Translations under genes and position numbers: made by a program
The notes under the pieces: generated by a model
Told to the model about the DNA's origin: nothing
The model's database searches: none
The model's input: only the letters and a program-made list of their open reading frames with translations
Assembly: GCA_965205015.1 (NCBI GenBank)
Contig: OZ242029.1
Span: 4,800,001-4,864,000, forward strand
Direction of reading: 5' to 3'
DNA length: 64,000 nucleotides
Source of the DNA: Candidatus Poribacteria bacterium
Lineage (GTDB): Bacteria > Poribacteria > WGA-4E > WGA-3G
Shown here: piece by piece, positions 1-64,000 of the stretch
Layout of the letters: each line of letters begins with the position of its first letter
How positions within the stretch are numbered: the stretch's first letter is position 1

Positions 1-2
1 TC

Positions 3-215
3 AACCCAGAGACAGGCGAACGGTTCACGTGGTGTCAAGGTGAAAGCTTAGAGGAACTGTCGCAACCCGAACGGATCGCGCAAATCAAGGCAAATACTGA
101 AAAGGCGATGGCATCCAAGAAAACGGCAAAACCGAATCGTCGTTTGATAGAGATTCTCACCGATGTTCATGACGACGAAGATGACGAAGAACCGTGTCTG
201 ATTTGTCACAAGTGA
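3..215 (+). CDS. 3' end of a PAPS-reductase-family protein resembling SspD (partial, runs off the window)
   Basis: Manual translation NPETGERFTWCQGESLEELSQPERIAQIK...DDEDDEEPCLICHK*; the FTWxQGESLEEL and terminal CLICH motifs are as I recall them from SspD-like PAPS reductases; precedes a DUF262 gene. Confidence 0.55.
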   Translation, partial: NPETGERFTWCQGESLEELSQPERIAQIKANTEKAMASKKTAKPNRRLIEILTDVHDDEDDEEPCLICHK

Positions 216-263
216 TAATTCTATAATATCAAAACTATTTATACAATAAGAGGTGTCTAACCT

Positions 264-1538
264 ATGAGAACAATTTCACTAGACAACGGTTTAGACAACG
301 GTTGGCCCATTGATAGGGTCATCAGAAGGAGACCACGGATAAATCCACAACCCCAATATCAACGAACACCAGTTTGGAACGACACAAAAAAACAATTACT
401 TATTGACTCAATACTTCGGGGATATGACTTACCTAAATTCTATCTGCGCTCATCTACTAACGGATATGAACACGAGGTTGTCGATGGTCAGCAAAGACTT
501 CTCGCAATTTGGGATTTTCGGGACGATCAGTATGCGTTAGGAAATACATCAAAAGATATACCTAATTTTGGAGATTTATCAGGCAGAAAATTCTCAGAAT
601 TACCCAGCGAAGCACAAGATCAATTTGGAGAATTTAAACTTAATTTGGTTGTGATAGAGGAAGCATCAGACTTAGAAATACGGCAGCTTTTCTTAAGATT
701 GCAGGAAGGAGTTAGCCTGAATCCTCCAGAAAAACGGAACGCTATGTCTGGTAATATGCGTGATTTTGTAGCAGACTTGGGGGAAAACCACCGAATTTTT
801 CGCACAGAATTAATTCGTCTTCCTGATACAAGATTTCAGTGGCATGATTTAGTGGCAATAGTAACATGCTTAGAAATAGCTGGAGGACCAACAGATGTTA
901 AAGCTCCTAGTCTGAAAAAGATGTACGAGGATGAGCAGGAGTTTAATAACAATGGAACCATTTCCCAAAAAGTAAAACGATACTTGAATTATATGGCAAG
1001 AGTTTTTGAAGCCCCTGAAACCCCGATTCCCGAAACAGATATTAAGTGGGGCTTCGTAGACTTGTACCTACTGATTTCAAAAATGGATGCCTCCTATGCT
1101 ATCAGTCAGCGAGAACAAGACTTTAAAAATTTTTACATTACTTTTGAAGGCGAGAGACGAGAAAATATGAGTGATTATGGTTCACTACGTGCTGGTCAAG
1201 ATCTTTGGAATAGAGACTTATATAATTATATTGAGGCATTCATTCGTTCAGGGGGTACAAAAAAGAATATCAACACGAGACATAAAGTATATAAAAGACG
1301 ATTTCTTAGAGATTTTCCAGACTTAGTGTCGAAAGACCCTCAACGTAGATTCACTAACGACCAACGGATTTTCATTTGGCGCCGAGCCAATGGTAAGTGT
1401 CAAATATGCGATGCAGAGATTAATTTGAATCAAATGCATGCCGATCATATCATTTGTCATAACGAAGGTGGAAGAACAACCCTTGAAAACGGACGAGCAC
1501 TTTGTATACCATGTAACACTAGTAGAGGTGTTACATAA
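264..1538 (+). CDS. DUF262 (GmrSD/SspE-type ParB-like NTPase) plus C-terminal HNH endonuclease
   Basis: PQYQRTPVW, LIDSIL, VVDGQQRL and FLRLQEG motifs; C-terminal CQIC...HADHII..GG.T..NG..LCIPCN. Confidence 0.85.
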   Translation: MRTISLDNGLDNGWPIDRVIRRRPRINPQPQYQRTPVWNDTKKQLLIDSILRGYDLPKFYLRSSTNGYEHEVVDGQQRLLAIWDFRDDQYALGNTSKDIPNFGDLSGRKFSELPSEAQDQFGEFKLNLVVIEEASDLEIRQLFLRLQEGVSLNPPEKRNAMSGNMRDFVADLGENHRIFRTELIRLPDTRFQWHDLVAIVTCLEIAGGPTDVKAPSLKKMYEDEQEFNNNGTISQKVKRYLNYMARVFEAPETPIPETDIKWGFVDLYLLISKMDASYAISQREQDFKNFYITFEGERRENMSDYGSLRAGQDLWNRDLYNYIEAFIRSGGTKKNINTRHKVYKRRFLRDFPDLVSKDPQRRFTNDQRIFIWRRANGKCQICDAEINLNQMHADHIICHNEGGRTTLENGRALCIPCNTSRGVT

Positions 1539-1609
1539 TCTCATTTTCAATACTCATACTTGAAACTTGATTTATGAATTTACCTAATTGACCGTCTATA
1601 GACTAAAAA

Positions 1610-4027
1610 ATGAAGCAACTTTTCAAAAAATTATACTTTGTCCAAACTGAGGACAACATTGATAAAATCATCAGCAATCATCCGGATATTTTCAAACCTG
1701 AAAATTGGTATCCTCTCGGTGGTCATGAAAATAATTTCGGTGTCATCGAAAATCAACAATCTACCCCGATTGCAGCACTAATTGAGAAAATTACGAACTC
1801 AATTGATGCTGTTTTGATGAAGAAATGCTTGCAAGCAGGCATCAATCCCACATCCAATCAAGCTCCCCAATCCATGGATGAAGCTAGAACGAATTTCTTT
1901 CCAAAACACAGAGACTGGGATCTGGCAGGACTCCGAAATCAGCAAGCCGAGAGCATTCAAGTTCTTGCCGACGGACCACGCGGCAATACCTCCCTGATTA
2001 TTTATGATGATGGCGAGGGACAACATCCTGAAGAATTCGAGAACACCTTCCTTTCATTGTTGCGAGGAAATAAGAACGAAATCCATTTTGTTCAGGGCAA
2101 ATACAATATGGGTGGGAGCGGTGCCATTGTGTTCTGTGGTAAAAAGCGATACCAATTAATCGGTTCAAAGCGTCACGATAACACCGGGGAATTCGGTTTC
2201 ACACTGATTAGAGAACATCCACTGAGCAAAGCAGAAGAAAACACCAAAAAGAATACATGGTACGAATACCTAAAGATTGATGGAAAAATCCCTGCTTTTC
2301 AAGCAGATAGGCAGGATTTAGGACTGCATAAAAGAACTTTCACAACAGGAACAATTATCAAACTCTACTCCTACGATCTTCCCGCCGGAATCTCAGATAT
2401 TTCAAGGGATTTGAATCGGAGCATTAACGAATATCTATTTGAACCTGTCTTGCCCGTGTATACAATTGAAAAAGAGGAACGCTATCCTAAGAGTTCTTTG
2501 CGAAGGGGTTTATACGGACTAAAACGCAGATTGGAGCAGGAAGATAATAAATACGTTGAAGAATCGTTTTCTTTAGATTTTGACGACGAACTTTTTGGAC
2601 AAATGAAAGTGACGTGTTACGTATTCAAAACAAAAATAGACGACAGATCCGTCAAAGAAACTAAGGAAACAATTCAGCGAGAGTTTTTCAAAAACAGAAT
2701 GTCCGTGCTATTTTCAGTCAACGGACAAGCACATGGACACTATACATCCGAATTCATAACTCGCTCCCTAAAATTAAATTTACTTAAGGAACACCTCCTT
2801 ATTCATGTTGATTGTACGAAAATGGCTCCCAATTTCCGCAGAGAATTATTTATGGCATCTCGAGACCGGTTAAAAGATGGTGAAGAAACTCGTGTGTTAC
2901 GGAAATTTTTGGCAGATAAGCTCGGAGCAAAAGATGGACGTTTAGCGGAAATTCAGAAACGGAGGAAAAACTCTATAGCAATAGAAAGTGAGGACGCGAA
3001 AGACTTGATTAGATCTTTCGCACAAAATCTCTCACGAAACCAAGATTTGTTGCAGTTGTTAGGGCAAACTCTAAACTTAGACCTACAAACTAAAGGAAAT
3101 CAGAAAAGAAATTCTAACAGCTCAACCAAGAAAAAACCAAAGCAAAATGACATGCAACCTTTTAATTCGCAAAGATTTCCAGCATTTTTCAAACGACGTG
3201 TGCGCGGAAGCTCCGGAAATGGGGTGGTGGCAATCCCAATTGGTGGTGAGAAAACAATCCTCTTTGACACAGATGTCGAAAACAATTATTTTGATCGCAT
3301 CGAAGAACCAGGGGAATTAAAAATTGCCATTCTTGATTTCAAAACAAATGAAACCGAAGGTGGAGATGCCCCAGGTAAAGTTGATCGGATCGAAGATGTA
3401 TTCAATGCCCGGAAAAGTAGTCCTCAAGACGGAACAATAAAGATTCATCTCAATCCGAAAAAAGAAGTAGATGTCGGAGATGAAGCAAGGATTAAAGTGA
3501 GTCTTAGCGACCCTAGCGGTAACTTTTTTGAGGAAACATTCTGGGTAAAGATAAGCGAACCCCAAGCACCTCCGCAACCTTCGCCTAAAACTGAAAATAA
3601 AGAAATTCCGAATTTAGGTTTGCCTGAGATGAAATTAGTTTATGAAAAAGATTGGGAGCAATTTGGAGAAGCAGGCGAAACAATGGATTATTCTACTGTG
3701 ATGTACCCTTATGTTGAAGGTGAGAAATTAGAAATCATCTACATCAATCTGGATAGTACTGTTTTGAAAAATTTCAGAGCGAAAACCAGAAATGCCAGTC
3801 AGGAACAGTTAGAAATAGCCAATCAAAGATATATCGCCTCTGTATATTCACACACATTGCTTTTGTATTCAATTACAAAGGCACATAAATACGAGATTGT
3901 GCAAGAGGAAAATGGCAGAGATTCTGATGTTGAATTAGGCACTTACCTCAAAGATTTGTTCGACAATTATTACGCAGAATTCCTTCTGAACTTCGGTTTT
4001 GATGATATTATGCAATTGCTGGAATAA
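1610..4027 (+). CDS. GHKL (MORC/HSP90-like) ATPase protein, probably defence-associated
   Basis: Bergerat-fold motifs EKITNSIDA, DDGEG, GKYNMGGSG, TGTIIKL. Confidence 0.7.
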   Translation: MKQLFKKLYFVQTEDNIDKIISNHPDIFKPENWYPLGGHENNFGVIENQQSTPIAALIEKITNSIDAVLMKKCLQAGINPTSNQAPQSMDEARTNFFPKHRDWDLAGLRNQQAESIQVLADGPRGNTSLIIYDDGEGQHPEEFENTFLSLLRGNKNEIHFVQGKYNMGGSGAIVFCGKKRYQLIGSKRHDNTGEFGFTLIREHPLSKAEENTKKNTWYEYLKIDGKIPAFQADRQDLGLHKRTFTTGTIIKLYSYDLPAGISDISRDLNRSINEYLFEPVLPVYTIEKEERYPKSSLRRGLYGLKRRLEQEDNKYVEESFSLDFDDELFGQMKVTCYVFKTKIDDRSVKETKETIQREFFKNRMSVLFSVNGQAHGHYTSEFITRSLKLNLLKEHLLIHVDCTKMAPNFRRELFMASRDRLKDGEETRVLRKFLADKLGAKDGRLAEIQKRRKNSIAIESEDAKDLIRSFAQNLSRNQDLLQLLGQTLNLDLQTKGNQKRNSNSSTKKKPKQNDMQPFNSQRFPAFFKRRVRGSSGNGVVAIPIGGEKTILFDTDVENNYFDRIEEPGELKIAILDFKTNETEGGDAPGKVDRIEDVFNARKSSPQDGTIKIHLNPKKEVDVGDEARIKVSLSDPSGNFFEETFWVKISEPQAPPQPSPKTENKEIPNLGLPEMKLVYEKDWEQFGEAGETMDYSTVMYPYVEGEKLEIIYINLDSTVLKNFRAKTRNASQEQLEIANQRYIASVYSHTLLLYSITKAHKYEIVQEENGRDSDVELGTYLKDLFDNYYAEFLLNFGFDDIMQLLE

Positions 4028-4174
4028 TAACTTCACAAAGCATCAACACCCAAAAAAGTGTATCTAATCCCATAAATCCTGATTCAAACAACAGCAAAAT
4101 TCTTTTCCCAATTTCCGCCGACTCCGTGTATAATGGGGTATCGTTCTGATGCCAATAAAACACGGAGAACATAG

Positions 4175-4324
4175 ATGTCCGATCCCAACATCAAACCTAC
4201 GCATAAACCTATCAAAATCTATTACGCCGAACTGGAAAAATATGCCCAACTCGGTGAGGAAAACGAAGGCACTGTCCGTGCAGCATTTCAAAATCTTCTG
4301 CAACCTTACTGCCACCAATCCTAG
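4175..4324 (+). pseudogene. N-terminal remnant of a single-chain type IIG/ISP-like restriction-modification enzyme
   Basis: RBS GGAGA, then MSDPNIKPTHKPIKIYYAELEKYAQLGEENEGTVRAAFQNLLQPYCHQS*; ExxVRxAFQxLL resembles the N-termini of these enzymes; stops after 49 aa. Confidence 0.5.
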
Positions 4325-4494
4325 TTACAGCGAAGAGATAGATATGAATTGGGACAACGTCGGACGTTTAGTAAAAGCTGCATCAGGAATAGATTGGCGC
4401 AAGGATGGTGAATACGAAGGAAGAACAGGAGAAGCAGCTGGGAAAGTTATGGCAGATGAAATGATACGCCTATTGCCAACTGAAGGGGTTATCG

Positions 4495-4636
4495 CAGGGT
4501 CATTCAATTGTAGGTTTTTTTCGGCGTTTTCGCCAAGACATCGCGAGCCTGGGGAAACACCCAAGCAAAAACACTCGCGCCTACAGGGCTCCTTGGGAAC
4601 CGAAAATCCAAAATTTCGGAAAATTGAATAGCCCTG
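4495..4636. mobile_element. MITE-like element with CAGGG termini
   Basis: CAGGGTCATTCAATT ... AATTGAATAGCCCTG imperfect terminal inverted repeats; no clear target-site duplication. Confidence 0.5.
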
Positions 4637-4662
4637 ATGCGATGTACGATGTACAATTTTAT

Positions 4663-4691
4663 TTGACCTTCAGGCAAATTTGTGTTATAAT
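4663..4691 (+). promoter_or_regulatory. sigma70-type promoter of leader element copy 1
   Basis: TTGACC-N17-TATAAT. Confidence 0.65.
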
Positions 4692-4821
4692 TAACCTTCA
4701 AGATTCGCGTCTAAAAAATGTACCCTTTTCCGTAGAAGTCTGTTATAGTAAAATCCGAAAATATGTTCACACTTGTAGCATAGGCGACCGTTAGTCTCCT
4801 GTGCATCCCTGAATCACGCGT

Positions 4822-4956
4822 ATGAAGACTTATAGAGACCCCCTTCTTCTGAACATATCCACAGCAAACATGCCTTCGTGCTGGGTCCCGGTATCCGACT
4901 GGGGCACCATTAGCCAAGGCGCGATTACCCCCCCCCTCTTAATTCACGTGAAGTAA
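4822..4956 (+). CDS. Putative leader peptide copy 1 (44 aa, C9 tract)
   Basis: MKTYRDPLLL...GAITPPLLIHVK*; C9 at 4928-4936; ends AAGTAA like copies 2 and 3. Confidence 0.45.
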   Translation: MKTYRDPLLLNISTANMPSCWVPVSDWGTISQGAITPPLLIHVK

Positions 4957-5016
4957 TTTTACATATCTATCTCATAAACTGCGTCCGCAGCTTCGCTGCT
5001 GTCGCGGTTTTTTCGC

Positions 5017-5070
5017 GCCCGCACGCGCTGCGTTTCCACACGTCTGCCGCGTTGCGGGCTATTTTTGTTG
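5017..5070 (+). terminator. Terminator-like hairpin of leader copy 1
   Basis: GCCCGCA(CGCG)...(CGCG)TTGCGGGC followed by TATTTTTGTTG. Confidence 0.55.
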
Positions 5071-5144
5071 CATTGGGATTCCACCGGATGCTTTTTGCAA
5101 GTGTTGGGCGGTCCCGATACATCTACCCTTGAGGGTTAACCAAA

Positions 5145-5183
5145 TAGGACTTACGCATTTCCTTTTAATATGCGTAAGTCCTA
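5145..5183. repeat. Minimal AGGACTTACGCA inverted-repeat element
   Basis: TAGGACTTACGCA-N13-TGCGTAAGTCCTA. Confidence 0.75.
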
Positions 5184-5210
5184 CCAAACTTAAAGAAGGA
5201 AAGACTCACA

Positions 5211-7034
5211 ATGTTTAGATTCTGCATCTTATCAATTCTCTGTGTATACGTTACCGCATCAGCCGCGTTTGCGCATCCTGATCCTGGCGATGGTTACCAC
5301 TTCGGGACTACACGTGGCATCAAATTAATAGTGGGCGGGGAGAACAACGAGAGGTTCATCGGACAGAGAGAGCCTGATGCTGAAGGTTACCACATTCATA
5401 GGTACAGCTATACAATTACTGTGGATGGGGGTTCGGTAGGGCTAATATGGGAGAAAACATTTAAAACTGGCGAAGATCCTCCTCCCCCCGATACGCTGCC
5501 AGACGGCTATTTCCCTAGGTTTGGACCTAGAAAGGAAGTTACTGATGACCTAGGTCCGGAGCACATAGTCCACCCACCGGCGCATTCTCATGGCGTTACA
5601 CACGAACATGGCACCTATGTGTCCCACACGCATACAGTGTGGCACACACACGCTGGGGATGCCTCGCAGCACACGCACACTTACACCGAGTCTGAAACTC
5701 ACAGCCTCTCGGATGGCAGCCACACGGGCGTAGGCACCAGGCAACAGAATAACCCACCCCCAGGGTCAAGCGGACGTGAAGAGGAAGAAGGGCGTAGTGG
5801 ACCACCCCCAGGTGATAATCCACCCCAGCAGCAGTTGCATTCTCATGAGGTTACACACCAACATGGCACCTATGTGTCCCACACGCATACAGTGACACAC
5901 ACTGGAGATGCATCGCAGCACACGCACTCTTACACCGAGTCTGAAATTCACAGCCTCTCGGGTGGCAGCCACACGGGCGTAGGCACCAGACAACCGGTGC
6001 AGAACCCACCTCCAGGTAATAACCAAGGTAATAGCCAACCCCAGCAGAGGTCGCATTCTCATGAGGTTACACACCAACATGGCACCTATGTGTCCCACAC
6101 GCATACAGTGACACACACTGGGGATGCCTCGCAGCACACGCACACTTACACCGAGTCTGAAATTCACAGTCTCTCGGGTGACAACCATGTGGGCGTAGGC
6201 ACCAGACAACTGACGAATAACCTACCTCCAGGTGATAACCAAGGTAATAGTCCACCCCCAGCGGGAGGGGAGGGTGGAACTCCTGAAGGGACATCCAATG
6301 GAGCCACGACTACCACAGTAGCGACTCCAGTCGTAGGGGAGGGCGGGGGCACCCCTGAAGGGACATCCAGTCCTCAACAGGTCGTGTCAAGTGGTCCCCA
6401 AGCAACGCAACCCGGGGCTCCACCCGAGCGTCAACCTTTATTACCCATACGCATCACAGAGTATATGGTCAGAGATTGGACGGCTGGGATTGGTGGATTA
6501 CCACAGTGGATTGAGGTGTATAACCCCAACACCGAGGCAGTCAACCTCAAAGGTTACACGTTCCAATATGCCACCCGACGGTCGGCCAATGCCCCCCATA
6601 AAGTCCATACGCTGACACTCGCTGGAACACAGGACGGGTTCAGCATAGCGGGAGGCGGCGTAGCGATCCTATCAACCCGAAAAGTTCCGGCATGGCGATT
6701 TTCCGGTATTGGAGCCTCCCAGGTCTACAACTTGAGCATAGACAACGTCCTCAAACGCGGGTGGGTGTTGACGGATGCCAATGGCAAGGAGATTCACCGT
6801 CTCGGTAGGGCTGCCTTTAGTGCGTTAGGGGATCCGGTGGCACCACTCCATCAGAACAAGGCGCGGGTCTCTTATCAGGTCGTCCCGAGCGAGTCGCCCC
6901 CGGAGGTTTATTACTATGGACATCGGGAAGACATCGGGTCTCCTGGGTTCTACAAGCAACCGGCGCCGGCGGCCCCGAGTGCGGTCAAACGCAAGCGAGT
7001 CGGCACCTGGGCGAGTCTGAAGCAAACGCCATAA
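5211..7034 (+). CDS. Secreted His-rich repeat protein with lamin-tail-like domain and C-terminal TWxxLK motif
   Basis: Signal peptide (AFA|H); three 52-54 aa His repeats; IRITEYM..PQWIEVYNP..VNLKGY (lamin-tail-domain pattern); ends VGTWASLKQTP. Confidence 0.75.
   Translation: MFRFCILSILCVYVTASAAFAHPDPGDGYHFGTTRGIKLIVGGENNERFIGQREPDAEGYHIHRYSYTITVDGGSVGLIWEKTFKTGEDPPPPDTLPDGYFPRFGPRKEVTDDLGPEHIVHPPAHSHGVTHEHGTYVSHTHTVWHTHAGDASQHTHTYTESETHSLSDGSHTGVGTRQQNNPPPGSSGREEEEGRSGPPPGDNPPQQQLHSHEVTHQHGTYVSHTHTVTHTGDASQHTHSYTESEIHSLSGGSHTGVGTRQPVQNPPPGNNQGNSQPQQRSHSHEVTHQHGTYVSHTHTVTHTGDASQHTHTYTESEIHSLSGDNHVGVGTRQLTNNLPPGDNQGNSPPPAGGEGGTPEGTSNGATTTTVATPVVGEGGGTPEGTSSPQQVVSSGPQATQPGAPPERQPLLPIRITEYMVRDWTAGIGGLPQWIEVYNPNTEAVNLKGYTFQYATRRSANAPHKVHTLTLAGTQDGFSIAGGGVAILSTRKVPAWRFSGIGASQVYNLSIDNVLKRGWVLTDANGKEIHRLGRAAFSALGDPVAPLHQNKARVSYQVVPSESPPEVYYYGHREDIGSPGFYKQPAPAAPSAVKRKRVGTWASLKQTP
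5583..6209 (+). repeat. Three intragenic ~156-bp His-rich repeats
   Basis: 5583-5744, 5838-5993 and 6054-6209 are near-identical at DNA level. Confidence 0.9.
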
Positions 7035-7042
7035 AAAAACCT

Positions 7043-7187
7043 CAGGACTTACGCAGTTCCTCCTAAAGTCCCCCTACCCCCTGATAAGGGGGATATGGGG
7101 GGTGAAGGATTTAGGGGATTAAATCACTGAAAGAACGCCTTTTTCGGTGAAATCTATTCCTTTTTTATCCGATGTGCGTAAGTCCTG
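7043..7187. mobile_element. MITE-like element with AGGACTTACGCA termini
   Basis: CAGGACTTACGCA ... TGCGTAAGTCCTG enclosing a CCCCCTGATAAGGGGG palindrome. Confidence 0.7.
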
Positions 7188-7323
7188 TCTATAAAAGCCA
7201 ATCCTCAATCAAGACGGTTCTCTCATCCTGAAAATCCTGATTCAGACAATTTTACCCTCCAAATCCCGAAACTACCCGCTGATTGCTGAAAACTGAATAT
7301 CCTCGAGGGTTATCGCGAAAAAC

Positions 7324-7353
7324 TTGACATCTCACACACGTTTATGCTATAAT
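7324..7353 (+). promoter_or_regulatory. sigma70 promoter of leader copy 2
   Basis: TTGACA-N18-TATAAT with extended -10 TG. Confidence 0.75.
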
Positions 7354-7447
7354 TTAATCACAATGCTCAACTAACGGAAATCGCCTAATTTGCTGCTAAA
7401 AAATTATGCGACAGGTGCTGCAGTTGAAGGGATAATACCAGCAGGAT

Positions 7448-7600
7448 ATGAAGAACCAAGATACGAACGCCACACCCAAAACACGACACCTACTCGATAG
7501 CAATCGCTATCCATGGCGATCCTTAATGTGCTTAGCGTTCATGCGTGCATTAGGATTTAACAAGCCGACTACCCCCCCCCACTTTACAAAAAACAAGTAA
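7448..7600 (+). CDS. Putative leader peptide copy 2 (50 aa, C9 tract)
   Basis: MKNQDTNATPKTRHLLDSNRYPWRSLMCLAFMRALGFNKPTTPPHFTKNK*; same length and frame as copy 3; C9 at 7572-7580. Confidence 0.55.
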   Translation: MKNQDTNATPKTRHLLDSNRYPWRSLMCLAFMRALGFNKPTTPPHFTKNK

Positions 7601-7647
7601 TTTACTTCACAAAACATTCACGGCATCCGCGAATGTTCTGTCCTCAT

Positions 7648-7697
7648 GCCCGCACGCCATCTCGTCTGATGGCACCCAATGCGGGCTATTTTTGTTG
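7648..7697 (+). terminator. Terminator-like hairpin of leader copy 2
   Basis: GCCCGCA-C-GCCATC-loop-GATGGC-ACCCAA-TGCGGGC followed by TATTTTTGTTG. Confidence 0.6.
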
Positions 7698-7740
7698 TCA
7701 TATTTTCCGCACAATTATAGGTCCATAAAGGAGAAAGCGA

Positions 7741-8823
7741 ATGAAAAATAGATTAATTTTTATTGTTTGTCTATTGGTTCTACTCGGTACTCCCGTGTAT
7801 GCGCAATCCGGATTTTACGAATTACCCATCAGCAAAAAGGCGGTCGGTATAGGCTACCAACGCTACAGACCGCCGAAACGGACAGATGCCTCTTTTCGCT
7901 TTCATGCACAAACGATATTAGGGAGTCTCGACTACGCTTTCAGCCGTGATCTAAAGGTCTCACTCCTACCGGGTGTTTCTTTTTTTGATGTCAATACGCA
8001 GAATCCTACTGAGATCGCACCCAGTCCTTCTATTGATATAAGGTTACTCAACATTAACGAGCTGAACATGACGGGATTGAAGTTTTTCATATCAGGCGGG
8101 TTCAGGACCCAATACATGAATATCGTCCGTACTGGGAATTTACCCCTGCATTCTGTGAACATGGCACTCCGAGGCGGTGCGGGATTCCTGCATCTCCTTG
8201 AGACAGATCACGGATGGAAACTCAAGCCATTTTTCGCACTATTCGCAACACAGGTCTGGGACAACGTCTCAAGTGCTAAAAGATTGTACGTCAATACGTC
8301 AAGAAACTTTTTCACCGGTGAAGCAGGTGTAGAAATAGAGTTGTCGCCGACGATGAGTGCCATCGGGAGCATTGAATTCCCTTTTGATTCTTCAGAATTA
8401 CTGTATCGTTTCGGCGTGAACTTCCATCAAGCACCCTCTCTGAATATACCCCGTGAAACGACATCACAAAACGGCAGCGTTGAGACAGACACGCCGGAAG
8501 TTGTTGCTGAATCGGGGCAGATCCATTACGAGCCGAATCTTGAGGTCGCCGGTCCCCAGTACAAATCCAAAGTTGATCCGAAGTATCCAGAACTCGCAAT
8601 CGCTGCGGGGCAGATCGGTGTGGTCATCTTAGAAACAATCATCAATGAAGAGGGTATCCCGATAGACATCGTTAAACGGACAAATCTCGGATACGGACTC
8701 GAAGCAGCGGCACTTGCGGCGTTGAAGCGGACAAGATTCCATCCTGCGATATACCGTGGAGAGCCAATCCCGATGCGGGTCACGATACGCTATATTTTTA
8801 GAATTCAAGATACAATCAGATAG
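7741..8823 (+). CDS. Exported protein: outer-membrane beta-barrel-like region fused to a TonB C-terminal domain
   Basis: Signal peptide; amphipathic strands ending LYRFGVNF; PKYPELA..G..G.V.L...I.E.G and LEAAAL.A.....FHPA (TonB_C pattern). Confidence 0.7.
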   Translation: MKNRLIFIVCLLVLLGTPVYAQSGFYELPISKKAVGIGYQRYRPPKRTDASFRFHAQTILGSLDYAFSRDLKVSLLPGVSFFDVNTQNPTEIAPSPSIDIRLLNINELNMTGLKFFISGGFRTQYMNIVRTGNLPLHSVNMALRGGAGFLHLLETDHGWKLKPFFALFATQVWDNVSSAKRLYVNTSRNFFTGEAGVEIELSPTMSAIGSIEFPFDSSELLYRFGVNFHQAPSLNIPRETTSQNGSVETDTPEVVAESGQIHYEPNLEVAGPQYKSKVDPKYPELAIAAGQIGVVILETIINEEGIPIDIVKRTNLGYGLEAAALAALKRTRFHPAIYRGEPIPMRVTIRYIFRIQDTIR

Positions 8824-8831
8824 GGGGTCGT

Positions 8832-9428
8832 ATGTTACAAAAATTTCTCTACGCGTGCATGTTGATATGTTGTCTACTGGGGTGCACTTCAGACAGCTCA
8901 GATGATAATTCGATATTTCCAACACCCCTCGTGCCCGAACCCGAACCGACACCCCAAACGCCCCCACCGGTCGTTGAGGTGCCTATTATAGTAGAACCCA
9001 TTGAGGAAAAGATTGATGTACCGCCCGTCGACCCAATCGTTGAGGATGAAGTCGAGCCTGAACCTGTTGAAGAAGCCGAGCCTGAGCCTAAAGACAGGAC
9101 AGCACCCCGCCTCATTGATAGCAGCATCTCACATGGTGATGTAGGCATCGATCCAGACACAGAGCGTTTCATTTTTACATTCGATGAGGAGATCGGGCGC
9201 GCCGATATAAAACTCATCAATAACACGCTCAAGATTGATATGGAATGGACAACGCTTTTAGATGGCAAACGCGTCATCCTTTTGAGAGTGCCAGGGGAGG
9301 GGCGTCGGATGATGATGGGCGAACTCTATACAATACAAATGCGATGGCGGGATGAAGCAAATAATTGGGAACCTGAAAATTTCGGAGTTATTCACGTTAT
9401 TACCTTCATCACTGAGGTCAAGGAATGA
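8832..9428 (+). CDS. Lipoprotein with Pro/Glu-rich linker and Ig-like domain
   Basis: Lipobox LLGC; PE-rich stalk; DRTAPRLID..FTFDEEI Ig-like start. Confidence 0.7.
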   Translation: MLQKFLYACMLICCLLGCTSDSSDDNSIFPTPLVPEPEPTPQTPPPVVEVPIIVEPIEEKIDVPPVDPIVEDEVEPEPVEEAEPEPKDRTAPRLIDSSISHGDVGIDPDTERFIFTFDEEIGRADIKLINNTLKIDMEWTTLLDGKRVILLRVPGEGRRMMMGELYTIQMRWRDEANNWEPENFGVIHVITFITEVKE

Positions 9429-9910
9429 TTATGAAATACTTATATCCTTTTTTTTGCTGCATCTGTCTCATGGGGTGTACGACGGATAGCATAGATAACA
9501 GCAATGGGAGCACAATATTTCCAACACCGCCAAGCGTCACAGAACCTCAGACGGCAGATGCTCTTCCAGAACAAACGCCACTCACAAATGTTGTTGAGAA
9601 CGCCGTTGAATGTCCGCCTGAATTTCAGGGCGAGTTTGTCAGTGGTACACTCAATGATGAAGGTTCTGAGCGTAAGAGAATAAATTTCAACGATAAATTC
9701 GTCGTCTATTATTACACTTTGAATTTGGTGCTAAAGGATTCTATCTCTATTAAGATTATCCTTGAAGAAGCTGCACTCGCCCGATCTAAGGAAGGTAAAC
9801 GGCAGATAATCGCTGGAGATTTCTTATTGGTGAAGTTAGACCATCTCTTAGAACCCGGAATATGGAAAGGGGTCTTGGTGAAAAACTTAACCCAAAATAT
9901 CTCCTTTTAA
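9425..9910 (+). CDS. Lipoprotein, N-terminus paralogous to the upstream gene
   Basis: LMGCTTDS..IFPTP versus LLGCTSDS..IFPTP; overlapping ATGA. Confidence 0.7.
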   Translation: MIMKYLYPFFCCICLMGCTTDSIDNSNGSTIFPTPPSVTEPQTADALPEQTPLTNVVENAVECPPEFQGEFVSGTLNDEGSERKRINFNDKFVVYYYTLNLVLKDSISIKIILEEAALARSKEGKRQIIAGDFLLVKLDHLLEPGIWKGVLVKNLTQNISF

Positions 9911-9952
9911 GAATACTAAACTTTGGACAATTTTTAAAAATCCCTCGTGTGA

Positions 9953-10033
9953 CAAGAGGAGAACATCGACGCATGGCATGCGGCAGTCTCCGAATTCAGA
10001 GAGACGGTGCCGGAACTCGGTGAGAAGTTGGCA
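9953..10033 (+). pseudogene. Possible second internal fragment of a type IIG/ISP-like R-M enzyme
   Basis: QEENIDAWHAAVSEFRETVPELGEKLA, recalled as resembling that family; no start codon. Confidence 0.3.
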
Positions 10034-10277
10034 GCACCCAATTTTGATCATTGTCCGCGCTGTGAGATGGGACACCTGTAAAAAACGCAGTCGGTCCAAG
10101 GGCACAACCTAACAGGTTATGCTACAAAAAAGCAGTATGCGAAAGTCCACCGGACAAATAAAATTTGACAGTCAAGGGGTGTCGTGCTATACTGTATAAT
10201 ACGGTCAGCTTCAGAACAGGATAGCGCAGAATTCATAGTCTGATGATACTTGTACGGGCAAATTATAAGGTACCCCC

Positions 10278-10511
10278 TTGAATAAAACAAAGATGACCTA
10301 TTTTGAGAAAGAGGATATACTGCATCTGGCGATTTCTGAGGAGCCAGAAAGTGATAGTTTGGAACTCAGTCCCAATATCACCGCCGAATTGAACAGTGAC
10401 GGTGAACTTATCGGGATTGAAATTCTGAATGCCAGCATCTTCATTCGGGATTCGATTTTAGAATCCGCTCACGCAAAAATGCTATCACTCACCAAAATCC
10501 AGTCCACCTAA
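10278..10511 (+). CDS. DUF2283 family protein (antitoxin-like, no partner seen)
   Basis: Y..EDILHL..SE..E..S.EL.P.I..ELN..GELIGIEILNAS. Confidence 0.8.
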   Translation: MNKTKMTYFEKEDILHLAISEEPESDSLELSPNITAELNSDGELIGIEILNASIFIRDSILESAHAKMLSLTKIQST

Positions 10512-10673
10512 TAGGATATGGCACGCTTGAACAGATATAACGTGAATTCGACTTAAGTCCCTCCGCTGGTGAGGTTGCCTCAATACCCCGTTTCACTCTC
10601 AAAAAATCCGCGTCATCCGCGATAATCCGCGATTCAGACAACTGGAAAATTGAATACCGCTGTGGTTCTATCG

Positions 10674-10806
10674 CAGGGTGATTTCGTTTTCGATTTCACG
10701 TTTAGTTTTAGTTCCCTTCTGTGAAGAAAAAATATATAAAACGTAAGCGTTACACCTGTTACGGCACACGGCGTGTGCCTACTACTTTTAAAACTAAATA
10801 GCCCTG
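10674..10806. mobile_element. ~133-bp MITE with CAGGG termini and ~10-bp target-site duplication (ISAs1-like ends)
   Basis: CAGGGTGATTTCGTTTT ... AAAACTAAATAGCCCTG; flanks GGTTCTATCG / GGTTCTATTG; near-identical copy at 41598-41729. Confidence 0.8.
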
Positions 10807-10824
10807 GGTTCTATTGAGAAAAAT

Positions 10825-10854
10825 TTGACATCTCATACAGGTTTATACTATAAT
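10825..10854 (+). promoter_or_regulatory. sigma70 promoter of leader copy 3
   Basis: TTGACA-N18-TATAAT. Confidence 0.75.
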
Positions 10855-10936
10855 TTAATCATAATGTTCAACTAACGGAAATCAGCTAATTTGCTGCTAA
10901 AAAATTATGCGACAGGTGCTGCATTACAAGCAGGAT

Positions 10937-11089
10937 ATGAAGAACCAGGATATGAACACCACACCCACAACACGATACCCATTCAATAACAATCGCTATC
11001 TACGGCGATGCTTAATGTGCTTAGCGTTCATGCAGGCATTAAGATTTAACAAGCCGATTACCCCCCCCCACTTTACAAAAACTAAGTAA
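10937..11089 (+). CDS. Putative leader peptide copy 3 (50 aa, C9 tract)
   Basis: MKNQDMNTTPTTRYPFNNNRYLRRCLMCLAFMQALRFNKPITPPHFTKTK*; C9 at 11061-11069. Confidence 0.55.
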   Translation: MKNQDMNTTPTTRYPFNNNRYLRRCLMCLAFMQALRFNKPITPPHFTKTK

Positions 11090-11133
11090 TTTTCACAAAA
11101 CACTTACAATATCCGTTAATATTTCCTATTTGC

Positions 11134-11183
11134 GCCCGCGCGCCATCTCGTCTGATGGCACTCAATGCGGGCTATTTTTGTTG
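11134..11183 (+). terminator. Terminator-like hairpin of leader copy 3
   Basis: GCCCGCG-C-GCCATC..GATGGC-ACTCAA-TGCGGGC followed by TATTTTTGTTG. Confidence 0.6.
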
Positions 11184-11212
11184 TCATATTTTCCGCATAA
11201 TTATAGGTCTAT

Positions 11213-11430
11213 AGCTGTATTGATTATTTCCGCAGGCAGAACGTCTCCGATGCCCTCGAACCCCTGCCCCTCATTGACGAAGGACGTATCGCCGCCACAG
11301 AAGCGTGTCCATCGCCCGGACTTGCGCGCGACGCCCTTCGCCAGCAACTTCAAAGTGCGATTGCCAAACTCACCCCGATACGCCGCCGTGTGTTCTGCCT
11401 TTACTACCCCGAAGCGCAGCCGATCAAAGC
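11213..11430 (+). pseudogene. Internal fragment of an ECF sigma factor (end of region 2 to start of region 4)
   Basis: SCIDYFRRQ...LRQQLQSAIAKLTPIRRRVFCLYYPEAQPIKA; upstream in-frame stop at 11204; HTH incomplete. Confidence 0.6.
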
Positions 11431-11458
11431 GGAGAAAAAAAGGATTCTGGAGGTTTTC

Positions 11459-13060
11459 TTGTTTATCACACGTAGGCAATTTATAGAACGGGTCTCTGCC
11501 GCAGGACTCGCCCTCAGCACCAGTTTCGCACTCACAGGATGTGGTTCTTTGGACATCCTATCCCCGCCTTCAATGCCCATAGAGATCGAAGATGACACCC
11601 CGGCACTGATTATCGGTTCTGGGTTTGGCGGTGCGGTTACGGCTTTGCGACTCGGCGAGGCTGGCATCCGAACGATGGTCTTGGAGCAAGGCAGGCGTTG
11701 GGATTCCGCAGCGGCTCCGTTTTCTCGTTTATTACCGCCCGATGGGCGTTCAACGTGGTTACGAAACAGAACCGTTCTGCCGTTCGGTCCATCAATGCCG
11801 ATCCAGAAATATACGGGTGTCTTAGACCGTGTGGATTATCCGAACATAAAGGTGTACCGAGGCACAGCGGTCGGTGGTGGCTCCATCGTATACGGCGGCA
11901 TCAGCACACAACCGCCCGAAGACCTATTTTATGAGGTTTTTCCGAGTGGCATCTCCTATGCGGAACTGCTTCCCTATTACGAACGCGTCCGCACGATGCT
12001 CCGTATCACGACTGTGCCTGCAGACATTGAAGAACAGCCATACTACGACTACACGCGTGTCTTTGTCGATCACGCAGCGACTGCCGGATTAGAGACAGTC
12101 TCTATAGGACAGGCACACGATTGGGACACCATCCGTTCCGAGATCGCAGGGACGCTGCCGCCTTCTGCTATTATCGGAGAAGCGGTGTATGGCAACAATA
12201 GCGGCTGTAAAAACAGTCTCGATCAAAACTATCTGCCGATGGCAGAATCCACAGGTTATGTCACCATCCATCCGTTGCACCGCGTCATTGAGATCACTCA
12301 GGAAAAACGTGGTAAATACGCCGTGACAACTGAACAGATAGATGAACGGGGTGAGGTGATACAGACGAAAAAAATCACTACGGACTTTCTATTCCTCGCA
12401 GCAGGTTCTATTGGGACGACGGAGTTATTGGTAAAGGCGCGTGAATTGGGGAGCTTGCCACATCTCGACGCGGCAGTTGGGCACGGATGGGGAACGAATG
12501 GCAATGTTTTGTTTACACGCACTGTGGACGCGTTAACTGGAAAGATGCAAGGCGGTCCCGCCATCAAAGCGATTTTAGATTATGAGAATCGGGAAACCCC
12601 TGCGATTATCAAAGCAGCATACTTTCCTATCGGACTCGAATGCAACTGTCTCCTGTATTTGATGCTTGCTTTAGAGACCGAGCGCGGACATTTTTCATAC
12701 AACGCATCGACCGACACTGTGGAATTGATGTGGCCAGCAGGAGGCAACGATCAAGCGGTGCGGGCGGTGGTAGACTTCGCCGAGCGTCTGAACGCTGCCA
12801 ATGGGGGACATCTCAGTTCACCTGCGGGGTTACCTTTTAGTCCGCCTGACATTCTCAAAGAGTTTACATATCACCCCTTAGGCGGAATGGTCCTGGGTGA
12901 GGCGTGTGATGTGTATGGGCGCGTCCATGGTTACACAAGGTTGTATGTCATGGATGGTTCATTGTTGCCGGGGTCTTGTGCAACTGCGAATCCGTCCCTA
13001 ACGATTGCGGCTTTAGCAGAACGGAATATTGAAAATATTCTTGCAGCGGATTTCGATTGA
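11459..13060 (+). CDS. Tat-exported lipoprotein, cholesterol oxidase-like GMC oxidoreductase
   Basis: GGAGG plus TTG start; TRRQFI twin-arginine motif, LTGC lipobox; GSGFGG, GGGSIVYGG, GWGTNG, YHPLGG, DGSL.PG..ANPSLTIAALAERN. Confidence 0.85.
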   Translation: MFITRRQFIERVSAAGLALSTSFALTGCGSLDILSPPSMPIEIEDDTPALIIGSGFGGAVTALRLGEAGIRTMVLEQGRRWDSAAAPFSRLLPPDGRSTWLRNRTVLPFGPSMPIQKYTGVLDRVDYPNIKVYRGTAVGGGSIVYGGISTQPPEDLFYEVFPSGISYAELLPYYERVRTMLRITTVPADIEEQPYYDYTRVFVDHAATAGLETVSIGQAHDWDTIRSEIAGTLPPSAIIGEAVYGNNSGCKNSLDQNYLPMAESTGYVTIHPLHRVIEITQEKRGKYAVTTEQIDERGEVIQTKKITTDFLFLAAGSIGTTELLVKARELGSLPHLDAAVGHGWGTNGNVLFTRTVDALTGKMQGGPAIKAILDYENRETPAIIKAAYFPIGLECNCLLYLMLALETERGHFSYNASTDTVELMWPAGGNDQAVRAVVDFAERLNAANGGHLSSPAGLPFSPPDILKEFTYHPLGGMVLGEACDVYGRVHGYTRLYVMDGSLLPGSCATANPSLTIAALAERNIENILAADFD

Positions 13061-13487
13061 ATCGAATCTGTTGTCCCTGGCGATGGCGTTGTGAATATTC
13101 TTGACCTGGTATTCATCGCTGAGAGGTTCTGATCGCCTAAAAATTTTCCTTGTAAATTCATGATCAATCGTGTATACTATGATAAGGCTGCGAACCAAAG
13201 ATATGAGAGCCTTATACACAGTATAAGGCTCCCAGTCAAGAGCTCCCCACTTTCCTCTCGTTCACCTACCGGCTGCGTTCCACAATCATCAATTTATAAG
13301 GAGTTCTATCCTAATGGCAGATATTGCCCAAGTCTGTGTCCATGTGGATTCAGAGTAATCTGCACAATCCGTGATAATCCGCGATTCGGACAAAAATTAA
13401 ATATTCCCCTTGACTTCCTGCTTTATATATGCTATACTAAAATATGTTATGTTTAGATGAAGAAGAAACCAATAATCGTAGCGACTC

Positions 13488-13624
13488 AAAATGTTACACT
13501 TTATGCTAATTTATTCTTTTTTTCAAAACGAATGCAAACGAAAAAACGTCCATGAACCCTTACAGGTACTGGATTTCACACCGATATCCGATGTCCACCA
13601 AATGTTACACAAGTGTAACATTTT
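13488..13624. repeat. Inverted-repeat-bounded element
   Basis: AAAATGTTACACTT ... AAGTGTAACATTTT; third half-site AAATGTTACAC at 13600. Confidence 0.55.
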
Positions 13625-13913
13625 AAGAAGAATTCTCAGGTAACTCCCGTTCAAAACCCATCAGGACACAGAGAACCCAAAATTCGTGTAAGCTGCGATT
13701 TAGATAATGTGAAACTGAACGCTTCTGAATAAGGTCTCTTTTTGTTGACTTTCTCAATCACCTGCTGTATACTCTAATCACAATACGTTGCGTAACAGAT
13801 ACGATTAAGAGAGGCTCACCCATTTTTGTAAAATCATTCGTGAAGTAAACCCCCTCAAAATCAGTCCAGCGCTGCAGAGATTCAAAGCAACGCGCAGTTA
13901 TAGGAATGATAAC

Positions 13914-14159
13914 ATGCATGTTAATATACATCAGCCCGAAGAAAACCACTTGGCGCAGTTAGTCGAGCGTGCCGTCGCAGGAGAAGAAATTATTTTCGAG
14001 CATAACGGCGAACCGGTTGCTAAACTGGTATCCTTAAAGTCAGAAAACCCCAGGAAACCACGCCAAGGCGGACAGTGGAAAGGTAAAGTCAAGATAGCAC
14101 CTGATTTCGATGAACTTCCTGACGCGTTTATGGCAGCCTTCCGCGCGGAAAAAGATTGA
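13914..14159 (+). CDS. Phd/YefM-type antitoxin
   Basis: VNIH...HLAQLVERAVAGEEII....GEPVAKLV; ends IAPDFDELP. Confidence 0.85.
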   Translation: MHVNIHQPEENHLAQLVERAVAGEEIIFEHNGEPVAKLVSLKSENPRKPRQGGQWKGKVKIAPDFDELPDAFMAAFRAEKD

Positions 14160-14536
14160 TGAATCTACTATTGGATACACATGTGGTGCTATGGTGGCTT
14201 GACAACCCAAATCTGTTATCCCAACAAGCTGTGGCAGCCATAGAACGACTCGAGAATAATATCATTGTCAGCGTCGTATCCGCATGGGAAATCGCTATTA
14301 AAAAGGCACTTGGGAAACTCGAAGCCCCCGAAAATCTCAAGGAAATGATAGCAGACGCCGGGTTTCAATGGCTGCCCATTACCTATGAACACGTTTGGAA
14401 AATCAAAGATCTCCCATTTCATCATGAGGATCCATTTGACAGACTGTTAATCGCCCAAGCAAACATCGAAAATCTAACACTTGTCACCCGTGATTCACAT
14501 GTAAAGGCATACACTATTCCTATTCTTGATGCTTAA
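14156..14536 (+). CDS. vapC: PIN-domain toxin
   Basis: LLLDTHVVLWW, SAWEIAIK, HHEDPFDRLLIAQA. Confidence 0.9.
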   Translation: MMNLLLDTHVVLWWLDNPNLLSQQAVAAIERLENNIIVSVVSAWEIAIKKALGKLEAPENLKEMIADAGFQWLPITYEHVWKIKDLPFHHEDPFDRLLIAQANIENLTLVTRDSHVKAYTIPILDA

Positions 14537-14547
14537 GGAGAAAAACT

Positions 14548-15375
14548 GTGAATACCCTAAGCGACTTTGAAATCAAACAAAGAAAATATATGCCTGTCTT
14601 CCCAAAAGCGAGCGGGAAACCGACTCCCTATATTGAAGGCTATCCCTACGAGGACGATGAACCTATGGCAGCGACCGGATTTCATGCTGAACAGATTGTT
14701 ACCCTTGCCGACCAATTTTTTCGGTATTTTGAAATCAATGAACATATCTTCGTTGGGATCGACACGTTCATCTACTACCGAGAAGGCGACCGACGGAAAG
14801 TGGTTGCCCCCGATATTTACATTGTCTTGGGAGCCAGTAAGTTTCCGCAGCGGCGGAGTTTTTATACGTGGTCAGAGGGTGCTGCCCCGTCTGTGGTTTT
14901 TGAGTTTCTTTCGGATGCCACTGCGCGTCAGGACCGTCAGGAAAAAGTCCCGTTATATTTGGTGGATATCGGTGTTCAGGAATACTTTATCCATCAACCC
15001 GATATGGAGAGAACTGCGGAGTTTCGTGGCTGGCGGCGGGGTCCTTCGGGGGACATCGTTGAGATCGCGCCTGATGCAGAAGGCGGTTTGTTCAGCGAGA
15101 CGTTGAATCTCTATTTTCGTTGGAAAGAGGACACGGTTACTGAAGTGAGGCTTTTACGTCCATATCTACCAGATGGTACCCCGATAACGACTTCTCGGGA
15201 AGATAAGGCATTGAAAGAAGAAGCACAGGAACAACGACAAGCCGCTGAAGAACAACGACAAGCCGCTGAAGAACAACGACAAATCGCTGAGAGACGCGCC
15301 AGAGAAGAGCAAGAACGCCGACAAGCAGCGGAAGCCGAGTTAGCGCGTCTGCGTGCCCAACTCGCTAATCGCTAA
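14548..15375 (+). CDS. Uma2/DUF820 endonuclease-family protein with coiled-coil tail
   Basis: VAPDIYIV, VFEFLS, DRQEK..Y...GVQEYF; EEQRQAA repeats. Confidence 0.85.
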   Translation: MNTLSDFEIKQRKYMPVFPKASGKPTPYIEGYPYEDDEPMAATGFHAEQIVTLADQFFRYFEINEHIFVGIDTFIYYREGDRRKVVAPDIYIVLGASKFPQRRSFYTWSEGAAPSVVFEFLSDATARQDRQEKVPLYLVDIGVQEYFIHQPDMERTAEFRGWRRGPSGDIVEIAPDAEGGLFSETLNLYFRWKEDTVTEVRLLRPYLPDGTPITTSREDKALKEEAQEQRQAAEEQRQAAEEQRQIAERRAREEQERRQAAEAELARLRAQLANR

Positions 15376-15435
15376 TCCATACAATCTGGGTCAGTTGCAG
15401 AGCGATTGACAGCCAAACGAAAGGAACCTCCACAC

Positions 15436-16170
15436 ATGACTGGCGAAGAAAAATTTGCAGTGGATCTTGAGGGTTACCTCGTGATAAAGAATGTGCTCAC
15501 CGACGATGAAGTCGCTGAGATGAACGCCATTATCGACAAAGGCGACCTCCAAGGACCGCCGAGTCTCTGGGGTGCACCGTTCAGAAAACTCATCGATCAC
15601 CCGAAAATCCTACCGTACCTCATCGAAATGCTGGGTCCACATGTCCGACTCGACCACGACTACGCCCTCTTCATGGAAAAAGGGCAAGGACGGGGTGGAT
15701 TACACGGCGGTGAGGACGGCGGACGCGCCGGTGGCAGCGTCGGCGATCACTGGTATAAATACCGAGATGGACACATGCGCAACGGGTTATCCGTGATGAC
15801 ATATAACCTTGCGGATGCACCAGCAGGCGCGGGCGGGTTCGCCTGTATCCCAGCGAGCCATAAGTGTAATTTCCCGACAGAACTCCCAACGGACGTGCGA
15901 CGTTTCGAGCGTTCGGCACACTATGTCGTCCAACCGCCACTTGAAGCCGGGGACGTACTGTTTTTCACTGAGGCACTCATCCACGGGACGATGCCGTGGA
16001 CAGTGGGACATCAACGCCGCTCGCTGCTCTATAAATACAGTCCCGGACACTCGGCATGGTCGGAGCACTATTACGACATCAGCAAATACGAAGGGTTGAC
16101 GGAGCAACAAAAACGGATGCTCCTGCCGCCATCAGTCGGCAGACGCCCCCGCGTTATTGAAGAGAATTGA
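15436..16170 (+). CDS. PhyH-family Fe(II)/2-oxoglutarate dioxygenase
   Basis: GYLVIKNVL, LHGG, IPASHK, GDVLFFTEALIHG, RRSLLYKYSP. Confidence 0.85.
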   Translation: MTGEEKFAVDLEGYLVIKNVLTDDEVAEMNAIIDKGDLQGPPSLWGAPFRKLIDHPKILPYLIEMLGPHVRLDHDYALFMEKGQGRGGLHGGEDGGRAGGSVGDHWYKYRDGHMRNGLSVMTYNLADAPAGAGGFACIPASHKCNFPTELPTDVRRFERSAHYVVQPPLEAGDVLFFTEALIHGTMPWTVGHQRRSLLYKYSPGHSAWSEHYYDISKYEGLTEQQKRMLLPPSVGRRPRVIEEN

Positions 16171-16308
16171 AGAAATTCGGTGCGGTTGAATAAAACCGCC
16201 GCTACCAATCTTTGCTGAAAAAGAAGTTGGGTTTCACTGTGTTCAACCCAACCTACAAACTGACAGCCGACTGTCGATTACTGATTGCTAACGAAGGAGT
16301 TTCTACAA

Positions 16309-17064
16309 ATGACCAGCGAAGAAAAATTTCAGGTAGACCTTCAAGGTTACCTCGTCATAAAGGACGTCTTGACTGAGGATGAAGTCGCTGAGATGAATGC
16401 GAGTATCGATAGAGCATCCAGCGAGAACTTGAGAGGACACGACGATAGAGTGTCAAGTCTTTGGGGTGAACCCTTTAAGAGCCTGATTGACCATCCGAAA
16501 ATTCTCCCGTATCTCCTCGAGTTATTAGGTCCGCACGTCCGTTTAGACCACGATTATGCCATCTTTATGGATGAAGGGCAAGAAGGCGGTAGATTGCACG
16601 GGGGTGAAGATGGTGGGGGTCCCGGGGGTCCTGAGGCGGATCACTGGTACAAATACCGCGATGGTGTTATGCGCAATGGGTTGTCTGTGATGACATACAA
16701 CCTGGCGGATGCACCAGAAGGCGCAGGGGGATTCGCCTGTATCCCCGGCAGCCACAAGAGCAATTTTTTGCGGGAATTGCCGTCAGATGTGCGGCATTTC
16801 GAGCGTCCCGCACACTACGTTGTGCAACCGCCTGTCGAAGCAGGAGATGTGTTGTTCTTCACGGAAGCCCTTGTTCATGGGACGATGACGTGGCGGGCAA
16901 AACATCAACGCCGCTCGCTGCTCTATAAATACAGTCCTGGACACTCGGCATGGTCGGGGGAATATCACGATCTCAGCAAATATGGCGAACTCACCGAACA
17001 ACAGAAACGGATGCTCCTACCACCATCCGTCGGCAGGCGTCCGTACGTCATAGAGGAAGGTTAA
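16309..17064 (+). CDS. PhyH-family dioxygenase, tandem paralogue
   Basis: Highly similar to 15436-16170. Confidence 0.85.
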   Translation: MTSEEKFQVDLQGYLVIKDVLTEDEVAEMNASIDRASSENLRGHDDRVSSLWGEPFKSLIDHPKILPYLLELLGPHVRLDHDYAIFMDEGQEGGRLHGGEDGGGPGGPEADHWYKYRDGVMRNGLSVMTYNLADAPEGAGGFACIPGSHKSNFLRELPSDVRHFERPAHYVVQPPVEAGDVLFFTEALVHGTMTWRAKHQRRSLLYKYSPGHSAWSGEYHDLSKYGELTEQQKRMLLPPSVGRRPYVIEEG

Positions 17065-17069
17065 AATTA

Positions 17070-18257
17070 ATGCCAAACGTCCAACTCACTGGAAACCAGA
17101 GCGATTTCCTGAAAATCGTTGTCGCCGCGACAGGACGCGGGGATATCGAAACCGTCCGACAACTGCTCGATGACAACCCCGCCTGGATTCACACCGTCGG
17201 TTCGCACGGTCGGACGATGCTGTGGGAAGCGGCATACCGGGGTAAACTGGAGATGGTTCAATTCCTCCTTGAACGCGGTGCCGATATAAACGTGCCGGGG
17301 TGCTACCATATACAGCACAGGATTGAGATATCGCCCTACTGTGTGGCACGGTACGAGGGACGCGACCTTGTGGCAGATTCCCTACTTCAACACGGCGCGA
17401 CCCTCGACATCCATACCGCCGCCTATCTGAAAGATTACGATGCCGTCCGTTCGCACCTTGATAACGATCCAAACCTCGTCAATAGCGGATACCTTCAGGC
17501 GGTGATGCTACCGGCAGGACAACCCCATACCTTTGAACATCGCCACGCAGCGTGGGCAACCCCGCTCTGTTACGCCATCGTGGGCGGAAATCCCGCGATC
17601 GTCGAACTGCTTATCTCGCGAGGGGCGACAATCGAACCGCACAGCGAACGTTTCCTCGATTATGCTATCGCTTATGATCGGGTGGAGATCGCCGAGTTGC
17701 TGCTTGAAAACGGTGCGGATCCGGGCAAAGCCCCACGCATCTTGGACGACAACTCCGAAATGAGCGTGCTCCTCAAGGCTTACGGTGTCCCGCCTAAGGA
17801 CATAAACGCGCAGAGCCACATGGGGTGGCCCCCACTCGTCTATGTCTGCCGCGGCGATAACGGTGAACACCCAGAGGAAGTTCAGCGACTCTTAGCACTC
17901 GGTGCCGATATCGATATTCAGAATTATAAAGGGAAAACGGGGTTACATTGTGCAGCGAAGGCGGGGTTTCTCAAAGTTATCAATCTGCTCATCGAAAACG
18001 GTGCGACCGTTGATGCCGCCGACGACACTGGCGAAACCCCACTGTTTGAGGCGATCCGATCGACAATCAAGAGCGGCGAGAAACAGCGAGCGGCGTTGGA
18101 AGCGTTGCTCATCAAAGGGGCAAATCCAAACATCAAGAATCGGAAAGGGCAGACACCGCTGCAAGTCGCGAAGCGGATGCGAAGGGCAGAGGCAGGAAAA
18201 ACCGTCGAATTGCTGCAGAAATATAGCACTGTTTATGGTAAAACCTCGCCTCTTTGA
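17070..18257 (+). CDS. Ankyrin-repeat protein
   Basis: Repeated G.T.LH.AA..G / LL..GAD.N motifs; start moved to MPNVQ after AGGAAGG. Confidence 0.85.
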   Translation: MPNVQLTGNQSDFLKIVVAATGRGDIETVRQLLDDNPAWIHTVGSHGRTMLWEAAYRGKLEMVQFLLERGADINVPGCYHIQHRIEISPYCVARYEGRDLVADSLLQHGATLDIHTAAYLKDYDAVRSHLDNDPNLVNSGYLQAVMLPAGQPHTFEHRHAAWATPLCYAIVGGNPAIVELLISRGATIEPHSERFLDYAIAYDRVEIAELLLENGADPGKAPRILDDNSEMSVLLKAYGVPPKDINAQSHMGWPPLVYVCRGDNGEHPEEVQRLLALGADIDIQNYKGKTGLHCAAKAGFLKVINLLIENGATVDAADDTGETPLFEAIRSTIKSGEKQRAALEALLIKGANPNIKNRKGQTPLQVAKRMRRAEAGKTVELLQKYSTVYGKTSPL

Positions 18258-18279
18258 TTAAAACTTAAAATTCCTAAAA

Positions 18280-19011
18280 ATGAAAACACCTCACACACGC
18301 GAAAAACTCACGCAAGACTTCACCAATCTTGGTATTGCCCAAGCGGATACACTCTTTATCCATTCATCTTTCAAAAGTCTGGGACCCGTTGAAGATGGTG
18401 CTGGCACGGTGATCTCCGCGTTAGAGGCAGCAGTCGGGGCGGAAGGCTTGATTCTGATGCCGACTTTTAGTCTGTTACCGAGTCGGGAAGCGCGCGTCGC
18501 GGCGTGGGATGTCAACAAGACACCCTCTACAGTGGGCTGGTTGACAGAGTTTTTTCGGCAGATGCCCGACACCTATCGTTCCGACCACTATTCGCACGCC
18601 ATTGCTGCTCGCGGGAGAGACGCCAAGGCGTTCGTGTCCGATCACCGGCGACGTGAAGGCTATCAATCTCCGTGGGATCATTACCCGTGGGGCAAGACTT
18701 ACGGCACGCATTCACCGATGTTCCGTGCCTACACGATGAACGCCAAACTCCTCATGCTCGGTGTCGATTACCAGACCTCGACCTATATCCACCTCGTTGA
18801 GGTTATCCATTGGAACAAACGTCTCGCCGACGATCCACAGGCGGAATATATCCGTCTGAAACGTCCAGAACTCGGTGAATACTGGGAGCGTCTCGGTCAG
18901 TTGAAACAAGGGAAGGTGGGAGATTCCGTATGCCGGTTGTTCCACATCGAAACGTATGTGGACTCCCTTTTGGCAGAGGTAGCGCGCAATCCTGAACCGT
19001 ATGTCGTATGA
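18280..19011 (+). CDS. AAC(3)/YokD-family N-acetyltransferase
   Basis: FIHSSFKSLG, ILMPTFS, VGWLTEFFR, T.IHLVE. Confidence 0.85.
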   Translation: MKTPHTREKLTQDFTNLGIAQADTLFIHSSFKSLGPVEDGAGTVISALEAAVGAEGLILMPTFSLLPSREARVAAWDVNKTPSTVGWLTEFFRQMPDTYRSDHYSHAIAARGRDAKAFVSDHRRREGYQSPWDHYPWGKTYGTHSPMFRAYTMNAKLLMLGVDYQTSTYIHLVEVIHWNKRLADDPQAEYIRLKRPELGEYWERLGQLKQGKVGDSVCRLFHIETYVDSLLAEVARNPEPYVV

Positions 19012-20612
19012 AGGAGAGTCGGATGAAAGGAATCTACGGGGTGCTGCTTTTGGTGTGCTGCGTGCTGCACCTCTATAGCGAAATAGGGGAGTCTGCCCTT
19101 GCAGACGATTCCAATCAGAAGGTGGATGCAGATGGAAATAGGCACAATGTGCTTACGCCGAATTGGGTGCCACAGCCGAGCGACATGGCACGCGTCGAAG
19201 AACAGCGACTTTTGGCTGTCGTTAAAACCGCACAGACAGCATTGATTGACGCCCCTAAAGATGCAACGGCGTGGGGGCAGTTAGGCAATGTCTACTTTGT
19301 CCACGGATGGGAGGCAGAAGCCGCCGAGTGTTACCGACGTGCCATCGAGATCGCGCCCACCGAATTCCGCTGGTTATACTACCTCGGATTGATTACCTAT
19401 AAAGTCGATCCCCAAGCCGCCACCCAAACGCTTGCCGAAGCCATCAAACTTGATCCGCGATACGCGCCTGCCCATATCTACCGCGCCGCCGCCCTCCGAA
19501 GTCTCGGACGCTTAGCGCAAGCGAAAACGCATCTTGAAACTGCTAACGAATTGGATCCTCGAAATCCGTATGCGTCTTTATGGCTCGGTGAACTCGCGCT
19601 TGGCGCCCAACAGTTTGAAATCGCACAAAGCCACCTGCAACGTGCCTTAAAACTGAATCCGGAACAGAGCGAAGCACACGCCGCACTGGCACAAGTTGCG
19701 AAGATCCTCGGAGAAACGGACACCGCTACCCAGCATGCGCACGCCTCACGGAAACGAACAAAATACACACCGCTGCACGATCCACTGTGGTGGGATGTCC
19801 TGAAACTCGGTGTAACCGCACAACGCTATGCCGAACGGGGAAACCGATACCTACAACAAGGGGACTTCACACGTGCGGTCAGTGCGTTAGAGATCGCAGT
19901 ATCAGGGCTTAATAAGGACCCACATCTCTGGCTGAATTATGGAATCGCGCGCCTGCTCAACAAGCAATATAGTGAAGCCGCTGCTGTTTTAGAGAACACA
20001 TTGACTGTTATCCGCGACACCGAGAACACACCCCGGAATCCAACGGATATCGCTGATTTAAAAGTCCAATGCCACTACAATTTAGGAGTCGCCTACTCTC
20101 ACGAGGGCAAAATCGAGAAAGCGATTACCGCCTATCAAACAGCGATTCAACTTGAACCGAATTTTGCCGACGCTTACGGTGGGCTTGGGGTGATATATTG
20201 GCGAACTGGAGACCTCAATGCAGCGATGCGCCACTGCCAAAAAGCGATTAAGATTGCGCCTGAAAACATCGAGTTTCATCAAAATTTGACGCAGATGTAT
20301 TGGCAGCAGGGGATGTACGATAGAGCCGCAATCGGATACCGGATTATCCTCGAACTGAATCCTTCAGATGAAAACGCCCTGCATCACCTCGGCATCATTT
20401 TGCTGTCGAAACAGGAGTACGATGAAGCGGTTTCCTGCTTCCAAAAAGTGCTGCAACGCAACCCGGACAATGCGCTAACACATGGAGCTTTAGGAACGGC
20501 TTACTACAAACTCGGGGAGGCAGATCTCGCTATTCGTGAATTCCAAGAGGTGCTACGTTTGGACCCGCAGAATCAAAATGCTCGCAAAATGCTCGAACGC
20601 CTCGGATACTAA
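19008..20612 (+). CDS. Exported TPR protein
   Basis: Hydrophobic N-terminus; many TPR motifs. Confidence 0.85.
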   Translation: MKESRMKGIYGVLLLVCCVLHLYSEIGESALADDSNQKVDADGNRHNVLTPNWVPQPSDMARVEEQRLLAVVKTAQTALIDAPKDATAWGQLGNVYFVHGWEAEAAECYRRAIEIAPTEFRWLYYLGLITYKVDPQAATQTLAEAIKLDPRYAPAHIYRAAALRSLGRLAQAKTHLETANELDPRNPYASLWLGELALGAQQFEIAQSHLQRALKLNPEQSEAHAALAQVAKILGETDTATQHAHASRKRTKYTPLHDPLWWDVLKLGVTAQRYAERGNRYLQQGDFTRAVSALEIAVSGLNKDPHLWLNYGIARLLNKQYSEAAAVLENTLTVIRDTENTPRNPTDIADLKVQCHYNLGVAYSHEGKIEKAITAYQTAIQLEPNFADAYGGLGVIYWRTGDLNAAMRHCQKAIKIAPENIEFHQNLTQMYWQQGMYDRAAIGYRIILELNPSDENALHHLGIILLSKQEYDEAVSCFQKVLQRNPDNALTHGALGTAYYKLGEADLAIREFQEVLRLDPQNQNARKMLERLGY

Positions 20613-20656
20613 TTATGGTAAAATATACAATTACCTACATACCAGAAGATTGGCGA

Positions 20657-20734
20657 GTGAGTGGGCAGGTACAAGACCTGTGAGTGGGCAGGTACAAGAC
20701 CTGTGAGTGGGCAGGTACAAGACCTGCCCCTACA
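20657..20734. repeat. 3x 23-bp tandem repeat derived from a GTAG-type REP
   Basis: GTGAGTGGGCAGGTACAAGACCT x3, then GCCCCTACA; related REP TGTAGGGGCGGGGCTCCCCCGCCC near 23628. Confidence 0.8.
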
Positions 20735-21077
20735 AACTTACTGTTACCCATAAGTATACGGGGTGGGGTAGGATTCGTTGAGTTTTTCTTGTGTAGGGTT
20801 GCCCCTTGTGTTATGTTTAAAAGGTCTTCTGAGTTTGGTCGTCGAAAGTATCTATTTCTTACAATAGATGCAAAGATGACGATGACTGCATGGATGGGGA
20901 GGAATGTCATGGTCCTTTCGTTAATGGATGGGGGACATGTCGTTAATACCGTCAATATAGGCTGTGGCGTAGACCGTCACAACCTTATTAACTTTTCAGT
21001 GTGTGGTAGTTTCTACTGCCACACACTCCCATATGCTGAGTTTATTAGGTCTTCTGAGAAATTTCGGAGGGATACAG

Positions 21078-22076
21078 ATGAAACGCATATTCATCTCTTA
21101 CATGCTTAGTGTGATACTACTATGTGCGAACGGCACTCCGCTTTTCGCAAAAGCACCGACGACCTCTAAAATCTTGTTTACCTCTACACGCGACGGAAAC
21201 AGAGAAATATACACCATGAACCCAGATGGCAGCGAACAGGTGAGACTCACACAACATCCTGGAACTGATCTGCAAGCCGTCTGGTCACCTACAGGCGAAA
21301 AGATTCTTTTCATCTCCGATCGCGGGGGGGAGCGAGACCTTTACCTGATGGACCCAGATGGAACCAACGTTCGACGCGTCTTCAAGAGAAAAACGAAAAT
21401 TTTTAGAACCCATCCAACATGGTCGCCAGATGGCAAACACATCGCTTATGTGAACATGCAGTGGAATAGTCTTAATTCTGATATCCGCATTGCGCGCCTT
21501 GGGGAACAAGAGGATGAACATATTGCGAAAGGCTGGTATCCCGCATGGTCGCCAGATGGCACTGAAATTGCCTACTCTGTAGACCAGCCATTCGCGTCTC
21601 AACTGACATTTATCAACGTCCAGACACGAGCGCAGGCACAACCGCTACCCATAAAAGCACTGATTTGGCAATACGATCCTTCTTGGTCGGCTGTGGGAGA
21701 TAGACTTGCCTTTACTGGGAACAAGCATCCGCTACCCGCCATCTTGGATAGGGATCTTCATAACGCATGGAAGAAGAAACAGACGATCTACATCGTCAAT
21801 CGAGACGGCTCCGGTCTCAAACAACTTGTTGGTGAAGGCCGACCTAAGGCACAGTATCCTGCGCTATCTCCGCATGGGGAAGAAGTTCTTTACACACAGC
21901 AAAAGAATGGAGATTTCCAAATCTTCAAACTTAATCTAAACAGCGGGGTTCGGACGCAGTTGACGCATATTTCATGGAATACTGGGGGAGATTGGTTTGA
22001 TCCTGCGTATGCGTTGCCCGTTTCACCACAACCCCAGCTGCTCACGACAACATGGGGAGAACTCAAACAGGAGTAG
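21078..22076 (+). CDS. Secreted TolB-like (PD40) beta-propeller with C-terminal TTWGELK motif
   Basis: Signal peptide; WSPDG repeats; ends LLTTTWGELKQE. Confidence 0.85.
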   Translation: MKRIFISYMLSVILLCANGTPLFAKAPTTSKILFTSTRDGNREIYTMNPDGSEQVRLTQHPGTDLQAVWSPTGEKILFISDRGGERDLYLMDPDGTNVRRVFKRKTKIFRTHPTWSPDGKHIAYVNMQWNSLNSDIRIARLGEQEDEHIAKGWYPAWSPDGTEIAYSVDQPFASQLTFINVQTRAQAQPLPIKALIWQYDPSWSAVGDRLAFTGNKHPLPAILDRDLHNAWKKKQTIYIVNRDGSGLKQLVGEGRPKAQYPALSPHGEEVLYTQQKNGDFQIFKLNLNSGVRTQLTHISWNTGGDWFDPAYALPVSPQPQLLTTTWGELKQE

Positions 22077-22248
22077 GACCTATCGGAAACAGAGTCTTTC
22101 TCTACCTTGTCGATAAATTATTGTGAACGTAATATCAACAAGCTTCAAGTCCGACAGAAAAAAGGTAACTGATGAATGAACTCTCCTGAATTTGAAACCG
22201 CGTTTGAGGCACAATTTCAAAAACATACAAACGCATATCCACACGCCT

Positions 22249-22717
22249 TGGCACATTGAGGTCTATTTCAAAGTCCTGAAATCCGGCACCAAGGTGGAGC
22301 ACGCGCGATTGCAAACCAAAGACCGACTCCTGCGCTATATCGCTTTACTGAGTGTCATTGCGTAGCGACTCTACTGGATGACGCTCTTCAACCGGCACCT
22401 CCCAGAGGCAGATTGCACACAAGTGGTGACGGAAACTGAGTGGAGAGCGCTTTACGCCCTGACCCACAAGACCCGCACTTTCCCCAAGCCCCCCCACCGT
22501 TGCCCAAGTCGTGCTTTGGATCGCCAAACTCGGTGGGTTCTTGGGACGTCCGTCTGATGGTCCCCCCGGAGTGACCGTCTTATGGCGAGGGTGGCAACGG
22601 TTAACAGATATTTCCAACACTTTCGCGCTTTTTGACGAACTTGGAGAGAAGCAAACCTCTTAGAACTTAGAACCCCCAGCGACATACACCACAAAAAAAC
22701 TTGTGGGTAACAGTAAG
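22249..22717 (+). pseudogene. IS4-family (IS50/Tn5-like) transposase remnant
   Basis: WHIEVYFKVLKSG..E..RLQ, then IAKLGGFLGRPSDGPPG..VLWRG; TAG at 22363 and a frameshift near 22490; ends TGTGGGTAACAGTAAG. Confidence 0.8.
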
Positions 22718-22813
22718 CCCTACAAAGATGGGCATCACATTTGCGATGCCCATCTTCGGTTCTTTTGGTTGCGGAAACAGCGTCTACTGCCAATTTCCGT
22801 CCCGTAGGATAAA

Positions 22814-23614
22814 TTATTCATGCACCCTAAGATACCCGACCTTTAGTGCACCCCATTTTGTGGATAACTTGTCCGCTGCCTCAACGGCATAAACCCGATC
22901 CATTGCCTCTTGGATTTCACCTTGATCCAGCGCGACGCTCCAGATAGCGACCTCATCGACGCGTCCAATGTAATGCTCGCGATTCCCTTCACTGTTGCGT
23001 CCGATCGACACAGGAACATCGTTGGTATCAATTTTACCCTTGGCATTCCCCTCCACTTCGACTTCACCATTATAGTAAAGTTTCATCTGGCTCCCATCGT
23101 AAGTGGCAGTTACATGCGTCCACTTTTTCGGGGGCAAGTTTGAAGTCGTAGCATCGCCGATCCGCTTTTCTGTCCCCTTATCCACAGAGATAATAAACCC
23201 CGTCTTTCCATTATTACCGCCAAACTCATAGAACCCATAGACCATCCATGGCGCGGTATCGCCTGCCCACGTCTTCACAATAATACGCAACCACTCATTT
23301 GTGAACTCGGTCGGATACATCCAACACATCAAGGTGATTTCGTCCGTGATATCCAAAGAATCGGAATCTGGCACTTCAATCCACCCCCCGGCGTCGCCGC
23401 TCAATTCGACGGCGTCGCCGTGTTTGCCCTTGGCGATCTTTCCTTTGTGAATCGTTGCATCATTCCCGTGTTTCGACTTATCTATGGCGGTATCCCCTTT
23501 TACTTCGTCGAAGGAAAGGTAGAGTGCCATATCGTCTTCTCGGACAGCCTCACTCATCGTGCTGAATGCGACAACGCATCCCAGTGTCAACAGAAATATA
23601 GCTAAAACCTTCAT
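22814..23614 (-). CDS. Secreted LamG/concanavalin-like protein with C-terminal KWGALK motif
   Basis: Signal peptide MKVLAIF; W.HV.ATYDG...LY.NG; G.VDEVAIW. Confidence 0.85.
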   Translation of the reverse strand: MKVLAIFLLTLGCVVAFSTMSEAVREDDMALYLSFDEVKGDTAIDKSKHGNDATIHKGKIAKGKHGDAVELSGDAGGWIEVPDSDSLDITDEITLMCWMYPTEFTNEWLRIIVKTWAGDTAPWMVYGFYEFGGNNGKTGFIISVDKGTEKRIGDATTSNLPPKKWTHVTATYDGSQMKLYYNGEVEVEGNAKGKIDTNDVPVSIGRNSEGNREHYIGRVDEVAIWSVALDQGEIQEAMDRVYAVEAADKLSTKWGALKVGYLRVHE

Positions 23615-23753
23615 GAAGTTTACCTCCTGTAGGGGCGGGGCTCCCCCGCCCGATGAAAATTCAGACGGTTTCTGCATATTACAGCATTTTTCGGGTAACG
23701 CCCTCATTTTAGCACAGTTTCCATATTTAGGCAAATTTTGTGAATAGGCAACC

Positions 23754-24566
23754 CTATTCACTTGCGACGGATCCATCTGTCCTGCCCTCTGTATCTTCCT
23801 CAGTCGTCTCTGAGGTCTTTAGCCTGTAGACCTCCTCCAAAAACCTATCGTAGCCAATAAAGCCAGTACCCCCCATCTTGTCAACGATAGGACTGGCGAT
23901 GACGCGTGCGAGTTCCAATCGACGGGGTCCGGGAAGCGTTGCCCGACGCGCAAGATATTCACGTATCACCCCCATCTCCGTCTCTGTCACCAATGCGGGT
24001 TGTATCCAGGCAGTATAGACAAATTCTCGAGGTGGAATGCTGATGGGTGCGTCATCTGCGTGTGAACCGGCACCGGTAAGTCTTAACGCCGAGCGCTCCG
24101 TTTTAATGACAATTGTCCCTGCCGCGAGGTCCCCCAACCGCTGCCATTTTCTGTTCACCACCATACAAAGCAAACCTGTAGCATAAAAGAAAGGCAGAAA
24201 ATCGATAATCCGCACCAGATTCCGGATCGCAGCATCTGCAAAACCGAGCGGATAGCCACCCTCCTTGATAACACGTAGACCGAGGGCGCGTTTGCCAAGG
24301 GTTTGACCGTTCGTGGTAACCTCGGACACGATATAATAACCCCAGAACAGCGCGAAGACGATAACCCCTCCCACCGCGCCGAGCCAGTTGCCGACGATAT
24401 CTCCGAGTTCGGAGATAAACCGCCTATTGACGTAATATCCGACGAGTGAAATCAGCGTAAGCAAGGCGGTATCAATGAGCGCCGCATAGAAACGAGAGCC
24501 GATGCCTGCCTGCTGGAACTTTATATCAATCTGTTCCGGTGTTTCCACGGATACCTGTTCGTTCAT
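23754..24566 (-). CDS. RDD family membrane protein
   Basis: ETPEQI....AGIGSRF.A.LID; GQTLGK; QRLGDLAAGT. Confidence 0.9.
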   Translation of the reverse strand: MNEQVSVETPEQIDIKFQQAGIGSRFYAALIDTALLTLISLVGYYVNRRFISELGDIVGNWLGAVGGVIVFALFWGYYIVSEVTTNGQTLGKRALGLRVIKEGGYPLGFADAAIRNLVRIIDFLPFFYATGLLCMVVNRKWQRLGDLAAGTIVIKTERSALRLTGAGSHADDAPISIPPREFVYTAWIQPALVTETEMGVIREYLARRATLPGPRRLELARVIASPIVDKMGGTGFIGYDRFLEEVYRLKTSETTEEDTEGRTDGSVASE

Positions 24567-24672
24567 GTGTAGAAGTCAGGAACCTTTCCCGATAAAATAG
24601 GTTGATTTTTAATACGGATGGGTGTTTAATTAGGGGTACCAGTTAACGGTTAAAAGGATACCCCTTAAAAAC

Positions 24673-25629
24673 ATGACCCCAACAGAATTCATTGCAAAAA
24701 AACAGAAAACCTGGGACGAACTTGAGGCACTCCTCAACCGTTCACGCGGTGCGAGTGCGAGTCACCTCAATCGGCTCGGGTATCTATACCGTCGCGTTAC
24801 GTCCGATTTAGCGGTCGCCCGACGCGATTTCCCACAAGATTCGTGCGTCCCATATCTCAACGCCCTCGCCTCACGCGCGCACGCCGCAGTCTACCAGACA
24901 TCCCCTTTTAAGCGGGGTTCATTGCGTCAGTTCCTTCTCTCCGGTTTCCCGAAAGTCTTTCGAGAGAATCTTATCTTCATCGGCGCCGCGTTCCTGATGT
25001 TCACCCTCTCATTTGCGGCGGCGTACTGGATCGCTTTAAGCACACCTGAACGTGCGGAACAACTCGTCCCCGAACGCTTCGTGTCTCACATCAAAGAGTT
25101 AGAAGACGGCACCTGGAACGATACTTCAGCAGAAAACCGAAACCTATTTGCCTCTTTCGTGATGACGAACAACATTCGGGTCGCATTTTTCGCCTTCGCT
25201 GGGGGCATCCTATTCATGGTCGGCACCGCCTACGTTTTAGTTATCAACGGCATTATCATCGGTGCAGTCGCCGGTCTGTGTCATGCCAATGGAGTTGCCC
25301 TTGCTCTCTGGTCGTTTGTATCGCCACACGGCTATATTGAACTCACAACGATTTTCATTGATGGCGGTGCTGGATTGAAATTAGGATACGCACTCATCGC
25401 CCCATCCTTTTTTACGCGGAAACGGACGTTGACAGATGCCGCGAGAACCGCGATTCAACTGCTCGGTGGGAGCGTTGCCTTGCTCGTCGTTGCCGGGATT
25501 ATTGAAGGTTTTGTGTCGCCTTCCGGTCTCCTCCCCTCCGTCAAAATCGGTTTCGGTGCTTTGACAGGAATCCTACTGTTCACCTACCTCTTTGCAACGA
25601 AAACCCTCAAATCTGAGACCTCGCCTTAA
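24673..25629 (+). CDS. SpoIIM/DUF95 family membrane protein
   Basis: LYRRVTSDLA, NNIRVAF, PHGYIEL, AGIIEGFVSP. Confidence 0.9.
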   Translation: MTPTEFIAKKQKTWDELEALLNRSRGASASHLNRLGYLYRRVTSDLAVARRDFPQDSCVPYLNALASRAHAAVYQTSPFKRGSLRQFLLSGFPKVFRENLIFIGAAFLMFTLSFAAAYWIALSTPERAEQLVPERFVSHIKELEDGTWNDTSAENRNLFASFVMTNNIRVAFFAFAGGILFMVGTAYVLVINGIIIGAVAGLCHANGVALALWSFVSPHGYIELTTIFIDGGAGLKLGYALIAPSFFTRKRTLTDAARTAIQLLGGSVALLVVAGIIEGFVSPSGLLPSVKIGFGALTGILLFTYLFATKTLKSETSP

Positions 25630-26962
25630 GTTCTAAATACTTATTTACGACCGCCATTGTCAACTGATGCGCGGGAACATCAATCGTGATGACGCCTCGA
25701 CGCCGCAGGATCTCTAATGTCGCATGTTTCTCCTGCAACAACCGCTCAGCGATTGCTTTCTGGTAAACCGACTTGGAATCCGTAGACTTCTGTTCCGCCA
25801 ATTCAACGATCCCGGAGTCCGTCAAGGTCACACAAGCAACGAGGTGATGTTTAGAGAGTTGCGACACATAGGCGGCGATCCCCTCAGCGGAATCGTTATC
25901 CAAGATGTCCGTAAATAGGAGGATGAGCGCACGTTTGCGCTGCTTTGCGGCGAGATACTTGAATGCCGCCTCAAAATCGGGTTCAACCGAGTGAACAGGG
26001 AGCGCATAGATCGTTTCCAGCATCGTGAGAAACTGCTTTTTGCCGGGTTTCGGCGCAAGGTATTGATGAACGGTATCCGCAAAAGCGATCAACCCGACTT
26101 TATCCCCCTTGAATGTCGAGACATACGCCGTCATCAAAGTCGCATTAATGGCATAATCCAATTTAAGCATCGCCTTTTGCGACAGAACCGCTGTCGCGGG
26201 GAGGGCAGTCGCTTCCAAAAGGATCGGCGACGCCATGAGCCTCCCCGTGTCCAACATAATGACGACATCCTGGCTCCGCTCTGTCTCAAATTCCCGAACA
26301 ATCGGTTTCCGTTGCCGCGCAGTGGCGTTCCAATCGATACGGCGGAAATCGTCATCGGGAAGATATTCACGGAGTCGCTCCATCTCCGTGCCTTCCCCGA
26401 ACCGTCGTGAATTCTTAAGCCCGATCTGATGGAGCATCCCACGTTTCACCAGGAGCTCATATTGTCGGACGGCTTGTAGGTTCGGATACACTTTTATTTC
26501 CATCGACGCTGGCACCCGTCGTTGCCGGATGACAAGCCCTAAGATCCCCTGACCCCGCAGATGTATATCTACGAACCGATAAATTCCGCGTCGCAACGGC
26601 GTGAGTCGATACGATATATCTGTTTGGTCCATCGGCTCAACAGAACAGTCGTGGACGATCGCATCGAACAGAAACTCGTCGGGGAAATCGTCTTTGAGAT
26701 GTGCCTTGAGTGGGTAGCGCGAACGATTGATGACCTTCAGTGTCACGACGTTCTCCACGCCCAACGAAAACTTGGAATTCATCTCGCGATGAACCTCAAC
26801 GCCTTTAAAGAGTGGATTGGTAAGGTAATCCACGGCACTGACGACAAAAAGCACCACCAAATATGCGCCACCGACAAATAACAGGTTCGGTGAAACGCCG
26901 CTCAGCACAACCGGAACGGCGCCTATCAGTAAGAAGAGGAGGAGACGGTTGCTTAAATGCAT
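25607..26962 (-). CDS. DUF58 (vWA-like) protein
   Basis: LREYLPDDDFRRIDWNATAR; LDTGRLM. Confidence 0.9.
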   Translation of the reverse strand: MHLSNRLLLFLLIGAVPVVLSGVSPNLLFVGGAYLVVLFVVSAVDYLTNPLFKGVEVHREMNSKFSLGVENVVTLKVINRSRYPLKAHLKDDFPDEFLFDAIVHDCSVEPMDQTDISYRLTPLRRGIYRFVDIHLRGQGILGLVIRQRRVPASMEIKVYPNLQAVRQYELLVKRGMLHQIGLKNSRRFGEGTEMERLREYLPDDDFRRIDWNATARQRKPIVREFETERSQDVVIMLDTGRLMASPILLEATALPATAVLSQKAMLKLDYAINATLMTAYVSTFKGDKVGLIAFADTVHQYLAPKPGKKQFLTMLETIYALPVHSVEPDFEAAFKYLAAKQRKRALILLFTDILDNDSAEGIAAYVSQLSKHHLVACVTLTDSGIVELAEQKSTDSKSVYQKAIAERLLQEKHATLEILRRRGVITIDVPAHQLTMAVVNKYLELKARSQI

Positions 26963-27129
26963 TCTTTAATTATACCTTGCGGATAAATGATAGCATTTGT
27001 GATTTTAACGGTTTTTGTGTTCGAGTCGCCTGCGTGTTTTTGCTTGGGGTCTTTGCTTGGGTATTTCTGCGTATTTCTGCGTATTGTTGCAGGCTTGGTT
27101 TTCGCGTTTTTCATTTGCTGAAAACCATT

Positions 27130-28083
27130 CTATCGCGGAATTTCTGTCTCTGCGAGCAATCGATCAATCACATCGTCGGGCGTTAGACCCTCAATCTCGG
27201 CATCCGGCTTCAGGAGTATCCGATGCCGATAGACAGGCGGTGCCAAGAATTTGACGTCGTCGGGCAGAATATAATCCCGTCCTTGAAGTGCGGCGTAGGT
27301 TTTGCTCGCCAACAACAGCGCAATTGAGGCGCGTGGACTTCCGCCCAATACTAATTCATTGGACGCTCGCGATGCTTCCGCCAAACCGACAATATAATTG
27401 AAGATCGAATCCTCCACCGTGACGGCTTGGATCGCCTCCTGACATGCCTGAAGTGCTGCACTGTCAACGACACTCTCGATCCCTATTGTTTCCAAGCGTG
27501 TGGCATTAAAACCGCGATGATAGTTCATCAAAATCTCTGTTTCCACCTCTGGCAGCGGATAATCCACGCGCAATTTGAACAGAAACCGATCAAGCTGCGC
27601 TTCGGGAAGTGGGTAGGTGCCTTCGTACTCGATAGGATTTTGCGTTGCTAATACCATGAATGGCGGTGGGAGTTCATGGCGGACACCGTCAATGCTGACC
27701 TGCCGTTCCTCCATACACTCTAAGAGCGCCGATTGTGTTTTCGCCGGTGCGCGGTTGATCTCATCAGCGAGGAGGACATTCGTGAAAACGGGACCGCGCT
27801 TGAGGTTAAATTGGTTCGTCGTCAAATCGTAGACACTAGTACCGACAATGTCCGACGGCATCAGGTCAGGGGTAAACTGCACACGACTGAATTGCCCAGA
27901 GACTATCATTGCCAAGGTTTTCGCAACGAGTGTTTTCGCCGTCCCGGGTACCCCTTCTAACAGTACATGCCCCCCTGAAAACAGGCTGACGACAATCAGT
28001 TCAAAAAGCGCTGTCTGTCCAACAATAACTTTTTCTGCCTCTTGCTTCATCTTTTCAAAAACCGTTTGCACCAGATTTGTCAT
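27130..28083 (-). CDS. moxR: MoxR family AAA+ ATPase
   Basis: [42 protein letters not shown]. Confidence 0.95.
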
Positions 28084-28313
28084 ATTTTAATTTTTCCTTA
28101 CGGTTCGGTCAGTTCGGTTCGGACATTGACGTTCCTTTGCGTATATCTACGGGAAACACCCAAGCAATACGCAGAAATACCCTATCAAAAACACCCTGCG
28201 CCGTTGTTGCAGGCTGCGCGTTTTGTTGTTTCTTTAGACACGAATCCCCTGGCACCTTAGGGAAAAAACGCCGAACGGCTGGTAACCTTTTCAGGTTAAT
28301 TTAGACAAACTCT

Positions 28314-28583
28314 TTAATCCTGTAAGACATTGTTCGTAGCGGCCGCCTGTTTCACGGCTTCAACGACTTTATCAACATCTTCACTCGGGACAACGATTTC
28401 GACTTTCAATTTCGGGGCAACTTCGATTGTTGGTTCCTCGATAAGGTATAGGTCGATATCCCTCCGACCACGCCAGAACCCGCGAACCTCGCTAACCGTC
28501 ATACGCCGAACGCCTACGCTGCTGAGTGCCTCCTGCACCTTTTCCAACTTAAAAGGACAGATGACACATTCTATTTTTTTCAT
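28314..28583 (-). CDS. Truncated or divergent P-II (GlnB-like) protein
   Basis: MKKIECVICPFKLEKVQEAL...MTVSEVRGF; PKLKVEIVV; lacks the GDGKIF B-loop. Confidence 0.7.
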   Translation of the reverse strand: MKKIECVICPFKLEKVQEALSSVGVRRMTVSEVRGFWRGRRDIDLYLIEEPTIEVAPKLKVEIVVPSEDVDKVVEAVKQAAATNNVLQD

Positions 28584-28598
28584 ACCATTCTCCCTATT

Positions 28599-28691
28599 TA
28601 GGACTTACGCAATTTCTATGGAAGACCTACGGTCCACACGCCGCTGGCGAGGTTTCAAACCTCGACAGCAAAGGCGGCTGCGTAAGTGCTG
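28599..28691. mobile_element. AGGACTTACGCA-ended MITE-like element
   Basis: TAGGACTTACGCA ... TGCGTAAGTGCT with an internal GGCGAGGTTTCAAACCTCG hairpin; similar hairpin near 38170. Confidence 0.65.
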
Positions 28692-28771
28692 TTATTGAAG
28701 TTATATTCCATGTGCTGCCTCTCAATCAAGACTTGCGATCAATCCAGATATCCAAAACCTCTTCCCGCAAT

Positions 28772-29902
28772 CTACAAATTCCGATGGACAGCCACCCTTG
28801 TCCTACCAATGTTCGCAACCTCACAGTAGGCATCAACTCGCTTTGCGATGTCAAGCAATTGCGCCTCTGATATATCCCCCGACGGCTCCAAGTCCGTCAC
28901 CAGATGTGTCAGTTCCTCGTCTGCATCAATAGCACCGCGATGCGCCAATTCCTCCAAAAAAGTCGGTGTGTCCAAATTCGGATTGACCCGCCAACGGTTT
29001 CCAAGATCCGTCCTGAACGTGTCGCGAATATGCCTTAAAATTTCAGGGCGCGTGTTGCCTTTCTGATACAGGTCGGTCATGGCGTGGACGTACTCGGCAC
29101 TCAAACGTCTACTTTTCTCCTGCACATCTAACGGCTTTCCAAACCGACGCCCCCTTAGCATGAGAAAAACGAACAGGATGATGCAGATATAGACAGCCCC
29201 CAAACCACCCCGTGTCCCAAACACGAGTGCCGCAAACGGATCCGGGGGTTTTGTCTCAGTCGTGTAATATCTCTTTTCAGCAAGTCCAATTCGTGCGTTG
29301 CGTGGCAGCATTGATAGGAGATTATAGAGGAGCGTAGCGTTCCCCTCATCATACCGTAGTCCATTTTTGTGGAATAGATAAGCAGATGCGATGAGGAAGA
29401 CGCGTCCTGCACCCTGGCGTAGCGTCACAACCACTGCGCCGTCCTCTGTTCCATAGAGCGCAGCGACTTCGCGCCCCAGAGGCTCAAGCACAAAATTTGT
29501 ACGGACGCGAATCTCGTCGACTGGATGCTGCGGAAAGAACGGCTCGTCCGCAATTCGGTGTGAAAATTCCCGACTTTCTGGTAACTCGCGCAGTTTCAAA
29601 CCATACACACTGAAAAATCTGTCCAAGACTCGGTCGTTCCCAGCCACAATTAAGGTGCCGCCGGTATTGACGAAATCCTGTATCTCCTTAACTTCCGTTT
29701 CCGTCGGCGCCTTGTTGAGATCCTGCAGGAACAAGGCATCGTATCGCTCCAAACGCGCAGGATATATCTCGGATATTTCCGTGACGCGGAACTTCAGCTG
29801 ATGTAAGGTCCGATGCAGGACGGTGCCGTCGATAAATGAATCACACGACATCTGAAAGCAGATAAGCGCAATTAAGATAGGGGCAAATTTAGTGCCGAGC
29901 AT
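28772..29902 (-). CDS. DUF4350-type membrane protein
   Basis: FVNTGGTLIV, G.G.V.LI, RRFGKP, EYVHAM..LY; locus context. Confidence 0.75.
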   Translation of the reverse strand: MLGTKFAPILIALICFQMSCDSFIDGTVLHRTLHQLKFRVTEISEIYPARLERYDALFLQDLNKAPTETEVKEIQDFVNTGGTLIVAGNDRVLDRFFSVYGLKLRELPESREFSHRIADEPFFPQHPVDEIRVRTNFVLEPLGREVAALYGTEDGAVVVTLRQGAGRVFLIASAYLFHKNGLRYDEGNATLLYNLLSMLPRNARIGLAEKRYYTTETKPPDPFAALVFGTRGGLGAVYICIILFVFLMLRGRRFGKPLDVQEKSRRLSAEYVHAMTDLYQKGNTRPEILRHIRDTFRTDLGNRWRVNPNLDTPTFLEELAHRGAIDADEELTHLVTDLEPSGDISEAQLLDIAKRVDAYCEVANIGRTRVAVHRNL

Positions 29903-30515
29903 AGACTTTCTGTAATAGGTCTCGGTAATCCGCGAGGGTTTTTGCATCGCACGGTTTATGTCCGTACCACACCTCATCAAAAAGGGTAACCACGGGTCCG
30001 AGCGTCGTCTGCAGGTCAACCTCCGCTTGTGCTTGATGGAGATATTCGCGATTGGTGAGACTCTTATCGTAAGGGAGTACGCCGCGTTCCTGAAGATGCA
30101 AAATCGCCGAGAGATATAGGAAACGGAGCGCACCGCGAAAGTCGCTCGCTGCTTCCGCTGTCTCCGCAGACGCAAGGGCAGCCCGCTCCGTCTCTACGCG
30201 CGCCTGTGCGGTATTTGACCCATCGTCGCGCGCTTCAACAATCAGGTGCCTTCGGATTTGTCGGATAAAAAAGACGACTACAATTGTCAGGGCGACAGCC
30301 CCAAGCGGGAACAACACATACCTGAGATCCGCATCCCATCCCTCCCTGGGTTCCAGGATCTTCGCCAAAGCCTTCCGGTATTCTTCGTAAGAGACATCCA
30401 TCTGTGCTCGCGTCTCTAATTCTTCGCGAAATGTCTGTTCTTCAACCGTCATCCCGAACAGTTGGGAAACTGTGATGAAACAGACGATAACGCCAACGCA
30501 AACCCACTTTTTCAC
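29889..30515 (-). CDS. DUF4129 membrane protein
   Basis: ALRFLYL..L..L; SLTNREY; F.EVWYG. Confidence 0.8.
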   Translation of the reverse strand: MKKWVCVGVIVCFITVSQLFGMTVEEQTFREELETRAQMDVSYEEYRKALAKILEPREGWDADLRYVLFPLGAVALTIVVVFFIRQIRRHLIVEARDDGSNTAQARVETERAALASAETAEAASDFRGALRFLYLSAILHLQERGVLPYDKSLTNREYLHQAQAEVDLQTTLGPVVTLFDEVWYGHKPCDAKTLADYRDLLQKVYARH

Positions 30516-30517
30516 AG

Positions 30518-31618
30518 TTATACCGCCTCTTTTAGAGCGTTCGATTCCACACACACCCGTTCCAAATATAGTAGCGTCGTTAAAATTGCCCATATTGACA
30601 CCCAAAAGGTAGCGATCAAACCGCTGACGATACGAATTGCCATCGTAGCAGGAACACTCAATAACTCCGGCAATACGACCTCAATATCACCACCTATGAA
30701 GAGGCTCAAGAATTTGAGAGGCGGTAACGCATCGCGAACCTGTGCGAGATCTGGGACGAATACAGAAAACACCAACAACACAGCACCAAGCAGCACAGAA
30801 GTAACAACTGAGGCGATCCAACCCGTCAGAAGATAGATTCCGAAGAAACGCACTCTCGCGCCACGCACCAACGCATGACTCCGGCGAAAAATGCCTATGA
30901 TGGAGTTGTTCTCAAGAATGAGACATGGATTGTAAAGGCTCAATGTCACCAGAAAATAGGCCTGGAAAGCCATAACCAGAATGAATGGCAATTCCATGGG
31001 TAAAGCCTGATACAGTGAAGGCACCAACCATGGAACCAAACCATAGAGAATATAGCTCATCAGATCCACAATTGTGACGAAAAATAAAAAAGCGATGAAA
31101 ATTTTAAAACCCTTACGTCCAGTCCACTGCCACATTTCACGGGCTGTTGGCGGCACTGAAACCCCTGAGCCGCCCGATATACGGGCAACAGCGAGGGATA
31201 ACGGACAGAATGTTAGTAGCAAGAGGATGAAAGGCCCGGACTCGAGGCTTCGGAAATTGAGCTCCCATTTCCACGTAATGCCTTTAGTGTCGGTTTTACT
31301 GAAATACGGAATCGGGTAGAGTTGCCAATCCGCACCCCGTGAGGGCCTCGTGTCTGTGATCAGGTTTTCCGTGGTATCCGTTATCGTTAGGTGAATTCCG
31401 CGGACAGTGTTGACATTACTGGTAACTGCGTAGACATTGGGATCCCAATCGCTAACATCCTTCTCAAATCGTGAGAGGGTATAGAACAACAAGGGAATCT
31501 CTAATATGACCGCGATAATCGCAACCGGCATCATAATCCGCCAGAACAGTCCCCAGTGACTGCGATACAGCGTGACAATTGTGCCGGCAAGGTCCTTGAT
31601 GTGCTGAGCGTTAGGCAT
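30518..31618 (-). CDS. Multi-pass membrane protein (paralogue 1 of 3)
   Basis: LYR.H..LF, RRS..LVRG...R, TLLY.E shared with the two neighbours. Confidence 0.7.
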   Translation of the reverse strand: MPNAQHIKDLAGTIVTLYRSHWGLFWRIMMPVAIIAVILEIPLLFYTLSRFEKDVSDWDPNVYAVTSNVNTVRGIHLTITDTTENLITDTRPSRGADWQLYPIPYFSKTDTKGITWKWELNFRSLESGPFILLLLTFCPLSLAVARISGGSGVSVPPTAREMWQWTGRKGFKIFIAFLFFVTIVDLMSYILYGLVPWLVPSLYQALPMELPFILVMAFQAYFLVTLSLYNPCLILENNSIIGIFRRSHALVRGARVRFFGIYLLTGWIASVVTSVLLGAVLLVFSVFVPDLAQVRDALPPLKFLSLFIGGDIEVVLPELLSVPATMAIRIVSGLIATFWVSIWAILTTLLYLERVCVESNALKEAV

Positions 31619-31663
31619 TCCGATTTCCTTGAGGTTGTGTGTGAAAGGGACGGAAATGCGTGC

Positions 31664-32542
31664 TTAATCCGTCACCTGCATCTCAATATCAAACGCCTCT
31701 TTCCGAATCCGTAAGTCAAAGTAGAGCAACGTAGAACCGATGATGCCGATCGGCATCGTGAGTGCCGTAATGCTGAGGGTCACCAAACGCCGAATCGTAT
31801 AAGAGACCCATCCAATTTCGCCTGGGGTTGGAAGAAAGAGTTGACGAAGTGTGTCTAAAACCCCCGTAGGTGGTTCGATTTCAGCAACCCCCATCCACGA
31901 GAGAAGGAATCCTGAAGATACCTCAAGTATAAAATTTATCATGAAAGCGATAAGAGAAACCGCCAACATAATTCCAAAAATTCGCCACCAAGTATCTTTC
32001 ACCAATTCGGTACTGCGGCGCAACGCGTTTCTCGCCGTAGCCCCTTCAAACAGCACAGGGAGCGGATAGAGTCCCCACCGAACTGAAAAATAGATTGCAA
32101 ACGGAATACCAACTATCGTAACCGTCAAACCGCCAACAACGAACGACCAGAGGATAAGACCCCCAAGGTACGTCCACAGCCGTTGCCACGCTCGGTGCAA
32201 AGCCGCCCCCGGCGTTATCTCTCTGCCTAAGTAGATGTGTGCGCTTGCGTATGCCAGCCCAGCGACGACCCAGGTAGATACCACAATCCCAAATAGAACC
32301 GTGACGATCAATACCCCTCCACTTGTACTCAACGTGCCATCTATCTCAAGCAGAAACACCGAAATCTGGTCCATACCAAATGATAGGAGGAGATAAAAGG
32401 CGACAATCCCTAAAAACAATCGGAAGTGGTTTCGATAGAAACTGAACATCCCGTCCAGAATATCCGTGAAATCCATCGGTTGTAGAGGTGTAGTCCCGGT
32501 CTCACTGCTGTTCACATGTGCTAAATCGTTGTGTTCTTGCAT
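31664..32542 (-). CDS. Multi-pass membrane protein (paralogue 2)
   Basis: PMDFTDILD..F.FYR; LLYFDLRIRKEAFDIE. Confidence 0.8.
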   Translation of the reverse strand: MQEHNDLAHVNSSETGTTPLQPMDFTDILDGMFSFYRNHFRLFLGIVAFYLLLSFGMDQISVFLLEIDGTLSTSGGVLIVTVLFGIVVSTWVVAGLAYASAHIYLGREITPGAALHRAWQRLWTYLGGLILWSFVVGGLTVTIVGIPFAIYFSVRWGLYPLPVLFEGATARNALRRSTELVKDTWWRIFGIMLAVSLIAFMINFILEVSSGFLLSWMGVAEIEPPTGVLDTLRQLFLPTPGEIGWVSYTIRRLVTLSITALTMPIGIIGSTLLYFDLRIRKEAFDIEMQVTD

Positions 32543-32586
32543 ATTCTCTCGCCTTTGAAAAGATTTATCGGAATACGGTTATTATA

Positions 32587-33450
32587 TCACATCTCCTGAT
32601 TTGCTCGCATCTCAATATCAAAACCTTCCTTCTGGATCCGTTGATTGAAGTATAAGAGGGTGACACCGATAACCCAAATCGGAAAGGTGAAAAAGGAAAG
32701 TGAAAAATGGACGCCCGTTATCATTATATACAGGATGAGATCGTCTGGCGTGAAAATAGAATTGCCAATCGTCGCCCATTCAATGATGTCTATGAAATCG
32801 ACTTCACCAGCGCCCCCGCTTAAAACAAGAATAAATCCAACAGAAATTTCAAACACGGCATGGATCGCAGCACTGAGTAGGTAAACAGCGAGTAACATTC
32901 CACACACCCGCCACCACATCCCCCTAACCAACTCACTGCTACGGCTTAAGGCATCGCGCGCAGAGACGCCCTCAAGCAGCAACGTTTCAACGAAGAAGCC
33001 CCAGCGCGCCGCAAAATAGAGCGCAAACGGGATACCCACAATTGTAACAGCCAAAACGACAACCACAAGTGACCAGAGCAAGGCAGCCCCGAGTAACGGA
33101 AAAAGCCGTTGCCGTACTCGCCCTAAAGCAGCACGAGCGGTAATTCGTCCCCCTACATAGAGTGCAGCACTTGCAACGACGATTCCACCTATACTTACAA
33201 TCAAACAAAATATCGAAATGACGAGTGCTAATGCCAGCCGTAGAAAATCTGGCACAATAAGCCGCGGAAAATCAATCAATAACTGTCCGATGAGTTCAGC
33301 AAACAGAGAAACGGCAGCGATCCCTAAAAACAGTCGGAAGTGACGCCGATAGAGACTGAACATCGCATCCAGAATGTCCGTAAATCCCATAGCCCGGAGT
33401 ATTGGTATCTTGGGATTATTTGATTTTGAGGCGTCGGTTGGCTCTAACAT
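32587..33450 (-). CDS. Multi-pass membrane protein (paralogue 3)
   Basis: AMGFTDILD; LLYFNQRIQKEGFDIE. Confidence 0.8.
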   Translation of the reverse strand: MLEPTDASKSNNPKIPILRAMGFTDILDAMFSLYRRHFRLFLGIAAVSLFAELIGQLLIDFPRLIVPDFLRLALALVISIFCLIVSIGGIVVASAALYVGGRITARAALGRVRQRLFPLLGAALLWSLVVVVLAVTIVGIPFALYFAARWGFFVETLLLEGVSARDALSRSSELVRGMWWRVCGMLLAVYLLSAAIHAVFEISVGFILVLSGGAGEVDFIDIIEWATIGNSIFTPDDLILYIMITGVHFSLSFFTFPIWVIGVTLLYFNQRIQKEGFDIEMRANQEM

Positions 33451-33597
33451 ACATTCCTAATCCAAAGTGATCTCTATTGTTCTGAAATCATTTTATAGGT
33501 TCCACGCCTTCATGTCAAGAGCGAATGCATTGCTTCAGGCAGAGAAGTATGGTATACTCTACCTACAATAGAAATCAACTACACAGGAGAAATCGGA

Positions 33598-34503
33598 ATG
33601 CATAGCGGGCGCGTGAGATGGAAAGATAGATGTGTCTATCGGATAGTGTCTATGTTCGGGTGGGGGTGTCGTCGTCTTCCGAAGGGGTGGGCACTGCAAC
33701 TCGGAAGCGGTATAGGAATGTTGTGCTATCATTTCATCAAAAAACGCAGGGAGATTGCGCTCAAAAACCTACAGATTGCGTTCGGCAACCAGTTCACAAA
33801 CTCACAACGGATAGAGATTTGCAAGGCGAGTTTCATCAATGTTGGCAAAACCTGTATTGAGTTCCTCCGGTTCCCCAAACTCAACGCTGAAAACATCTGG
33901 CACGACGTTACAGTAGAAGGCGCAGAAAATCTCCACACAGCCTTGGCAGGTGGCAAAGGTGCGATTGTGTTCCTACCCCATTTCGGGAATTGGGAACTCC
34001 TTTCACTCGTCTACGGTGCGCTGATTCCCGATCGTGCGAAAGCCATCGCTTTCCCGCTGAAAAACGCGCGACTCAACACCTACATTTGGCGACATCGCGA
34101 GCAGATGCGTCTAAAATTGATCCCTCGGAAGCGTGCGATCCGAGAAACACTGCGCGCCCTGAAAAACAACGATGCAGTCGGTTTTTTCGCAGATCAGAAC
34201 GCCGGTCGAGAAGGGGTATTCGTCAATTTTTTGGGAAAACCCGCCTCAGCCGTCCGGGGTCCCGTTACATTAGCCCTCAAGACCGGGGCAGCCCTCCTCT
34301 TCTCAATCAGCATCCGCCAACCCGACGATCGACATCGCGTCTACATCTTACCCCCAATTCACTCCACCCCGTCCGACGACCCTGAGAGAGACGTTGAAAC
34401 TTACACAACACAGATGCTGAAACAGTTAGAAGCATATATCCATAAATACCCCGAACAGTGGCTTTGGCTCCATAACCGCTGGAAAACGCAACCGCCCCCA
34501 TAA
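33598..34503 (+). CDS. Lipid A late acyltransferase (HtrB/LpxL family)
   Basis: HFGNWE, ADQ, PEQWLWLHNRWK. Confidence 0.9.
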   Translation: MHSGRVRWKDRCVYRIVSMFGWGCRRLPKGWALQLGSGIGMLCYHFIKKRREIALKNLQIAFGNQFTNSQRIEICKASFINVGKTCIEFLRFPKLNAENIWHDVTVEGAENLHTALAGGKGAIVFLPHFGNWELLSLVYGALIPDRAKAIAFPLKNARLNTYIWRHREQMRLKLIPRKRAIRETLRALKNNDAVGFFADQNAGREGVFVNFLGKPASAVRGPVTLALKTGAALLFSISIRQPDDRHRVYILPPIHSTPSDDPERDVETYTTQMLKQLEAYIHKYPEQWLWLHNRWKTQPPP

Positions 34504-34604
34504 AAATTGTGTTGCATCCATACTGAATTCGTGGTAAAATAGAGAAGATTCCCAAAAAGAGTGAAAACGTTGCGCCACCTTTTGAACCGTAGAGGGAAAA
34601 TCTC

Positions 34605-36152
34605 ATGAAAAGATACACCTTGTCCTTCATCGTCTTAGTGTTTGCTATCGGTATCCCGTTTCTGCTTATTCATCCGAATGAAAAAGATGCCATCAGCGGA
34701 GACGAACGCGTCACCGGTGTGATGTTAACCGACGCTTTGTCAACCGCTATCCGTATCACGAAAAAAAATTACTACAAACCGATCGAAGACACTCATGACC
34801 TCTTCCGCGGCTCCATCAAAGGGGCTCTCGCCTCCCTCGATGACCCCTACACCTATTATATCAAACCGCGCGACCACCAACGGGCTGTCGAAAATCTTTA
34901 CAATGCCGAATTTGGAGGCCTTGGTATTCATATCTATCCTGATCATCGCGGATTTATTAAGATCTCTAAACCGATTCCAAACACTCCCGCTGCACTTGCC
35001 AATCTCCAAGCAGGAGATTACATCACCAAAGTCAACGGCAAACGGATTCACCTCAGCGAAAAAACCGGCATGACGCGCGACGATGTCATCGATCTGCTCA
35101 GAGGAAAAGCGGGTACCGATGTGACAATCACAGTACAACGCAAATTCCTTGAACCTTTCGAGGTAACCCTGACCCGCGCCATTGTTCCTATCAGGAGCGT
35201 AAAGTCAACGATGCTTGACAGCGATATCGGATACATTCAGATATCAGGATTTATCGGAAACAAGGAAGGCACAGAAGTAGAGTTTAAAAACGCCCTTGCG
35301 GCACACAAAGCCGCCGGTATGAAAGCCCTCATCTTAGATTTGCGGGACAACCAAGGTGGACTCCTGAATGCCGCATATCACATCGCCGATGCTTTTATTG
35401 AAGAAGGACTCATCGTGTCGACAAGAAGCGAAACAAACAGCCAATTCAATGAAGAATATCCGGCAACATCCAACCTCTTGTGTCCACCCGATATTCCCCT
35501 CGTCGTCCTTGTCAACGAATACAGCGCGAGTGCCTCCGAAATCGTAGCAGGTGCGATTAAGGATACGCGCCGTGGTATCCTCGTTGGAAAGAAAACCTAT
35601 GGTAAAGGGGTCGTCCAAAAACGCTACGAACTACTCCCTGACGGCACTTCAATGTCGCTGACGATCTCCACGTATTATACGCCTAATGGCACCTCAATTA
35701 ACGAGGTAGGGATCACGCCACAAGTCTCTATCAACCTCGAAGAACCCAATGAGGTAGAAGAGATAATGCTCAGACAAGCGGATTCAACCGATTCTGTCGA
35801 AAATTTCGTCTCAAAATGGATTGATGACGCCCATCAAACCCCCGGTGAAATGCCAAAAGATTTCTCGCTGCTCGAAACTGAGCTGCCAAAATTACAGCAA
35901 ACGCTCGAAGAAGAAAACATCACTATCAGTTTACGGTGGCTCACACAGCGTGCAGAGCGACTCTTTAATCTATATGTCGGTATCGATCAGGTAGTGAATT
36001 TAGCGTACGACCGACAATTGCGGGAGGCGATTCGCATCATTAATGCCGATGAAGTTGGAAAGTATCTCATCCCTTCACCCGAAGAAACAGAACCGCCTTC
36101 GACGACCCAAGCGAACGTCCCATTGGAAGATGAGGTTATCACGGAAGAATAG
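34605..36152 (+). CDS. ctpA: S41 carboxyl-terminal processing protease
   Basis: PDZ GGLGI; LDLRDNQGG; SASASEIVAGA; TYGKGVVQ. Confidence 0.9.
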   Translation: MKRYTLSFIVLVFAIGIPFLLIHPNEKDAISGDERVTGVMLTDALSTAIRITKKNYYKPIEDTHDLFRGSIKGALASLDDPYTYYIKPRDHQRAVENLYNAEFGGLGIHIYPDHRGFIKISKPIPNTPAALANLQAGDYITKVNGKRIHLSEKTGMTRDDVIDLLRGKAGTDVTITVQRKFLEPFEVTLTRAIVPIRSVKSTMLDSDIGYIQISGFIGNKEGTEVEFKNALAAHKAAGMKALILDLRDNQGGLLNAAYHIADAFIEEGLIVSTRSETNSQFNEEYPATSNLLCPPDIPLVVLVNEYSASASEIVAGAIKDTRRGILVGKKTYGKGVVQKRYELLPDGTSMSLTISTYYTPNGTSINEVGITPQVSINLEEPNEVEEIMLRQADSTDSVENFVSKWIDDAHQTPGEMPKDFSLLETELPKLQQTLEEENITISLRWLTQRAERLFNLYVGIDQVVNLAYDRQLREAIRIINADEVGKYLIPSPEETEPPSTTQANVPLEDEVITEE

Positions 36153-36228
36153 TTGTTAGTTGTCGGTTAAGAGGTTTTCGTTTCACAAACCCGCCTTGTA
36201 ACCGACAACCGATAGCCATTCCAAAAAC

Positions 36229-38160
36229 ATGAATTCCAGACCCGCGAACCCACCCGATGTCATCACGAAAAAAGCACTCATTGTCGGACTCATTCTGGTT
36301 GTCGTTAACGCCTATTGGGTAGGGATAGCGAGTGAACTCTGGTATGCCGTCTACACACTCGTTTCCCCGTTCTCGAATGCAGTTTTCACGCTCTTTGTGC
36401 TGCTCGCCCTCAACGTCCTCCTCCGTAAAGGCGCGCCCCGCCTCGCCTTCACCCCCGCAGAACTGCTGCTCATCTATATTATGGTGACGATGGTGTCCAC
36501 CATCTCAGGACACGCAATGATGGCGATCCTTATGGGGACGCTCGCACATCCGTTCTGGTTCGCGAGTCCTGAGAACGAATGGGCACAACTCTTTCTACAT
36601 CACATCCCGCCATGGCTCACAGTCCATGAATTCGAGTGGTTAGCCGGCTACTATGAAGGCGAATCGAGCATCTATTGGGCAGAACATCTCCGCATTTGGA
36701 TTAGACCCGCGCTTCTCTGGTCAGGCTTCATCTTTCTCCTCTACGGTTCATTGCTCTGTTTAGGACTCCTGCTCCGTAAGCAGTGGATGGAACGCGAAAA
36801 ACTGAGTTTTCCACTCACACAATTGCCGTTGCAAATGACAATCCATCGCAGTTTTTTCCGTTCCCGCGCCCTCTGGTTCGGATTCGGAATCGCCGCGCTC
36901 CTCCGTATAATGGCTGGGTTGCACGACATTTTCCCAGTCATCCCGGCATTGCCACCCAACTATCGTCTCGATAAGCACTTTACGGAACGTCCCTGGAATG
37001 CGATCGGCTACGCCTCAATGTCCTTTAACCTCGCAATCGTCGGATTAACCTATTTCATGCCCCTCGACCTTGCGTTCTCGACGTGGTTCTTTTTCTGGCT
37101 CACCCGTGCCGAACGCGTCATCGCAAGCGCAGTCGGGGTCACAAACATCAGCGTCCTGCATCTCAATGACCGCGCATCGGGGGCTTGGGTGGGTATCGCC
37201 GTGTTGACGCTCTGGATGAGCCGTCGGCATTTCGCTCGCTTTTTCCGACACGTGATCGGAAGCGACCGCGGGGACGATAGCAACGAGCCTTTCTCCTATC
37301 GGACAACAGGGGTCCTGACCGTGCTGAGTATAGGACTCGTCTTCGGATTCTGCTATGCTGCGGGTATGTCATTGTGGGCAATCAGCGTATTTTACGCCCT
37401 ATTTATCGCGTTTGCGATAGCGATCGGACGCGTCCGAGCTGAACTCGGTCCGCCTTATCACGAAGTCATCGGCATCAACCCACGTCAGATGATGGTGAGT
37501 ATGTTCGGCACACGACAATTAGGGGCTGCAAACCTGACGGTAATGACGTTCCTCTATGCTTTCAATCGTTGCAACCGTTCACATCCGATGCCGAACCAGA
37601 TTGAATCGCTGCGGATTGGCGAACGTTCAGGAATGCCCGGCAAAACCTTGCTCTTAGGAATGGCACTTGCAATCGCAGTCGGTGCGCTGGCGACGTTCTG
37701 GACGTATCTGCAAGTCGCTTACCAGTACGGCGTGTTGGCACAATGCCAAGGCGTCGTCGGACGCTTCGGCTGGGAGAGTTTCAACCCGCTTCAGAGCTGG
37801 TTACAGCACCCCAAAGAACCAGATGTGAGCGCGATAACCTTTATGTGCGGTGGGTTCGCCTTTGTATTCGTCCTTAACTTCTTACGGACACGTCTGTTAT
37901 GGTGGACGCTACATCCATCGGGTTATGTGTTGTCAGGCGCGTCATGGGGTGGACTCATCTATTTCTGGTTTCCCGTCATGGTAAGCTGGCTCATCAAGTT
38001 TTTGATTCTCCGTTTCTCAGGCTGGCAAACATACCGTAAAGCGATCCCCTTCTTTCTCGGATTGGTTTTGGGGGATTACATACCGCGGAGTATCCTGAGT
38101 CTCATCAGTTTTGCCTTGCACCTCTACATGCCATCATCCGGTGCGGGGCACACACTTTAG
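36229..38160 (+). CDS. Polytopic membrane protein, DUF6785/OPT-like putative transporter
   Basis: RKQW..EKLSFPL; R.RAELG; W.LHP.GY; PFFLGLVLG. Confidence 0.7.
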   Translation: MNSRPANPPDVITKKALIVGLILVVVNAYWVGIASELWYAVYTLVSPFSNAVFTLFVLLALNVLLRKGAPRLAFTPAELLLIYIMVTMVSTISGHAMMAILMGTLAHPFWFASPENEWAQLFLHHIPPWLTVHEFEWLAGYYEGESSIYWAEHLRIWIRPALLWSGFIFLLYGSLLCLGLLLRKQWMEREKLSFPLTQLPLQMTIHRSFFRSRALWFGFGIAALLRIMAGLHDIFPVIPALPPNYRLDKHFTERPWNAIGYASMSFNLAIVGLTYFMPLDLAFSTWFFFWLTRAERVIASAVGVTNISVLHLNDRASGAWVGIAVLTLWMSRRHFARFFRHVIGSDRGDDSNEPFSYRTTGVLTVLSIGLVFGFCYAAGMSLWAISVFYALFIAFAIAIGRVRAELGPPYHEVIGINPRQMMVSMFGTRQLGAANLTVMTFLYAFNRCNRSHPMPNQIESLRIGERSGMPGKTLLLGMALAIAVGALATFWTYLQVAYQYGVLAQCQGVVGRFGWESFNPLQSWLQHPKEPDVSAITFMCGGFAFVFVLNFLRTRLLWWTLHPSGYVLSGASWGGLIYFWFPVMVSWLIKFLILRFSGWQTYRKAIPFFLGLVLGDYIPRSILSLISFALHLYMPSSGAGHTL

Positions 38161-38231
38161 ACACTCTGCGTTGGCGAGGTTAGGGAACCTCGCCAGCGGG
38201 GGCAAGGTGTAACCATCAGGAAGCGATAAAA

Positions 38232-39263
38232 ATGACACCATTACTCACTGTCGAATCCATCACAAAGCAATTTGCCACTACTCCTGTTGTGAAAGATGTC
38301 AGTTTCACGGTTTATCCAGGGGAAATCTTCGCGCTTTTGGGACCCAGCGGTTGCGGGAAAACGACAACCTTACGGATAGTCGCTGGATTTGAAACTACAG
38401 ACACCGGCAGAATCTCCATGGCAGAACGCACACTTGCTGATAGCGATACCCACGTCCCGCCCGAATCACGCGGAATTGGCTTTGTGTTTCAGGACTACGC
38501 CCTCTTTCCACACAAAAATGTGCTTGATAACGTTGCCTTTGGACTGCGAAAGGTGCCGAAAAAAATACGGCAGGAAAGAGCGTTAGCGGTGTTGGATATG
38601 GTCGGCATGACGGACTTACAGTCGCGTTTACCGCACCATCTCTCTGGTGGCGAGCAGCAGCGGGTCGCATTGGCGCGCGCCATCATTGCACGTCCGAAAC
38701 TGCTCCTCTTAGACGAACCCTTTTCAAGTCTCGATCCGGGGTTACGGCAGTCTACCCGTGAGGAAGTCCGTACGCTCCTGAAAGCCGAAGGGATCAGCGC
38801 AGTGCTCGTAACACACGCTCAGGAGGAGGCGTTGAGTTTTGCTGAGCGGTTGGGTGTGATGAAAGCGGGTACCCTCGAACAGATCGGCACCCCCGAGACG
38901 GTGTATCGCCATCCGAAAACGGCGTATGTCGCAGATTTTTTGGGACAGACAAATTTTATTCGCGCAGACATCAAAGATGGGATCGCAGAAACCCCGTTCG
39001 GACGTGTGAAAGTAGAAGGGACTGGAAGTGAAAACGCACTTCTCTCTATCCGACCGGAGTGTTTGACGATGATGCCTCCTGAGACGCAGCGCGACACTCA
39101 AAATGGACGTGTTGTCGGGCAGGCGTTCAAAGGACACGATTTCACATATCAGGTCGAGATGGACGGACAGCAGTACTTCGTCCAGACCGACCACCGTTGC
39201 CCGTTTCAGATAGGAGACCCAGTTCTGTTGAAAGCAGAATCAGCAATAGCAGTCACGCCATAA
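38232..39263 (+). CDS. ABC transporter ATPase (FbpC/PotA-like, TOBE domain)
   Basis: [29 protein letters not shown]. Confidence 0.9.
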
Positions 39264-39270
39264 CTACAAA

Positions 39271-41316
39271 TTACAACATCCCCCGGATCTCATCAATCCC
39301 CTGAATCATTCGCGTGAATGCTTCAACCAGCCGATCGATTTCCGCATGTACCGCCGCATCATCACCATTCTCCAGCGCATCAAGTACCCCCGGAAAAACG
39401 ACTGCTGCATAGCCTGTGTTGAGCCCCGGTGCATAGATAAGATGCTTAAACCAAGGCCGTAACGGTAAGCCCGTCTCACTCGTCAAACTTCGCTCTAATT
39501 GATACAACCGTTGATTTATCTCCGCAATCTGAGAGAGATCGTCAGAAGCAAGGTAACGCGACAACTCTCGATTGAGTCTCCCTGCCGATTGCTGCCACTC
39601 TGTGAGCAGACTGTCTAACTTTTCAATATCTTTGGCAATTTTGTTTTTTGCGCCAGAATTTTGCAACAGTTTCAAAGGGGTCATCAGGTCTGTGGCATAC
39701 GTCTCATAGTCGAAGGGTAAAATATCGGCATTGGCGAGCTGCAGTGCGAGCGTGCCCCAGACCTGTGCCATCGCCGCCTGATACTGAAACGTCGGATCAC
39801 CGAAGTGTTCCATCCAGTAAAAGTTATCCTGCATGGCGTGGTACACCCCATAAGGACCCCCGAACCCCATGCTAATGGCGGGGATCCCTGCATGCCCAAC
39901 AAATGGCGAATGATCGGAGCCACTGCCGAGGTTACCGACCTGCGGAATTTCCTTGCCTTGCGCTGTTTTCCAACTCTTGTAAACCGGTTTCAGTGTCCCT
40001 GGATCAATGACATTCTGGGTTACTTCGCGCATTAACTCCCGTAACGACGGTGTTGCACTCACATAGAATCGTCCGCCCGTTGCGGCGATGTCTACATTGA
40101 GGTATGCGATCGTTTTCTGTTGGAGCGTTGCTTTCAAATCCTCAACCCACTCTGTTGAACCGAGGATGCCGAATTCTTCAGCGTCCCATGAGGCAAAAAC
40201 AATCGTTCGCTTCGGACGTGTCCCTGCTTTGGCAAGTTGCCCCAAACACTCGGCGACCTCCAAAAGTGAAGTCGTACCGCTGCCAGGATCTGCCGCCCCA
40301 TAAACCCACGCATCATGGTGGTTTCCCAAAATTACCCACTGATCTGGATATTCCGTGCCTTCTAAAGTCGCAATAACATTATAGATGGGGCGGATGCTGT
40401 GTTCACAGCGCACCTTGATCCGCACCTTCGCAGGTCCTGGTCCAATGTGATAGGCAAAAGGTAGACCGCCTTGCCATTCGGATGGAACATTCCGTCCTGC
40501 GAGTGCCTTCAGAAACCGTTTGGCATCTCGATACGCCAGCGGCACAACAGGAATTTTGGGAAGATCCGTCGCCTCGTCAAATGAGAGTCTCTCGGCATCT
40601 TTCGTCGCCGCCCAACCGGGTGTCAGCGGATCGCTGGCGTGCTGGAAAATATACTTCACGGTTCCACGTTGGATCGCATCCTCCGAACGCCACGGACCTC
40701 GCGGATAAACATCTCCCCGCATATATCCATCGTCCGCCGGATCGGAGTAGAGAATCAAACCGACTGCCCCGTTATCACCAGCAACCTTCGCCTTCACGCC
40801 ACGATAACTGCCGCCATACCGCGCGATACAAATTTTACCTTCCACCGAGATGCCCTGTCCGGCGAGAATTTCGTAGTCCGCAGGTAACCCTCTATTGACG
40901 TAGATCAGCTCAGCCGTTACATCCCCATCGGGCGAATAGGCGTTATATCCCGGCACAATTTCTGTTTCATAAGAATCCTTGTCCCACTCCCAACTCGCTT
41001 CTTTGTTGACAGCGAGATGCTGAACAGGTAAGAGCAGTTCTACATGCACTTCAAGCGGATGCGGAAGATACACATGATATTCGTATACCTGAACTTGTAA
41101 ACCGTAACTTTCATATTCAGTCCGAAGATATTCTGCGATCTTGCGACTATTCTCCGTACCAGCCAGGTGCGGCTCCTCCGTCAAATATCGCAATTTATGT
41201 TGGCATCTTTCCGCTGAAACCAGATCTTTAAAACGGGTTTCATATTGCTTCTGTGTAACGGTACTCTCCGCGGTGAACCCCCGCATCCCAAAAACATCAT
41301 GAGAAGGAAATGCCAA
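39271..41316 (-). CDS. M28 peptidase, glutamate carboxypeptidase II/PSMA-like (start uncertain)
   Basis: PA domain; GNHHDAW, DPGSG, WDAEEFG, GSGSDH; transferrin-receptor-like dimerisation tail. Confidence 0.9.
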   Translation of the reverse strand: MAFPSHDVFGMRGFTAESTVTQKQYETRFKDLVSAERCQHKLRYLTEEPHLAGTENSRKIAEYLRTEYESYGLQVQVYEYHVYLPHPLEVHVELLLPVQHLAVNKEASWEWDKDSYETEIVPGYNAYSPDGDVTAELIYVNRGLPADYEILAGQGISVEGKICIARYGGSYRGVKAKVAGDNGAVGLILYSDPADDGYMRGDVYPRGPWRSEDAIQRGTVKYIFQHASDPLTPGWAATKDAERLSFDEATDLPKIPVVPLAYRDAKRFLKALAGRNVPSEWQGGLPFAYHIGPGPAKVRIKVRCEHSIRPIYNVIATLEGTEYPDQWVILGNHHDAWVYGAADPGSGTTSLLEVAECLGQLAKAGTRPKRTIVFASWDAEEFGILGSTEWVEDLKATLQQKTIAYLNVDIAATGGRFYVSATPSLRELMREVTQNVIDPGTLKPVYKSWKTAQGKEIPQVGNLGSGSDHSPFVGHAGIPAISMGFGGPYGVYHAMQDNFYWMEHFGDPTFQYQAAMAQVWGTLALQLANADILPFDYETYATDLMTPLKLLQNSGAKNKIAKDIEKLDSLLTEWQQSAGRLNRELSRYLASDDLSQIAEINQRLYQLERSLTSETGLPLRPWFKHLIYAPGLNTGYAAVVFPGVLDALENGDDAAVHAEIDRLVEAFTRMIQGIDEIRGML

Positions 41317-41597
41317 CGCAATAAAAACACAGATAAAGCAAAAATGTGGTCTCCACGTCCGCCATAGCAGATGAGATATATCTATTCGCTTTGTGATGCG
41401 TCATTACCCCCTATCGTGTTATTGTTTTATGAGAATCATAACACATTTCCCGCGCATTTTCACTATATTTTTTCTTACGCCCCAATCCTGCACCATCCGA
41501 CCGAAAATTGATCGTCCCCAAAAATAGTGCTATAAAATTGACACGATACCGCATAATTTGTTAAAATAGGAGTGTAATCATTAATTGGCCGCAAGGA

Positions 41598-41729
41598 CAA
41601 GGTGATTTCGTTTTCGATTTCACGTTTAGTTTTCGTTCACTTCTGTGAAAAAAAATATATAAAACGTAAGCGTTCCACCTGTTACGGCACACGGCGTGTG
41701 CCTACTACTTTTAAAACTAAATAGCCCTG
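41598..41729. mobile_element. Second copy of the CAGGG-type MITE
   Basis: Near-identical to 10674-10806; flanks GCCGCAAGGA / ACCGCAAGGA. Confidence 0.8.
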
Positions 41730-41747
41730 ACCGCAAGGATGACTTAA

Positions 41748-42440
41748 ATGGACGCAAACATTCTAATTGTTGAAGATGAACGCGATATTGTAGATTTACT
41801 ACGGTACAATCTACAAGAAGCAGGTTTTGAAACAGATTACGTCCGGAACGGTGCAGATGCTCTCCATCAGGCTGTCGAAAATCCGCCGGATCTCATTTTG
41901 TTAGACTTGATGCTCCCCGAGGTAGACGGACTCATCGTCTGTCGGTTACTCAAGAACGATCCGAGGACGAAAAATATTCCGATCGTGATGGTAACGGCGA
42001 AGACCGAAGCGCGCGACCGAGTGGCAGGATTAGAACTCGGGGCAGACGATTACATCACAAAACCCTTCAGTCCGAGAGAAGTCGTACTCCGTGTATCCGC
42101 TGTGTTGCGCCGCATCCAATCCGGTAAACAAACAGAGGGTACCAAACAGATCGAAACGCACGGACTCACCATCGATCTCGACAAACATCAAATCTTGACT
42201 GAAAACGGTTCCATTGATCTCACAGCAACCGAATTCAAACTCATTACGTTATTCGCACGTTCGCCAGGACGCGTCTTTACTCGCGATATTTTAATGGAGG
42301 TCATCTGGGGACAAGAATATTACGGCATTGATAGGACAGTGGATACACACGTCAGTCGCCTTCGCCGTAAGCTGGGGGAATTCGGTAAGCATATTGAGAC
42401 AGTACACGGGGTTGGGTATCGGTTCAAGGAAGTCGGTTAA
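41748..42440 (+). CDS. OmpR/PhoB-family response regulator
   Basis: ILIVEDE, LLDLMLP, GADDYITKPF, RTVDTHVSRLRRKL. Confidence 0.95.
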   Translation: MDANILIVEDERDIVDLLRYNLQEAGFETDYVRNGADALHQAVENPPDLILLDLMLPEVDGLIVCRLLKNDPRTKNIPIVMVTAKTEARDRVAGLELGADDYITKPFSPREVVLRVSAVLRRIQSGKQTEGTKQIETHGLTIDLDKHQILTENGSIDLTATEFKLITLFARSPGRVFTRDILMEVIWGQEYYGIDRTVDTHVSRLRRKLGEFGKHIETVHGVGYRFKEVG

Positions 42441-42602
42441 GGATTTCTACACCAGAGGCATTCAATCCTCGACGGATTGCCGACTGCCGAGGACTGACCG
42501 TTCATAAAGTGCTTTCAAGCGAGAGGGACTCTTAAGGTTCCTCCCGCATTGAAGCGCACTTGTAACGTGTAGGGTTAAAATATATAGATTCTGCTCCTGT
42601 AC

Positions 42603-42977
42603 CTATGGAAACTGTATTCCCTGTTTTCGGCACACCTTTCGGATTTTGTTAACCGCACCGCCTATCTGTTTCCCGTTCCGCGTAACACCAAAAAGATGTT
42701 GACTGACAACACGGCGGGAAATACCGAGAATGTTCCCAATCTCCTCTTGTGTTTTACCTTTATAGAAGTAGAGTTGAATACACTCGGCTTGGCGTTTCGT
42801 GAGTTCTTTCGCGATAATCAGACGAATTTGCTCAAGGACAGCCCGTCGCTTCGCGCGACGTGCCTCGGTATATTCGTCATCAGGTGCCCGATACCAGAAA
42901 TAGTCTTCGGTAGTAAGCTGATCAAAATACTCCGGTGGCACCGGAATTTCCCAAAAGTCGGGATTGAATTTGGGCAT
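42603..42977 (-). CDS. Stand-alone sigma70 region-4-like HTH protein
   Basis: LTKRQAECIQLYFYKGKTQEEIGNILGISRRVVSQHL; no region 2. Confidence 0.8.
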   Translation of the reverse strand: MPKFNPDFWEIPVPPEYFDQLTTEDYFWYRAPDDEYTEARRAKRRAVLEQIRLIIAKELTKRQAECIQLYFYKGKTQEEIGNILGISRRVVSQHLFGVTRNGKQIGGAVNKIRKVCRKQGIQFP

Positions 42978-43030
42978 AGATAGAGCAACTCCCTCGAATG
43001 CGAGGCGATCGCGCCTATGCCTTCATCACA

Positions 43031-43108
43031 CTATTGATAATGGACAGAGGCACCATCGCCACAATTGAATACTTTCAGGTGAAGTGTGACGTGGTTCAAA
43101 CTTAGCAT
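43031..43108 (-). CDS. Putative 25-aa peptide
   Basis: Doubled RBS AAGGAGGATAAGGAGGT-N7-ATG; MLSLNHVTLHLKVFNCGDGASVHYQ*. Confidence 0.5.
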   Translation of the reverse strand: MLSLNHVTLHLKVFNCGDGASVHYQ

Positions 43109-43249
43109 AACGGGTACCTCCTTATCCTCCTTATTGTTTATGATTGGGAACGGTGCAAGCGGGTCGATGTCGTTTCGTAAAGACTGCCTTTTGCAAACCG
43201 TACATGATAGTATACCAAAAAAACACAAAAATATGCCATAAAAAAACGG

Positions 43250-43287
43250 CAATGGTTCACCTATACCCATTTTCGGATGCACTTTTG
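43250..43287 (-). promoter_or_regulatory. Repeated promoter-like motif AAAGTGCATCC-N17-AAC
   Basis: 38-bp direct repeat with 43489-43526; the core also occurs at 45649-45679. Confidence 0.55.
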
Positions 43288-43307
43288 CCTGTTCCTCTGA
43301 AAAAATT

Positions 43308-43348
43308 AAAAAAATAAGGGACAGAGGGGTTTCAACCCCCCGTCCCTT
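43308..43348 (-). terminator. Intrinsic terminator
   Basis: AAGGGACGGGGGG-TTGAAA-CCCCTCTGTCCCTT followed by A and a T-tract on the minus strand. Confidence 0.75.
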
Positions 43349-43393
43349 TCCAAAGCGTGTGACACTCGGTGCCACACCCATAAGGGCGTAACA

Positions 43394-43429
43394 CTAATAA
43401 GTGCCACACCTCCTCTGGTTTGCTAACAT
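43394..43429 (-). CDS. Putative 11-aa peptide (or sRNA element)
   Basis: AAGGAGGT-N7-ATG; MLANQRRCGTY*. Confidence 0.4.
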   Translation of the reverse strand: MLANQRRCGTY

Positions 43430-43488
43430 AACAAATACCTCCTTTTCCGCAATACAGCGGTATTAGGATACCATCATCATAAAAATGA

Positions 43489-43526
43489 CAATGGTTCACC
43501 TAAACACATTTTCGGATGCACTTTTG
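43489..43526 (-). promoter_or_regulatory. Second copy of the promoter-like motif
   Basis: CAAAAGTGCATCCGAAAATGTGTTTAGGTGAACCATTG. Confidence 0.55.
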
Positions 43527-43544
43527 GAGGTTTCTGCGAAAAAA

Positions 43545-44375
43545 TTATTCTTCGGGATCAAAAAATATTTTGAGTGGGGCACTCAACTGTGGCGTAACGT
43601 CCTCTTCATCTACCACCTTCTCACCGCTCCATTCGCTGTGCTCAATGCCCATCGTGTAAACCTGTTCTGCGGTGTCGGTGTAACTGAGGTATTGGAACCC
43701 GGCATTCTCAAAACATATCAGTGCCGGTCCGTTGTCAGGTGATACCTGGAGTGTGATCTGTTCAGCCCCCAGTTGTTCAAATACGAAGCGGACCACTTCA
43801 ATGAGGGCATCCGTGCCGTATCCACGGGCGCGATAATCGGGTCGAATGATGACGAATTCGAGGGCAACCGTGTCTGTATCAGAGTGAAGAAAAGTAAATC
43901 CGATGAGAAGACGTGTCGTCCGGATCTCAATAGCGAGCGCGTGCATCCGTTCGTTTTCCATCCAACGGTGCCAATCTTCGAGAAACGTTTCAAACGAGAC
44001 CTGCGTTGCGTAGAGAAGATTCCTGATGCCCGGTCGGTTTATCCATCCCCAAATTCGACGGAGTTCATTTTCAGCGACCTGTCGGAGACGAATGCCGCCA
44101 CCGTGCAGCCGTTCTAACTGACGCAACTGACTTCTCAAGCCTTCCAATTGCGCCGAGTGCGCCCCGACTTGCGCTCCCGCGGCTCGAATCATACGCTGAT
44201 TCGGGCGATCCATGAATTGGGCTTGCTTTACGCGGTTCTGGAAGTATCCGAGTTTCTGTTCACTCCTTTCAATAATACGCATCAAGTTCTGAATGGCATC
44301 TTCCCATTTTTGTAGATCAGCGTTTGCGTCGTCGCGTGTTTCGGTCCGTTCTTCTCTTATCTGAGTTTCGTTCAT
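43545..44375 (-). CDS. GNAT acetyltransferase (RimJ/RimL-like) with N-terminal coiled coil
   Basis: YRARGYGTDAL; N.PAL.CFE.AGF; RBS GGAGGGG. Confidence 0.8.
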   Translation of the reverse strand: MNETQIREERTETRDDANADLQKWEDAIQNLMRIIERSEQKLGYFQNRVKQAQFMDRPNQRMIRAAGAQVGAHSAQLEGLRSQLRQLERLHGGGIRLRQVAENELRRIWGWINRPGIRNLLYATQVSFETFLEDWHRWMENERMHALAIEIRTTRLLIGFTFLHSDTDTVALEFVIIRPDYRARGYGTDALIEVVRFVFEQLGAEQITLQVSPDNGPALICFENAGFQYLSYTDTAEQVYTMGIEHSEWSGEKVVDEEDVTPQLSAPLKIFFDPEE

Positions 44376-45306
44376 ATCTCCCCTCCTTGAATCCAGAGAT
44401 CCGGAGGTAACTTTCATATCGGATCGGACTAATATCCCCAGTTTCAACCGCTTGCTTGACAGCACACGCCGGTTCGTGTTGGTGTGTACATGCGGCGAAT
44501 TTGCACTCCGGAATATAAGTCCGCATCTCCGGAAAATGAATATCTAATCCCTGTTCTTCATCAATTTCAAGCAAGCCGAGCGTTCGGATCCCGGGTGTGT
44601 CGGCGACGAACCCGCCGAATTCGAGGGGCAACAGCATGACCTCTGTTGTCGTATGCCGTCCTTTGTGGACGCGTGTATCCACCTCACCCGTGCGTAATTG
44701 GAGTCCCGGTTGTACCGCATTGAGCAGAGACGATTTCCCAACCCCTGATGAACCTACAATTGCAGAAATCCTATCCCGCATCACCTCCCGCAATTCTTCA
44801 ACACCCACACCTGTCACGATACTTGTATAAACCACTTTATAACCTAATTCTTCATATAATTTGAGTTCACGCTGTACATTCTCGAATTTCGCCAAATCAA
44901 GTTTGTTAATACAGATAACGGGTTCAACGTCAGATGCCTCGGCGGTGACGAGAAATCTGTCAAGCATCCGCAGTTTGAGTGTCGGATGCCGTGCCGCAAA
45001 GATAATGAGAAGCATATCTAAGTTAGCGACAATCACCTGCCGCCAGCCGTCCATGCGAATCCGCCCAAACTGGGTATCCCGAGGAAGACATTCCTCAATG
45101 TATCCACTGTCCGCTGTGGACATAGCGGTAGAAATGTGTACTCGGTCGCCAACGGCGACGAGATCCACGTACGGCATCTCCTTTGTCTCAGCGAGTCGCC
45201 GTTTTTCATCTTCAATGAGGTGGTGCCGCAAGGCACACGTGTAGCTTCGCTTGCCAACTTGTACCTCATAAGCACCACTTCGCGCTTTTATGACAATGCC
45301 TTCCAT
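44317..45306 (-). CDS. rsgA: Ribosome small subunit-dependent GTPase A
   Basis: NKLDL, GSSGVGKSS, GRHTTT, DTPG, C-x4-C-x-H-x5-C zinc motif. Confidence 0.95.
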   Translation of the reverse strand: MEGIVIKARSGAYEVQVGKRSYTCALRHHLIEDEKRRLAETKEMPYVDLVAVGDRVHISTAMSTADSGYIEECLPRDTQFGRIRMDGWRQVIVANLDMLLIIFAARHPTLKLRMLDRFLVTAEASDVEPVICINKLDLAKFENVQRELKLYEELGYKVVYTSIVTGVGVEELREVMRDRISAIVGSSGVGKSSLLNAVQPGLQLRTGEVDTRVHKGRHTTTEVMLLPLEFGGFVADTPGIRTLGLLEIDEEQGLDIHFPEMRTYIPECKFAACTHQHEPACAVKQAVETGDISPIRYESYLRISGFKEGRYERNSDKRRTDRNTRRRKR

Positions 45307-45352
45307 AGTTTGATTCAGGGGCGGCATCAAAGAACTCCTCATGCAACAGCAG

Positions 45353-45616
45353 CTAAGCGCCAGGATTCCGCCAGACAATGCGCCCGCGCGTCAGGTCATA
45401 CGGGGAAAGTTCAAGGGTCACCTGATCGCCAGGAAGCACCCAAATTCTGTGCTGCATTAGTTTTCCAGCGAGATATGCCACAACTTTGTGGTCATTCTCG
45501 TCCAATTTCACCTGAAATAGGTTCCCCGGTAGAGATTCCATAACAGTTCCGAGGACGCGGATCGCCGCGTCTTTAGAGGCTTCACGGGTCTTGGTTGTCG
45601 CGTTTTCATTTTTCAT
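45353..45616 (-). CDS. infA: Translation initiation factor IF-1
   Basis: G.V.ESLP...F.V.LD; GKL...[19 protein letters not shown]. Confidence 0.95.
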
Positions 45617-45781
45617 TTTCTATTCTCCTCTTTTTTTAATGACTCTTTGTTACCTTTAACATTATATTGGATGCACTTTATTAACGAATTGTTCGGAAAA
45701 AAGTTGACATCCAGCCTGAAAAGTTGTAAAATACACAAGTAGGAGATTCCATTTCGAGTTTTTTAGAAAAGGAGAAAAATA

Positions 45782-46585
45782 ATGAGCCAAGCCTTACCGC
45801 TTGTAGCCTATCCTGACCTCGAAGGCCAAGTCAAGGCGATGGAGGATGACGGATACGCCTACTTACCGAAAGTTATCGAAGGCGAACAACTTGCGGAACT
45901 TCGTGCCGCCATGGATCGGTTAACCGCAATATCTGAGAGTTTCGATCGGCACGGCACGCCAGAGAATGGCAACGGTTTCCTTAACAAACACATCAACAAC
46001 GCCTTCAACCGTGACCCGGTTTTCCTACAATATCTCGACCTGTCTCCAGTGATCGAATTGGCAGAGGCAGTGCACGGCGACGATTGTCACGTCATCGGTA
46101 TGACAGCATGGGTAACGGGACCTGGGCGTCCCGATCAAGGGTTACATGCAGATTGGCTGCCGATCCCCCTGCCAGCGGATATTCTGGAAGACCCGCGCGT
46201 CAAGGTGCCTATTTTCATTTCAACGGCACACTACTACTTAGATGACCTTTACGAAGACCTCGGTCCAACAAAATTCATTCCCGGTAGCCATCTTTCCGGA
46301 CGGAGACCTGACGGCGAGACAGAGTGGAAAGGGGCGACAGAAAAGAGTATCCTCTGCAATAGTGGGGATGTCGTGATTTTCCGGAGCGAAGTCTGGCATC
46401 GCGGTACAGCAAACCGTAGCGACCAAACGCGTTACCTCTTACAGGTACATTACGCGAATCGGATGATCACTCAGAAATATCCACCCTATCTGAACCGGTT
46501 TCAGTTCAACGATGAAATCTTGGAACAGGCAACGGAACGTCAACAACGATTAATGGGCAATCATCGCCCCGGTGCCTACGATTGA
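45782..46585 (+). CDS. PhyH-family dioxygenase
   Basis: LHADW (HxD), IPGSH, GDVVIF..VWHRG; TTGACA..TAAAAT promoter upstream. Confidence 0.9.
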   Translation: MSQALPLVAYPDLEGQVKAMEDDGYAYLPKVIEGEQLAELRAAMDRLTAISESFDRHGTPENGNGFLNKHINNAFNRDPVFLQYLDLSPVIELAEAVHGDDCHVIGMTAWVTGPGRPDQGLHADWLPIPLPADILEDPRVKVPIFISTAHYYLDDLYEDLGPTKFIPGSHLSGRRPDGETEWKGATEKSILCNSGDVVIFRSEVWHRGTANRSDQTRYLLQVHYANRMITQKYPPYLNRFQFNDEILEQATERQQRLMGNHRPGAYD

Positions 46586-46635
46586 TTCCAAATTTTTCAG
46601 CGCACAATGACCTCCACCGAGGATAACAGTTTCGT

Positions 46636-47556
46636 TTGAATAGAAAAGAGACCATCGGGACACCGCCAACACCCAGCGTCATCAGCGAGGAGCCGCACGG
46701 AAAAATTATTGCCCTCAGTTTGCTCCTCGCGTTTCTTTGGGGCGGGAATTCGCCCTCCATAAAAATCGGATTGGCAGACTTCCCTCCAATGGCATTGGCG
46801 TTCCTCCGTTTCGTGATTGGGCTTGTCGTTATCGGAGGCTGGGCACTCTATCGCGGTGTCTCACTTCGTTTGCGTAAGGGTGAACTCCCTCGACTGCTGT
46901 TGCTCACAACGATCTTCATCCTCCAAATTATCTGCTTGAACACCGGTACCCTATACACGACGGCATCCCGATCCACGATTTTTATTAACGTCTATCCGTT
47001 TTTCACCGCACTTTTTGCGCATTTCTGGATACCCGGCGAACGTCTCTCCGTTCCAAAGACCTTGGGAATCGTTGTCGCTTTCAGTGGTGTCTTCGTAACC
47101 GTTGCCCCGAACCTCGGAGAAGGCGAAACGAGTGTCCTCGGCGACATTGTCGTGCTTGTGAGCGGATGTTTCTTAGGCTTACGCGTCGTCGTGACGAAAC
47201 TGCTCATCCAGTCGATCCATCCGTATCGCCTCTTGGCGTGGCTGCTCACCTTGAGTCTCCCGTGCTATGTGGTCATGAGTCTCCTTTTTGAGCGTGGACT
47301 GCCGATGCAACTGACACTCAGGAGTAGTGCGGCTTTACTGTATCAAGGCGGCGTTATCGCGGGCTTCTGTTTTTTGGCGTGGACTTCAGTGCTTGAAAGG
47401 TATAGTGCGAGTAAACTCGTTGTGCTTTTTTTCGCAACCCCACTGTCGGGGGTTGTGTTTAGCTACGTGTTTTTAGGCGACGAGTTGACGCTTAGCTTAT
47501 TGGTAGGTGCCGCCCTCGTGGCCGCTGGGATTTATCTGGTGAATATGCGGCGTTGA
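46636..47556 (+). CDS. EamA/DMT family transporter
   Basis: About 10 TM segments; LWG, LRF, PFFTALFA...GERL. Confidence 0.9.
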   Translation: MNRKETIGTPPTPSVISEEPHGKIIALSLLLAFLWGGNSPSIKIGLADFPPMALAFLRFVIGLVVIGGWALYRGVSLRLRKGELPRLLLLTTIFILQIICLNTGTLYTTASRSTIFINVYPFFTALFAHFWIPGERLSVPKTLGIVVAFSGVFVTVAPNLGEGETSVLGDIVVLVSGCFLGLRVVVTKLLIQSIHPYRLLAWLLTLSLPCYVVMSLLFERGLPMQLTLRSSAALLYQGGVIAGFCFLAWTSVLERYSASKLVVLFFATPLSGVVFSYVFLGDELTLSLLVGAALVAAGIYLVNMRR

Positions 47557-47826
47557 TGTGCTTAGAGGCACTGCTGGTAAGAGGAAATGTGGTCTCCCAT
47601 AGTGAATGGAAACCAAGATGCAGGGGATGAGAAGGCTCACGAGTGCAGGAGTGAGACCGATTCTGACTTTCATTAGGTTGCCTCCGGCAGGATCCACCTT
47701 TTCCCTTCAACCGATTTTACTAAATCTCGCGTAGACAGCCCCAATCACCATATAAAAAACAGCAAGAATAAAAGAAATGCCGTCAACCAGAACGCCCACA
47801 AGAAAAAAAGACTTAACAGATTCCAT
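47497..47826 (-). pseudogene. Internally deleted DUF1493-gene copy plus truncated lipoprotein-gene start
   Basis: Begins MESVKSFF; retains the GATTTAGTAAAATCGG..TGGATCC 3' end; then MKVRIG..CILVSI. Confidence 0.7.
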
Positions 47827-47871
47827 CTATGTCTCTCTTCTGTTGTCCGAGATAGTTTGTGTTGGCTCTAT

Positions 47872-48945
47872 TTACTGCGTTCTAAGAAAACGTTTTTCTA
47901 TCTCATCCTTGAACGATGAATGAAAATACCAGTCGGGGAAGTTCTTCAGAAGCTGCCTATATACCCATCGGGCAGCGACTTCATCATCCAGTTCCAAATA
48001 TCCCTCCCCAAGCATATACAAGTCATGAGCAAGCTCTATATCACGGGTCCCACTTTGCAGGGATATCTCAAGGAGCAGCTTGACCCGCTCAAATATCCGT
48101 CGTGCGGCGGCTTCATCTCCCAGTTCTAAATATCCTCCCCCAAGTACATACAAGGCATGGCTAAGGAAGCGAGCACGGATCCCACTTTGCAAGGATATCT
48201 CAAGCAACTCCTCAAGCTGCCCAAATGTCCGTCGTGCAGCGGCTTCATCACCGCGTTCCAAATACACGTTCCCAAGACTGGACAAGGCATCCTCAAGTAA
48301 GGGATCACTGACCCTATTCTGCAAGGCTCTCTCAAGTCGTTCAGCGAGCTGCCTAAATGCTCGTGGTACGGCGACTTCATCTCCCAGTTCCAAATACGTT
48401 TTCTCAAGATTGGACACGGTACTTTCAAAGAGGAAGCGATCATGAAACCCACGCTGCAGGGATATCTCAAGTAACGCCTCGTATTTGGCACGAGCTTCCG
48501 CATATTTTGCCTGCTTGAAAAGGATGTATCCCCAAAGATAGAGGATATCTGCCTGATCCGACTGGAGTGTCGCGGTTTGGTAACTCTCCTTGACCGCCGC
48601 TTCAGCTTTGATGTAAAAAGAAACATCCGCTTCCGTTTCCGCCAATTTGGCATAGCAAAAAGCGATACAGTATTTGAACTGCGGAATGTAACTGACATCA
48701 ACAACTTTTCTGGGGCGCGGGCGAATTTTAAAAGCTTGCTCATATTTCTCAACCGCCGCCCTGTATTCATCATCATATCGCAGGGACTGCGCTTCAGCAT
48801 ACAGGTCGATGTACTGATTCGTCAGCGTATTGGGCTTATACGGAAAAAGGCACCCACACCCGAGCAGCCCCACCGCGAAAACGCCAACAACGCATCTGCC
48901 TAATACCTTTATCAAAACATTCATAGGGATCTCCTTGGCAACCAA
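47872..48945 (-). CDS. TPR-like lipoprotein with ~45-aa internal repeats
   Basis: LLGC lipobox; 4x LEISLQ....LG..YLELGDE.AAR. Confidence 0.75.
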   Translation of the reverse strand: MVAKEIPMNVLIKVLGRCVVGVFAVGLLGCGCLFPYKPNTLTNQYIDLYAEAQSLRYDDEYRAAVEKYEQAFKIRPRPRKVVDVSYIPQFKYCIAFCYAKLAETEADVSFYIKAEAAVKESYQTATLQSDQADILYLWGYILFKQAKYAEARAKYEALLEISLQRGFHDRFLFESTVSNLEKTYLELGDEVAVPRAFRQLAERLERALQNRVSDPLLEDALSSLGNVYLERGDEAAARRTFGQLEELLEISLQSGIRARFLSHALYVLGGGYLELGDEAAARRIFERVKLLLEISLQSGTRDIELAHDLYMLGEGYLELDDEVAARWVYRQLLKNFPDWYFHSSFKDEIEKRFLRTQ

Positions 48946-49028
48946 CCCCCTCCGTGAACCCTCCTCAGTACTATATCATTGAACTTTCAGATTCCAGTTA
49001 GGTTGCCTATCACGTCCGAGAAAGCACT

Positions 49029-49625
49029 TTAATCGAGATTCAGATGAGCGCGCGTCTGATCGAAAATATCGTCCCACATATAGAAGGGGATCCCCCAGCG
49101 ATATTCCAGCCGGTCGGGGATGTCTGTCTCACTCAAACGGATGATAAATTTCAGGGGTGATATTCCTCTGTGCACATACGCGTCCATCTCAACAATATAC
49201 AGTTGTTCCGGTTCGAGCGGTAAGGCTTTCACCTTCTCTGCATAACCCCGTGGCACTTTCCCGTACGTCAGAGAAGATACGGTGGGTGTCGTTAGCCATC
49301 CCCAAAGTGCAACAATGATCCTATCCGTATCAGGAAAGGTTGATCTCAGTTCCCAAACCGTTTGGCGATCCTCCTGTAGTGGCAAATCCAACTCCGATCG
49401 CTTCTTGTGTTCAGAGGAACATAGCACTTTCTCAACTTTAATACCGCCAATCTGCAATCGTTTTTGAAAATATTGATCTCCATATAGACAAAACGTCGGG
49501 TTCATCAATTTTGACCCCGAATCGATGGCGATATACCCAGGGAGAGGCGTGCAGCCAATGGAGACCAAGCAGCTGATGAGAATGCCAACGAGGGCAATAA
49601 TGGCAATACCGATTCTATTTTTCAT
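49029..49625 (-). CDS. Lipoprotein of unknown function
   Basis: MKNRIGIAII...SIGC; coupled to the upstream gene (TAATG). Confidence 0.7.
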   Translation of the reverse strand: MKNRIGIAIIALVGILISCLVSIGCTPLPGYIAIDSGSKLMNPTFCLYGDQYFQKRLQIGGIKVEKVLCSSEHKKRSELDLPLQEDRQTVWELRSTFPDTDRIIVALWGWLTTPTVSSLTYGKVPRGYAEKVKALPLEPEQLYIVEMDAYVHRGISPLKFIIRLSETDIPDRLEYRWGIPFYMWDDIFDQTRAHLNLD

Positions 49626-50245
49626 TAGGTTGTCTCCGGCGGGATCCACCTTTTCGCTTCAGCCGATTTGACTAAATCTCGCAAATAAAGCGGTGTGAAA
49701 CAATCAGCCTCTTCACCCTCTTTTAGTTTTTCTCTGTCAAATAATAAATAATAGAGATCCACATATCCTTGAAACAGATTGCACCCCTCTCCACCGAAAT
49801 ATTCATAGGGATTAATCTCACTTGTATTTTGGATCTCGAATTTTTCACAAAATGCCTCAAGCAGTTCATAACCATCGTCACCGGCTATCCCTAAGTCTAA
49901 TAATAACGTGTCTGGATTGAGTTTTTCCTCTGATGTCAGCCACTGCTCCGCCACGAAAGTTTTGACGCGAGCGTAAAGTTCGGGATCCATTTCTTCTCGC
50001 GGTTTTTTCTCCGTTTCCTCCTGTGGTTTCTCCTCCGTCAAGGAACTCTCACAGTATGGACACCTAATAGCCTTTTTTTCTATTGCTTTTGCACAGTTGG
50101 GACATTTCGGTGCTGAGAAAAGTTTCGAGAAAAATTCGTAGATAGATATAATTATCGTTGAAAAAACAGTGACAATCAGAGAAATGAAGAGAAACAGAAC
50201 CATCGCGCCACAAACAAGGATAAAAAAAGACTTAACGGATTCCAT
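49625..50245 (-). CDS. TM + zinc-ribbon + DUF1493-like protein
   Basis: CPNC..CPYC; DLGIAGDDGYELLEAF..F; YF..E; LRDLVKSAE...W. Confidence 0.7.
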   Translation of the reverse strand: MESVKSFFILVCGAMVLFLFISLIVTVFSTIIISIYEFFSKLFSAPKCPNCAKAIEKKAIRCPYCESSLTEEKPQEETEKKPREEMDPELYARVKTFVAEQWLTSEEKLNPDTLLLDLGIAGDDGYELLEAFCEKFEIQNTSEINPYEYFGGEGCNLFQGYVDLYYLLFDREKLKEGEEADCFTPLYLRDLVKSAEAKRWIPPETT

Positions 50246-50257
50246 TATAGTACATTC

Positions 50258-50770
50258 TCAAAAAATATAGAGCCAACCCACCATGAGACTGCACCCTGCG
50301 ACAGCACCCGCAGAGGCTGCTATCAGCTGTCTGGAGCGCATTTTCTTGCTGTAGGCATTGACGTAAGCCTTGATATATTCAGGGTGCTTCCCGATCAATC
50401 TTTCAATCGGCGGGTATGGCGGGGTGTTGTAGTGCTTAAGAAGCGCGAGAAAAAAAGGGGAGGACCCCACAGCAATAAGCGCGCAGCCCACTGCTTCTGG
50501 CATGTTAGGGTACATTTCATTAGCGATGCACCCCGTCATCAGCCCAGACATTCCGCCAGCGAAAAATGATCCTATCCCCATGCCAAAAGGTATAAGCACT
50601 GTCATAACCTTATCCGCATCCTTTTTCGCATCAGATCCCGCCTTAAGACGCAGCGCATTTACGTCTTCTCCCCCTAAAGGCTCTTGCGCGAAGGCAAGAA
50701 GTGGAACAACAAGCGTTAGCGAAAGTATTAAAAAGCAGCCTTTGTTGATGTGTCCCTTGATTTTTGTCAT
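50258..50770 (-). CDS. Membrane protein, paralogue of 50813-51316
   Basis: AFAQEP.GEDVNALRLKA; PPIE.LIGKHPEY. Confidence 0.75.
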   Translation of the reverse strand: MTKIKGHINKGCFLILSLTLVVPLLAFAQEPLGGEDVNALRLKAGSDAKKDADKVMTVLIPFGMGIGSFFAGGMSGLMTGCIANEMYPNMPEAVGCALIAVGSSPFFLALLKHYNTPPYPPIERLIGKHPEYIKAYVNAYSKKMRSRQLIAASAGAVAGCSLMVGWLYIF

Positions 50771-50812
50771 CAGTTGTAATCTTTTTTTGTTAAATTCTAT
50801 TGTGTAATATAA

Positions 50813-51316
50813 TCAGTGTAATGCAATGAATAATACATCTGCAAAAGTATACGCCCAAACCGTTATGAGACCGCATCCTGCAGCAGCACCCGCCGAGCCT
50901 GCGATCAGCTGTCTGAATCGCATTTTTTCCCTGTATGCCTCAACGTAAGCCCTGACATATTCAGGGTGTTTCCCAATCAATTTTTCAATCGGCGGGTGTG
51001 GAGGGGTGTCATAGCGTTCAAGCGCGAGTGCCATAGGTAAACACCCCGCAATAGTAAGTACAGTGCCCCCAACATCTGATTCGATAGAAGGCAATGCGCG
51101 AAACGTCATCAGCAGACACATTCCGCTAGCGAAAACTGATCCCATCCCCGTGATAAAAGGTGCTGGCTTTCTCATATCCTTATCTGCGTCCTTTTTTGCA
51201 TCAGATTCCGCTTTAAGACGCAGCGCATTTACGTCCTCTCCCCTGAAAGGCTCTTGCGCGAAGGCAAGAAGTGGCGCAATCAGCGTGAGCAAAAGTATTA
51301 AAAAGCAGCGTTTCAT
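50813..51316 (-). CDS. Membrane protein, paralogue of 50258-50770
   Basis: Same motifs as 50258-50770. Confidence 0.75.
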   Translation of the reverse strand: MKRCFLILLLTLIAPLLAFAQEPFRGEDVNALRLKAESDAKKDADKDMRKPAPFITGMGSVFASGMCLLMTFRALPSIESDVGGTVLTIAGCLPMALALERYDTPPHPPIEKLIGKHPEYVRAYVEAYREKMRFRQLIAGSAGAAAGCGLITVWAYTFADVLFIALH

Positions 51317-51414
51317 TTTCCCTACCTCCAGTTTTCAAGCAAACGTTCCACCTCAGCCTTGTGTGGTGAAAATGCTAACGCGGGCAATAATAGCAATACC
51401 GATTTTATCTTTCA

Positions 51415-51996
51415 TTACGTTGACTCTGGTGAGATCCATTTTTTTCCTTCAGCCGATTTGACTAAATCTCGCAAATAAAGCGGTCTCAGAGAATAATAAG
51501 GCTCATTTAGTTTTTCCCTGTTAAACACCCAGTAATAGAGCAAAACATATACGTAAAATGGGTCCGCCGCCTCTGGACCGAAATAGTCGTATGGCTCAAT
51601 CTCACTCATATTTTGGATCTCAAATGTTTCACAAAACGCCTCAAGCAGTTCATAGCCATCGTCACCCGCTATCCCTAAATCCTCGGCTAAGTGTGTGTCT
51701 GGCGTGAGTTCTTCTTCTGATACCCACGTTTGTTCTGCTATCAAAGCTTTGACGCGCGCGTAAAGTGCGGGATCTATTTCTTCTTGAGGTCGTTTCTCTC
51801 CGAGCGCACTCCGACAGTGTGGACACCTGATAGTCTCTTTTCCTACCCTTTTTGTACAGGTAGGGCATTTCGGGCGCGAGAAAAGGTAGTATAAAGTTCC
51901 TATCACCATATAAAGAACATTAACGGCAGCCGTAATACCGCAAAACAGAAGCCCCGCAAGGCAAAGATAAAGAAGAACAAACTCAACAGATTCCAT
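51415..51996 (-). CDS. TM + zinc-ribbon + DUF1493-like protein
   Basis: Paralogue of 49625-50245. Confidence 0.7.
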   Translation of the reverse strand: MESVEFVLLYLCLAGLLFCGITAAVNVLYMVIGTLYYLFSRPKCPTCTKRVGKETIRCPHCRSALGEKRPQEEIDPALYARVKALIAEQTWVSEEELTPDTHLAEDLGIAGDDGYELLEAFCETFEIQNMSEIEPYDYFGPEAADPFYVYVLLYYWVFNREKLNEPYYSLRPLYLRDLVKSAEGKKWISPEST

Positions 51997-52075
51997 CTAT
52001 GTCCCGCTCCGTTACTTGACCCTCCGATAAAATAACGTGAGTCCGATCTAACATTAGCGAAGTCCGACACGGTTT

Positions 52076-52552
52076 TCAATCCAGTCCAGCCACATTTCCA
52101 AATCTATCTCTTGTGAAGACAACACCGTTCCCTTCAACTATACTTAAGGCAGCACCGCCTTTCCCAGCCGCAGAAAAAATGGTTACGCCTCCACCCTCTG
52201 TGCCAATTGTGAGACTCGCTCCAGCATTCCCCTGTTTACCGGTAACGCCTACAATTCCACCCAACTTGCCAATCTGAAGACCCGCACCGGCAGGAGCACG
52301 TATCCCTCCCAGGCCGTAACACGATACCCTTCCACCATTTTCATCCACAGAGATAATAACTCGCGGCTCCCCATTGTCTGCAATCACGGTTATGTCTTCA
52401 AGCACAGTTAACCTCCGGACAATCAATTCATCAATCGTTTCAGACCCAGATTGTGCTTCGGTATTCTCGTTCATGTTTCCCAATACAAATCCGGCTAAGG
52501 CTATTAACGCACCCAAAGCCATATATTTCAACTTTTCACGTAATCTAAGCAT
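52076..52552 (-). CDS. Hypothetical membrane-anchored Gly-rich beta-repeat protein
   Basis: RBS AAGGAG; N-terminal TM; repeated L.I...GG.V. Confidence 0.7.
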   Translation of the reverse strand: MLRLREKLKYMALGALIALAGFVLGNMNENTEAQSGSETIDELIVRRLTVLEDITVIADNGEPRVIISVDENGGRVSCYGLGGIRAPAGAGLQIGKLGGIVGVTGKQGNAGASLTIGTEGGGVTIFSAAGKGGAALSIVEGNGVVFTRDRFGNVAGLD

Positions 52553-52633
52553 TATAGATTCTCCTTTTTATGAAACCGTGCGTAGGTTTAAAATTATCTG
52601 CTGCCATGTGTATTGCAGATGGTAATCCGTACC

Positions 52634-54667
52634 TCACTGGGGTTTGCCGAGGGCTCCAGCGATCTGAACTAAGTCTTGAATGTTGACGACCCCATCGCCA
52701 TTGACATCCGCGGTGTTTTGTGCTGCCTTGCCGAGGTGTGCTGCGACGAACACAAGGTCTTGGATGTTGACGACCCCATCGCCGTTGACATCCGCCGTGC
52801 GTCGCTGAGGTTTAGGTGGCGTCAGTTCCCACAGGAGCACCGTGCCATCCCCACTGCCACTGGCGAGTATATTGCCATCAGGACTCAACGATATGCTCGC
52901 AACACTCCCCTTATGCCCTGTGAGGGTGCGTATGTGATTTCCTGTCTCTACATCCCATAGACGGATAGTGCCGTCTTGACCGCCACTGACGAGGGTCGTG
53001 CCATCAGGACTAAACGATACACTCTCGACAGCAGCTATATGCCCTGTGAGAGTGCGTATGTGATTTCCTGTCTCTATATCCCATAAACGGGCAGTGCCGT
53101 CCTCACCCCCACTGGCGAGCGTCGTGCCATCGGGACTAAATGACACACTCTCGACAGCACTCGTGTGCCCGCCAAGTGTTCGGAGCTGCTTCCCTGTTTC
53201 TACATCCCAGAGACGGGCGGTGCCGTCTCCACTCCCACTGGCGAGCGTCGTGCCATTGTGACTAAATGACACGTCCAGGACACTATCTGCATGCCCTATG
53301 AGGGTGCGTATGTGATTTCCTGTCTCGACATTCCATAAACGGATAGTGCCGTCTCCACTCCCACTGGCGAGGGTCGTGCCATCGGGACTAAATGATACGC
53401 TATAGACGTGCCATTCATGCCCTTCAAACGTCCGAAACTGCCTCCCTGTTGCTACATCCCAGAGATGGACAGTAGCATTCGGATCTCCACCTGCGAGGGT
53501 CGTGCCATCGGGACTAAACGATACGCTATAGATGTACCATTCATGCCCTCCAAACGTCTGGAACTGCTTCCCTGTTGCTACATCCCAGAGACGGATGGCA
53601 TCCCCCAACTCCACACTGGCGAGGGTGCTACCATCAGGACTCAACGACACGCCATTGATAGACAATGTATATCCTTTAAGCGTCTGGGATTGCTTTCCCG
53701 TCGCTACATCCCAGAGACGGATGGTGCCGTCATCACCACCGCTGGCGAGGGTGCCGCCATCAGGACTAAACAACACGCTATAAACCTCACTCGTATGTCC
53801 TTCAAGTATCTGGAGCTGCTTCCCCGTTGCCACATCCCATAGACGGACAGTATTATCCTGACTCCCGCTGGCGAGGGTGCTACCATCAGGACTCAACGAC
53901 ACGCTATAGACTTCACTCGTATGTCCTTCGAGTATCTGGAGTTGCTTCCCCGTCGCTATATCCCATAGACGGACGGTGCCATCTCCGCTCCCGCTGGCGA
54001 GTGTCGTGCTATCGGGACTAAACGACGCACTCGTAATCCAACCCGTATGTCCTTCAAACATTTGGATTTCCTGTCCTGTCTCTACATTCCATAGATGGAT
54101 GGCATCCTCAAAATCTGCGCTGACGACCCTGCTCCCATCAGGACTCAACGACACGCTCTGGATATACCATATATGCTCTTCAAGTATCTGGAGCTGCTCC
54201 CCCGTCGCTACATCCCATAGACGGATATCCCAACTTGCACTGGCGAGTGTTGTGCCATCGGAACTAAACGACATACTCCCAACCCAACTCGTATGTCCTT
54301 CAAGTGTTCGGAGCTGCTTCCCTGTTGCTACATCCCATAGGTGGACGGTGCCATCCGCGCCCCCGCTGGCGAGGATCGTGCCATCGGGACTAAATGCGAG
54401 ACTCACAACCCAACTCGTATGACCCGTGAACAGATTAAGTGCTTCGTTGGTCACGGTATCGTAGATCCAAATACCGATAGAACCCGCAACCGCCAAACGC
54501 GTTCCGTCCGGAGAATACGCAATCTCCGTTATAAATCCTTTACCGAGGCGAGCCTTGGCACCTTCAGGTAAACCCCATTGTGTGTGGTCTTGTGCGAACG
54601 TGATTGCTGAAAAAATGAAGGAAGCACAAAATAGTGGACAAGCAATCAAAAACAGCCTGTTTTTCAT
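52634..54667 (-). CDS. Secreted WD40-repeat protein with C-terminal dockerin-like domain
   Basis: WGLPEGAKARLGKG; ~14 GH..V.S.SFSPDG..LASG..D.T..LWD repeats; 2x DVNGDGVVNIQDLV. Confidence 0.9.
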   Translation of the reverse strand: MKNRLFLIACPLFCASFIFSAITFAQDHTQWGLPEGAKARLGKGFITEIAYSPDGTRLAVAGSIGIWIYDTVTNEALNLFTGHTSWVVSLAFSPDGTILASGGADGTVHLWDVATGKQLRTLEGHTSWVGSMSFSSDGTTLASASWDIRLWDVATGEQLQILEEHIWYIQSVSLSPDGSRVVSADFEDAIHLWNVETGQEIQMFEGHTGWITSASFSPDSTTLASGSGDGTVRLWDIATGKQLQILEGHTSEVYSVSLSPDGSTLASGSQDNTVRLWDVATGKQLQILEGHTSEVYSVLFSPDGGTLASGGDDGTIRLWDVATGKQSQTLKGYTLSINGVSLSPDGSTLASVELGDAIRLWDVATGKQFQTFGGHEWYIYSVSFSPDGTTLAGGDPNATVHLWDVATGRQFRTFEGHEWHVYSVSFSPDGTTLASGSGDGTIRLWNVETGNHIRTLIGHADSVLDVSFSHNGTTLASGSGDGTARLWDVETGKQLRTLGGHTSAVESVSFSPDGTTLASGGEDGTARLWDIETGNHIRTLTGHIAAVESVSFSPDGTTLVSGGQDGTIRLWDVETGNHIRTLTGHKGSVASISLSPDGNILASGSGDGTVLLWELTPPKPQRRTADVNGDGVVNIQDLVFVAAHLGKAAQNTADVNGDGVVNIQDLVQIAGALGKPQ

Positions 54668-54774
54668 GAAAATTTTCCTTTTGTGTTGTCTCATGCCAAT
54701 AGATATAAAAATGCATCTGGACTTCAGGCAACGGAAACCAAGAAGCAGCCTGATTTATTTTGGTGGTCTATTTT

Positions 54775-55515
54775 TTATCGCCACGCACACCAAGCCCTAT
54801 CAAAGTAGCCCACATCCGGAAACGCATACGGAGCGGGTTCAACATTCTCCCGTTCGCTCTTGTCTCGGCGCCGACAGCGAACTCTATGTCCTCCATCGAG
54901 TTGTTTCCAATAGGTCGCCTGCCACGGCGTAACATAATCCCATTCAACTGACTCTAAAATCACCTCCATTTGTTGATAGAAACACATAGATTCCATGTAG
55001 GCTTCAAGCCAATTTTTATCTCCACAAATCAGTTCCCACATTTCATATTCACCTTCCTCATCTTCTGGCCGAGAACTTCCGGCTATGTATTTTTGCCAGT
55101 CAGGTGCGGCGAAGGCTTCCCATTGCGCGCCGCCTTCTTGCGTCAGTCCATAGGACGTGATTTTTCTCACATCTACAGGTTCCGTGCGCGGGGGTTTGGA
55201 TTCATCCGGGACAGTTTCGATGTCTCCGTCAGGTGAAATAAAGACGTGGTGGGTGTCCCAGGGTACCCGTTGCTCCAAAGCGAGTTCGATTTGTTCCTTC
55301 GTTGAGATAGACCCTGCCATCTCGCTGCTGGCATAAATTAGCCCCGAAGAGAGCAATTGATAGAAGGTTTCAACCAGTGATGCGCGTGTTAACCCATGCC
55401 CTTTTTTATTCCAGAATGCTTCAAAGTTGCTGTCAATGAGTGCACATACTTCAAATTCACGCTCAACAACAGTTTCCAGTAGCCAATACTCACCGCGTGT
55501 AAATCGTGGTTCCAT
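54775..55515 (-). CDS. Hypothetical acidic, Trp-rich protein
   Basis: 246-aa ORF co-oriented with its neighbours. Confidence 0.65.
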   Translation of the reverse strand: MEPRFTRGEYWLLETVVEREFEVCALIDSNFEAFWNKKGHGLTRASLVETFYQLLSSGLIYASSEMAGSISTKEQIELALEQRVPWDTHHVFISPDGDIETVPDESKPPRTEPVDVRKITSYGLTQEGGAQWEAFAAPDWQKYIAGSSRPEDEEGEYEMWELICGDKNWLEAYMESMCFYQQMEVILESVEWDYVTPWQATYWKQLDGGHRVRCRRRDKSERENVEPAPYAFPDVGYFDRAWCAWR

Positions 55516-55534
55516 GTTGTAGTTTCTTTCTTAT

Positions 55535-58500
55535 CTACTTCCGAATTAGCATTTTTCGTGTTGCTGTGAAATCACCCGCTGTGAGCGTGTAGAGATAGAC
55601 GCCACTCGCCACGGACTCACCTACGTCATTTCTGCCATCCCAATACACCGCTCGACCCCGGCTCTGATAGATACCAGCAGGTGTTTGTCCCAACGCCAAT
55701 GTCCGAACCAATACCCCAGCTACAGAATAGATACGCAACGTGACCGCTGCAGGTTCTGACAACCGATACGGTATCCACGTCTCTGGATTGAATGGATTGG
55801 GATAGTTAGGCAGCAACGCCGTTTCTTCTGGCATCAGCCAGGCTAAAAGACTTCGAAGGTAAGCGATACCCTCTCGGAAGGCGACAGAGCCGTCATCTTC
55901 AACTTTCGCACGTTCTATCCACGCCTGTATCATCGCAGGATCCAATCCCTCTATGTCATCTACAGATAGCATCGAGGGGGCAGCTGAGGCGGTTGATTCA
56001 CCCATGTGCTGTGCTACGAGAATTAAGTCCAAGATACTGACGACTCCGTCGCGGTTTACGTCAACTTTAGAGGTGGCAGACGCAGCGGATCCCATGTGCT
56101 GCGCAACAAGAATTAGATCCAAAATACTGACCTGTCCATCCGCATTCACATCCCAAAGCGGTTGAGACCCCACTGTGATGATAAGATCACGCATGCCAGC
56201 AGGAATCACTTCACCCGCGGTCGATCCGAGTCGGAAGTCCTGCAGTGCTATTTGGCTGTTCCCTTCTGCCTTCGCAGAGAATACCACTGACAACAGTCTC
56301 CCAGTCCCTGCGACACCACCTTTGGAAATCAGTGCCGAACTTAAGCCTGTAATTTTACCCACAGTGTTATCAATCGTACCTTTCTGAAAGAAAGTCGTTC
56401 CACCACCCTTCTTCAGAAAATCACCTTCCTTCACTTCAACGACTTCAAGTACAGTAGGGTCAAACGTAAGATTAAACTGCCATCCTGCTAAATCCGCAAC
56501 CTTTTCGGCGTTGACGTGGACGGTAAAAGTATCCCCGACGCGAACACTTGGGGTATCCGTCGAAAACGTGAAACCGGTTCCGGGGGATATCACCGCATAT
56601 TGCGTGCCGGGTTCAAATCCGAAATAGCCACTAAATTCCCCACCGGCATCATAGACAGCAACCAATAATATATTTATTCCTTGTTTCAGCGTGACGGGCG
56701 CATAACTTTGATAATCACGAGCCCACACCCAGCTAAGGTTCTCGTGAACGAACTCCCCATTGAGCCAGACCTTATGGACAATATCGCTTCCGGCAAATAT
56801 CCGTGTTTGCTGTTCACGCGGCGAATATACGGTGAGGGAACCATAAACGACATTCCTTACATCCCTGTCTCCCTCCATACCAATAGCATTTAGCATTACG
56901 CGGATATTATCTCCTTCCGAGGGTGCAATTTTGTGCGATGTCCATACATTTCCCCCGACAGGACTTCCTTCTGTCGCCCCGCTTGTTGCGATTTCCAGTT
57001 CTGTCACAACACCGTTACTCGCTTGTGAAAGCAAATCCACGTCATCCCAAAAACCGGCTCCCGGCACCAACATCCATAACCAGGGGCCCTCTATTTTCGG
57101 ACCGCCCTGCGGGAAACCTGGATTGCTGAACGAATGGATTTCTGTATTCTCGCGTAACCCATCCAAGGGCGAGAGATCCGAGATGTTGTTCTGCTGAAGT
57201 TGCAACTGTTCCAAGTCGTGTAAATTTGCGAGAGGCGATACATCCGATATCTTATTCCGCGCCAGATTTAACGCTTTAAGATTTTTCAAAGATGCCAAAG
57301 ATGAGATGTCCGATATACGGTTGCCCTGTATTGCAAGCCATTCTAAATTAATCAATCCTCCCAGGGGTGAAACATCCGACACACCACTGGAATTAACACC
57401 TAATCTTACCAAGCTTTTTAATCCTTTTAAAGGTGAGAGATCAAGCTCTTTAGAGGCGTAAGTTTCCAGTCTTTTCAAATTTATGAGTCCTGCCAAGGGC
57501 GATAAATCAGATACCGGGCTGTTCTTAAATTCTAACCATTTGAGTTTCGTTAATCCTGATAGTGGGGAGAGGTCTGAGATGGATGTCTTCCAAAACCCTA
57601 CCCCCTCTAAGTTAACCAAATCTGCCAACGGAGATAGATCCGACAGAGATTCACCAGAAAGTCTTACTTCTTTGAGTGTTGTTAACCCGGATAGAGCGGA
57701 TAAATCAGAGAGCGGATTCCCGCGAAGATTAAGTTCTATCAGATCTACTGCAAACTGAAGCCCCTCCAAATCCTGAATATCCATTCCATCTGCATCAAGG
57801 TGTATCAAAGTCGCCATGTCCTCCGCTGTAATCGCAACGCCGGGTATTTTGCCGAGTGTTTCTGCGATTGCAGCGCGAAGGTTTACGTCAGGGATGTGAA
57901 CGGACTCTCCAGGGATGCGTTCCGTCCTCGGAACAACCGGCTTAACGATAGTGCTGTCAGGAGAATTCAGCGTCACAACGATTTCATTGAAATTCGATGT
58001 CCAGGTATCCCTTTTCACACTTCCACTCGCACCTGTCAGCACTCCCAAGCCTAAGTTTTTTAGATTCGCATTCTCGCGAACCTTTTGGAGGAGATCCGCC
58101 GTTTCTAACCCTACTGCGGCAGCCGCATGTGCCGCAGCAACCGGTCTTTGAAACGCCTCGTGGAACCGCTGAACGGGTTCAATACCACCGAAGACATCAC
58201 CTGTTTTTTCGAGTGCTTGCCGGTAACGAGCGGTATCCTCTTCTAAGAACTCGTCCATCTCCGCCTTCTCTGCATAGAGGCGTAACGCCCGCTCCTTGTT
58301 AAAGGGTGGATTCGCATTCTGTTCAACAACATCCCGCACCTCATCTTCAAACACCTTCATTCCCTCTGTATGACATCCGATGCAGGAGAGACCATTCCGG
58401 ACGGTTGGATCGCTCGCCGCGGGGTTTCGGACAATCTTTATCGGTGCTGCATCAAGCCGGTTGCCACCAGCATCCACCAGATAGTACGCCTGCAAACCGT

Positions 58501-59602
58501 TGGGCAGGTTGAAGATAATCTCACCCCCATCGTGTCTGAAGGAGAGCGGATGGGTAAAAACATTCTGCGTCCCCACGCTTCCAGCGAAGTCGTAACTTTT
58601 CCAATACGCCCCATACCGTGAGGTGTGCCGTTCGACAACACGGTTGTTACTCGATACACCCGAATTATTGAAACCCGCACGCCAGACGCGTCTGCCTGCT
58701 GCGTTCCGAATATTTTCGACAACGTTCACTTCAAGCCGTGTCTCTAACTCCGCAACCGTCTGTGGAAGGTCCAAGATGTCATGATAGAGTGGCGGTACGG
58801 AGGCAGTTGCGATAAACCAATCCACATGAACGAACGGCACCTCGCAATCCATCTGTTCGCGAAGATCGGTTAATTTTTCACGCAGCCGCGTCTGTGTCGG
58901 TGCATCGAACTCAATACGGTATGGATACACCTGTTCAACCAGCGTCCAGCGGTTGACTCCAATCTCCCATTCGTAGTCTCGGAGGTCAATATAGAAGATT
59001 GTTTCTTCCCGATCAATGGGTTGTGGTCTGATAACCTCGCGTCCCCAAGAGAGACTATTCACAAGTTTCGAGAGTGCCCGTTGATAGGCGTGGAGTGCCT
59101 CCACACTCTCACCGGCATTGTAGAGATGCGTCATCGTAAAATAGCGTGTGAAGGCACGGTCAAACGATGATAGTGAGTTGACGTGCGTCTCAATCGTTTC
59201 AAGCATTTCCGTGGGAGTAATAAAGTCAGTATCTCGTTCTGGCATCTGCCAATCCGGCGCGCCTGCTTGAATCCAGTTGCCAATCGTCAGAATCGCAGCG
59301 GCGGGAAGTTGGGGTTGACCCAGCGGCATCCGTTTGACTGGATCTTTTGTGAGGAGTCGCTTATAGAGTTCGGACGCAATTGGTTTTCCCGGAACAACAG
59401 CACCCGTTTCGATGAGTGCCGTGTGCGCAATAATAAGATTCTCGGTGTAGGCACCATGTTCTCCATGGCAGTTGAGACAATTTTGCGCAAAGATAGCATA
59501 TGCCTGTTGGGCGAGATTCTCTTGGGCGTCAGTATTTTTGAGTCCTAAAATGATAAGTGCTAAAACAATTAGAAGGATATATTTTTCTTTGCGTTTCATC
59601 AA
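55535..59602 (-). CDS. Secreted multidomain protein: two c-type haem motifs, LRRs, cohesin, dockerin, FlgD/T9SS-like C-terminal domain
   Basis: CLNCH and CIGCH; internalin-like SDLSPL repeats; DLAGWQF..FDP cohesin-like; DVN.DG.VSILDL x2; NYPNPFNPETWIPY...TRKMLIRK. Confidence 0.85.
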   Translation of the reverse strand: MMKRKEKYILLIVLALIILGLKNTDAQENLAQQAYAIFAQNCLNCHGEHGAYTENLIIAHTALIETGAVVPGKPIASELYKRLLTKDPVKRMPLGQPQLPAAAILTIGNWIQAGAPDWQMPERDTDFITPTEMLETIETHVNSLSSFDRAFTRYFTMTHLYNAGESVEALHAYQRALSKLVNSLSWGREVIRPQPIDREETIFYIDLRDYEWEIGVNRWTLVEQVYPYRIEFDAPTQTRLREKLTDLREQMDCEVPFVHVDWFIATASVPPLYHDILDLPQTVAELETRLEVNVVENIRNAAGRRVWRAGFNNSGVSSNNRVVERHTSRYGAYWKSYDFAGSVGTQNVFTHPLSFRHDGGEIIFNLPNGLQAYYLVDAGGNRLDAAPIKIVRNPAASDPTVRNGLSCIGCHTEGMKVFEDEVRDVVEQNANPPFNKERALRLYAEKAEMDEFLEEDTARYRQALEKTGDVFGGIEPVQRFHEAFQRPVAAAHAAAAVGLETADLLQKVRENANLKNLGLGVLTGASGSVKRDTWTSNFNEIVVTLNSPDSTIVKPVVPRTERIPGESVHIPDVNLRAAIAETLGKIPGVAITAEDMATLIHLDADGMDIQDLEGLQFAVDLIELNLRGNPLSDLSALSGLTTLKEVRLSGESLSDLSPLADLVNLEGVGFWKTSISDLSPLSGLTKLKWLEFKNSPVSDLSPLAGLINLKRLETYASKELDLSPLKGLKSLVRLGVNSSGVSDVSPLGGLINLEWLAIQGNRISDISSLASLKNLKALNLARNKISDVSPLANLHDLEQLQLQQNNISDLSPLDGLRENTEIHSFSNPGFPQGGPKIEGPWLWMLVPGAGFWDDVDLLSQASNGVVTELEIATSGATEGSPVGGNVWTSHKIAPSEGDNIRVMLNAIGMEGDRDVRNVVYGSLTVYSPREQQTRIFAGSDIVHKVWLNGEFVHENLSWVWARDYQSYAPVTLKQGINILLVAVYDAGGEFSGYFGFEPGTQYAVISPGTGFTFSTDTPSVRVGDTFTVHVNAEKVADLAGWQFNLTFDPTVLEVVEVKEGDFLKKGGGTTFFQKGTIDNTVGKITGLSSALISKGGVAGTGRLLSVVFSAKAEGNSQIALQDFRLGSTAGEVIPAGMRDLIITVGSQPLWDVNADGQVSILDLILVAQHMGSAASATSKVDVNRDGVVSILDLILVAQHMGESTASAAPSMLSVDDIEGLDPAMIQAWIERAKVEDDGSVAFREGIAYLRSLLAWLMPEETALLPNYPNPFNPETWIPYRLSEPAAVTLRIYSVAGVLVRTLALGQTPAGIYQSRGRAVYWDGRNDVGESVASGVYLYTLTAGDFTATRKMLIRK

Positions 59603-59695
59603 TATCTTCGGGCTGGAAACCCCGTCTCCAGATAGCGGAGGAAGCCCGCTCCTTTCTCCTTTGACAAATGTCGCCCTTAGGACAGGGTGCTTGCC

Positions 59696-62611
59696 CTATT
59701 TTCGGTGTTCCAGGTTTAACCCAGAAAGTGGCGTCAAATCCTCTATCGGATTTCCCCTGATCCGCAATTCCCGCAGTTCTCGCAAACCCACTAAGGGACG
59801 CAGGTCGGAAATGTCGTTATGTGACAGATGCAAGATCCGAAGTTTTTTCAACCTCGCCAAGGGACCTATATCCGAGACTTTGCTATTCTCCAGCGTGAGT
59901 TCCTCTAAATTGATGAGCTCCGCTAACGGACGCAGGTCAAGGGTTGGCGCGTTTGGAAAGATATCCGAGAGATACAAACGTTTAAGCGTCGTCAAGTTGG
60001 CAAGTGGGCGGAGGTCTGTTATCGGATTGTCTCTAAGGTCAAGTTCCCTAAGATTCGTCGCAAATTCTAAACCTGTGATGTCAGAAATTCCCTTACCCGC
60101 AACATCAATGTCGCCGACCGTTTGCATCCGCTCTTTTGTCAAAGGGACATCGGGTAGCAACCCGATTTCACCCCGAACGGCGGTACGTAATGCTGGGTCG
60201 GGCATCCATGCTTCAGCAAGATCCGTTTGTCCCGTTGTCTGTCCGATAACATCGTATTTCAGGTTTTTAAGGTTCAATCCAGAGAGTGGCGTTAAATCTC
60301 TTATCGGATTCCCTTTGAGCAACAACGTCCGTAGTTCCGTCAGCCCTGATAGCGGTCGGATGTCGGAAATGCCACTATTTAAAAGATCCAAGGTTCGAAG
60401 TTCTTTCAACGCCGCCAACGGACTTATATCCGAAACCTTTATCGGATTGTTAGAAATGTTGAGATCTGCCAGATTCAATCCAGAGAGGGGTGCCAAATCC
60501 CTTATCGGATTTCTCTCAAGCCACAATTGCCACAGTTCCGTCAGTCCCACAAGTGGACTCACATCCTCAATTTGATTATTTGAGAGATGCAAGCGACGCA
60601 GTTTCTTCAACCCCATAAGCGGACGGATATCCGAAATCCAGTTCCCCTCCAAGGACAGCATCTCTAAATTAATGAGATTCGCCAAGGGACGCAGATCCAG
60701 ATTTGTCGGACGGACAGGGACATGCCAGAAATGAAACTCCACGAGTTGGGTCAGATTCGACAGTGGACGTAAATCTGTTATCGGATTCTGACGCAAATGT
60801 AGCACCCTAAGATTCGTTGCGAACTCCAATCCTGTGATGTCCAAGATGCCTTTGTCATGTGCCTTGAGATAGGTCAATCTCAGCATCTTTTTCTGGGTCA
60901 AGGGGATGCCTGGTAGCAGTCCGATTTCACCGCGAACCGCCGCTCGCAACGCTGGGTCGGGCATCCACGCTTCGGAAGGTTGTGTTTGTCCTACTGGATC
61001 CGATACAGCATCGTATTTCAGGTCTGTGAGATTCAATGTCGACAGCAGTGTAAAATCTTTTATCGGATTCTCTTTGAGTGCCAAGGTCCGCAGTTCCGTC
61101 AGACCCGTTAGTGGACTTAAGTCTCCAACGCGATTGTCTGTAAGGACAAGTTCCTTTAGGTTTTCCAAACCTGCGAGTGGAACAACGTTTTCAACTTCGT
61201 TGTCAAAAAGGTCTAATACCTCTAAACTTCTCAGATTCGCAAGCGGACTTAGATCCTTTACACGATTGTTAGCCAAATTCAGGTAGATAAGGGAAGTCAA
61301 CGCCCTCAGTGGAGATATATCAATTACGTGATTATTCCAGAGACTTAACTCGGTTAGATTCGTTAGGTTCACAAGCGGTCTCAGATTTGCGACTTGGTTG
61401 CCTCCTACATCGAGATTCATCAAAGATGTGAGCGTAGCGAGAGGACTTAAGTCGATAACATAATTACCCTCGTCTCCTAAATGTAAATCCACTAAATTTT
61501 GCGCGAATTCTAAACCCTTTATATCAGCAATCCCTCTTCCCCCGGCGTTTAGACGCTCCAGTCCTTGCATAGTATCCTGCGTCAAGGGTGCGGTTGCGGG
61601 CAGTCCGAGTTCCTCCCGAATCGCCGCACGCAATGCGGGATCGGGCATCCAGTGGGTCTGAGTATCTTCTGGCGGCACAGGCGCGATGGACGTTGAAACG
61701 CTTTTAGAAACCTGTAATCCGTTACCGATGGTATTATCAATGGGAACGACGGCACGTCCACTTTGATTGCGTAGTGCGGGTTTCGCGTCGGTCTCTAAGA
61801 CAATAGGTACATCCACGATCTCAATGGTCGGTTCAGATTCTGCCTCGAAACTATAGGGTCTCTGAAAACGAGCGAGGTGTTGGTTGCTGAGTCCGATCAA
61901 AAATAGAATCAAAACCACAGCCGCGCCAAACGCCGCCCATGGGAGCAACGGTTTCGTAGCCGAGGGTGGGGTCAGTTTCAAGTCAGCGACTTGCTGCATG
62001 ATGTTCTGGGTTAAATTCGCCGATATCTCCACACCGCCGAGAACTTCTTGAACCAAGCCTTCCTCTTTCTCCCGTAAACGTTTTCGTGCCCGACTGAGCC
62101 GACTACTGATCGTTTTTACGGAAACGCCCAAGAACTTACTAATCTCCTTCATTGTCATTTCGCCGAGATAGAAAAGCGTCATGACGGTGCGTTCACTCTC
62201 CGGGAGTTTTTCCAGAAGTTTTTTCACGAGTTCACGCCGGCGTTCCTCGGCTTCCGCCTCGCGGTGCGCCGACAAATAGTGAGTATAGGAGAGTTTTTCT
62301 ACTTCATCCACGCGTGTGTCCTCCAGCGATTGCATCGCAGATTTTTGCTTTCGCAGCCAATTCAGGCACCGTCGATTCGCGATGACATAGAGCCACCCGG
62401 CAAATTGATGGGGATCTCTGAGCGTCGGGAGTTTTTTATAGACTTGGAGGAAGGTGTCTTGCGTAATCTCTTCAGCATAATGAAAATCGCCGATCTTCCG
62501 CCATACAAGCGCATGAACGCTTTTTTGGTACTTTTCGACCAAGATGCTAAACGCGACATCATCACCTGATAAAATTCTCTGTATCAATTGAACATCGTCT
62601 TCTCTTGCCAT
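59696..62611 (-). CDS. ECF sigma factor fused to a TM helix and LRR arrays
   Basis: AEEITQDTF, F.GWLY.IA; LPESER.V..L.Y....KEIS..LGVS..TI.SRL.RAR; TM; three WMPDPALR-capped LRR blocks. Confidence 0.9.
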   Translation of the reverse strand: MAREDDVQLIQRILSGDDVAFSILVEKYQKSVHALVWRKIGDFHYAEEITQDTFLQVYKKLPTLRDPHQFAGWLYVIANRRCLNWLRKQKSAMQSLEDTRVDEVEKLSYTHYLSAHREAEAEERRRELVKKLLEKLPESERTVMTLFYLGEMTMKEISKFLGVSVKTISSRLSRARKRLREKEEGLVQEVLGGVEISANLTQNIMQQVADLKLTPPSATKPLLPWAAFGAAVVLILFLIGLSNQHLARFQRPYSFEAESEPTIEIVDVPIVLETDAKPALRNQSGRAVVPIDNTIGNGLQVSKSVSTSIAPVPPEDTQTHWMPDPALRAAIREELGLPATAPLTQDTMQGLERLNAGGRGIADIKGLEFAQNLVDLHLGDEGNYVIDLSPLATLTSLMNLDVGGNQVANLRPLVNLTNLTELSLWNNHVIDISPLRALTSLIYLNLANNRVKDLSPLANLRSLEVLDLFDNEVENVVPLAGLENLKELVLTDNRVGDLSPLTGLTELRTLALKENPIKDFTLLSTLNLTDLKYDAVSDPVGQTQPSEAWMPDPALRAAVRGEIGLLPGIPLTQKKMLRLTYLKAHDKGILDITGLEFATNLRVLHLRQNPITDLRPLSNLTQLVEFHFWHVPVRPTNLDLRPLANLINLEMLSLEGNWISDIRPLMGLKKLRRLHLSNNQIEDVSPLVGLTELWQLWLERNPIRDLAPLSGLNLADLNISNNPIKVSDISPLAALKELRTLDLLNSGISDIRPLSGLTELRTLLLKGNPIRDLTPLSGLNLKNLKYDVIGQTTGQTDLAEAWMPDPALRTAVRGEIGLLPDVPLTKERMQTVGDIDVAGKGISDITGLEFATNLRELDLRDNPITDLRPLANLTTLKRLYLSDIFPNAPTLDLRPLAELINLEELTLENSKVSDIGPLARLKKLRILHLSHNDISDLRPLVGLRELRELRIRGNPIEDLTPLSGLNLEHRK

Positions 62612-62864
62612 CAGGATTCTCCATGATTCATGAACAGGTTTCGCAGCCTTGAATTCAAAGACTGCACCATTTAATGTGGGACCCTACCTTCCCTGTTGTT
62701 AAAGACACAATTTTTTATTAAAAGTCTGCACTAATTTAGCGCAAGTTGCTATTTTTAAAAAATAAGAAATAGCATTCATACCTCTCAAACGCGCCGTTAA
62801 AGAGAGAAAGGGTGGAAACCCTCTAACGTCCACCCTCCTTTTTTATAACGCCATCAATGCCCTT

Positions 62865-64000
62865 CTACTTCTTTACCAGCATTTTTCGGGTAGCAGTGAA
62901 ATCACCAGCGGTGAAGGTGTAGAAATAGATACCGCTCGCTACGGGTTCACCTACGTCATTTCTGCCATCCCAATACGCCGCACGGCTGCGGTTTTGGTAA
63001 ATTCCAGCAGACGTTTGTCCCAACGTCAATGTCCGAACCAATACTCCATTTACAGAATAGATACGCAACGTGACATCTGCGGGTTCCGAGAGTTGATACG
63101 GTATCCACGTCTCTGGATTGAACGGGTTGGGATAGTTCGCAAGCAACACTGTTTTTTCTGGAATCAGCGATGCTAAGAGGCGTCGAAGGTTCACAATGCC
63201 CTCTTGGAAAGCAATAGAACCATCATCTTCAACTTGGGCACGTTCTATCCACGCCTGTATCACCGCAGGCTCCAACTCGCTTATACCATCCACGGTAAGC
63301 ATCGAAGGCGCAGCTGCGGCAGTTGCCCCACCCATGTTCTGGGAGACAAGGATGAGATCCAGGACATTGATAACCCCATCACCATTTAGGTCAACTTCCG
63401 AGTTGGCGGGCACAGTTTTCCCGAAGTGTCGAGCCACCAGCACCAAGTCCAGGATGCTCACCTGACCGTCCCGATTCACATCCCCGGTCCTCTGTTCCCC
63501 CTTTACAGCAATGACGACCTCCTGCGGTCCTGCATCGATGGACTTACCGGTGATAGCAGCGAGTTGAAAATTATCGAGTTTCAACCGCGTGTGTCCAGGG
63601 GCTTTCGCTGTAAATGTTACCGACAATAGCGTGCCAGTGCCGCTAACGCCATCTTCACCGAGTCGCGCTGCACTCAGACCTTTAATCTTACCCAACCGAT
63701 TCTCAATCGTCCCTCTCTGGAAGAAGGTCGCTCCGCCGTCTGTTTTCAGGAAATCGCCTTCATTGACTTCAACGGCTTCAAGCACAGCAGCGTCATAAGC
63801 GATATCAAATTGCCAGCCCGCCAAATTGTAGATATCCTCTGCCCGAATTTCAAGCGTGAAGGTATCGCCGGCATCGATGATAGATTGGGAAAACACGTAT
63901 CCGACACGCGGGTTTAGCACGGTATACTCTGCCTCAGGGTTAAACCCCCAAAAACCGTTCCCCCCCGTTCTTGTTGCTACTAACAAGACATTTACACCCT
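62865..64000 (-). CDS. 3' part of a cohesin-dockerin-FlgD-like secreted protein (paralogue of 55535-59602)
   Basis: NLAGWQFDI, DVNRDGQVSILDL, NYPNPFNPETWIPY; runs off the window. Confidence 0.85.
   Translation of the reverse strand, partial: GVNVLLVATRTGGNGFWGFNPEAEYTVLNPRVGYVFSQSIIDAGDTFTLEIRAEDIYNLAGWQFDIAYDAAVLEAVEVNEGDFLKTDGGATFFQRGTIENRLGKIKGLSAARLGEDGVSGTGTLLSVTFTAKAPGHTRLKLDNFQLAAITGKSIDAGPQEVVIAVKGEQRTGDVNRDGQVSILDLVLVARHFGKTVPANSEVDLNGDGVINVLDLILVSQNMGGATAAAAPSMLTVDGISELEPAVIQAWIERAQVEDDGSIAFQEGIVNLRRLLASLIPEKTVLLANYPNPFNPETWIPYQLSEPADVTLRIYSVNGVLVRTLTLGQTSAGIYQNRSRAAYWDGRNDVGEPVASGIYFYTFTAGDFTATRKMLVKK

Follow-up and report, generated by a model that had tools for sequence, protein, structure and literature searches.

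Poly-C leader cassettes in sponge-associated Poribacteria: a widespread family of probable slippage-driven on/off switches

The cassettes described here form a family that is widespread in sponge-associated Poribacteria and that probably works as a slippage-driven on/off switch; judging from its sequence, we consider it rather likely that the cassette is a phase-variable leader-peptide attenuator, i.e. a self-contained on/off controller of the gene that lies behind it. In the mechanism that we infer, from the slippage rate and leader translation to termination at the hairpin and the effect of the leader on read-through, a strong sigma-70 promoter would yield a transcript opening with a short leader ORF, for which the act of translation would matter and the peptide would not, and a pure poly-C tract in this leader would change its length via slipped-strand mispairing at replication. 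The motif behind the tract (CTTYACA, 5-6 nt, TAAGTA) would invariably supply a stop in one frame and, as a rule, a further stop in another, and the third frame would stay open through an intrinsic terminator some 70-113 nt further downstream. At a closed-frame length the ribosome would come off about 55 nt ahead of the hairpin, which would then form and end most transcripts (OFF or low); at an open-frame length the ribosome behind the polymerase would cover the 5' arm of the hairpin and transcription would enter the gene (ON). In many copies translation of the long frame would end atop the downstream start codon, so that translational coupling may be at play too.

The window, by which we mean the whole stretch of 64,000 nucleotides that was analysed, holds three cassettes (4663-5070, 7324-7697 and 10825-11183), all on the + strand, and each consists of a near-consensus promoter, a leader ORF that enters a C9 tract, a conserved motif behind the tract and, last, an intrinsic terminator. 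This three-locus layout, noticed in a first-pass annotation, is confirmed as real by recomputation of the C9 tracts, the 17-mer tails, the promoters and the leader ORFs; the outcomes that it gave for one-base slips in the three copies proved correct when stops were recomputed per frame, and sequence comparison agrees with its view that copies 2 and 3 are homologous and that the leader body of copy 1 is unrelated. Its count of exactly nine Cs holds within the window and fails in related genomes, where the tract ranges from C7 to C18. The features are as follows.

4663..4691, + strand: copy 1 promoter, TTGACC, 17 nt spacer, TATAAT; 11/12 consensus positions, TG before the -10
4822..4956, + strand: copy 1 leader ORF, 44 aa; sole long open frame entering the tract, body unlike copies 2 and 3
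4928..4936, + strand: copy 1 C9 tract
4937..4960, + strand: copy 1 post-tract motif, CTTAAT...GAAGTAATTTT variant; stops in two frames, +6 and +20 past the tract
4976..5013, + strand: copy 1 first hairpin then T6, an additional terminator-like site; dG -19.0 kcal/mol, z -4.9
5017..5070, + strand: copy 1 terminator hairpin GCCCGC...GCGGGC and T-rich tail; dG -23.7 kcal/mol, tail 17-mer
5211..7034, + strand: gene behind copy 1, exported His-rich repeat protein with Lamin Tail Domain (Pfam LTD, E 1.3e-9)
7324..7353, + strand: copy 2 promoter; 12/12 consensus positions
7448..7600, + strand: copy 2 leader ORF, 50 aa
7572..7580, + strand: copy 2 C9 tract; C9 too in X1, X3 and X4 contigs
7581..7612, + strand: copy 2 post-tract motif ACTTTACA..AAGTAATTTACTTCACAA; the family's most conserved part, for which a logo was built
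7609..7641, + strand: copy 2 upstream hairpin; found in about half of the family
7648..7697, + strand: copy 2 terminator hairpin and T-rich tail; dG -21.1 kcal/mol
7741..9910, + strand: operon behind copy 2, barrel/TonB_C protein and two lipoprotein-like ORFs (Pfam TonB_C, E 3.4e-13)
10825..10854, + strand: copy 3 promoter; 12/12 consensus positions
10907..11089, + strand: copy 3 leader ORF, 60 aa (50 aa if ATG 10937 is used)
11061..11069, + strand: copy 3 C9 tract; C9 too in X1, X3 and X4 contigs
11070..11098, + strand: copy 3 post-tract motif; stops at +16 and +20
11134..11183, + strand: copy 3 terminator hairpin and T-rich tail; dG -21.2 kcal/mol, tail 17-mer
11130..11486, + strand: frame entered by copy 3 after -1; open for 417 nt
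11390..13060, + strand: gene behind copy 3, Tat-signal GMC oxidoreductase (Pfam GMC_oxred families)

C9 occurs exactly three times in the 64 kb (4928, 7572 and 11061), on the + strand only, against a shuffle mean of 0.39, three copies being reached in 1 of 100 shuffles; likewise, the tail 17-mer GCGGGCTATTTTTGTTG has three exact copies (0 mismatches; 5054, 7681 and 11167) against an expectation of 0.11, and none of 100 shuffles gave three. All three leader ORFs read the tract as ACC CCC CCC C and terminate in AAG TAA, with 44-60 nt from stop to hairpin. Copies 2 and 3 are similar over their whole length, as a duplication of about 440 nt, whereas copy 1 has only promoter, tract, motif and terminator in common with them; its post-tract motif contains a near-palindrome (4939-4956). 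A slip of +1 in copy 1 carries translation to a stop at 5130-5132, slips of +1 and -1 in copy 2 to stops at 7726-7728 and 7749-7751, respectively, and a slip of -1 in copy 3 to a stop at 11484-11486, about 24 nt past the likely TTG start (11462, with GGAGG) of the oxidoreductase. Since C9 yields the short peptide in all three copies, each is predicted to be OFF or low, and copy 1 would be switched on at +1, copy 2 at +1 or -1 and copy 3 at -1. The beginning of the GMC oxidoreductase ORF lies, as read from the sequence, within a remnant of ECF sigma region 4, and copy 3 is located where the 5' part of the ECF sigma gene is missing.

A search of related genomes, as advised by the first-pass annotation, found the tract-plus-motif pattern in 48 of 175 Poribacteria genomes, with no match for a reversed-pattern control, and the resulting family set comprises 68 non-redundant copies in 37 BLAST clusters, some counts below covering fewer copies. 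A genome holds about 10 loci or more, which precede many unrelated genes, and BLAST matches to copy 2 are centred on query 253-293, the post-tract motif. We observe directly the anatomy of the cassette, its conservation and the variation in tract length between genomes. Allowing for some error in the homopolymer lengths of MAG assemblies, the 68 tracts include 3 of C7, 10 of C8, 19 of C9, 16 of C10, 8 of C11, 4 of C12, 3 of C13, 2 of C14, 1 of C15 and 2 of C16, and a C18 tract occurs once, in genome G151, outside this set. Length is non-uniform within 8 of the 10 clusters having at least two members, and one pair differs as C9 (L061) and C10 (L084) with flanks that are 99-100% identical.

Some genomes are nonetheless uniform, which is not obviously expected of a freely running hypermutable tract and could be explained by recent duplication or by selection for the OFF length. 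In G069, C9 accounts for 12 of the 13 listed tracts of C9 or longer, including all 10 with the motif; copies 2 and 3 of the window are C9 throughout the Logan contigs of three runs (X1, X3 and X4) from two studies, contigs being blind to minority lengths, and one strain among them is still C9 despite 15 differences in 268 nt. Stability of this kind, diverged strain included, together with the uniform length inside the window and G069, would also suit a non-heritable use of the same architecture, namely slippage of RNA polymerase, or +1/-1 frameshifting by the ribosome, on the C run, whereby a fixed or condition-dependent fraction of ribosomes would enter the open frame, read-through would be graded and tract length would tune the slippage rate. 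The anatomy, with two frames shut and one open through the terminator, would be identical, and runs of CCC codons are known to be +1 shift-prone (EF-P and m1G37 literature). We regard this reading as unlikely, however, for a C7-C18 range that includes 15 of 68 leaders already in the open frame is ill-suited to a fixed recoding site, type III mod genes are split by the tract only in certain species, which is the classical heritable pattern, and most documented cases of efficient transcriptional slippage concern A/T runs.

The leader ORF itself speaks for the heritable switch. Of 67 copies, 60 have an ATG-ORF of at least 30 codons that enters the tract, where dinucleotide shuffles predict 9.6, and the remaining two frames are mostly closed after a few codons. 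The dN/dS ratios of the leaders (0.31-2.71, median 0.82 over 9 computable pairs) indicate that the frame is kept open and the peptide is not conserved, and the peptides are unrelated from cluster to cluster. At present 53 of the 68 leaders are in a short frame and 15 in a long one, so that all states occur. A clear Shine-Dalgarno sequence is absent from most leader ORFs; some are apparently leaderless, with about 8 nt from -10 to ATG in the SspB group, and further ones have no visible initiation signal.

Behind the tract, the nearest stop falls at +4 to +20 nt in all 58 copies examined, and a frame remains open through the T-run in 57 of 58 against 33.1 expected from shuffles, an expectation that is already high and that, the copies being related, makes the excess less significant than apparent. 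Two stops could be had from a less specific sequence than the conserved motif, so that they account for only part of its function. In 51 of 68 copies a T-run is preceded by a hairpin with a folding energy of -10 kcal/mol or below (median -19.9) and, by the same rule, a strong terminator is missing in 17; in the 51 copies with a folded hairpin the nearest stop precedes the stem by a median of 55 nt, and in 49 of them the longest frame runs past the T-run. Compensatory changes support the basal stem in 4 of 6 pairs, and in the stem of copy 2 they are seen both in the orthologue L056 and in a 26-sequence alignment. Among 63 copies, 44 have a promoter with at least 10 matching positions out of 12 at a distance of 100-420 nt upstream, compared with 1 of 63 control windows.

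The first-pass annotation had offered, as an alternative, an attenuator sensing proline or EF-P, in which a stall at the Pro-Pro(-Pro) codons of the tract would control downstream termination as in the Salmonella mgt leaders. Tracts of C7 or longer do encode at least two prolines in any frame, 4-8 codons ahead of the stop, the spacer behind the tract is G-poor (13.7% G), as would suit Rho loading after uncoupling, and PMC12360218 mentions a uORF-dependent Rho attenuation of mgtCBR. Yet this alternative finds little support and is, in our estimation, very improbable: the tract is a pure C run in every copy and never contains mixed CCN codons, which suggests that the nucleotide run, not the peptide, is under selection, the frame is freely shifted by tract length, and a ribosome stalled at the tract ends about 40-55 nt before the terminator stem. 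Moreover, in the copies inspected by eye nothing upstream could pair with the terminator's 5' arm, and an upstream hairpin with z below -1.5 is found in only 19 of 38 copies, about half. Ribosome-mediated attenuators such as trpL and Salmonella mgtL/mgtP resemble the cassette in that transcription ends or goes on depending on where the ribosome is on a leader ORF; they sense charged tRNA, proline or EF-P supply through alternative hairpins, whereas in the cassette no antiterminator was found on that inspection and the variable element is the length of a DNA tract.

Downstream genes keep a strict orientation: in 64 of 67 copies the longest ORF behind the cassette lies on the cassette's own strand, compared with a 40 to 24 split ahead of it, the T-run is frequently just 30-90 nt from the next start, and the stop of the long frame lies within 15 nt of a start supported by a Shine-Dalgarno sequence in 16 of 29 copies, stop and start overlapping as TTGA or TTGCGTAA in the SspB group. 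The regulated genes belong to classes usually under phase variation, among them defence genes (SspB, type IIG R-M, HKD+Snf2), ECF sigma factors, a methylase and LRR, fn3, cadherin, WD40, TPR, LTD and TonB_C proteins, the surface proteins behind cassettes being eukaryotic-like. In L056, an orthologue with 60% identity to the operon gene behind copy 2 again comes with a cassette. These observations bear on the least probable of the readings, that the cassettes are selfish or neutral MITE-like repeats, or stand-alone small-RNA or small-protein genes, without control of the neighbouring gene. Copies are many per genome (at least 7 nearly identical motif copies in G069), copy 3 of the ~440-nt duplication sits at the truncated ECF sigma gene, and promoter and terminator are supplied by the cassette itself; the gaps from T-run to start, however, leave scant room for a second promoter, the cassette is kept by orthologous genes at the identity just given, and unrelated peptides with dN/dS near 1 do not make a protein family. 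Nor did Rfam return a family at gathering score for the window, its 8 weak matches (E up to 10) overlapping no cassette. The random insertion and terminal inverted repeats by which the first-pass annotation would have recognised a MITE are at odds with the 64 of 67 co-oriented copies and with the lack of such repeats across any of the three window cassettes, and its proposal of a reusable tract-length switch is supported by lengths that vary among homologous copies, leaders that stay open as their peptides drift, one or two frames shut right past the tract with one open through the terminator, and strict gene orientation.

A variable homopolymer in an mRNA leader also sets the expression of the following gene at Helicobacter pylori tlpB, where the 5'UTR G-repeat is targeted by the sRNA RepG; there, an sRNA pairs with an untranslated repeat, whereas the cassette tract lies inside an ORF predicted to be translated, and the analysis found no partner RNA for it. 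A closer analogue shows that the mechanism, contrary to the statement that no description of this element was known, has been demonstrated once before, with pentanucleotide repeats: in the pil1 operon of Streptococcus gallolyticus, according to Danne et al. (2014, PMC3894217), a leader with GCAGA repeats mediates phase-variable attenuation, its short peptide stopping 39 bp ahead of the terminator and out-of-frame repeat numbers shifting the stop into or past the terminator, whereupon transcription goes up. Promoter, short leader ORF with a repeat that is not a multiple of three, intrinsic terminator and regulated operon come in the same order, the short peptide ends before the hairpin in both (39 bp versus a median of 55 nt in Poribacteria), alternative frames stop within or past the hairpin, and surface-structure genes are regulated. 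The systems differ in the repeat (22 copies of GCAGA versus a C7-C18 homopolymer), in number (one or two pilus operons versus about 10 or more loci per genome) and in host phylum, and the conserved stop-supplying motif and the occurrence of tract plus motif within ORFs are features of the Poribacteria; as pil1 and the cassette have no sequence relationship, the resemblance is one of analogy, not of family membership.

The ORFs that contain tract plus motif are type III mod orthologues, in which the tract lies at a Pro-Pro site. Homopolymeric-tract contingency loci, including the type III mod phasevarions of Haemophilus, Neisseria, Helicobacter and Campylobacter, share with the cassettes the use of G/C tracts about 8-13 long, ON/OFF states set by the frame, and R-M and surface-protein targets, but in the window it is a separate leader ORF that holds the tract, outside the regulated gene, and the tract's proposed effect would be exerted via the terminator. 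A passage of 10.1101/2022.11.09.515450 deals with poly-G in C. jejuni. The type III mod genes of the relatives fit the phasevarion class directly; of the seven that bear the tract 3 are in frame and 4 are shifted, and those without it are in frame in 15 of 15 cases.

The layout that the first-pass annotation had claimed for three loci is borne out, in that the tracts, a common 17-mer, the promoters and the leader ORFs are all found in place. Each cassette comprises a promoter, a leader ORF running into a poly-C tract, a post-tract motif (CTTYACA, 5-6 nt, TAAGTA), a terminator and then a gene:

4663-5070, + strand: copy 1, proposed to control the gene of an exported His-rich LTD protein; C9 at 4928, 17-mer at 5054, 11 of 12 consensus promoter positions matched
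7324-7697, + strand: copy 2, proposed to control a barrel/TonB_C operon; C9 at 7572, 17-mer at 7681, 12 of 12 promoter positions
10825-11183, + strand: copy 3, proposed to control the gene of a Tat-signal GMC oxidoreductase; C9 at 11061, 17-mer at 11167, 12 of 12 promoter positions

These are the only C9 tracts in the 64 kb, all on the + strand, and the identical 17-mer, which spans the end of the hairpin and the start of the T-tail, was matched three times in none of the shuffles. The leader at each locus is an ATG-initiated ORF, 44-60 codons long, with ACC CCC CCC C across the tract and AAG TAA at its end. Copies 2 and 3 can be aligned over their entire length; copy 1 has in common with them only the promoter, the tract, the next ~25 nt and the terminator. 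No further module was found in the 64-kb window, the Rfam covariance models gave no match at gathering score anywhere in it, and at E up to 10 the region 4500-11400 yielded only 8 weak matches, none on a cassette.

A pattern search of relatives, as the first-pass annotation had proposed, here with the pattern C7, 0-12 nt, CTTYAC, 7 nt, AAGTA, was positive in 48 of 175 Poribacteria genomes, with no match in a reversed control; BLAST with copy 2 found matches in 42/175, all of them centred on the tract plus the next 30 nt. A pattern scan over species-representative genomes found a copy on a Candidatus Poribacteria chromosome, ahead of an ECF sigma gene. A scan of JGI metagenomes for tract plus motif returned 4 stretches, 3 of them the same AT-rich sequence and none with cassette features; they were taken as chance matches and excluded from all counts. 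From among the matches listed we drew a non-redundant set of 68 copies (65 from relatives, here given L-numbers, and the three of the window) in 37 BLAST clusters, with 89 further pattern matches lying outside the set. Of the 46 tracts of at least C9 listed for five complete genomes, counting only those whose 42nd downstream base is not G, 36 have [T/A]AAGT within ~25 nt after the tract, and the long C tracts of these genomes are thus almost always this module of tract plus motif. One relative, genome G069, carries at least 7 modules with an almost identical motif, and its copies L050, L077 and L078 have flanks 95-100% identical, which looks like a recently amplified gene-plus-cassette family.

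Upstream of the tract, a promoter matching at least 10 of 12 positions is present in 44/63 copies as against 1/63 control windows, its -10 element ending at a median distance of 211 nt from the tract. In 60 of 67 copies, where 9.6 would be expected, the tract is entered by an ATG-ORF of at least 30 codons; the remaining two frames are mostly shut within a few codons. The leader peptides of different clusters are unrelated, and within clusters their dN/dS ranges from 0.31 to 2.71 (median 0.82 over 9 pairs, 10 of the 19 leader pairs having been left out on account of too low an ungapped identity), thereby indicating that the frame is kept open and that the peptide product is not conserved. Most leaders are missing a clear Shine-Dalgarno sequence. 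For those ahead of sspB (L019, L025, L029 and L036) the ATG lies ~8 nt past the -10 hexamer, an arrangement that suggests translation from a leaderless mRNA and may account for the absent Shine-Dalgarno sequence in this group. The tract itself is a pure C run throughout, from C7 to C16 in the 68 copies and C18 in genome G151:

Tract lengths in the 68 copies (length: number of copies)
C7: 3
C8: 10
C9: 19
C10: 16
C11: 8
C12: 4
C13: 3
C14: 2
C15: 1
C16: 2

Two other roles for the tract were considered and rejected: coding on the reverse strand, for which no consistent ORF crosses the G tract, and service as a promoter spacer, the spacings being unfit on either strand when judged by eye.

Downstream of the tract, one frame is always stopped at +4 to +20, a second usually by +35, and the third is open. 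In 51 of the 68 copies there is a hairpin of at least -10 kcal/mol strength (median -19.9 kcal/mol) with a T-run behind it; under the same rule 17 copies are without one. The 5' arm of the hairpin starts at a median of +70, the T-run at a median of +113, and the nearest stop falls a median of 55 nt ahead of the terminator stem. In 49 of the 51 copies with a terminator, all three window copies included, the long frame extends past the T-run. Under a cruder definition of the terminator the open frame extends past it in 57/58 copies against 33.1 from shuffles, a comparison with a high baseline and between copies that are not independent. The basal part of the stem covaries, with compensatory changes at 4 of 6 pairs (26 sequences), and in the orthologous copy L056 GCCCGC/GCGGGC has become GCTCGG/CCGAGC. 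A small-RNA reading, for which single-sequence folds gave z of -2.3, -0.8 and -3.4 with the tract unpaired, was dropped after the open-frame statistic, and Rho loading at the spacer, which is G-poor but AT-rich rather than C-rich, is a minor possibility only.

This design finds its closest counterpart in the pil1 operon of S. gallolyticus. As shown for that system (PMC3894217), the leader peptide is encoded with GCAGA repeats and stops 39 bp short of a terminator; when the repeat number is out of frame, the peptide is longer and has its stop inside the hairpin or past it, and hairpin formation is prevented by the ribosome in an attenuation-like switch. The cassettes, too, have a promoter and a short leader ORF upstream of a co-oriented gene, a simple repeat in the leader whose gain or loss shifts the frame (pure C, 7-18), and a terminator between leader and gene, with the short frame stopping before it and another within or beyond it; the difference is that the repeat is a homopolymer rather than GCAGA. 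Since the two designs match, we read the cassette, by analogy, as a homopolymer version of the pil1 switch. The statement of the first-pass annotation that no description of such an element was known therefore stands only in part: no homopolymer leader-peptide attenuator was found in the open-access literature searched, but pil1 (PMC3894217) is a described analogue.

Another way in which a leader could govern a terminator fares less well. A stalling attenuator sensitive to proline and EF-P, which the first-pass annotation had offered as an alternative, is unlikely, given that the tract is never composed of mixed CCN codons and that a ribosome stalled there would be too distant from the hairpin. 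As to the antiterminator typical of amino-acid or EF-P sensing attenuators (trpL, mgtL, mgtP), an additional upstream hairpin exists in only about half of the copies and minimum-free-energy folds leave the tract unpaired; a non-exhaustive inspection of copies by eye found neither a stretch able to pair with the terminator's 5' arm nor pairing of the upstream hairpin with the terminator.

If the cassettes do work as a pil1-like switch, then the three copies of the window, all of them in the short frame that stops just after the tract, are predicted to be OFF or low. The open frame would be reached by a one-base gain (+1) in copy 1, by either a gain or a loss (-1) in copy 2 and by a loss in copy 3, where it extends for 417 nt across the remnant of an ECF sigma gene and ends ~24 nt inside the oxidoreductase ORF. 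This remnant, a region 4-like stretch at 11237-11461 directly 3' of copy 3, is in frame with the GMC oxidoreductase ORF; an intact ECF sigma gene stands behind the cassette in two relatives (L001 and L070), and the 5' part of the gene may have been replaced by copy 3.

Tract length differs inside 8 of 10 multi-member clusters, and it varies between species and between paralogues. One pair, L061 (C9, long frame) and L084 (C10, short frame), has flanks 99-100% identical; ungapped pairs with near-identical flanks number only 4, 1 of them differing in tract length, too few for an argument on rates. Currently 53 of the 68 leaders stop shortly past the tract and 15 read on, a split near the expectation for random lengths if two of three frames are closed. 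Copies 2 and 3 are C9 in Logan contigs of three runs from two studies, contigs being of a kind that hides minority lengths, and one of these runs holds a diverged strain (15 of 268 nt differ) that is still C9. All three window copies are C9, as are 12 of 13 listed tracts of G069, including all 10 that bear the motif; this uniformity could reflect recent duplication, selection for an OFF length or a mutability below that assumed. That the same architecture instead acts through slippage or frameshifting that is not heritable seems to us improbable.

In the three window copies the tract lies in a separate leader, and they are not, therefore, cases of homopolymer phase variation within a gene; relatives, on the other hand, carry the same module inside type III mod and type IIG genes. 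Tract and motif lie within a type III mod gene as C9 in frame (L041) and as C11 shifted (L053), and a C7 divides a type IIG gene in L042. Both flanks were recovered for 22 mod orthologues: 15 are without a tract, have CCNCCN (Pro-Pro) at the site and are all in frame, whereas the other 7 bear tracts of C7 to ~C14, with 3 in frame and 4 shifted, the textbook pattern for a phase-variable mod gene. The motif, moreover, contains a repeated CTTYACA box and small palindromes (AAGTA..TACTT), and its conservation and specificity exceed what two stop codons need, from which it would follow that it has a function of its own. Because of the mod and type IIG cases and the 36/46 census, a bolder reading may be entertained, namely that the tract and its ~20-30 nt motif would make up a portable unit of phase variation, copied from locus to locus into leaders as well as into ORFs (type III mod, type IIG R-M) and giving at least 10 switches per genome over defence and eukaryotic-like host-interaction proteins, with a motif that might serve, for example, as the site of a protein or methylase setting slippage, pausing or RNA decay. 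Taken as a whole, we regard this combination as speculative and rather unlikely.

The relation of the cassettes to their genes contradicts yet another view, whereby they would be selfish repeats or small genes standing on their own. In 64 of 67 copies the longest ORF downstream shares the strand of the cassette (the upstream bias is weak, 40 vs 24), the spacing to the gene is likewise at odds with that view, the leader peptides drift, and the cassette is retained ahead of orthologous genes. Of the marks of a MITE that the first-pass annotation had named as refuting its own proposal, terminal inverted repeats span none of the three window cassettes, and insertion is not blind to gene orientation (64 of 67 copies). 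Of 29 copies with an SD-supported start, 16 have the end of the open frame no more than 15 nt from that start, and in the SspB group stop and start overlap as TTGA or TTGCGTAA.

As for what the switch-like cassettes would control, the Pfam scan covered 47 of the 68 downstream ORFs, with the three window genes scanned separately; of the 18 ORFs outside it, 11 belong to SspB loci, 3 lie within tract-bearing genes (L041, L053) and the rest are short or close duplicates. A match at E <= 0.001 was obtained for 26 of the 47:

Best Pfam matches of the downstream ORFs
Recurrent matches: LRR 5, DUF4007 4, fn3 2, LTD 2, ECF sigma 2
Single ORFs: cadherin, WD40, TPR, TonB_C, ConA-like hydrolase, SNF2/PLD, MmeI-like
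Further ORFs: two methyltransferases, a sigma-54 activator and a weak autotransporter match

PADLOC identifies DUF4007 as SspB and further calls HKD+Snf2, type IIG R-M and an HmaB-like methylase. By their sequence matches, the putatively regulated genes belong to defence systems or encode eukaryotic-like surface proteins, and it is these two classes that phase variation most commonly affects elsewhere. Upstream of copy 1, at 264-4027, lie genes for a GmrSD_N/HNH nuclease (NsnA-like according to PADLOC) and an 805-aa HATPase_c_3 protein, so that the cassettes border a defence island.

To our knowledge, nearly all known cases of phase variation come from cultivated pathogens and commensals, and the open-access literature searched yielded no link of Poribacteria or sponge symbionts to it. 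If the reading is true, phase variation would occur in uncultivated sponge symbionts by means of a standard cassette placed ahead of two classes of genes, those thought to mediate host contact (LRR, fn3, cadherin, WD40, TPR and LTD proteins) and those of phage defence (Ssp, type IIG and type III R-M), and the mechanism of one streptococcal pilus operon would become a general, modular design. With its promoter, leader, tract, two-frame stop and terminator, the cassette is also a small natural unit that lends itself directly to reporter tests.

Several other repeats occur near the cassettes. A word of 11-12 nt, AGGACTTACGCA, is found repeatedly together with its complement: at 5146-5183, between copy 1 and its gene, as a perfect 13-bp hairpin, at 7044-7055 with 7174-7185, as inverted ends around ~110 nt just 3' of that gene, at 28601, and close to the cassette of the related genome of L001 (near 5250 and 5830); the word may be a separate small repeat element. 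A short repeat ending in ..GATTCAGACAA lies upstream of copies 2 and 3, at 7225-7250 and 10604-10645; many contigs of all four runs break, join or diverge exactly there and depth is very high, which suggests an interspersed repeat with many copies in the community. Within the gene behind copy 1, at 5590-6250, a coding repeat of ~240 nt that is rich in His and Thr is present three times in nearly identical form; contigs of the sequenced runs skip between these repeats, and their number may vary between strains.
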